From the NCBI RefSeq assembly GCF_051175385.1, contig NZ_CP195106.1, forward strand, positions 1,658,562 through 1,690,561: a stretch of DNA of 32,000 nucleotides, read 5' to 3'. The position numbers were made by a program, and so were the translations under genes. The notes under the pieces were generated by a model. The model had not been told where the DNA came from and made no database searches. It worked only from the letters and a program-made list of their open reading frames with translations. The DNA is from Tundrisphaera lichenicola (GTDB lineage Bacteria > Planctomycetota > Planctomycetia > Isosphaerales > Isosphaeraceae). Below are positions 1 to 32,000 of the stretch, in pieces (position 1 is the stretch's first letter; each line of letters starts with the position of its first letter).

Positions 1-212
1 TCGGCCCGATGACCGGCCCCTTGGCGGGAGCATTTCCGGCTTTACAATAAAGGATAGATTGAAGTTTCTTCGGCCAGGAGTGCCCGTAAATCTTCCGCCT
101 CGAAAATCGGGGGCGTGACCCGTTGGACCCCGCGCGGCGTACGGTGGATAGAGCGAGACGTTCAGAAGAGCCCCAGACCGGGATAGACCCGGTCGCCGTC
201 GGAGTCGACCGC

Positions 213-2744
213 ATGTATGAGCGCTTCACCGACCGTGCTCGCAAGGTGATGCAACTGGCCAATCAAGAGGCCCAGCGATTCAACCACGAGTACGTCGGAA
301 CCGAACACGTCTTGCTTGGATTGGTCAAGGAAGGCAGCGGAGTTGCCGCGAACGTATTGAAGAATCTCGACGTGGATCTGCGCAAGATCCGGGTCGAGGT
401 CGAGAAGATCGTCCAATCGGGCCCGGATATGGTGACGATGGGGAAACTTCCCCAGACTCCCCGGGCCAAGAAGGTGATCGAGTACGCGATCGAGGAAGCC
501 CGCAACCTGAATCATAATTACGTGGGGACCGAACACCTCCTGCTCGGACTTCTGCGAGAGCAGGAGGGCGTGGCCGCACAGGTGTTGATGAACCTCAATT
601 TGAAGCTCGAAGAAGTGCGCGAGGAGGTGCTCAACTTGCTCGGTCACGGGATGGACGCTGGCGGCGGTGGGGGAAGTGAAGGGGGAGAGCGCGCCGCCTC
701 AAAGGGAGGAAAGTCCAAGACCCCCGCCTTGGACTCTTTCGGTCGCGACCTGACCGACCTGGCCCGGCAAAGCAAGCTGGATCCGGTCATCGGCCGCCAG
801 AATGAAATCGAGCGGGTCGTACAGATCCTCTCACGCCGCCAGAAGAATAATCCGGTTCTCCTCGGAGAAGCCGGGGTCGGCAAGACAGCGATCGTCGAGG
901 GGCTGGCCCAGATGATCATCGAGGGGAACGTCCCCGAACTGCTCCGAGACCGCCGGATCGTCGTGCTCGACCTCGCCATGATGGTCGCCGGCACGAAGTA
1001 TCGCGGCCAGTTCGAGGAGCGGATCAAGGCCGTCATGAACGAGGTCCGTCGGGCCAAGAACACCATCCTGTTCATCGACGAGCTTCATACGCTCGTCGGG
1101 GCCGGCGGGGCCGAAGGGGCGATCGACGCCTCCAACGTCCTCAAGCCCGCCCTGGCTCGCGGCGAGGTCCAGTGCATCGGCGCGACCACGCTCGACGAGT
1201 ACCGGAAGTACATCGAGAAGGACGGGGCCCTCGAGCGACGATTTCAGACCATCGTGGTCGAGCCGCCCAGCAAGTCCGAAGCCCTGGAGATCCTCCGGGG
1301 GCTTCGCGACCGTTACGAGTCGCACCACCGGGTCCAGATCACCGACGAGGCGCTCGAAGCCGCCATCGAGATGTCCGATCGGTACATCACCGGTCGGTGC
1401 CTTCCCGACAAGGCGATCGACGTCATCGACGAGGCCGGAGCCCGAGTACGCCTCAAGGCCATGACCCGCCCGCCCGACCTGAAAGATCTCGACGACCAGA
1501 TCGAACGGCTCAATCAGGACAAGGAAGAGGCCGTCGCCAATCAGGACTTCGAGCGGGCCGCGGCCCTCCGGGACCAGGCCGATAAGCTCAAGAAGAAAAA
1601 AGAGACCATCAACCGCGAGTGGCGCGAGCGCTCCAAGGAAGTTGATGGGACGGTCGATGAGGAGGTCGTCGCCGAGGTCGTCAGCAAGATGACCGGCGTA
1701 CCGTTGACCCGACTGGAGGCCGAGGAGACGGCCCGACTGATCGCGATGGAGAAGGAGCTTCAGAAGAAGGTTATCTCCCAGTCCGAGGCGATCAAGCGGA
1801 TCAGCCAGGCCGTCCGCCGAAGCCGGGCCGGCCTGAAAGACCCCAAGAAGCCGATCGGCTCGTTCGTCTTCGCCGGCCCGACCGGCGTCGGCAAGACCTT
1901 GCTCGCCAAGAGCCTGGCCGAGTTCATGTTCGGCAACGCCGACGCCCTGATCCAGATCGACATGTCCGAGTACATGGAGAAGCACAACGTCTCCCGGCTG
2001 ATCGGGGCCCCTCCGGGCTACGTCGGCTACGAGGAGGGCGGTCAGCTCACCGAGAAGATCCGCCGACGTCCTTACGCGGTGCTCCTGCTCGACGAGATCG
2101 AGAAGGCCCACCCCGACGTCTACAACATGCTCCTCCAGATCATGGAAGAAGGCCGGCTGACCGACAGCTTCGGTCGGAACGTTGACTTCAAGAACACCAT
2201 CATCATCATGACGACCAACGCCGGGGCCGAGACCGGCGCGACCAACACGTTCGGCTTCCCCGGGAGTCGCGACGATGCCAAGTCCTATGAGAAGATGAAG
2301 GAAGACTTCACCGGATCGATCCAGAAGTACTTCCGTCCCGAGTTCCTCAACCGGCTGGACGACATCATCGTCTTCCACAGCCTGAACCGAGATAACCTCA
2401 AGGAGATCATCGACATCGAGCTGTCGAAGGTCCGGGGCCGGCTCCGCGATCGCGGCCTGGAACTGCTACTCACGCCCGAGGCCGAGGAACTCCTGATCGA
2501 CAAGGGCTTCAACCCCGAATATGGGGCCCGGCCGCTTCGCCGGTCGATCGAGAATTTGATCGAGGACCCGCTCTCGGAGGACATCCTGAGCGGCAAGTAC
2601 AAGGGCAGCAGCACGATTGCCGTCCGGGCCGAGGGCGAAGGGAGCGAACGTCGACTCGTCTTCGAGCCTGTCCAGAAATCCGAGACCGAACTGACCGCTG
2701 TCGGTGGGGGTTCCGAACCCTCCGCCGGCAATCCGAAGTCCTGA
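213..2744 (+). CDS. clpC: ATP-dependent Clp protease ATP-binding subunit ClpC (class III AAA+ chaperone)
   Basis: Lies in ORF 123..2744. The conserved ClpC N-terminus [23 protein letters not shown] begins at ATG 213. It has two Clp_N repeats and two AAA+ modules with Walker A motifs GEAGVGKT and GPTGVGKT. The D2 small domain includes YGARPLRR. The 30 codons upstream, from TTG 123, look like read-in. Confidence 0.95.
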
Positions 2745-2762
2745 TCGAAACCGATCGAATGA

Positions 2763-2804
2763 CCGACGGGCCGGGCGAGAGAATCCTCTCGCCCGGCCCG
2801 TCGG
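2763..2804. terminator. Long perfect stem-loop between convergent clpC and the TPR gene (candidate bidirectional terminator)
   Basis: Positions 2763..2781 pair perfectly with 2786..2804, giving a 19-bp GC-rich stem with loop AATC. It starts 19 nt after the clpC stop and ends 22 nt before the TPR gene stop. Only short T runs flank it. Confidence 0.7.
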
Positions 2805-2826
2805 CTTTCGAAGGTTTGCCGGATCT

Positions 2827-4095
2827 TCAACGAGGCGGCTCGGGTCCGGTCCGTGCTGGAGCCGATCCCTTGTCAACGAGCCGCCCCCGAGCGTCATCGA
2901 CGGACTGCCGGACGGGGTCGAGCCCAGCTTCGTCGGCGAGTCGGCCGGCCTTGTCGAGTCGTCCCATTGCCCGCTCTTTGTCCCCTGCCAGTCGGTCGGC
3001 GTCGGCCGTCAGGATCAGGATGCGGACCTGCTCGGGAAGATCATTGGGGAAGGCCTGGCGGACCAGTCCGACGGCCTCATCCAGGATCTCCGAGGCGGCT
3101 TTCCAGTCGCCCTTTCGGCCCTGGACCTGGGCCAGCCGAACTCGAGCCTCGACCTCGCGTTCGCGGTCGTCGGCATCTCGTGCTTTGTCTACTGCCTTCC
3201 GGGCCGTTTCTAGTGCCTCACCAACCCGACCGGAGTCCAGGAGCAAGCCCGCGATTGCGGTCAAGTCTTCGGCGAGAGATCCGCCGTCTTCGAGGTGTTC
3301 GTGCAGTTTGGCGGCTTCGAGGAATCGGGCCAGGGCCGGTTCGGGTCGCCCCAGGAGGATTAAGGTTGAACCGACCAGGGTCTCCATCCACGCGGCTTCC
3401 GCAGCTCGTCCCTGGTCTTCGAAAAGGATCTGGGCATCGGAGAACCGTTCCAACGCGAGTGAGGGATGATTTAATGAAGTCTCGACCTGGCCGGCGATCG
3501 CCCAGGCATTGGCCAATCGTTCCTTGTCGCCCAGTTCCCCCGCTAGTGCGATCGAGCGGGCGATATGGGATTGAGCGGCTTCGGCCTCACCTATTTCGAT
3601 CAAGGCCCGGGTCATGACCAGCCGGGCGTCGGCTTCATGGTCGTGGTCGACAGCCTGCGTTAACAAGGGGAAGCAACGTTCGAGGCTTGCGATTCCATCT
3701 TCGATCCGACCTAATCGCATCTGACCCTTGGCGATCAGGAAGTCGTCGTACCCGGCGTATCCGGGATCTTCTCGCTTCAAGTCGAGGCCCCGGGCTTCCT
3801 TCCAGGAATCGATGGCCGACTCGTCGTCCCCCAACTCCGCCTGGCAGACGCCGATCGCCCGCAAGGCATAGGCTTCGTAACGAACATCGCCGAGAGCGGC
3901 CCGCGAGGCACGCTCGGCTCGATAGATCGCCATAGCGGGCTCCCATTCGCCCCGCTTGAAAAGCCGATCGGCCTCGGCCGCCTGACCCGCAGCCTCCGAC
4001 TCGACCCGCTGCTTATCGAGGACCTGCGCGGGGAGAGGACCGTGATGGAACAGACCGACGAGAAGCGCCCCTCCGAAGATCACGACGCGGTGCAT
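2827..4095 (-). CDS. TPR-repeat protein with N-terminal signal-like hydrophobic segment
   Basis: 422-aa ORF starting at ATG 4095, with AGGAGG 7 nt upstream on the minus strand. The N-terminus MHRVVIFGGALLVGLF is hydrophobic. Ala/Leu/Gly/Arg-rich helical repeats typical of TPR run throughout. It lies 33 nt downstream of the MMPL gene on the same strand. Confidence 0.8.
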   Translation of the reverse strand: MHRVVIFGGALLVGLFHHGPLPAQVLDKQRVESEAAGQAAEADRLFKRGEWEPAMAIYRAERASRAALGDVRYEAYALRAIGVCQAELGDDESAIDSWKEARGLDLKREDPGYAGYDDFLIAKGQMRLGRIEDGIASLERCFPLLTQAVDHDHEADARLVMTRALIEIGEAEAAQSHIARSIALAGELGDKERLANAWAIAGQVETSLNHPSLALERFSDAQILFEDQGRAAEAAWMETLVGSTLILLGRPEPALARFLEAAKLHEHLEDGGSLAEDLTAIAGLLLDSGRVGEALETARKAVDKARDADDREREVEARVRLAQVQGRKGDWKAASEILDEAVGLVRQAFPNDLPEQVRILILTADADRLAGDKERAMGRLDKAGRLADEAGLDPVRQSVDDARGRLVDKGSAPARTGPEPPR

Positions 4096-4128
4096 CGTGT
4101 TGCCTCCTGAAGTGGACCAAGGCGTAAT

Positions 4129-6495
4129 TCAGGGGGTCGTACTGCTGGTCACCTCGGCCGGGTCGTGCACGATCGGCTCGTTGTCCGTTCCCTGACGGGC
4201 CTTGAACCGATGGATCAAGACCACGAACGCCGGTACAAGGATCGGTCGGACGATGAAGGTGTCCAGGAGAACTCCCAGGCCCAGGGCGAAGCCGAGTTCC
4301 TTCAGGGCGGTGAGGCTTCCGGTGATCATAGAGCCGAAGGTCCCGGCCATGATCAGACCACAGGAGCTGATGATTCCGCCGGTGTGCATCACCGCTTGCC
4401 GGGTCCCTTCGATCGGCCCATGTTTCTTCTCCTCCTCGATCACCCGAGCCATTAGGAAGATGTTGTAATCTTCTCCCACGGCCACGAGGATCACGAACAG
4501 GAAGAAGCTGACCTTCCAGTCGAGCCCCACCCAGGGGTCGGGACCGTCATGGATCGCCCGGAAGAATAGTTCGGTGATCCCGAGCGAGGCGAGGTACCCC
4601 AGGACGACGGTGGCGATCAAGTACAGGCAGATCCAGGGCCTCCGGAGTAGGAGGACGAGGATGACGTAGACGCCCAGCGTTACCAGCCAGTACATCCGCT
4701 GCTCGTCCTTGGTGGTCACCTCCTTGAGGTCGGCCACCATGGCGGTTGAACCCGATAGGCCTGTCGCTTTCAGGCCATCCAGTGGTCCACCGGGACGACT
4801 CGCTTCCTCGATCACTCGTCGGACTTCCTGGAGCGTTCTCAAACTGTCGGCGGAGAAGGGATCCGCCTTGAAAATCAGGTCGAGCCTGGTGATGTGATCC
4901 AGGTCGGCGGGATTGGCCGGGTCGGTCGAGACGTACCGAGGATCAACAAAGGGTCGCCGGACCATGTCGGCGATCCTTTCCTGAAAACTCTCCGGCGATA
5001 CCCCGAGCGGCCTGGAAATCGATCGGACCTCGGAGACCCTGTCCAGGGCCGCCAGGCTCTTGCTCAGCTGCTCGATCGCGCCCCGGCCCTTATCGGAGCG
5101 GAAGTTGATCCCGGGGTGTTCGAACAGGACGGTCGTCGGGCCGAGTTCCCCGGCCGCGAAGTATTTTCGGACCAGCTTCGATCCGATGATGCTGGGCTGA
5201 TCGGGGCTCAAGTCGGTGAGCTGGCTATAATTAGAAGTGGTCCGCGCCCCCAGGATGGCGAAAGGTATGAGCGCCGCGATGCTGACCGAGAGGATCAGGC
5301 CGGGCTTTCGGATGACAACCGAGGCAATCTTTCCCCAGGTGACCGAGAGAGGAATTTGGGCCAAACTCTCCTCGTCCGGGTCGCCACCCTTCTCATGGTG
5401 CGGCGGGACGAAAGGGAAGAAGACGGCGCCTCGGAGCCAGTGAAGGAGGACCGGTGCTAGCGTGAGGGCGGCCAGGAGGCCGATGGCCAGACTCAGGGCG
5501 ATCGCCGGGCCGGTGTACTGGATCTTGGCGAAACTGGAGAACCAGAGCATCCCCAGGCCGACGATCACCGTACCCGCACTTGCGACCAGCGCCCCGCCGA
5601 CCTGCTCGATCGCCTCGCGGAGCGCCTCGGGGCCGGATCGGCCTCGGGCCAGCTCTTCACGGTAGCGGGCGATCAGGAACAGGCAATAATCGGTCCCCGC
5701 GCCGAAGAGTACGACGATCACGAAGATATTGGTGATGTTGATCACCTGGAACTGAAGTCCCGGGATCAACGTCAGGGATGCAATCGCCTTGAGTGAGACC
5801 TGGACCGAGAGGGCGATCGTCAGGAGCGGCAGCAGCGCCAGTAAAGGGGACTTGTAGACGATCAGAAGGATCACGACCACCAGCAGGATCGTTGCCCAGG
5901 TCGTCTGGGATACGCTGGCAATCGCCGCCCGATTCATGTCGTGCCCGACAGCCGCCGATCCGGTCATCTCAAGTCTGAGCCCGACCGGAGGTTTCTCGAA
6001 GCCAGCCACCAAGACCTGGAGCCGGTCCATCGCGATCCGAGTCTGTTTGGCGATGTATGTCCCATTGAGCGAGACCAGGACCAGTGTCGCCTCACCTTTC
6101 CCGTCCGAAGATCCCCCGATCAGTCGAGGGCCGAGGATCGGCACTCGATAGTCGACTACCTGCTTGATCCCGATGCTCGGATCATCACGCTTGAGCTGGG
6201 TCAGGGCCTGAGAGAGGGCCACCACATGATTGTAGTCGGCTCGAGTCAACTTGCCGTCGGACCGCTCGGCGATCAAGACGGCTTGAGAACTGGCCGCATC
6301 CTTGGGAAACCCGCGATTCAAGAGCGACTGGCCGATGACGCTCGGATAGCCGGCGGGGAAGAAGTTGACATCATCATCCTTGGTCACCGATTCCCACTTC
6401 GGTGCAATAAGGAAGAGGATCGCCGTGACGACCACCCAACCTGCGATGATGATCCAGCCCCGGGTATTGACCAGCCTGGCGAGCGAATGAAACAT
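4129..6495 (-). CDS. MMPL-family (RND superfamily) membrane transporter
   Basis: ORF 4129..6534. It shows two blocks of multiple TM helices, each preceded by a large soluble loop, which is MMPL architecture. The typical N-terminus MFHSLARLVNTRGWIIIAGW starts at ATG 6495. TTG 6534 is an alternative start. Confidence 0.9.
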   Translation of the reverse strand: MFHSLARLVNTRGWIIIAGWVVVTAILFLIAPKWESVTKDDDVNFFPAGYPSVIGQSLLNRGFPKDAASSQAVLIAERSDGKLTRADYNHVVALSQALTQLKRDDPSIGIKQVVDYRVPILGPRLIGGSSDGKGEATLVLVSLNGTYIAKQTRIAMDRLQVLVAGFEKPPVGLRLEMTGSAAVGHDMNRAAIASVSQTTWATILLVVVILLIVYKSPLLALLPLLTIALSVQVSLKAIASLTLIPGLQFQVINITNIFVIVVLFGAGTDYCLFLIARYREELARGRSGPEALREAIEQVGGALVASAGTVIVGLGMLWFSSFAKIQYTGPAIALSLAIGLLAALTLAPVLLHWLRGAVFFPFVPPHHEKGGDPDEESLAQIPLSVTWGKIASVVIRKPGLILSVSIAALIPFAILGARTTSNYSQLTDLSPDQPSIIGSKLVRKYFAAGELGPTTVLFEHPGINFRSDKGRGAIEQLSKSLAALDRVSEVRSISRPLGVSPESFQERIADMVRRPFVDPRYVSTDPANPADLDHITRLDLIFKADPFSADSLRTLQEVRRVIEEASRPGGPLDGLKATGLSGSTAMVADLKEVTTKDEQRMYWLVTLGVYVILVLLLRRPWICLYLIATVVLGYLASLGITELFFRAIHDGPDPWVGLDWKVSFFLFVILVAVGEDYNIFLMARVIEEEKKHGPIEGTRQAVMHTGGIISSCGLIMAGTFGSMITGSLTALKELGFALGLGVLLDTFIVRPILVPAFVVLIHRFKARQGTDNEPIVHDPAEVTSSTTP

Positions 6496-6645
6496 TTGCG
6501 AGGTCGTATCCGTGAGACGGCCGGTCAGGGACAACTAAATGGGTTGGGGAACCTGGGAAGTTCTGGCGAAGAGGCCGGCTCGAAATATCGGTTCTATCGT
6601 CGCACATTAATGAAACGTTCGATCGAAGTCAAAGCGAATCGTTCC

Positions 6646-6654
6646 GTCGGAGCA
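6646..6654. repeat. Target-site duplication, left copy (GTCGGAGCA)
   Basis: The exact 9-mer GTCGGAGCA abuts the IS end here and recurs at 8110..8118 abutting the other end. The boundary is ambiguous by 2 nt (CC), so the duplication could be up to 11 bp. Confidence 0.75.
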
Positions 6655-8109
6655 GGGTGTGACCAGGGATTCTTGGGTTTCACGCCGCCCGGTTCCAGAA
6701 TAGGTCCCACTGATCGGTCTGACGGCAGCAGATCAGGGCGGCCATGGCTCGGGCGTTCTTGTGCCGCCAGCGGGCCCCGCGAGCTTTCAGCCTCAGACCC
6801 AGGGTCTTCGCCGCACCCTCCACCACCCCGCTTCCGATCGCATCGCCGGACGCCAGGCGGCCCGCGTAGTCGAGCCGCGTCAGGTGGCCCAGGAAGTAGT
6901 TCAGCAGTCGCTCCAGGGCCCCCCGCCTCTTCGGTGTGTCCTCGCGTTCCAGTTCCTCGCCGATCAGCCGGCAAACTCCCGTCCAACCTTCCCTCAGCAG
7001 TAACTCACGGCCGTGCTCGTGGAACGTGGTCGCCTCGGCTGTCCCTTCGCCAAAGAGCCGCTTGCCGGCGAGGGCGATGTGCTGGCTGGCGTGGTAGATA
7101 TCCAGGGTCTGGCGGCACCCGGTCAGGGCCCGGCCGGCCGCCTTCCAGATCCATGACGCCCCGTCCCCCAGCACGTGCAGCCGGGCCATCGCCGGCAGGC
7201 CCAGCCGCTTCAGCCGCGCGTGCCAGGACCGGCGGAATCGCCGGGATGCCGAGATGTCGGCCCACATCACTCGGGCGGTAGCCTTGGGCAAGACGCGCGA
7301 CTCCCACTGCTGGGGGGTCGCCGGTTTGGCCGTCGGTCGCTTCTGGGCTACGGCGATCTTCAGGTCGCGCCAGCCCTTCTCACGGGTGTTGACCTTGCCG
7401 GCGTCGACGGCGAACTCCCAGCCACCTCCGGCCTTTCCGAAGCCCTCGGCCGAGGCGGTCTCGGTGCCCTGCCAACGCGCGATCCGGCTGGCCTGACGTT
7501 CGCAATAGACCCGCAGGGTCTCGGCCGCCGGCGAGACGCCGAGCAGCTCGAGCAGGTTCTCGCGGGCCCGCTCGAAGGACAGGTCGGCGGCACTACGGCA
7601 GGCCTTGCGTTGCAATCGAGGGCTGAGGCCGCCGTCGAGCCCGAGGACGGTATCGGCGTGATAGCCTCCCGGCACGCAAGGGCATCGCGAGCCCCACCAG
7701 TGCCGCCTCAAGGTGATCGCCCCCAGGCAGGTGAAGACCTCGCGCGTGGCGGTCCCGCGATTCTCGCGAACCTGTCCACAGGAACAGATCCTCAGGGGAG
7801 CCCCTTTTTCTCGGCGTGCTCGAGCCGAGCCCGGACGGCGCGTTGGAGGAGCCGACGCTGGTGCTCGCGACCCTGTTCGATGACGGCCTCCTCGCAGACG
7901 TCGAGGACCGAGCCATCGGGGGTGGTGGCGGCGAGATCCTTCATCTCGCCGACGAAGCCGGCGTAGCCGCGAATCAGATCCTCGTCCTCGGCCTCGATCT
8001 CCAGGGTGATCACCTTCCGTGTCATGGCGGAACTCCGGGTGTCGGGTTCAAGAAGTCCACCCAATTTGCCAGGACGGACGATTCACCACCAGAGAACTTG
8101 GTTACACCC
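6655..8109 (-). mobile_element. ISKra4-family-like insertion sequence, 1455 bp
   Basis: Terminal inverted repeats are GGGTGTGACCAG (6655..6666) and the reverse complement of 8098..8109, GGGTGTAACCAA (10 of 12 match, with weaker similarity further in). A 9-bp direct repeat flanks it. It holds one transposase reading frame pair with the motifs LGDGASWIWK and TLDIYHASQH, which I recognise from ISKra4-type transposases. Confidence 0.8.
6680..8025 (-). pseudogene. ISKra4-like transposase interrupted by a -1 frame change (ORFs 7792..8025 and 6680..~7807)
   Basis: The N-terminal ORF starts at ATG 8025 (MTRKVITLEIE...) and ends ...HAEKKGLP-stop at 7792. The -1 frame reads on as GAPLRICSCGQVRENRGTATREVFTCLGAITLRRHWWGSRCPC..., continuous with the 343-aa ORF 6680..7711. 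The TTG start listed for that ORF is an artefact. A fused product would be about 448 aa. Confidence 0.7.
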
Positions 8110-8118
8110 GTCGGAGCA
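8110..8118. repeat. Target-site duplication, right copy (GTCGGAGCA)
   Basis: Identical 9-mer to 6646..6654, immediately outside the IS terminus. Confidence 0.75.
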
Positions 8119-8242
8119 TTTCGAGTCATTGCTCGCTTTTCGCCGTTACAATCCTTGCCGGGTGACGTAATATGATTGAGAAGTCACCCCGCACCGTCTT
8201 TGCGGGGAATCGAACCACTCCCTGGAAGGGCCGATTTCACCC

Positions 8243-8632
8243 GTGTCCGCCACATCAGTCCGTGAACTCACACGACTCTGGAATGGTCGCCTGGCTCATT
8301 ATCGACGACACCGCAACGAAGAGCATCTCGAAGCGTTGACGACCGAAGCGCTTCGCTTCTCGGGCTTTCACCTTGAGAACGACCTCTCGTCCTCACCCTA
8401 TTGGTCGAAGGCACCGCTCGCTCGACGGGTGGCGCTCTTGCTCTTCCTGATGGATCGTGGGGTCGTTGATCGCGTGATCCACGAGGGTCGAGTCGCCTTC
8501 GAAGCCCGGCCCGACGCTGCATCCTGGGCCGCTTCTCAGCCTTCGATGGCCTCCTATCTGGTTCCCACGCTGGAATTCATCGCAGCCCTTCAGCTCGACC
8601 CATCTCGACGTACCCGCTCTACGAATAACTGA
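8243..8632 (+). CDS. Hypothetical protein (129 aa)
   Basis: GTG-initiated ORF with plausible codon usage and no family motif that I recognise. It lies between the IS and the convergent formate dehydrogenase gene. Competing antisense ORFs look less protein-like. Confidence 0.45.
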   Translation: MSATSVRELTRLWNGRLAHYRRHRNEEHLEALTTEALRFSGFHLENDLSSSPYWSKAPLARRVALLLFLMDRGVVDRVIHEGRVAFEARPDAASWAASQPSMASYLVPTLEFIAALQLDPSRRTRSTNN

Positions 8633-8764
8633 GCTGAGCGTAGGCCCCCCTATTACCCACGATGCTTGCGTGGACACCCCACCGAGTTTCGACTCTTGGA
8701 GGTCCAGGATCCGGTTCGCGGCCTGGATCAATGCGGGGGCCAAGATCTTTTTCCGGAACGTCCA

Positions 8765-8791
8765 GCTCACCTCGCTTGATTCGAAGTGAGC
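8765..8791 (-). terminator. Stem-loop 15 nt downstream of the formate dehydrogenase stop codon
   Basis: Minus-strand RNA GCUCACUUCG-AAUCAAG-CGAGGUGAGC forms a 10-bp stem (one G-U pair) with a 7-nt loop. No clear U tract follows. Confidence 0.45.
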
Positions 8792-8805
8792 CGGACGGAC
8801 GGATA

Positions 8806-11800
8806 TCAATCCTTCTCGACCCGACAGACAAAAACCTTGGCCTCGTGGATCGTCACGTTGGGATCGCCCACCAGCGCGGCCAAATCATTCACCACGTCGC
8901 CGGTCACGACCCCCTTGTATCCCCAGTGCCAGGGCATCCCGACGTGGTGGATCGGCTTTCCACCGATCAGGAATGGCCGAATCCGGCGAGTGACCAGGGT
9001 CTTGGCCCGGATCGCCGCCCGGGGAGTGATGACCTTCACCCAGTCGAGGTTGGTCACCTTCAGTTCCTCGGCGTGCTCGGGACTGATCTCGACGAAGAGC
9101 TCGGGCTGGAGCGCCGCGAGCCAGGGTAGCCAGCGGCTCATCGAGCCGCTCAGGTGGTGCTCGGTCAATCGATAGGTCGATAGAACTGCCGGGTATTCAC
9201 CCGAACCGGGAGGGGCATAAGGATTTCCCGGGACACTGAAGACCTTGGCCACCGGGTTGCTGGATTGTCCGGGATAGACCAGATTGGCTACCGGCGACTC
9301 GTACGGTTCGTAGTGGGTCGGCAAAGGGCCGTCGACCGTGCCTGAGGGGGCGAAAAGCCATCCTTTTCCGTCGGACTTCATGATGAAGGGCGAGGCTCCA
9401 TCATGGAAATCGAGGCCCTTACCGTCGGGCTGGCGGGGCGTCGTCGGGCCCTTATGCGCCGGAAAATCGGGGATGTCAAGCCCGACCCATCGACCTCGGA
9501 TCTGCTGGTCCGGGTGGCTGGGATCGGGACCTTGCCAGTCCTCGTCCCAGTAGACGTACCCTCTCTCACCCTTCCCGTGGGCCTTGGCGAGTCGGGCCTC
9601 CTTGGGCCATGCGTTACCGAGAGGATCGGCCGAGGCTCGGTTGTACAGAATCCGACGATTGGCGGGCCAGGCGAACCCCCATCCGAGGGCGACCCAGTCG
9701 TCCCCTGCTCGGTTGGCGGCGAAGTTATGGCCCATCGGCTCCTGAGCCGTCGGGGCATACACGCCGGTGTAAATCCATGCCCCGCATGCGGTCGAACCAT
9801 CGGCCTTCAGGTCGCCGAAACTTTTTAAGGGTCGTCCATCGGCCACCGTTGTCCCGTTGATCTCACGAAGCACCCGTCGCGCCGAGGGCTCGTCCTTGAT
9901 TCGCCACTCCGCGTTTTCCTCGGGATCGATGTAGTCCCAGGTCAGGGCCTGGATCGGCCGATCGCGTTCGAGTGTGCTCTCGGCATAGAGCTTCTTGATC
10001 CGGAGGCCGAGATGGACCGTGAACCAGAGGTCGGAACGGGCGTCGACGGGCGGGTCGCAGGCCCGGTCGTGCCACTGGAGAAGACGCTGGGTGTTGGTGT
10101 AGGTACCGTCCATCTCGGCCGTCGCGGCGGCGGGGAGGACGAAGATCTCGGTGGCGATCGACTCCGGTTTTAGTTCACCGGAGTGGACCTCGGGGCTGTC
10201 TTTCCAGAAAGTCGCGGTTTCTGTCTCGTAGAGATCCTTGACCACCATCCAGTCGAGCTTGGCCAGGGCCTTCCGCTGATAGCCGGCATTCTGTCCGCCG
10301 ACGGCGGGGTTCTGCCCCATCGCCATGAACCCCTTGATCTTTCCCTCCGCCATCGCGATGAACATCGGCATGTGCGAGTGGTCGCCGACGATCCTGGGGA
10401 GCCAGTCATAACCCCAATCATTATCCTTGGTCGCGGCCTCTCCATACCAGGCCTTGAGTAGGCTGACGATGAAGTTGGGCAGGTTCGCCCAATAGGAAGT
10501 GGGCGATATCTCCGTTTTGATGTAATCCGCCAGCGATTCGTGGGACTTCAAAGCGCTCGGGATGTTCAGATATCCGGGCAGGAGATTATAGAGCGTGGGG
10601 ATATCGGTCGAGCCCTGGATCGACGCATGCCCCCGGAGCGCCAGGATTCCCCCACCAGGTCGGCCGATGTTACCCAAGAGGAGTTGGACGATCGTCGAGG
10701 CACGAATCATCTGGACGCCCGTGGTGTGCTGGGTCCAGCCGACCGCATAGCATATGACCGAAGTTCGATCTGGCCCAGAAGCCTCGGTGAGCGTCTCCGC
10801 GACTTTCAGGAATGCCTCGATGGGAGTTCCGCAAACGTCCGCGACCATTTCGGGCGTATAGCGGGCGTAGTGACGCCGGAGAATTTGGAAGACGCATCGC
10901 GGATCCTGGAGCGTCGGGTCGGTCCGAGGTGGACTGTTTACCTGGCCGGTTCGGACGCTGAAGGATTGAGTGTCGTCGTTCGCGGGCTTGGGCCGATTCG
11001 AGGGAAACTTCTCCTCGTTTGGCTGGTCGTAGCTCCAGGAGGTTGAATCGTATTGTCGATGTTCCGCATCGAAGCCGGAAAAGAGGCCGTCGAGGTCCTC
11101 GGTATCCTGGTACTTCTCGTTAATCAAGGTCGCTGCGTTGGTGTATTGGACGACGTATTCCTTGAAGTATTTTTCCTCTTCGAGGATGTACCGGATCATG
11201 CCACCCAGGAACACGATGTCGGTCCCCGCCCGGAGCGGCGCGTGGATGTCGGCCATGGCGGAGGTCCGCGTGAATCGGGGGTCTGCGTGGATCAGCTTGG
11301 CCCCATTCATCTTCGCTTGCATGACGAAGCGGAAGCTGACCGGGTGGCACTCGGCCATGTTCGATCCCATGATCAAGACGGCGTCGGCAAATCGGACGTC
11401 CATCTGGTTGGTCGTGGCGCCGCCTCGACCGAGCGAAGTGCCCAGACCGGGCACAGTCGAGCTATGTCAGATTCGGGCCTGATTTTCGAGCCAAATTAGC
11501 CCGAGGGCTCGCCAGAGTTTTAGCTGGACGTAATTCCACTCATTGTCCATCGTCGCTCCGCCGAGCGAAGCAATCGTCGAGCAGTGGTTGACCTTCTTGT
11601 CAACCAGCTTGCCATCCCGATCCGGCCCTTGCCACCGTTCCTGAAACGTGGCGTCGCGGGTCTTCTTCATCAGTTCCGCGATCCGATCCATGGCCCAATC
11701 GAGAGGTTTCTCGGTCCATTCCGTCGCATACGGAGCCCGGTATTTGACCCTGGTCATCCGGTTCGGGTTGACCGCGAGTTGAAAGGTGGCCGACCCCTTT

Positions 11801-12066
11801 GGGCAGAGCGTCCCCCGGCTGATCGGACTATCGGGGTTCCCTTCGATGTTGACGATCTGACCTTCGCGGACGCTGACGATCTGGCCACAGCCGACGGCGC
11901 AATAAGGACAAATGCTGGCGAACTCGCGAGCCCCCTTGAGCTTGGACTTCATTAGCCCCGCAGCGGCCCTCGCCGGCTGTAGGTCGAGTCCAAGCCCCGC
12001 CAGGGAACCGAGGGTCATCCCCGTCCCGCGGAAGAACTGACGGCGGTTAGTTGTGCTCGCATTCAT
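8806..12066 (-). CDS. fdnG: Formate dehydrogenase catalytic (alpha) subunit, FdnG/FdoG type, Tat-exported, selenocysteine-containing (TGA 11467..11469 recoded)
   Basis: ORFs 11467..12159 and 8806..11454 are in the same frame and separated only by TGA plus 4 sense codons. The joined sequence reads ENQARI-U-HSSTVPGLGTSLGRGGATTNQ, the Sec-His active-site context of FdnG-type enzymes. It has a twin-arginine motif NRRQFFRG and an N-terminal 4Fe-4S motif CPYCAVGC. ATG 12066 is preferred as the start; ATG 12159 is possible. Confidence 0.9.
11424..11461 (-). promoter_or_regulatory. SECIS element of the formate dehydrogenase gene
   Basis: The mRNA after the UGA is CAUAGCUCGACUGUGCCCGGUCUGGGCACUUCGCUCGGUCGAG. 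The upper stem is GUGCCC/GGGCAC with apical loop GGUCU. The lower stem is CUCGAC/GUCGAG. Counting U of UGA as 1, the loop G23-U24 fall at the same positions as in the E. coli fdhF SECIS. Confidence 0.85.
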
Positions 12067-12365
12067 GAGTTCATGCCCCGTCGCTCGCAGAAATGGCCCA
12101 ATCTTGCTACGGACCTCCGGATGATTATCCAGCACGGGTGATACTGCTGCCAGATCCATCTGATACGGGCCGACCGCCGGCCAACTAGATCCCCAAAGAA
12201 TCGCCGGGCAGGTTCAAAAACCTGCTTGTTATGGGATCCGACTTCCACAGTGCCCGAGACCTCGTTACAATCCTCTGTTCATTACGAGTCGGCCGAGCGA
12301 AGGACCACCGTGAGTGGTGGCGGTTACTTACTACCGCGAGCCGAGCAGGGGCTCCGAGGATTTCG

Positions 12366-13403
12366 ATGATCATCGTTCTGAAGCCGAATTCGACCCCGGA
12401 TGTCATCGGGCATGTGCTCCAACGAATCGAGGAGCTGGGCTTCACCCCCCACCTGAGCCAGGGGGTTGCACGGACGATCATCGGTGTCATCGGTGATGAG
12501 GACCGGCTCCAGGCCGAACCGCTCCGGGCGATCGAAGGGGTCGAGCAAGTGATGCCGATCCTCAAACCGTTCAAGTTGGCTAGCCGCGAATTCCATACCG
12601 AGGATTCGGTCTTCGATATCAAAGGTGTACGGATCGGTGGGGGTCATCTGATGATGATCGCCGGTCCATGCGCCATCGAGAGCGAGGAGCGTCTCGTCGA
12701 GATCGCCGAGAAGGTCAAGGACGCCGGTGCCAACGTCCTGAGGGGCGGTGCCTTCAAGCCGAGGACCAGCCCCTATAGCTTCCAGGGCATGGGCGAGGAA
12801 GGCTTGAAGGTCCTCAAGTCCACCGGGGAACGGTTCGGGATGCCGGTCGTGACCGAGGTCATGGATCCTCGGCAGGTGGACCTGGTGGTCCGCTATGCCG
12901 ATATCATTCAGATCGGCGCCCGGAACATGCAGAACTTCGACCTCCTCAAGGAAGTCGGCCGGACGCGGACCCCGGTCCTCCTCAAGCGAGGGATGTCGGC
13001 GACGGTCAAGGATCTCCTGATGTCGGCCGAGTACGTTTTGGCTCAGGGTAACAAAAAGGTGATCCTTTGTGAGCGAGGGGTCCGGAGCTTCGAGGATTCG
13101 ACGCGCAACATGCTCGATCTATCGATCGTCCCCAACGCCAAGGGGCAGAGCCATCTGCCGATCATCGTCGATCCGAGCCACGCGACCGGCCGGCCCGACC
13201 TCATCCCGGCCATGGCCCGAGCCAGCGTGGCCGCCGGGGCCGATGGGGTTCATATCGAAGTGCATTCCTGCCCCGAGAAAGCCCTGTCCGACGGTCCCCA
13301 GGCCCTGCTCCCGGCCCAGTATGCCAAGCTGATGGACGAACTCCGGCAACTGGCCGAGGTCCTGGGCAAGACGATCGACGCCTCCGAAGGAGTTTCCGTC
13401 TGA
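12366..13403 (+). CDS. aroF: 3-deoxy-7-phosphoheptulonate (DAHP) synthase, type I-beta with N-terminal ferredoxin-like regulatory domain
   Basis: Starts at ATG 12366 (MIIVLKPN...) with GAGGA upstream. Motifs [26 protein letters not shown] and IVDPSHATG match KDO8P/DAHP synthase I-beta. The 45 upstream codons in ORF 12231 are unlikely to be coding. The stop overlaps the tpiA start in the overlap TGATG (TGA 13401..13403, ATG 13403..13405). Confidence 0.9.
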
Positions 13404-14185
13404 TGCGGACCCTGTTCATCGCGGGCAACTGGAAGATGAATCCGGCAACCTCCGAGGCCGCCCTGGCTTTGGCCGAAGCGGTCAAGGCGGGAGTCGGGCA
13501 GTCGGTCGAGGTCCGGGTCGCGATCTGTCCCCCGAGCATCTACCTCCAACGGATCGATCCAGTCCTGGCCGGCTCGCCGATCGGGCTCGGCGCTCAGAAT
13601 ATGCACGCCAAGGCCGACGGGGCTTTTACCGGCGAGATCTCGGGCGCGATGCTCGTCGATGCCGGTTGCACCCACGTCATCCTGGGACATAGCGAGCGTC
13701 GGCACGGCGAAGGGGAAACCGACGATGCGGTCAATGGCAAGCTCAAGGCCGCCCTCGCCGCCCAGTTGATCCCGATCGTATGCATTGGCGAGACCCGGCT
13801 CGAACGCGAGTCCGATCTGACCGAAGACGTGGTCGCCCGACAACTCGAACATTCCCTGGCCGGGTTGACCCCGGAGCAGATGGGGGGAGTGGTCCTGGCC
13901 TACGAGCCGGTCTGGGCGATCGGGACGGGCCTGACCGCCACGCCCCACCAGGCCCAGGCGGTCCACGCCTTCATCCGTCGCCAGCTCGAATCGAAGTTCG
14001 GCGAGGCGACCGCGAGCCGGGTCGTTGTCCAGTATGGTGGTAGCGTCAAGCCTGAGAACGCCGCAGAACTGCTCGCTTGTCCCGATATCGATGGTGCCCT
14101 CGTCGGCGGTGCCAGCCTGAAGCCGGCCGACTTCCTCGGTATCATCCACGCCGGGCGGGATGTGGCCGCAAAGGGCAAGGGCTGA
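13403..14185 (+). CDS. tpiA: Triosephosphate isomerase
   Basis: 260-aa ORF with the motifs [27 protein letters not shown] and YGGSVKP. Confidence 0.95.
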
Positions 14186-14218
14186 CCGGAACTCTGAATC
14201 CCCTGACTCCAGATTCTT

Positions 14219-14285
14219 GATTTCAGATTTCAGATCGTCGGACGCCGCGACCGGGTCTGGAATCTGAAATGGGAGATCTGAAATC
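14219..14285. repeat. Composite inverted repeat built from ATTTCAGA / TCTGAAAT units in the tpiA-secG spacer
   Basis: ATTTCAGATTTCAGA lies at 14220..14234. It faces TCTGAAAT at 14263..14270 and at 14277..14284. The outer 10 bp (14219..14228 with 14276..14285) and inner 8 bp (14228..14235 with 14262..14269) can pair around a GC-rich loop. Confidence 0.6.
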
Positions 14286-14305
14286 GTGACACAAGGACCC
14301 CGACC

Positions 14306-14764
14306 GTGCAGTTCCTCAACGTCCTGCTACAACTCGTGCTGGCGTTCACGTCCGTCTTCCTGATCTGCCTGGTTCTGATCCAGCGCGGCAAGGGGGGTGG
14401 CCTGGCCGGCGCCTTCGGCGGGGCCGGGGGTTCGAGTGCCTTCGGGACCAAGGCCGGCGACATCTTCACCCGAGTCACCATGATCGTCGCGGGAGTCTGG
14501 ATTTCGATCGCGATGCTCCTGGTGGTTCTCTCGAATCGCCGGACTTCTGCCTACGGCGATGCCCCCGCAGCGAAGTCGACCTTCACGCCCAGTCCGTCTG
14601 CGGATGGTAAATCGAAGCTGCCCATCGAGAGCCTGGACAAGAGCCTGGGATTGCCCCCTACCACCGACAGCTCCAAGGTCGATCCACCGGGCCAGGTTTC
14701 TGGCACATCGCCCATCGCGCCCAACACGCCGCTCAAACCTATCACCCCCCCGTCGAAGCCCTGA
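14306..14764 (+). CDS. secG: Preprotein translocase subunit SecG with long Pro/Ser/Thr-rich C-terminal tail
   Basis: GTG start. It has a TM helix, the glycine-rich loop QRGKGGGLAGAFGGAGGSSAFG typical of SecG, and a second TM helix. It shows conserved tpiA-secG synteny. It runs about 75 residues beyond the second TM helix. Confidence 0.85.
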   Translation: MQFLNVLLQLVLAFTSVFLICLVLIQRGKGGGLAGAFGGAGGSSAFGTKAGDIFTRVTMIVAGVWISIAMLLVVLSNRRTSAYGDAPAAKSTFTPSPSADGKSKLPIESLDKSLGLPPTTDSSKVDPPGQVSGTSPIAPNTPLKPITPPSKP

Positions 14765-14785
14765 TCGACCAAGAGGCGACGCGCC

Positions 14786-15685
14786 GTGCTTTTGAGCATG
14801 ACCGGTTTTGGCGAAGCTCGGCTCCAGGATGAGCGGTGGTCGGTGAGCGTCGAAGTTCGGGCGGTGAACAATCGCCACCTCAAGCTCAACGCCAAACTCA
14901 GCGACCCCTACGGCGCCCTGGAGCCCGATCTGGAACGGCTGGTCCGGGAGACCCTCCGTCGGGGCACCGTACAGCTCTCGATTCGGGTCGAGCGACCCAA
15001 GCGGGCCGAAGACTACCGGCTCAACCGGGTCGCCCTGGCAAGCTATCGGGCCCAGTTGCTGGAGATCCTCGACTCTACCGGAAGCCCATCCGAGGTTTCG
15101 AGCCCGAGTCTGGACCTGACCGCACTCCTCTCACTCCCCGGGATCGTCGAGGAGCGTCGCACCGCGACCGAAGATCCTCACGAGGATTGGCCCGTCCTAT
15201 CCGCCATCGTCACCGAAGCCCTGGGTAAACTCCAGCAGGCTCGGGCCGAGGAAGGCCGGGCCATGGCCGAGGAACTCCTTCGCCTCGGTCGTGAGCTATC
15301 CGGTAATCTGGAGAAGGTCGCCGGTCGAGGGCCGGAAGTTGTTTCGTCCTTCCAAAAACGATTGACCGAACGGGTCCAGTCCCTCCTGGCCGGTCAAGGA
15401 GTTTCGGTCGAGCCGAAAGACCTCATCCGCGAGGTTTCCATCTTCGCCGAGCGGGCCGACATCGCCGAGGAAGTCATCCGGCTTCGAGCCCACCTGAAGC
15501 AGTACGCCGAGGTGATCGGAGAGCCCGAGAGTTCGGGGCGGAAACTGGAATTTGTCGTCCAGGAGATGGGCCGGGAGACCAACACGATCGGCTCCAAGGC
15601 CAATGACGTCGAAATTAGTCGGTTGGTGGTCGATATGAAGGGTCTCCTGGAAAAGATCCGCGAGTTGATCCAGAACGTGGAGTGA
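14786..15685 (+). CDS. yicC: YicC-family protein (stress-induced, DUF1732-containing)
   Basis: 299-aa ORF from GTG 14786. It has the N-terminal SMTGFG signature and the C-terminal motifs GRKLEFVVQEMGRETNTIGSKAN and LIQNVE typical of the YicC family. It sits upstream of gmk, as in many bacteria. Confidence 0.85.
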   Translation: MLLSMTGFGEARLQDERWSVSVEVRAVNNRHLKLNAKLSDPYGALEPDLERLVRETLRRGTVQLSIRVERPKRAEDYRLNRVALASYRAQLLEILDSTGSPSEVSSPSLDLTALLSLPGIVEERRTATEDPHEDWPVLSAIVTEALGKLQQARAEEGRAMAEELLRLGRELSGNLEKVAGRGPEVVSSFQKRLTERVQSLLAGQGVSVEPKDLIREVSIFAERADIAEEVIRLRAHLKQYAEVIGEPESSGRKLEFVVQEMGRETNTIGSKANDVEISRLVVDMKGLLEKIRELIQNVE

Positions 15686-15692
15686 ACAGAAC

Positions 15693-16304
15693 TTGGAGCC
15701 CGAGGTTTCGCCGACCCTGATCGATCGATGGAAGGACCTTCCCGGGAAGCTGATCGTCCTGTCGGGGGCGTCCGGCTCGGGCAAGAGTACGCTTGTAGAG
15801 CGTCTCCTGAAGAGAGAAGGGCTCCGACTCAAGGTCTCGGTATCGGCCACGACCCGATCGCCTCGTCCCGGCGAGTTGAACGAAGTCAGTTACTATTTCC
15901 TGACGCGGGACGAGTTTGAGCTCGGGCGCGACCGGGGGGAATTCCTGGAATGGGCCGAGGTCCATGGTCATCTCTATGGAACCCCGACCGGACCGGTCCT
16001 GGCCTCGTTGATCGACGGGATTTGCGTCATCTTGGTGATCGACGTTCAGGGGGCAATGCTGGTCCGTCGGCAGGTGCCCGATTCGGTACTGATCTTCGTC
16101 CATGCCCCCAGCCCCGATCAACTGGAGGCCCGCCTCCGTGCTCGGGGGACTGACGATGATGCCACCATCGCGCGTCGGCTGGAAAATTCCCGGAACGAGA
16201 TCGCCCAGGCCAACTATTACGACTACCAAATTACCAACGACGACCTGGAACGGGCCGTCGAACAACTCGCCGCCATCTTGACCCGGATCCATTGCGGAGG
16301 CTGA
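15693..16304 (+). CDS. gmk: Guanylate kinase
   Basis: P-loop LSGASGSGKST, plus the motifs SATTRSPRPGE and YYFL. TTG 15693 is the only plausible in-frame start, with GGAG 10 nt upstream. Confidence 0.9.
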   Translation: MEPEVSPTLIDRWKDLPGKLIVLSGASGSGKSTLVERLLKREGLRLKVSVSATTRSPRPGELNEVSYYFLTRDEFELGRDRGEFLEWAEVHGHLYGTPTGPVLASLIDGICVILVIDVQGAMLVRRQVPDSVLIFVHAPSPDQLEARLRARGTDDDATIARRLENSRNEIAQANYYDYQITNDDLERAVEQLAAILTRIHCGG

Positions 16305-16310
16305 TTTCTG

Positions 16311-16577
16311 ATGCTCGAAGAATTGAAGGAAGAGCACATCGTCAACAAGGTCGGCGGCCGGTTCAAGCTTTCCACGCTGATCCAGAAGCGGATGATCGCG
16401 CTGAACCAGGGCTCCCGACCTTTGGTCGACGCCCGAGGGCTCGACAAGATGTCGATCGTGATCCAGGAGATCATGCAAGATAAGATCTTCCTCGACATGT
16501 CGGGCAACTTGCACCTCCTCGAGGCGACTGAAGAGGAAGAAGGCGGGACGGTCGACCTGACCCAACCGTCGGAATAA
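16311..16577 (+). CDS. rpoZ: DNA-directed RNA polymerase subunit omega
   Basis: 88-aa ORF directly after gmk, a conserved pairing. The N-terminal region [20 protein letters not shown] is consistent with omega. Confidence 0.75.
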
Positions 16578-16739
16578 CCACGACCGGCACCTGCTCGGGC
16601 CGGGATCACCCGGGATCGTGCAAGTCGAACCGCCGCCTCGGTCGATCCAACAGGGTCGAGCCGGTGCCGGCGGGGGATCGTCGGTTGTCGAGGTGCGTCG
16701 TCCAAGGCGCCCGGCTCGCCCGGTTCGCCGAGGATTCCG

Positions 16740-19001
16740 ATGTTCGATCGCCGACGATGGGCCGGCCATTGCCGGGCCGCAGCCCTCCTGTTTGCCGTCG
16801 TATTCCTGACCTTCAGCCTGGTTGGTTACGATCCGGCCGACTCTCCGGGCCAAGCCGCCGAACCCGCCAACGACCCGCCGGCCAATCCTTGCGGACCAGC
16901 GGGGGCGGTCCTGGCGCACGTCCTGTTCGCCTCGGTCGGTTGGGCATCGTATCTGGTCCTCTACGGCCTTGCGGTCGCGGATCTCATGGCCTTCCGGCGT
17001 CGTAAGGTGGCCGATCCCGCCCTCCGCCTCGCCGGACTGGCGGCCATGGTCCTGGTCGCTTCGGCCTTAGTTCAGAAATTTCAACCGGATCGCCAGCCCT
17101 CTCCGGCCGTGGGCAGTGGAGGGTATGTCGGGGCCGCCGCGGCCGCCTTCCTCGAAGGCCAGTTTGGCCTGGCGGGAATGCTCCTCATCCTGGTCGCCCT
17201 CGGTCTGATCGGCCTGATCTTGAGTCAGGAAGTCCTGATCGCCTGGCCGATTCGCGAGGCCTGGTCCTTGATCCGACCCCGGGGACATGGCGTCGCTTCG
17301 ACGCAGGGCTACGCAGGTTCTCCCGGATCGGCCCTGATGATTGCCGAATCTCCCGGGTTCGATGTTCCTCCTCCCCGGCTCGTGCCCCCGGTTCATCGGG
17401 CCATCCCGCCGCGTGCTCCGTCCTCGCTCGGTCTCACCTCGGCTGCTCCCCCCAAGGTGAGTGTCCCGGCCCCGATGCCCATGGGTGTGCCAGCGATTCC
17501 GTTGGATGGACAATTCGCCCTGCCACCCTTCGAGTTGCTCGAACAGTCGAACTCGGCGCCGGTCCAGGAACATCAGGCCAAGGTTCACGCTCGAGCGCTC
17601 CTGCTGGAGAAGACGCTCCTCGAATTCGGATGCCAGGTCCGGGTGGTCCAGATTGATACCGGTCCGGTGATCACCCAGTTTGAGATCGAACTCGAAGCCG
17701 GTCTTCGCGTGGCCAAGATCAACAGCGTGGCCAACGACCTGGCCATTGCCCTTGCGGTCCAGAGCGTCCGGATCGTCTCGCCGATCCCGAACAAGACCAC
17801 CGTCGGGATCGAGGTTCCCAACGAGCGTCGGACGATGGTCCGGCTCAGCGAGGTGATTCAGGGCGTTGGTTCGCACCTGGGCAAGTTCCGGATACCCCTA
17901 TTCCTGGGCAAGGATGTGAAGGGGAACCCGCTGGCCTTCGACCTGGCCGACATGCCACACCTTCTGATAGCCGGCCGGACCGGTACCGGCAAGTCGGTCT
18001 GCCTGAACGCGATGATCCTTTCGATCTTGATGACCCGGACCCCCGACGAGGTCAAGCTGATCCTGATCGATCCGAAGATCGTCGAGTTGACGCAGTTCCG
18101 GCGGATCCCGCACCTGATGAACCCGGTCGTCACCGACATGAAGAAGGCCGAGGCACTCCTGGCCTGGGCCTGCGACAAGATGGACGAACGGTATGGGTAT
18201 CTGGCGCGAGCCGGGGTCCGGAATATCGCCTCCTATAACCAGCTCGGCGAGGAGGAACTTTATAATCGGGTTCGTCCCGAGGACGACGAGGAGTGGCAGC
18301 GTCTGCCCAAGTCGATGCATTCGATCGTGATCATCATCGACGAAATGGGCGACCTGGTCGCGCAGGTGGGCAAGGAAGTCGAGACCCAGATAGTCCGGCT
18401 CGCCCAGAAGGCTCGGGCCGCGGGCATCCACTTGATCCTCGCAACTCAGAAGCCGACGGTCGATGTCATCACCGGCCTCATCAAGAGTAACCTTCCTGCT
18501 CGGATCGCCTTCCAGGTGACCAACCGCAACGACTCGCGGGTCGTCCTGGACGAGATGGGGGCGGAAAAGCTCCTGAGCCACGGTGATATGCTGTTTCTCG
18601 TGCCCGGGACTTCCCACCTGGTCCGGGCCCAGGGGACCTATGCCTCGGACCAGGATGTCAATCAGGTTTGCGAGTACCTGGCCCAGTTCCCCCAGCACTT
18701 CAGCCGAGAGCTAACCCAGCTCCAGGTCGGAGGTCCCGGCAAGGATCGATCGTCGCTCAAGGAGAGGGACGAGCTTTACGAGACCGCCATCGACGTGATT
18801 ATCCGGGAAGGTCGGGGGTCGACTTCGCTCCTCCAGCGAGCCCTGGGGATCGGCTATGGCCGGGCAGCACGGCTCATCGATTACATGTGCGAGGATGGGA
18901 TCGTCAGCGAGCACAAGAGCGGTTCGGCCCGAGATGTCCTGTACACTCTGGAGGAGTGGGAGGCCCTCAAGAGTGGCGATGCACAAGGGGAAGCGGCCTG
19001 A
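16740..19001 (+). CDS. ftsK: DNA translocase FtsK/SpoIIIE
   Basis: 753 aa. It has N-terminal TM helices and a Pro-rich linker. The motor domain has Walker A GRTGTGKS and Walker B IIIDEMGDL. The C-terminal gamma winged-helix region reads LLQRALGIGYGRAARLID. Confidence 0.95.
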   Translation: MFDRRRWAGHCRAAALLFAVVFLTFSLVGYDPADSPGQAAEPANDPPANPCGPAGAVLAHVLFASVGWASYLVLYGLAVADLMAFRRRKVADPALRLAGLAAMVLVASALVQKFQPDRQPSPAVGSGGYVGAAAAAFLEGQFGLAGMLLILVALGLIGLILSQEVLIAWPIREAWSLIRPRGHGVASTQGYAGSPGSALMIAESPGFDVPPPRLVPPVHRAIPPRAPSSLGLTSAAPPKVSVPAPMPMGVPAIPLDGQFALPPFELLEQSNSAPVQEHQAKVHARALLLEKTLLEFGCQVRVVQIDTGPVITQFEIELEAGLRVAKINSVANDLAIALAVQSVRIVSPIPNKTTVGIEVPNERRTMVRLSEVIQGVGSHLGKFRIPLFLGKDVKGNPLAFDLADMPHLLIAGRTGTGKSVCLNAMILSILMTRTPDEVKLILIDPKIVELTQFRRIPHLMNPVVTDMKKAEALLAWACDKMDERYGYLARAGVRNIASYNQLGEEELYNRVRPEDDEEWQRLPKSMHSIVIIIDEMGDLVAQVGKEVETQIVRLAQKARAAGIHLILATQKPTVDVITGLIKSNLPARIAFQVTNRNDSRVVLDEMGAEKLLSHGDMLFLVPGTSHLVRAQGTYASDQDVNQVCEYLAQFPQHFSRELTQLQVGGPGKDRSSLKERDELYETAIDVIIREGRGSTSLLQRALGIGYGRAARLIDYMCEDGIVSEHKSGSARDVLYTLEEWEALKSGDAQGEAA

Positions 19002-19046
19002 CCTTCGGACGGTTAGTCAACGATCGAAAGCACTTCACGGACGATC

Positions 19047-20375
19047 TTAGACTTCTTGACCGAGCTTCGCATTCTGCCGATAGGATTCGCTGGTCATGTA
19101 AGTGGGCTCCGGGATCTTTTGCATCGCCAGATCCCTGAGCGAGCCCAGGCGGGCGAGGTCCGGCCAGACCAATCGGACCAGGATGACGATCAGGATTGTG
19201 CCAATGCCGCCACCAACGACCGATCTGATCGGGCCGAAGAAGTGGGCCGTCATCCCCGACTCGAACCCACCCAGCTCATTCGAACAACCGATGAAGATCG
19301 AGTTGACCGCTGCGACCCGGCCTCGCATCGATTCGGGAGTCAGACTCTGAACCAGCGTCGAACGGACTACCACGCTGATGTTGTCGAGGGCTCCGGTCAT
19401 CATGAGCAGGAGAAACGACAAATACGGATTCCTCGAAATCCCGAAGGCGATGGTTGCCGCCCCGAATCCGGCCACAGCCCAGAGCAGGGCCGGCCCGGCT
19501 CGAGGGAGCGGCGGCCGATGAGCTAGGGTCAGGGCCATCATCGCCGCGCCGATCGACGGCGCCGCCCGGAGCCAGCCTAGTCCGACCGGGCCAACTTGGA
19601 GTATATCCTTGGCGAAGATCGGAAGGAGGGCGACGGCCCCCCCCAGGAGGACGGCGAAAAGGTCGAGCGTGATCGTCGCCAGGATCAGCTTGGACTGTCG
19701 GACAAACCGGAGGCCGCCCAGCATCGAGCCGAATGAGGCGGGGCCTTCCAGCCGCTCGATCTGCCTGGGGCGAATCGTCGTGATCAACGCCAGGACCCCG
19801 ATCGAGAGGGCGAGATCGAAGAGATAGACCTCGGTGGCACCTCCAGACTGGGCGATGAACAGGCCCGCCAGCGAAGGTCCCACCACCGAGGCCACTTGCC
19901 AGCCGCTGCTGTTCCACGTCACCGCGCCACCGACCAGGTGATCGGGCACGAGCTGGCGGAGTATCGACCAGCGGGCGGGCATGCTGACTGCATGGGCGAT
20001 CCCGGCCACGACCAACGCGGCATAGATCAAGGGGACCGGCCCTCGCCAGTACGAGAGGGCGGCCAGGACCATCGAGGCGATCGCCATCAACCCCTGCGAG
20101 AGGAGAATCATCCCCTTCCGGCTATGGCGGTCGGCGGCGTGCCCGGCCGGGAGCGCCAGTAGGATGACCGGAAGGACCATCGCCAGGCCCACCAGTCCCA
20201 GGGCCGTGGCCGATCTCGTCCGCTCATAAAGCTCCCAACCGACGGCCACAACCTGCATCTCGGCCCCGGCCGAGGCGAAGATTCCGGCGATCAAAAAGCG
20301 GCGGTAGTCGACCAGCCGGAGAGCTGCATAAGGATCATGAGCGGTCTTCGGGGTGGGGTCTTCGGGGGCGTCCAT
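19047..20375 (-). CDS. MFS transporter
   Basis: 442-aa ORF from ATG 20375 with about 12 predicted TM segments and an MFS-like loop 2-3 region. No substrate can be inferred. Confidence 0.85.
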   Translation of the reverse strand: MDAPEDPTPKTAHDPYAALRLVDYRRFLIAGIFASAGAEMQVVAVGWELYERTRSATALGLVGLAMVLPVILLALPAGHAADRHSRKGMILLSQGLMAIASMVLAALSYWRGPVPLIYAALVVAGIAHAVSMPARWSILRQLVPDHLVGGAVTWNSSGWQVASVVGPSLAGLFIAQSGGATEVYLFDLALSIGVLALITTIRPRQIERLEGPASFGSMLGGLRFVRQSKLILATITLDLFAVLLGGAVALLPIFAKDILQVGPVGLGWLRAAPSIGAAMMALTLAHRPPLPRAGPALLWAVAGFGAATIAFGISRNPYLSFLLLMMTGALDNISVVVRSTLVQSLTPESMRGRVAAVNSIFIGCSNELGGFESGMTAHFFGPIRSVVGGGIGTILIVILVRLVWPDLARLGSLRDLAMQKIPEPTYMTSESYRQNAKLGQEV

Positions 20376-20524
20376 GAAGGCTCGTCAGGGCAGGCTTGGA
20401 ATTATCGGTGGATGTTGTTCTCCAATCATAGGGAAGGGTCAACCGCGATGAGCTCTTTGGGGAGCGGGATCACGGCCCGGTCGAAGCGTGCCCCGCCGAC
20501 TCATCATTCGATCCGAGCCGGAGA

Positions 20525-20552
20525 TTGGCTCCTCTCTCATAGGAAGAGCCAA
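20525..20552 (-). terminator. Stem-loop 10 nt after the stop of the Tat-signal protein gene (end of the selD cluster)
   Basis: Minus-strand RNA UUGGCUCUUC-CUAUGAGA-GAGGAGCCAA forms a 10-bp stem (one G-U pair) with an 8-nt loop. No U tract follows. Confidence 0.45.
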
Positions 20553-20562
20553 ATGCGTGAGA

Positions 20563-21879
20563 TCAAGTCACGGGCGTCTTGATGTAACCGGAGTCGGCCG
20601 GGGCTTGATAGTCCAGAGTGGCCAGTTCGGGAGTTTCAATTCGCTTGCCGCCCTGGACCCGGCTTTCGAGGAGGGCGTCGAGAGCTCCTCCGGTCAGGAC
20701 AGTCCGGGTCACGGGGTAGGGGGGGCTACTGGTCCGGAAGAAGTCTTCGATCCGGAGGACGAGCGGGTCGAAGAAGCGGGCACCGGGAGGAGCGGGTAGA
20801 TACAGGAGCGTTGAAACGACCGGGTCTTCCGCCCGGTCGATCCGTGCGGCGACCGAGGTGTCGTCGACCTGACCGTTGAGGATCAGGACGGTCCCTCGGA
20901 ATCCATCAGCGTATTCGACGAGGAATGCGATGGGAGTGCTGAGGAATGATGGCCGGTTTGGTGGCGGGACGAAATCGCGAGTGTTGTCCTGGGGAGCACC
21001 CGGGTTGCAGGTGTGGCTTTTCGAGAGCGCGGCCTTCATCAAATCTTCCGACCAGAGACCTCGCTTCGAGGCGTCCCAGACGGCGTCCCCTTCGAGACAG
21101 GTGACGGCGACAATCCCCTGTGGTTTCCCCTCCCGATTGCGCCGCTCGACCATGCACTGGAGCGATTCGAGGGCATGGAAGCCGAAGATCTCGATCTCTC
21201 CTCGAGAGACGACCAGGGCTTCTTTCCAGTCCAGGCCCAGCGGAACTTCCAGATTCGGCAGTCGCCAGGTGACCGGAAGACTGGATCCGGCCATCAGGGG
21301 AATTCGGAGCTTGCCTGCTGTCTCGATCATCCGTCGGGCCTCGGCCCGGTCGTAGGAGAGATGCTTGTCGATGAAGACGGGGACGCTTCTACCCGAACTT
21401 CCGAAAACGTCCGCGACTTCCTTGAAGAATCGGGCGCGTGGGTAGAGCTTCTGGAGTTTCTCATTGAAGGGATATTCGCCGTGTTCGGCGATCAAGAGGA
21501 CCCCGTCGACGGCCAGTTTGCCGGTCCCCAGAGTCAGGGCGTCGGCGATCGTCGGGCTGTTCCTCACCTCATGCTTGGCGGCCTTGGCCCGGCCCAGGTC
21601 ATTGGAAGGAGTTTGCTCGATGAAGAGACTGGCGATCTCGAAGTCGGGGTGGTGCAAGCCTTTGCCGTCGTGAGCGTCGAACCCGTCCAGGAACCGACCG
21701 ACGATGTGGTAGGCGTGTGAGAGGTAATGGTAGGCGGTCGTAACGGCGGCTATCCTGGGCTTGGGACCGAACGGTGGATCGACCTGAGCCCTCGACACTT
21801 CTGGCCTGTTGGCGATCAGGCTGCTGGCTGCCAGGGCTCCGGCTGTCCCCAGGAAATCTCTCCTCGAAGGTCCGGTCAT
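20563..21879 (-). CDS. Tat-signal protein of unknown function (438 aa)
   Basis: ATG 21879 has AGAGGA 6 nt upstream; TTG 21885 is an alternative start. The N-terminus MTGPSRRDFLGTAGALAASSL has a twin-arginine motif. The N-terminal segment RIAAVTTAYHYLSHAYHI loosely resembles a degenerate Rossmann start, but no GxGxxG or metal or cofactor Cys/His cluster is recognisable. Confidence 0.85.
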   Translation of the reverse strand: MTGPSRRDFLGTAGALAASSLIANRPEVSRAQVDPPFGPKPRIAAVTTAYHYLSHAYHIVGRFLDGFDAHDGKGLHHPDFEIASLFIEQTPSNDLGRAKAAKHEVRNSPTIADALTLGTGKLAVDGVLLIAEHGEYPFNEKLQKLYPRARFFKEVADVFGSSGRSVPVFIDKHLSYDRAEARRMIETAGKLRIPLMAGSSLPVTWRLPNLEVPLGLDWKEALVVSRGEIEIFGFHALESLQCMVERRNREGKPQGIVAVTCLEGDAVWDASKRGLWSEDLMKAALSKSHTCNPGAPQDNTRDFVPPPNRPSFLSTPIAFLVEYADGFRGTVLILNGQVDDTSVAARIDRAEDPVVSTLLYLPAPPGARFFDPLVLRIEDFFRTSSPPYPVTRTVLTGGALDALLESRVQGGKRIETPELATLDYQAPADSGYIKTPVT

Positions 21880-21902
21880 GAGCAATCCTCTCCGTTGGGC
21901 AA

Positions 21903-22961
21903 TCAGCGGGCAATCAGCGCGATCGTCCCCTGACGTTCGAGTATCCGACCGACGACAGCCGAGGCACTCGCCCCCCGAGCCTGGAGTTCTGCGATCAGTC
22001 GCGCGACGTGGTCGGGGTGTATTGCGATCAGAAGCCCGCCGGACGTCTGTGCATCGAACAGATATTCGACCCGCAGCGCATCGGCACTCGGCTCGATCAG
22101 GAGTCGTTCGCCGACGAATTCGCGGTTCGACTTGGTGGCACGCGTGAAGAACCCGGCAGCGGCCAGCGCCTCGGTGCCTTCGATCAGGGGGAGTTGATCG
22201 AGATTCAGCTCGATCGTCCTCACCGATCCATCGGCCATTTCCAGGGCGTGACCTGCCAGCCCGAAGCCGGTGATGTCGGTGACGGCCGACACGCCCCCGG
22301 CTTGGCGCATCGCGTCGCGACCGATCGCGTTGAGCTGGATCATCGAGGCGATCGCTCGATCGAGGACATTCGGCGGGCAGGTGGCTTTCTTGTTAGCGGT
22401 GGTGGCGAACCCGGTCCCCAAGGGCTTGGTGAGGACCAGCGAATCCCCGGGTCGAGCCGAGGCGTTGGTCATGATCGAGGCCGGGTCGATCAGTCCGGTC
22501 ACGCTCAAGCCGTACTTGATCTCGGCGTCACGGACCGAGTGCCCGCCCATCGTCACCGCCCCGGCCAGGGCCACCTGAGAGGCTCCCCCGCGGAGGATCT
22601 CGCCGAGGATCGAGAGCGGAAGTTCGTTGTCGGGGAACCCCACGATGTTCAGGGCGGTGATCGGCCGGGCGTTCATGGCATAGAGGTCGGAGAGTGCGTT
22701 CGCGGCGGCAATCTGGCCGAATAGATACGGATCGTCCACCAGCGGCGGGAAGAAGTCGAGCGTCTGTACCATCGCCAGGCCATCGGCCACGAGGTAGACG
22801 CCCGCATCATCCGACGTCTCCGTCCCGACCAGGAGTCGGGGATCGGAGGCACGAGGCGGCAAATCACGCAAGACCTGCGCGAGCCCTCCCGGGGCGAGCT
22901 TGCCGGCTCACCCCGCGCAGTTGGCATAGTCGGTCAGGCGTTTCATCCGGCCGGTCGACAC
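21903..22961 (-). CDS. selD: Selenide, water dikinase (selenophosphate synthetase) SelD, selenocysteine-containing (TGA 22908..22910 recoded)
   Basis: The body ORF 21903..22871 carries the motifs LVGTETSDDAGVY, TLDFFPPLVDDPYLFGQIAAANALSDLYAM and LTKPLGTG. The in-frame upstream sequence reads (V)STGRMKRLTDYANCAG-U-AGKLAPGGLAQVL. The TGA sits at the position of the catalytic Cys17 in E. coli SelD (GAGCGCK). GTG 22961 has AAGAGG 6 nt upstream; ATG 22946 is an alternative start. Confidence 0.9.
22865..22881 (-). promoter_or_regulatory. Candidate SECIS hairpin of selD
   Basis: mRNA CGCGCA-GGUCU-UGCGUG forms a 6-bp stem (one G-U pair) with the same GGUCU apical loop as the fdh SECIS. The loop starts 36 nt from the U of UGA. 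A nearer hairpin GCCC-CGGGA-GGGC is an alternative. Confidence 0.6.
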
Positions 22962-22987
22962 GAGGGACCTCTTCTTGGCAGTCGGCT

Positions 22988-23227
22988 TCAGACACCCAGG
23001 ATCTCGCCGACCGCTCGGATCATCTCGGCCTCTTCCGGGAACATCCCGGATTTCAGTTTGGAGTAGACTAGTTTTCCGCCGACCGTCAACTCGAAGCAAC
23101 CCCCCTTCGATGGGATCAGCTCATATCGACGTATCGCTCGCTTGAACTTCGGGAGCAGCTTGGCCGTCAAACTGACGGCCTGTGGTTCGTAGTTTCAGAG
23201 GGCGCAGTATTCCAGGGTCAGATCCAT
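22988..23227 (-). CDS. Rdx-family (SelW/SelT-like) thioredoxin-fold selenoprotein, CxxU motif (TGA 23195..23197 recoded)
   Basis: ATG 23227 has AGGAG 8 nt upstream. The conceptual product is MDLTLEYCAL-U-NYEPQAVSLTAKLLPKFKRAIRRYELIPSKGGCFELTVGGKLVYSKLKSGMFPEEAEMIRAVGEILGV. This matches the Rdx pattern: EYCxxU, xYxxxAxxL, IPSxGGxFE and SKxxxGxFPE. The ORF track shows only the C-terminal 60 aa (22988..23170, false TTG start). The N-terminal 10 codons appear there as the tail of the spurious ORF 23195..23965. Confidence 0.85.
23162..23180 (-). promoter_or_regulatory. Candidate SECIS hairpin of the Rdx gene
   Basis: mRNA GGCCGUC-AGUUU-GACGGCC forms a perfect 7-bp stem beginning 17 nt after the U of UGA. 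The loop contains GU at positions 26-27. Confidence 0.65.
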
Positions 23228-23301
23228 CGGAGATTGGCTCCTGAAATTACAGGGAAGATCGAGTTCGAGGACTACAATGGTGATCGAAGGCCCAGGAAGG
23301 G

Positions 23302-24432
23302 TCAAGGCCCGCTGTGGACGTCGATGATGTCGATATCGGCCCTGGGAAGGGGAGGCGGTTGCCAGTCGCGACTCATCAGGTCGGCCCATCGGTAAAGCTC
23401 GGGCACGTTCTGGCAGACCAGCTTCAAACAAGCCGTCATCGGCATGGCCAGGATCAGCCCGACGAGTCCCCAGAGGAAACCCCAGAACAGGCAGGCGACC
23501 AGGATGATCGTACCGTTCAGATCGAGTGATTTCCCGAGGACATATGGGGTCACGATATATCCCTCGATCGTGACCAGTCCCAGGTAGACCGAGGCAACGA
23601 TCAAGGTGTCGCCTACCGACTCGAACTGGGCGAGCGTCACCAGTGAGGCCAAACCTCCTCCCAGGAGCTGCCCCACATAGGGGACGAAGTTGGTCAGTCC
23701 CGCGAATAGCCCGAGTGCGATCGGGAATCGGACCTTGAAGATCCAGAGGAAGCAGGCGAAGACGACACCCAGTCCCAGGTTGATTAGCGTCCGGGCCAGC
23801 AAGAATGAACGGATCTGTCGGGTCAGATCCTTGAGCGTTCTCTCGGAGGCTGCGGCGTCCCCCGGCGTCCTGGCGAAGAAGCGGACCACCTTGGGCGTTA
23901 ACATCTCGCTCTCGGCCAGGAGGAACAATACGAGTATCAGGACGATCAGCCCCTGAGCCACCCACCCCGAGAGATCGGCCAGGCCATAAGTCAATGTTTC
24001 GTAGAGTAATGCGCTGTTTCGGTCGCCGAGTTTGTCGATCGTACCTGGTTCGGGAAGGATGAATCGCAGATACGGCCGGTCGCGAAGGATCTCGGAGACA
24101 TATCGGCTCGCCTGGCCCGCGATCCGGGCGATGTCGCCCGGTAAGCTGGCCGTGGCCTGCACCAAACCTTCAGCGGTGAGAGTGGCGAGATAAAGGCCGA
24201 GGAGCAAAGCTAGGAGGAAGAGTACCGCCGCCGACCCGGTCGGGCTCAAGCGGAGGATTCGCCGGAGAAAGGTGGTGGCGGGCGAGAGTAATGAGGCCAG
24301 GAAGACAGCCAGGGTGATCGGAATCAAAATCGCCTTCATCAGATAGAGAGCGGCGATCGTGGCGAAGACGGCCAGGGTCACGAGAGAGGCGGTGCGATAA
24401 GACTTGCCGCTATCCTCCATCCGAACCACCAT
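23302..24432 (-). CDS. AI-2E family transporter (PerM/YhhT-like, UPF0118)
   Basis: 376-aa ORF from ATG 24432. It has multiple TM helices and the C-terminal half pattern LNFVPYVGQLLGG...G...LILAMP typical of the AI-2E family. Confidence 0.85.
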   Translation of the reverse strand: MVVRMEDSGKSYRTASLVTLAVFATIAALYLMKAILIPITLAVFLASLLSPATTFLRRILRLSPTGSAAVLFLLALLLGLYLATLTAEGLVQATASLPGDIARIAGQASRYVSEILRDRPYLRFILPEPGTIDKLGDRNSALLYETLTYGLADLSGWVAQGLIVLILVLFLLAESEMLTPKVVRFFARTPGDAAASERTLKDLTRQIRSFLLARTLINLGLGVVFACFLWIFKVRFPIALGLFAGLTNFVPYVGQLLGGGLASLVTLAQFESVGDTLIVASVYLGLVTIEGYIVTPYVLGKSLDLNGTIILVACLFWGFLWGLVGLILAMPMTACLKLVCQNVPELYRWADLMSRDWQPPPLPRADIDIIDVHSGP

Positions 24433-24623
24433 GCGGTCGCCCCCTCGCTCCTAAATCATCGATGATCGCAGTCGAGGAGGATCATCGCAAGGGCCGCGTT
24501 CAGGAGGCTTTGTGTGAATGGGAAAAATGGGAGGTTCGTTTATCATGGAAAATGCGTTGCGAACCTGCCTAGAATTGAGAGGGATGCTCAAGTCGATCGC
24601 CGTTCGAGAGGGGAGAACTTGCC

Positions 24624-25316
24624 ATGATTCTGGCAAATCTCGGTTTGATGTTCTTAATAGGTGTGTCGGCGACGGGCTCGGATCATCATCGAAGAACAGG
24701 GCCGAGGCCGGTCGTGGACGCCCAGACCGTTTCGTCACCCATCGTCCAAGATATCATTTCCTTGCGGAACTCCCCCAAGGAAGATGACCGCGAAGATGCG
24801 GCGGAGGATCTCCGGAAGTTCGACTGGCGACGCCATCCTGAAGTGGTCCAGGCTCTCAGCGACGCTCTATCCCTCGACCCTTCCGACGACGTCCGTGAAG
24901 AGGCCGCCGAATCGTTGGGAAAGATGAGGCCCTTCGTCCCGATCGTTCACGAGTCACTCCTGAGAGCCTCGACGATCGATCCCGATCGTGGGGTCCGCAA
25001 GGAGGCTCGAAAGGCCCTCGGATCATTGGGCCGTCGGTGCATCGTCGATTGCCCGATTTGTGGTCCCTTGCCGACGGGTTCGGTGATACAGGGCCCGACG
25101 ATCATCCCACCCGCCTGGATGCCCTGGCTCGTCCCGGATTCTTCGGACCGCAATAGATCCGAGACAACACCATCCGACGAGCCTCTGCCTCCTGCCTTGC
25201 CGGACCCCTCGACTCTATCCGACGAACCACCACCTCCGCCGACCCCGATTCGGCTGGAAGGTCCGTTTGGCGGGAATCCTCGCCCATCGCGTCTGTCTAC
25301 GGTCCGGGTTCGCTGA
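24624..25316 (+). CDS. HEAT-repeat protein with N-terminal signal-like segment and Pro-rich tail
   Basis: ATG 24624 with hydrophobic N-terminus MILANLGLMFLIGVSA. It has repeated D..VRE.AA.(D/S)LGK units (PBS-lyase HEAT-like), a CIVDCPIC motif and a Pro-rich C-terminus. Confidence 0.7.
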   Translation: MILANLGLMFLIGVSATGSDHHRRTGPRPVVDAQTVSSPIVQDIISLRNSPKEDDREDAAEDLRKFDWRRHPEVVQALSDALSLDPSDDVREEAAESLGKMRPFVPIVHESLLRASTIDPDRGVRKEARKALGSLGRRCIVDCPICGPLPTGSVIQGPTIIPPAWMPWLVPDSSDRNRSETTPSDEPLPPALPDPSTLSDEPPPPPTPIRLEGPFGGNPRPSRLSTVRVR

Positions 25317-25324
25317 GCTCTCGA

Positions 25325-26437
25325 TTATTGCCGGAGCAGGGCCCCCTTCGAGATCGCACTGGGATCTCGGGCAATCTTATCGGCGAAGACGCTCAGAGAA
25401 CGAATGGCGGGCCGGGCCAGGGTGAAGACGTCATTGGCCGCAGCAGCCGCGCGAGCCAGGCTGTCGTATAATTCGGGGCTGGTGACGAGCCTCTGGATGC
25501 TTCCGTGTGGGTTCAGGCGGCCTCGGCCGTCGGAGAGTCCTGCGGTCAAGAGACTTATGTTGGCACTGATCCGGTTGAGCGATGCCATCGACTGGCCAAG
25601 GTCGGTGGTCGGATTCGCACGACCGGCGGGACTTCCGAGATCGTCGAGGACGGGCTGAATCTCGGTCAATCCGGCATCTAGCTTGTTCGAGACCGACGAG
25701 AGCCGCACGGTGATGTCCTTGATCCGGGCTGTGGTCTCGTTATCGAACGTCGCGCCCAGCTTCTCGGAGACCTGCCTGAGGTTGGTGATCGCGGGACGGA
25801 GATCCGCCTCGTTATCGGCGATCATCCGATCGATCCCCTTGGCTGCGGTCGAGATGTTCCGACCCGTCTCGGTGATGGTACCGATGAACTCATCGAGCTT
25901 CTCTGCCTTCTTGGCGACGACGGCGAAACCGGCGGCGGCTTCCTCGATCGCCTGGAGGGTCCCGCCGACTCGCTCGAAGGCAGATGTCGCGGCGGCCAGG
26001 GCCTTCGCGGGATCTGGGGTTGTGTCACCGATCAATTCGGGGGCGGTAGCCGGGGTCTGCCCCATCGCGATGATCTCCTGGCTAGAGCCAGGAAGCATGT
26101 CGATCGCCACATCGCCAATCAAGGACCTTGTGATCCGTGCTACCGAATCCTTCTTGATCTTGTATTTCGGATCCAGAGAGAGGATCACAATCACGCTATC
26201 CGGCATCCCGGGCCGGTCGTCGAGGTCGATCGACACGACCTCACCGATCCTGATCCCGCTCTTGCGGACCGAGATCCCCTCCGCCACGCCTGGGGCCTCG
26301 GTATAGCGGACCTTGACGAAGCCGTGTTCGCGGAAGAGTGAAGGGGATTCGCCGAACCAAACGATCAGCATCGTCAGGACCAATCCGGCCACGATGACGA
26401 ACATGCCGATCCGGAATTGCATGACTCGCTCGTTCAT
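25325..26437 (-). CDS. mlaD: MlaD/MCE-domain protein with long helical C-terminal extension
   Basis: ATG 26437 (MNERVMQFRIGMFVIVAGLVL), then one TM helix and an MCE fold region (VRKSGIRIGEV). About 250 further Ala-rich helical residues follow. It is the last gene of the mlaE-mlaF-mlaD array. Confidence 0.85.
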   Translation of the reverse strand: MNERVMQFRIGMFVIVAGLVLTMLIVWFGESPSLFREHGFVKVRYTEAPGVAEGISVRKSGIRIGEVVSIDLDDRPGMPDSVIVILSLDPKYKIKKDSVARITRSLIGDVAIDMLPGSSQEIIAMGQTPATAPELIGDTTPDPAKALAAATSAFERVGGTLQAIEEAAAGFAVVAKKAEKLDEFIGTITETGRNISTAAKGIDRMIADNEADLRPAITNLRQVSEKLGATFDNETTARIKDITVRLSSVSNKLDAGLTEIQPVLDDLGSPAGRANPTTDLGQSMASLNRISANISLLTAGLSDGRGRLNPHGSIQRLVTSPELYDSLARAAAAANDVFTLARPAIRSLSVFADKIARDPSAISKGALLRQ

Positions 26438-26586
26438 GGCCGACCTCTTCAGGGCAAGGGGGGCACGTGATCTGCCCGCCGGGTCCACACTATTTCGGTT
26501 CGATGTCGAACGGTATTCGGATTGGTCGGGAGTTCAAAACAGTAACTGTCATTGGTTAAACCAGGAAACGGTCCCGAGGGTCGTCC

Positions 26587-27408
26587 TCAACCACGTTCCT
26601 GATTCATCTCCCTGAGGCGTTCTCCTGCCTCCCCGCGGACGAACTGACGGATTCGTTGGTCGGGATGGTCTTCGAGCCCCTCGGGGGGGCCGTCGTAAAT
26701 CATCTGCGGCTCGCCGGGGTCGAGCCTCGCGAGCGGGTAGAGCATCACAACTCGGTCGGCCACCTTGATAACAGTCTTCATCTCATGAGTGACGACGACG
26801 CCGGTGGCCTTTTTCTTGTGCTTGGTCTGGAGGATCAATTCATTGATGACATCAGTCATGATCGGGTCCAGTCCGGTGGTCGGCTCGTCGTAGAGCATCA
26901 CCTCGGGATCGAGCGCCAGGGCCCGGGCGAGACCCACCCTCTTCCGTTGACCGCCGGAGAGCTCCGCAGGCTTCTTGTGCTCCAAGCCGACAGGCAATCC
27001 GACCTCCTGCAGTCGCTCGGCGACGATCCTTTCCAAGGTCATCCGATCGTACAGGTCATGCTCGCGAGGGCCGAACGCGACATTATCGAAGATCGTCAGG
27101 CTGTCGAACAGGGCCGCCATCTGGAAGAGGAAGCCGAATCGGAGGCGCACCTTGACCATCTCGTGCTCGTCGAGCATGGAGAGGTCGCGACCCTCGAATA
27201 AGACCGATCCCTGGCTCGGCGAGAGCAGCCCGATCATCAGCTTGAGCATCACGGTCTTGCCGCACCCGCTCTCGCCGATGATGCAGACCGTCTGGCCTCG
27301 CTCGATCTGGAGGTCGATGTCGCGTAGGACCGTCTGATGACGGAACCTCATCGTGACATTCTCCAGAGATATGATCGGCCCCTCGGCCGCCTCGGAGGGT
27401 CCGTTCAT
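26587..27408 (-). CDS. mlaF: ABC transporter ATP-binding protein, MlaF type
   Basis: Starts at ATG 27408 inside the over-long ORF 26587..28281. It has Walker A GESGCGKT, the signature [14 protein letters not shown] and Walker [12 protein letters not shown]. The start overlaps the mlaE stop (ATGA at 27405..27408). Confidence 0.9.
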
Positions 27409-28271
27409 AGGAGCCCCGAGGTGTTGGGCCAGATCGCGTAGTAAGCGGCGTTCCAGAAGATCCCGATGACGAAGTCGAGGAAGAGGATCGCGATGAAAGA
27501 GAAGACGAACGCCTCGGTCGCCGCCTTGCCCACGCCCTCGGCACCCGCCTTGGAATGGAAACCCCGGTGGCAACTGATCAGCGCGATCGCCGAACCGAAG
27601 AAGTAACTCTTGAAGACACCGGCCATCAAGTCGAGCCCGCCGACATATTGCCTCGAATGATACCAGTAGGCATACGAGTCGACCTTCATCAATTGCGTGC
27701 TGACCACAGCCCCGCCTATCACTCCCATGAAGTCGGCCATCAGCGTGAGCAGGGGGATCAGCAGGACGCAGGCCAGGAAACGGGGGACGACCAGGTAATT
27801 GATCGGGTTGGTCCCCAAAGCGGAGAGGGCATCGATCTGTTCCGTGACTCGCATCGTGCCCAACTCGGCAGCCATCGACGACCCGACCCGACCGGCGAGC
27901 ATCGTCGCCGCCAGGACCGGACCTAGCTCCTTGACCAGTGAGATGTTGATCACCGACCCGAGCCGGCTTTCCAGGCCCATCATCGCGAACTGACTGTGGG
28001 CCTGGACGGCCAATACCATACCGATGAAAGTCCCCGTAATGGCGACCACCGGGACGCTCTCTACGCCGATCGCGTAGAAGTTCGGTACCAGGACCGACCA
28101 GCGAGGTCGCCGACGCAACATCCAGCCGATGGTCCAGCCCGAAAACTGCGCCAATCCGCCGATCTCCACGATCGCGTTCAGGACCTGTTCGCCAAGTCGA
28201 GTGACCGGCGTGGTACCTGACGGCGAACCCGGCGCATTGCCGGCCTGAGCTGGGGGAGCGGCGATGGCCAT
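27405..28271 (-). CDS. mlaE: ABC transporter permease, MlaE type
   Basis: 288-aa ORF with MlaE-family patterns ([21 protein letters not shown]) and multiple TM helices. Confidence 0.9.
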
Positions 28272-28403
28272 CGGGCTTCACTCCTTTGAGGCCCCCAGAC
28301 TCGGCGGGGGCCGGTCGGATCGCCCGGGCGGGTTGGCGATCGAGGGGGAACGAGGCCCTTCCGTTGGGTCTTCGTCATTCTGGCGAATCGCGAGGAAAAG
28401 GCA

Positions 28404-28418
28404 ACCCCGACCCGGGGT
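28404..28418 (-). terminator. Candidate intrinsic terminator after accA
   Basis: Minus-strand RNA ACCCCG-GGU-CGGGGU followed by UGCCUUUUCCUC, located 5 nt after the accA stop. Confidence 0.5.
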
Positions 28419-28422
28419 GACC

Positions 28423-29424
28423 TCAAGTCTCGGGAGAAAGCTCCTCGATGAAACTCCCCATTTTACGGAACTTCTCATAGCGACGGTTCAGGAGTTCCTC
28501 GCGAGGGAGTTCATCGAGTTCGCGAAGGGTTCGGATCAGGAAGGCCTTGATGGCGGACGCTGCGCCTCGATGATCCCGGTGTGCCCCACCCAGGGGCTCG
28601 GGGACGACTTCGTCGATGATCCCGAATCGAAGGAGGTCGCGACCGGTGAACTTCAGAGCCTCGGCGGCCTTGGGGGCGTGCTCGGCTCCCTTCCAGAGGA
28701 TGGTGGCGCATCCTTCCGGGCTGATGACCGAATAGTAGGCGTGCTCCATCATCGCGACGCGGTCGCCGAGTCCGATCCCGATGGCCCCGCCCGAACCACC
28801 CTCGCCGATCACGAGGCAAACGATCGGCGTGTCGAACCGGCTCATCGCCATCAAGGCCTCGGCGATGACCAGGGCCACGCCTCGTTCCTCGGCGGCGATT
28901 CCGGGATAGGCCCCGGGAGTATCGATGAAAGAGATGATCGGCAAGCCGAACTTGGCCGCCATTTTCATCTTATGGATGGCCTTGCGATATCCCTCGGGAT
29001 GAGCACAGCCGAAATTGCTCGAGGTCCGTTCCGCCAGGGTCCGGCCCTTCTGATGCCCGACGAACATCACCTTCTCGTCCCCCAGGTGGGCCAGGCCGGT
29101 CACGATGGCCTGGTCGTCCCCGATGGCCCGGTCGCCATGTAGCTCGACGAAGCGATCGAACACCAGTTCGAGATAGTCGCGAGTCTGGGGTCGGTTCTGG
29201 TGTCGAGAGACCCGGACGGTCTGCCAGGGGTCGAGGTTGGCGAAGATGGATCGCTTGAGATTGGCCAGCTCGCGGCGCATCCGGCGAATTGATTCGGCCG
29301 AGTGGGTTGAAGTTTCGGAGCCCGACTTCTGGTCGGCGTAAAGTGCCTCCATCTCGGCCAGTCGAGTCTCCAGCTCGTAGATCGGGGCCTCGAAGGGAAG
29401 GCGATGCTCGCTGACGCTGGCCAT
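28423..29424 (-). CDS. accA: Acetyl-CoA carboxylase carboxyltransferase subunit alpha
   Basis: Motifs LPFEAPIYELETRLAEME, HGDRAIGDD, FGCAHPEGYRKA and IDTPGAYPGIAAEERG. ATG 29424 is preferred; GTG 29430 is an alternative start. Confidence 0.95.
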   Translation of the reverse strand: MASVSEHRLPFEAPIYELETRLAEMEALYADQKSGSETSTHSAESIRRMRRELANLKRSIFANLDPWQTVRVSRHQNRPQTRDYLELVFDRFVELHGDRAIGDDQAIVTGLAHLGDEKVMFVGHQKGRTLAERTSSNFGCAHPEGYRKAIHKMKMAAKFGLPIISFIDTPGAYPGIAAEERGVALVIAEALMAMSRFDTPIVCLVIGEGGSGGAIGIGLGDRVAMMEHAYYSVISPEGCATILWKGAEHAPKAAEALKFTGRDLLRFGIIDEVVPEPLGGAHRDHRGAASAIKAFLIRTLRELDELPREELLNRRYEKFRKMGSFIEELSPET

Positions 29425-29490
29425 GACCACCGAGTCCTTGGTTCGACCGTAATCGTTCCCGAGTCATCCTCGGGTGGGCTGGGAATTAGT

Positions 29491-30429
29491 TCAAAAATCG
29501 CGATGGAAATCGATGGGCGGGTCGGTCTCGAAGATCCGAATCTTGGCGAACCGAGCGATGAATTCGTGAAGTGTTTGCGGGCGGTCGGCAGGTTTCTTCC
29601 GAATCATTTCGAGGATCAGGTCGGAAAATTCCTTGGTGATGTTCTTGTTGAATGAGGTCGGTGGCAGAGGGGCTTCGCGAATATGCTTGTTTAGTAGTTC
29701 GTTCTCGGAGTTGGCCCGGAACGGTTGCCGACCGCAGGCCAGCTCGTAACAAGTGATGCCAAAACTATAAACATCGGCGGTCGGGGCGGGTGATTCGCAA
29801 AGGATCTGTTCGGGCGACATGTAACTCTTGGTCCCCTGACGGGGTATCTTCAGCCCCAGCAGCTTGCCGATTGCCGAGACGGGGCGACGTGTCAGCGTGT
29901 AATCAATCACGCGGACCTCGCCGGTTTTGTTGCACATGATATTTTCGGGCTTCACGTCCCTGTGAATCCAGCCTTTGTCGTTCATGTAGGCGAGGCCCGA
30001 GGCGGCCTGGGTCAAGATCCGGTGAAGGCTGCCCTTGAGAACGGGGAAATCCTTGGGTCGGTGCAAGGCCAGACGGAGTTGAAATCCGGAGAAATAATCC
30101 ATCACGAAATAGGGCTGTTCGCGGTCCTTCACGAAATGGTGGACCTTGATCAAATTTGGGTGGTGCAACTCCTGGCCCAATTTCGCCTCGAACTCGAAAG
30201 CTCGTCGTTCGGACGGGTCGATTCCGCGGGACGCGATCAACTGTTTGATCGCGAATCGGCGGTTGCTCGATTCATGGAGGACTTCCATGACGACCGAGGT
30301 CGATCCGGGATAGATCGTGCGGATATACTTGTAATCCCCGATCCGCTCGTCACTGGTCGTGTTGATCGCCACGAGCAAGACTCCCGACCGCGATGCTGAA
30401 CGATGGTCAAGCCGCGATGGATGCGGCAC
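29491..30429 (-). CDS. Ser/Thr protein kinase, kinase domain only, atypical motifs
   Basis: It has the VAIK-type Lys (FAIKQL), catalytic loop HRDVKPENI and activation-segment end SPE. The Gly-rich loop is degenerate (YPGSTSVV) and DFG is replaced by DYT. The start is uncertain: GTG 30429 is the longest option and there is no upstream ATG. Confidence 0.8.
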   Translation of the reverse strand: MPHPSRLDHRSASRSGVLLVAINTTSDERIGDYKYIRTIYPGSTSVVMEVLHESSNRRFAIKQLIASRGIDPSERRAFEFEAKLGQELHHPNLIKVHHFVKDREQPYFVMDYFSGFQLRLALHRPKDFPVLKGSLHRILTQAASGLAYMNDKGWIHRDVKPENIMCNKTGEVRVIDYTLTRRPVSAIGKLLGLKIPRQGTKSYMSPEQILCESPAPTADVYSFGITCYELACGRQPFRANSENELLNKHIREAPLPPTSFNKNITKEFSDLILEMIRKKPADRPQTLHEFIARFAKIRIFETDPPIDFHRDF

Positions 30430-30702
30430 GTATTCGGGGGCGATCCAATATGGCGGCTTATCGAAATCGCGATTCGATCCGGATGGGGCTCGTCTACGGA
30501 CTTATACCTTAACAATTACCCGATAGGTCAGCAACTTCACCGGGTCTTCTCGGAAGATCGGCGGCACATCATTCCGATCGCTACAACGAACGACCCAGCT
30601 TCCTACGGAATTACTCGAGTCGCGTGACGAAAGACTCCCGTAGATCCGACCAAATTCGGGGGCTCGATCGATCAAAACTTGGTCCCAGGTTTCGATAAAA
30701 GC

Positions 30703-30730
30703 TTGATTTCTGGTAAAATTCGACTATAGC
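30703..30730 (+). promoter_or_regulatory. Candidate sigma70-like promoter for the efflux adaptor gene
   Basis: TTGATT (30703..30708), a 16-nt spacer, then TATAGC (30725..30730), in the AT-richest part of the 368-bp spacer. This is pattern match only. Confidence 0.25.
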
Positions 30731-30797
30731 GATGGGCAAGTTTCGGGTTACATGACAGGACTCGTGGTGAGATCTCGGTTTAGGGGGCCTTTTGACC

Positions 30798-32000
30798 ATG
30801 GCGAGTTCCCTCAAAGACGAACTAGCCTCCCTGAAGATCGATCGGGGTCGCTCCGAGTTTGGTGGAGCAACCCGATCGCGGAGGACTTCACCCCGGGGTC
30901 GGGGTTTTGACGGCGGGAGCCTGGGCCTTCGCCTTCTCTCATACGTGTTGTGGTTGATCCCACTCACTCTACTCGGCGTCGGCGGGACCTTCGCTTACAA
31001 GCAGTATCAGCAGATCCGGTCCAAGCCCGAGGTCCAGATCGGCCTGATCCAGACCATGACGACCGGAGAGGCCGAGAAGCTTTTGAGCGCCAAGGGTTAC
31101 CTCGAGTCGCGCAATCAGGCCATGATCGGGGCCAAGGTTCCCGGCCGGGTCCTGGAGCTTCACGCCGAGGAAGGCAACAAGGTCGAGAAAGGTCAACTTC
31201 TCGCGGTCCTCGAACATAACGACCTCGACGCCCAGCACGAATCCCGGATAGCGATGGCCGCCCGCTCCAAAGCGGATGTCGAGGAAGCCCGATCCGACCT
31301 GGAATACAAAAAAACCAAGGCCGATCGAGCCCGACGACTCCACAACAAGGGGATGTCGGTCTCGATCGAAGAATTACAGCAGGCGACCTCGGCCGTGGAA
31401 ATGGCGGAGGCTCACCTGGCCTCGCTGGAGGCCTCGGCCCGGCTCCAGGATTCGCAGGTCCATGAGGTAGAGGAAGCCATCCGAAATATGAGCATTTTCG
31501 CGCCGTTCGACGGTACGGTTGTCGAGCGGGCTGCCGAGATCGGCGAGATGATCACCGGGGGCGGGATGGGATCCGGACTCTCGATCGGCCGTTCCTCCGT
31601 CCTGACGCTGGCGAACCTCGATCGAATGGATGTCGACACCGACGTGGCCGAAAACCTCCTCTCGCGGATCACGATCGGTCAGCCAGCCGAGATCTCCGTC
31701 AGCGCGGTCCCGAGCAAGCATTACCGCGGACGTCTCCGGCAGATCATCCCGATCAGCGACCGGGCCAGGGGAACGGTCAAGGTGAAGGTCGAGATCCTCG
31801 ATCCCGATGAACATCTCTTCCCGGAGCTGGTCGCGACCGTTCACTTCCTGCCCGACAAAGCCCACCAGGGTCCCGATGTGGGAAAGTCTCACCTGTTCGT
31901 GCCCAAGGCCGCACTCTTCGAGGAGGGCGGCCACACCAACGTCTGGAAGTTGGACGCCAAGAACGTCCTCAAGAAGACGAGGGTCGAGGTCGTCGAGTCC
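30798..32000 (+). CDS. Efflux transporter periplasmic adaptor (HlyD/MacA-type membrane fusion protein), 3' end beyond the window
   Basis: It is absent from the ORF track because no stop is reached. ATG 30798 opens 401 uninterrupted codons to the window end. It has a TM anchor (LLSYVLWLIPLTLLGVGG), a lipoyl-like motif (GAKVPGRVLELHAEEGNKVEKGQLLAVLE), a coiled-coil hairpin and a beta-barrel region (IFAPFDGTVV). Confidence 0.85.
   Translation, partial: MASSLKDELASLKIDRGRSEFGGATRSRRTSPRGRGFDGGSLGLRLLSYVLWLIPLTLLGVGGTFAYKQYQQIRSKPEVQIGLIQTMTTGEAEKLLSAKGYLESRNQAMIGAKVPGRVLELHAEEGNKVEKGQLLAVLEHNDLDAQHESRIAMAARSKADVEEARSDLEYKKTKADRARRLHNKGMSVSIEELQQATSAVEMAEAHLASLEASARLQDSQVHEVEEAIRNMSIFAPFDGTVVERAAEIGEMITGGGMGSGLSIGRSSVLTLANLDRMDVDTDVAENLLSRITIGQPAEISVSAVPSKHYRGRLRQIIPISDRARGTVKVKVEILDPDEHLFPELVATVHFLPDKAHQGPDVGKSHLFVPKAALFEEGGHTNVWKLDAKNVLKKTRVEVVES

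Follow-up and report, generated by a model that had tools for sequence, protein, structure and literature searches.

Within the window, the 32,000-nt stretch analysed here, we located four co-directional minus-strand genes in the order permease, Rdx, selD and a gene for a 438-aa Tat-signal protein (hereafter tat438). All four lay where the initial annotation had placed them, and profile scores agreed with its family assignments (Table 1). Its spacers were also recovered, at 74 nt after the permease, 41 or 26 nt before selD depending on the start codon, and 23 nt before tat438. GTG at 22961, which gives the 26-nt spacer, is the better choice of selD start than ATG at 22946, as AAGAGG lies 7-8 nt upstream and the resulting N-terminus MSTGRMKRL aligns with MTTESTKRL of locus L032.

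Table 1. Features of the selD locus and their positions in the window
Feature	Position	Strand	Basis and remarks
AI-2E permease, 376 aa	23302..24432	-	PF01594; first gene of the run
Rdx (SelW-like) selenoprotein, 79 aa	22988..23227	-	PF10262, TIGR02174; motif C-A-L-U
selD, selenide water dikinase, Sec form	21903..22961 (GTG) or 21903..22946 (ATG)	-	TIGR00476
tat438, Tat-signal protein with predicted Gfo/Idh/MocA-type fold, 438 aa	20563..21879	-	TIGR01409; SRRDFL motif
MFS_3 transporter (context)	19047..20375	-	PF05977, E=1.8e-37
Rdx SECIS-type hairpin GGCCGUCA-GUU-UGACGGCC	23162..23180	-	Fold; starts 15 nt 3' of UGA
selD SECIS-type hairpin UCGCGCAG-GUC-UUGCGUGA	22864..22882	-	Alignment; starts ~26 nt 3' of UGA
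10-bp stem-loop	20525..20552	-	Arms 20525-20534 / 20543-20552, one mismatch; 10 nt past tat438 stop
8-bp inverted repeat in permease leader	24460..24487	-	Arms 24460-24467 / 24480-24487

Both hairpins that the initial annotation had taken to bracket the cluster are present, but neither stands out in folding energy (z=-1.0 for the downstream stem-loop and z=-0.7 for the leader repeat), a U-tract is missing from both, and the leader repeat is not conserved among relatives. The downstream stem-loop is no canonical terminator. Internal promoters or terminators, which had been named as evidence against a functional cluster, were not detected between the four genes on the coding strand by a consensus scan limited to non-planctomycete promoter types.

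A co-directional MFS_3 gene, missed earlier, follows 187 nt downstream of tat438. Its synteny is kept in the closest relatives, and it adjoins tat438 in L001, L032 and L118 and selD in L117, where tat438 is missing. Neither a tRNA gene in the window nor selA, selB, selU or yedE-type domains among its large ORFs were found, in line with the earlier remark that known selD partners are lacking here. Another selenoprotein of the window, a Sec-containing FdhA 9 kb away, had also been overlooked and is the third in this stretch.

The Rdx-SelD selenium unit

The Sec codon of Rdx is an in-frame UGA at 23197..23195. The product matched PF10262 (E=7.5e-18) and TIGR02174 (61.7 bits, cutoff 34.2), and scored 78 bits with the SelTWH_Campy equivalog, under the cutoff of 88. 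The aligned position of the UGA was kept across 8 orthologues, and compensatory changes were found in 4 of the 7 pairs of the downstream hairpin (9 orthologues). In selD the UGA at 22910..22908 is likewise in frame; the product scored 371.8 bits with TIGR00476 (cutoff 125) and comprises AIRS and AIRS_C domains by profile search. Its orthologues mostly carry U at the Sec position, with C in L019, L032, L033, L116 and L118. The selD hairpin is an 8-pair helix with compensatory changes at 4 pairs in an alignment of 15 Sec-type selD genes, and the helix sequence is missing from the Cys-type genes inspected (L032, L033 and L019). The alignment of both UGA codons to Sec or Cys positions of orthologues, together with hairpins carrying compensatory changes, bears out the initial annotation of both proteins as selenoproteins.

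Rdx adjoins selD in nine loci of the window's family and, divergently oriented, in L046 and L050, two low-GC loci from an unrelated lineage. The demonstrable selenium content of the cluster is this Rdx(Sec)-SelD(Sec) pair only, a genuine two-gene unit. The product of SelD is selenophosphate, the selenium donor in Sec-tRNA synthesis, which here would supply the Sec-containing FdhA as well as Rdx and SelD itself. Judged by family membership, Rdx would be a thioredoxin-fold CxxU redox protein. Its recurrence next to selD, which extends to L046 and L050, points to a role towards SelD, either redox or in the hand-off of selenium.

The flanking proteins

The permease gave a clear full-length match to PF01594 (E=3.3e-43) and stayed under every NCBIfam equivalog cutoff, so that no substrate was assigned; our literature search found no selenium link of the AI-2E family. 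The earlier failure to assign the 438-aa protein to any family is superseded. Apart from its Tat signal (TIGR01409, 20.7 bits, cutoff 16.7) it has no Pfam or NCBIfam family match in profile searches, Pfam GFO_IDH_MocA included. Its AlphaFold model (pLDDT 86, pTM 0.85), however, adopts a predicted Gfo/Idh/MocA fold, for which Foldseek returned GenD2, GFOR, inositol dehydrogenases and GH109 (E=1e-12 to 1e-10), with 10-14% identity to solved structures and TM-scores of 0.5-0.65. The tat438 profile also matches the EKP-motif strand of Gfo/Idh/MocA structures.

The protein falls in an unnamed family of 2414 clusters at 50% identity, with S54, H55, D94, D125, E132, H133, G134, D171, K172, H235, E238 and R247 invariant. 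These residues are common to homologues from Acidobacteriota, Verrucomicrobiota, Pirellulales, Bacteroidota and Armatimonadota without a nearby selD, and the family alignment holds no conserved Cys or Sec. Fusions within the family join it to GSDH with cytochrome c, 3-keto-disaccharide hydrolase, NAD epimerase and esterase. From the predicted fold with Lys172 and His235 conserved at catalytic positions, and from Tat export as in the glucose-fructose oxidoreductase of Zymomonas along with fusions to sugar-oxidation domains, the most likely role of tat438 is that of a Gfo/Idh/MocA-type oxidoreductase in the periplasm, folded, carrying a cofactor and acting on a sugar-like substrate. We prefer to regard it as a distinct, uncharacterised family that shares the fold.

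Conservation of the neighbourhood and its interpretation

As the selenium proposal for the flanking genes had been tied to conserved gene order, we compared the locus across relatives and found it conserved. selD lies directly upstream of tat438 in 17 Isosphaeraceae-like loci (tat438 identity 58-77%) that span two deep clades and at least four unrelated flanking contexts, with a spacing of 23-35 nt in the window group. All four genes stand in the same order in Tautonia sp. JC769, T. sociabilis and MAG L006. Conservation of the four-gene neighbourhood is confined to Isosphaeraceae-like planctomycetes. In L014, ATGA stop/start overlaps join selD, a small membrane protein and tat438, while in L004 selD and tat438 overlap by 4 nt. 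The selD of L004, which follows a peroxiredoxin gene in place of Rdx, is a bona fide xenologue (42% identical to that of the window and 55-56% to those of other lineages) in the slot between permease and tat438; with a foreign gene in the same slot, simple inheritance is no explanation. The membrane partner of selD and tat438 differs by clade, being either the AI-2E permease or a small 2-TM protein. Operon partners are usually related in function. The adjacency in the cluster is genuine and under selection in a single lineage, but a selenium role of the flanking genes is something we infer.

The flanking genes were also assessed, at the level of the locus, for occurrence without a selenium trait, and at that level the outcome speaks against the proposal. 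tat438 stands without selD in nine loci, with at least four separate selD losses. L001 and L018, among the closest relatives recovered and nested among selD-bearing sisters, keep the flanking synteny of the window with permease and tat438 directly adjacent (26-41 nt gap) and Rdx and selD cleanly absent; their permeases are still 79-84% identical to that of the window. In Singulisphaera (L114, L115) tat438 occurs alone, and the five clade-B loci L010-L013 and L015 carry the small-membrane-protein-tat438 pair without selD. Conversely, Aquisphaera insulae (L116) and L117 hold permease, Rdx and selD without tat438. Clade B lacks the permease, L002 has an unrelated membrane protein in its place, and it lies 5.3 kb from selD in L119, where selD and tat438 are still tight. 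Outside the family, neither permease nor tat438 was near selD in any of 80 diverse selD loci, and selD was near none of 13 distant tat438 homologues; around the 16 tat438 loci without selD, these 13 included, no neighbour family recurred and tblastn gave no selD match.

We lean, somewhat beyond an even chance, towards a lineage-specific, probably co-transcribed cluster in which Rdx-SelD is the selenium unit and the flanking genes are long-standing, non-obligate neighbours. A single promoter, lying in the divergent region of 191 nt ahead of the permease, would drive all four genes, and the AI-2E transporter and the putative periplasmic oxidoreductase would both be non-obligate to selenium. Against this reading stand the selD-tat438 pair, which outlasts all adjacencies around it, the tight spacing and overlaps, the xenologous selD of L004 and the pairing of a membrane protein with selD and tat438 in both clades. 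These same observations could mean that only selD and tat438 are coupled, with a clade-specific membrane partner and an incidental permease: as a periplasmic redox enzyme, tat438 could yield a product that enters the supply of selenide, or its expression could be selenium-dependent through its position downstream of UGA-containing genes. The adjacency is indeed the deepest and tightest at the locus and persists in L119, but the independent selD losses leave tat438 or its small-membrane-protein pair intact, two loci with selD and a Sec-type Rdx do without tat438, distant homologues are never linked to selD, and in Tautonia sp. JC769 the two genes are ~380 nt apart with a long inverted repeat in the gap. 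We regard this coupling as unlikely.

It is similarly improbable that the four genes together make up a single module for selenium acquisition, in which tat438 would process a periplasmic selenium compound, the permease import it, Rdx hand it on and SelD phosphorylate it. The four-gene order kept despite differing flanks, the tight spacers without detected internal terminators and the lack of any known specific high-affinity prokaryotic selenium transporter (2026 review, PMC13188914) suit such a module. It is opposed by the separate dispensability of the flanking genes, the missing linkage outside the family, the high identity of the permease where selD is gone, and the tat438 active-site residues, which are shared with unlinked homologues and include no conserved Cys or Sec. 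A three-gene import and delivery unit of permease, Rdx and SelD, with tat438 incidental, draws on 13 loci in which permease orthologues adjoin selD, with or without Rdx, including the two lacking tat438, and on the 4-nt overlap of permease and selD in L033. We consider it very doubtful, as L001 and L018 retain a highly conserved permease beside tat438 after the deletion of Rdx and selD, the permease is replaced or missing elsewhere, and its synteny with an upstream HEAT gene also extends to Aquisphaera. Taking the three alternatives together, the flanking genes may have some selenium role, though this is less likely than not, and an obligate role is unlikely. Of the original proposal, the adjacency stands as conserved in one lineage, but each flanking gene is separately dispensable at the locus level, which leaves non-obligate neighbours around Rdx-SelD as our preferred reading.

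Comparison with known systems

Published selD-linked sets comprise selA/selB, ybbB(selU), an NADH-oxidoreductase fusion, SirA-like/HP1/HP2 and YedE/YedF (PMC2432076, PMC5322559). Like these, the present cluster is centred on selD with partners proposed from the neighbourhood; it differs in that none of their partners occurs in the window and its AI-2E and Gfo-like linkage is restricted to one family, such partners being absent from both comparative studies. The permease shares a full-length Pfam match with the AI-2E transporters TqsA, YdiK, PerM and CxpE but remains below the cutoff of all curated subfamilies.

Sec-SelD is among the commonest bacterial selenoproteins, and SelW-like/Rdx is an established bacterial selenoprotein family (PMC1794560). 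The SelD of the window matches the former at full length and equivalog level, with Sec at the catalytic-Cys position in a glycine-rich N-terminal loop (CAG-U-AGK), Lys three residues on and a SECIS hairpin downstream, and shows no essential difference. It adds a member to Sec-SelD from a phylum for which our literature search found no selenium literature. Rdx resembles bacterial SelW-like proteins in its CxxU near the N-terminus, length of ~79 aa, thioredoxin fold and following SECIS hairpin, differing in its score below the SelTWH_Campy cutoff; its recurrent placement directly upstream of selD was not found described in the literature searched.

The tat438 model shares the two-domain fold of Zymomonas mobilis GFOR (PDB 1h6d, 1ofg; Foldseek E about 1e-11) and, like it, the protein bears a twin-arginine signal. 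GFOR is exported with bound NADP. The Lys of D171-K172-H173 aligns with the EKP motif of Gfo/Idh/MocA proteins and is followed by the conserved His235, whereas in place of their GxGxxG dinucleotide loop tat438 has an invariant T-A-Y-H-Y-L-S-H.

Gene layout and selenoprotein genes of the cluster

The four co-directional minus-strand genes, encoding an AI-2E family permease, a SelW-like CxxU protein (Rdx), a selenophosphate synthetase (SelD) and a 438-aa Tat-signal protein (tat438), were borne out by ORF listing and translation where the initial annotation had put them, and their spacers of 74, 41 or 26, and 23 nt took the same values. The GTG start of selD with the 26-nt spacer is preferred over the alternative with 41 nt because it follows a Shine-Dalgarno-like AAGAGG and gives an N-terminus that can be aligned with those of the orthologues. 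A consensus scan of the coding strand detected no promoter or terminator between the genes, and the cluster is probably operonic; an MFS_3 gene in the same direction comes after tat438. The inverted repeats said to bracket the cluster both exist but have unremarkable folding energies and are not terminator-like, and the upstream one was rejected as an operator since five relatives lack it. An exact 14-nt direct repeat, AGGAGCCAATCTCC, occurs twice (0.04 matches expected, for a word picked only after being seen) and in none of the 120 related loci, and was treated as chance or window-specific.

Positions of features in the window and in homologous loci (L numbers)
Feature	Locus	Position	Strand	Remarks
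AI-2E permease	window	23302..24432	-	PF01594, E=3e-43
Rdx / SelW-like, 79 aa	window	22988..23227	-	motif YCAL-U; UGA 23197..23195; PF10262 and TIGR02174
selD	window	21903..22961	-	motif CAG-U-AGK; UGA 22910..22908; TIGR00476
tat438, 438 aa	window	20563..21879	-	SRRDFL twin-arginine signal; TIGR01409 above cutoff
FdhA (molybdopterin oxidoreductase)	window	8806..12159	-	UGA 11469..11467; Fe4S4, Molybdopterin, Molydop_binding domains
343-aa ORF	window	6680..7711	-	between MMPL gene and fdhA; weak UPF0236 (transposase-like) match only
Direct repeat, copy	window	23229..23242	-	ends 2 bases before Rdx start codon
Direct repeat, copy	window	20520..20533	-	3' arm of hairpin after tat438
Small 2-TM protein	L008	9721..10008
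Small 2-TM protein	L009	9610..9897
Small 2-TM protein	L014	9747..10013
SelD, between permease and tat438	L004	8400..9953		TIGR00476 377 bits
selD-tat438 spacer	L005	9460..9840		inverted repeat
Rdx	L007	8391..8621		altered motif
Rdx and selD, divergent	L046	639..2060
Rdx and selD, divergent	L050	3965..5371

SelD passed the equivalog cutoffs of TIGR00476 (371.8 bits vs 125) and NF002098 (333.7 vs 299), and its N-terminal Gly-rich loop carries the catalytic Sec in CAG-U-AGK, then Lys, the orthologues having U or C in the same column. Rdx, with its N-terminal motif YCALU, passed the family cutoffs of PF10262 (64.9 bits vs 22.6) and TIGR02174 (61.7 vs 34.2). The UGA codons of both genes align with UGA or Cys codons in the orthologues of related loci, where sequence is conserved on both sides of the UGA. 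In selD a SECIS-type hairpin of 8 pairs starts about 26 nt past the UGA. All 15 Sec-type genes aligned retain it, 4 of its pairs showing compensatory changes, whereas its helix sequence is missing in the Cys-type selD of L032, L033 and L019. The Rdx hairpin (7 to 8 pairs, GUU loop) starts 15 nt past the UGA and is conserved among 9 genes, where 4 of 7 pairs have changed in a compensatory way. Judged from their sequences, selD and Rdx are genuine and well-supported selenoprotein genes with predicted SECIS elements, even as the Rfam gathering scan of the window returned no family and no SECIS model match. Cys-type SelD was encoded at L032, L033, L118, L119, L120, L019 and L116, five of these seven also being without Rdx at the locus; Aquisphaera insulae (L116) combines Cys-SelD with Sec-Rdx. 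The Cys-type SelDs of L032 and L033 were ruled out as a separate paralogue because they are orthologues with 74-75% identity. In Tautonia sociabilis GM2012 (L007) the UGA of Rdx is kept, the motif Cys is changed to Arg (D-R-A-L-U) and the conserved second Cys to Asn (GGNFE), which could reflect a decaying gene or sequencing errors.

An in-frame TGA divides the window's fdhA into two ORFs; it lies within the motif NQARI-U-HSSTVPGLG, the well-known Sec site of formate dehydrogenase alpha. FdhA is the third selenoprotein gene of the window and likely the main client of SelD. Together, SelD, a SelW-like protein and FdhA are a classic small bacterial selenoproteome (PMC1794560). The absence of selD partner genes held, with no selA, selB, selU or yedE-type domain found among the window's large ORFs; no tRNA genes were found in the window, and none of 24 loci had tRNA-Sec near the cluster.

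Neighbourhoods of tat438 and selD

Scanning one genome per GTDB species yielded 31 tat438 loci, more were added through database homologue look-ups, and all were searched with the window's proteins (tblastn). The neighbourhood proved to be kept in related genomes, with selD-tat438 in 17 loci and permease-selD in 13. All selD-linked tat438 loci formed one clade in a neighbour-joining tree, the selD losses being nested within it. Contexts upstream of the selD-tat438 pair included MlaD-HEAT-permease, GH32, an AhpC/cytochrome c/EF-hand protein and an NAD-epimerase region, and those downstream included MFS, PurD, a VWA protein and a polysaccharide exporter.

Gene orders at tat438 and selD loci; (U) and (C) denote Sec and Cys forms
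Gene order	Loci
permease-Rdx(U)-SelD(U)-tat438	window, L005 (Tautonia sp. JC769), L007 (T. sociabilis), L006
other membrane protein-Rdx(U)-SelD(U)-tat438	L002
permease-SelD(U)-tat438	L003
permease-SelD(C)-tat438	L019, L032, L033, L118, L120
permease, 5.3-kb insert, SelD(C)-tat438	L119
permease-peroxiredoxin-xenologous SelD(C)-tat438	L004
SelD-tat438 (contig cut)	L016
SelD(U)-small 2-TM protein-tat438	L008, L009, L014
small 2-TM protein-tat438, no selD	L010-L013, L015
permease-tat438, 26-41 nt apart, Rdx and selD lacking	L001 (JAJYCH01), L018 (CAVWND01)
tat438 alone	L114 (Singulisphaera sp. PoT, CP186274.1), L115
permease-Rdx(U)-SelD(C)-TPR protein	L116 (Aquisphaera insulae)
MlaD-permease-Rdx(U)-SelD(U)-MFS (window's synteny minus tat438)	L117

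In all eight loci of one clade (L008-L015) a conserved small protein, about 85-95 aa long and predicted to have two membrane helices, is encoded directly upstream of tat438, with or without selD, in place of the AI-2E permease. It carries the motif LPARAW..F..T....LIDGPML..VA.SSLI.ATYR, shows ATGA stop/start overlaps on either side in L014, and has no homologue in the window. At L004 the gene between permease and tat438 encodes a bona fide SelD that shares only 42% identity with its counterpart in the window but 55-56% with those from other lineages, and the ORF before it, where Rdx would be, encodes a Bcp/AhpC-type peroxiredoxin. This selD, the sole xenologous one among the loci of the tat438 comparison, looks as if it had replaced the original gene or been re-inserted at that site. 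The selD-tat438 spacer of Tautonia sp. JC769 spans about 380 nt and holds a long GC-rich inverted repeat, GGTTCCGCGCTGCGGACCCCGGGCC ... GCCCGGGGTCCGCCGCGCGGAACC, which could end transcription after selD in this strain.

Further from the window, selD was within 10 kb of none of 13 distant tat438 homologues, labelled Terriglobia, Bryobacteraceae, Verrucomicrobiales, Pirellulales, Armatimonadota, Sphingobacterium, Gemmataceae and Myxococcales. At 16 tat438 loci without selD, a Pfam tally of 100 neighbour ORFs gave no recurrent neighbour family, and none of the 25 families listed was selenium-related. The match lists of tat438 and SelD had 28 of 90 contigs in common, an underestimate because the unmatched P0005, P0014 and P0019, when looked up on long contigs, were all selD-linked. 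The initial annotation had also asked whether the flanking genes occur without selenium genes; seen at locus level only, tat438 and the permease persist where selD is gone, so partner co-loss with selD was not found at that level.

From the side of selD, a metagenome scan with the SelD profile gave 80 loci of 43-70% identity, none with the permease or tat438. Rdx was present at four, two being close relatives on short contigs and two (L046 and L050) metagenome contigs of 39-41% GC, where Sec-Rdx divergently adjoins Sec-selD and both genes have SECIS-type hairpins. These two represent an independent Rdx-selD pairing outside planctomycetes, and Rdx was the only partner from the window to recur beside selD in independent lineages. 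Look-ups of close SelD homologues added two loci that keep selD and lack tat438 (L116 and L117).

Fold of tat438 and family of the permease

The 438-aa protein, which the initial annotation could not place, has a Gfo/Idh/MocA fold according to structure prediction and Foldseek. Apart from its Tat signal it matched no Pfam or NCBIfam family, and its close database relatives (at least 7,850) are all unnamed; a count among 50%-identity cluster representatives gave 2,414 relatives. A family of some 2,400 clusters of unnamed, mostly Tat-exported proteins is placed in this fold. The AlphaFold model (49 sequences; pLDDT 86, pTM 0.85) matched more than 50 Gfo/Idh/MocA structures with probability 1.00 and E=2e-12 to 5e-10; GenD2, Zymomonas glucose-fructose oxidoreductase, inositol dehydrogenases, WlbA and GH109 were among the matches at E=1e-12 to 1e-10. 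Like these oxidoreductases, the modelled protein would combine a Rossmann-type N-domain with an alpha/beta C-domain. Unlike them, it has no match to Pfam GFO_IDH_MocA or the C-terminal domains and no GxGxxG loop; strand 42-47 is followed by TTAYHYLSH, without Gly, in which Y50, S54 and H55 are invariant. Its profile matched PDB sequences weakly (E=0.13-1.7 over 45 residues) at the EKP-motif strand of Gfo/Idh/MocA, and in this weak alignment D171-K172-H173 lines up with EKP of 3moi and 6z3b. Among the residues invariant across the family are D171-K172, H235, E132-H133-G134 and S54-H55, K172 and H235 being the candidate catalytic Lys and downstream His, and no Cys is conserved. Cys-based selenium chemistry was ruled out for tat438 because C242 and C261 vary even among selD-linked loci.

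The Tat signal reads S-R-R-D-F-L, then the hydrophobic region GTAGALAASSLIA, then SRA-Q as an AxA-like cleavage site; TIGR01409 scored above cutoff and Pfam TAT_signal below (18.2 vs 22.7), and the N-termini of most distant homologues likewise bear an RR motif. In some family members the protein is joined to glucose/sorbosone dehydrogenase and cytochrome c, 3-keto-disaccharide hydrolase, NAD epimerase or esterase. We infer that tat438 is an exported, cofactor-bearing enzyme for a sugar-like substrate, and that selD-linked and unlinked members would share their chemistry. The permease matched PF01594 over residues 19-341 (148.6 bits vs a gathering score of 34.3), and every NCBIfam match that might assign a substrate subfamily was far under cutoff (101 vs 318; 71 vs 675; 58 vs 198).

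Functional readings of the cluster

At the core of the cluster is a genuine selenium unit, Rdx-SelD; the arrangement around it is conserved and specific to the lineage, and the recurrent Rdx-selD pairing stands as a result. The selenium module proposed from adjacency is supported in part, within two limits: the linkage does not reach beyond a single family of planctomycetes, and both flanking genes are retained at some loci that have lost selD. The most likely reading, which we hold at somewhat better than even, is that the permease and the exported Gfo/Idh/MocA-fold enzyme are long-standing neighbours with functions of their own. Three rival readings, which give one or both flanking genes a part in supplying selenium, jointly fall a little short of an even chance. 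A functional link is favoured by the selD-tat438 pair outlasting all surrounding synteny, by the tight or overlapping junctions between genes, and by the foreign selD in the same slot at L004, which makes this more than trivial synteny. An obligate link is opposed by the at least four separate lineages that hold tat438 and a local partner after clean selD loss, by two lineages with selD and Sec-type Rdx that lack tat438, and by a permease still 79-84% identical to the window's where selD was lost. Besides, neither flanking family is tied to selD outside the one planctomycete family, the putative catalytic residues of tat438 are the same as in its unlinked relatives, and the published comparative surveys of selD partners name neither family (PMC2432076, PMC5322559).

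It seems unlikely that Isosphaeraceae have a dedicated selenium acquisition operon leading from the Tat-exported enzyme through a membrane partner to Rdx and SelD. Here the Gfo/Idh/MocA-fold enzyme would process a selenium compound in the periplasm and the membrane partner, the AI-2E permease or in the other clade the 2-TM small protein, would hand it inward. Literature searches returned nothing relevant on AI-2E with selenophosphate synthetase or on Isosphaeraceae with selenocysteine, and the two selenoprotein genes and the Sec-FdhA come from a phylum for which no selenium literature was found. Specific bacterial selenium acquisition and delivery to SelD is a still-open question, a 2026 review stating that no specific high-affinity selenium transporter is known (PMC13188914), and the question could be approached through an operon like this one, in which selD is accompanied by a permease and an exported protein of redox-enzyme fold. 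If the acquisition reading is true, bacteria would have a specific way to take up selenium and deliver it that has no relation to YedE/YedF or to the sulfate and phosphate transporters.
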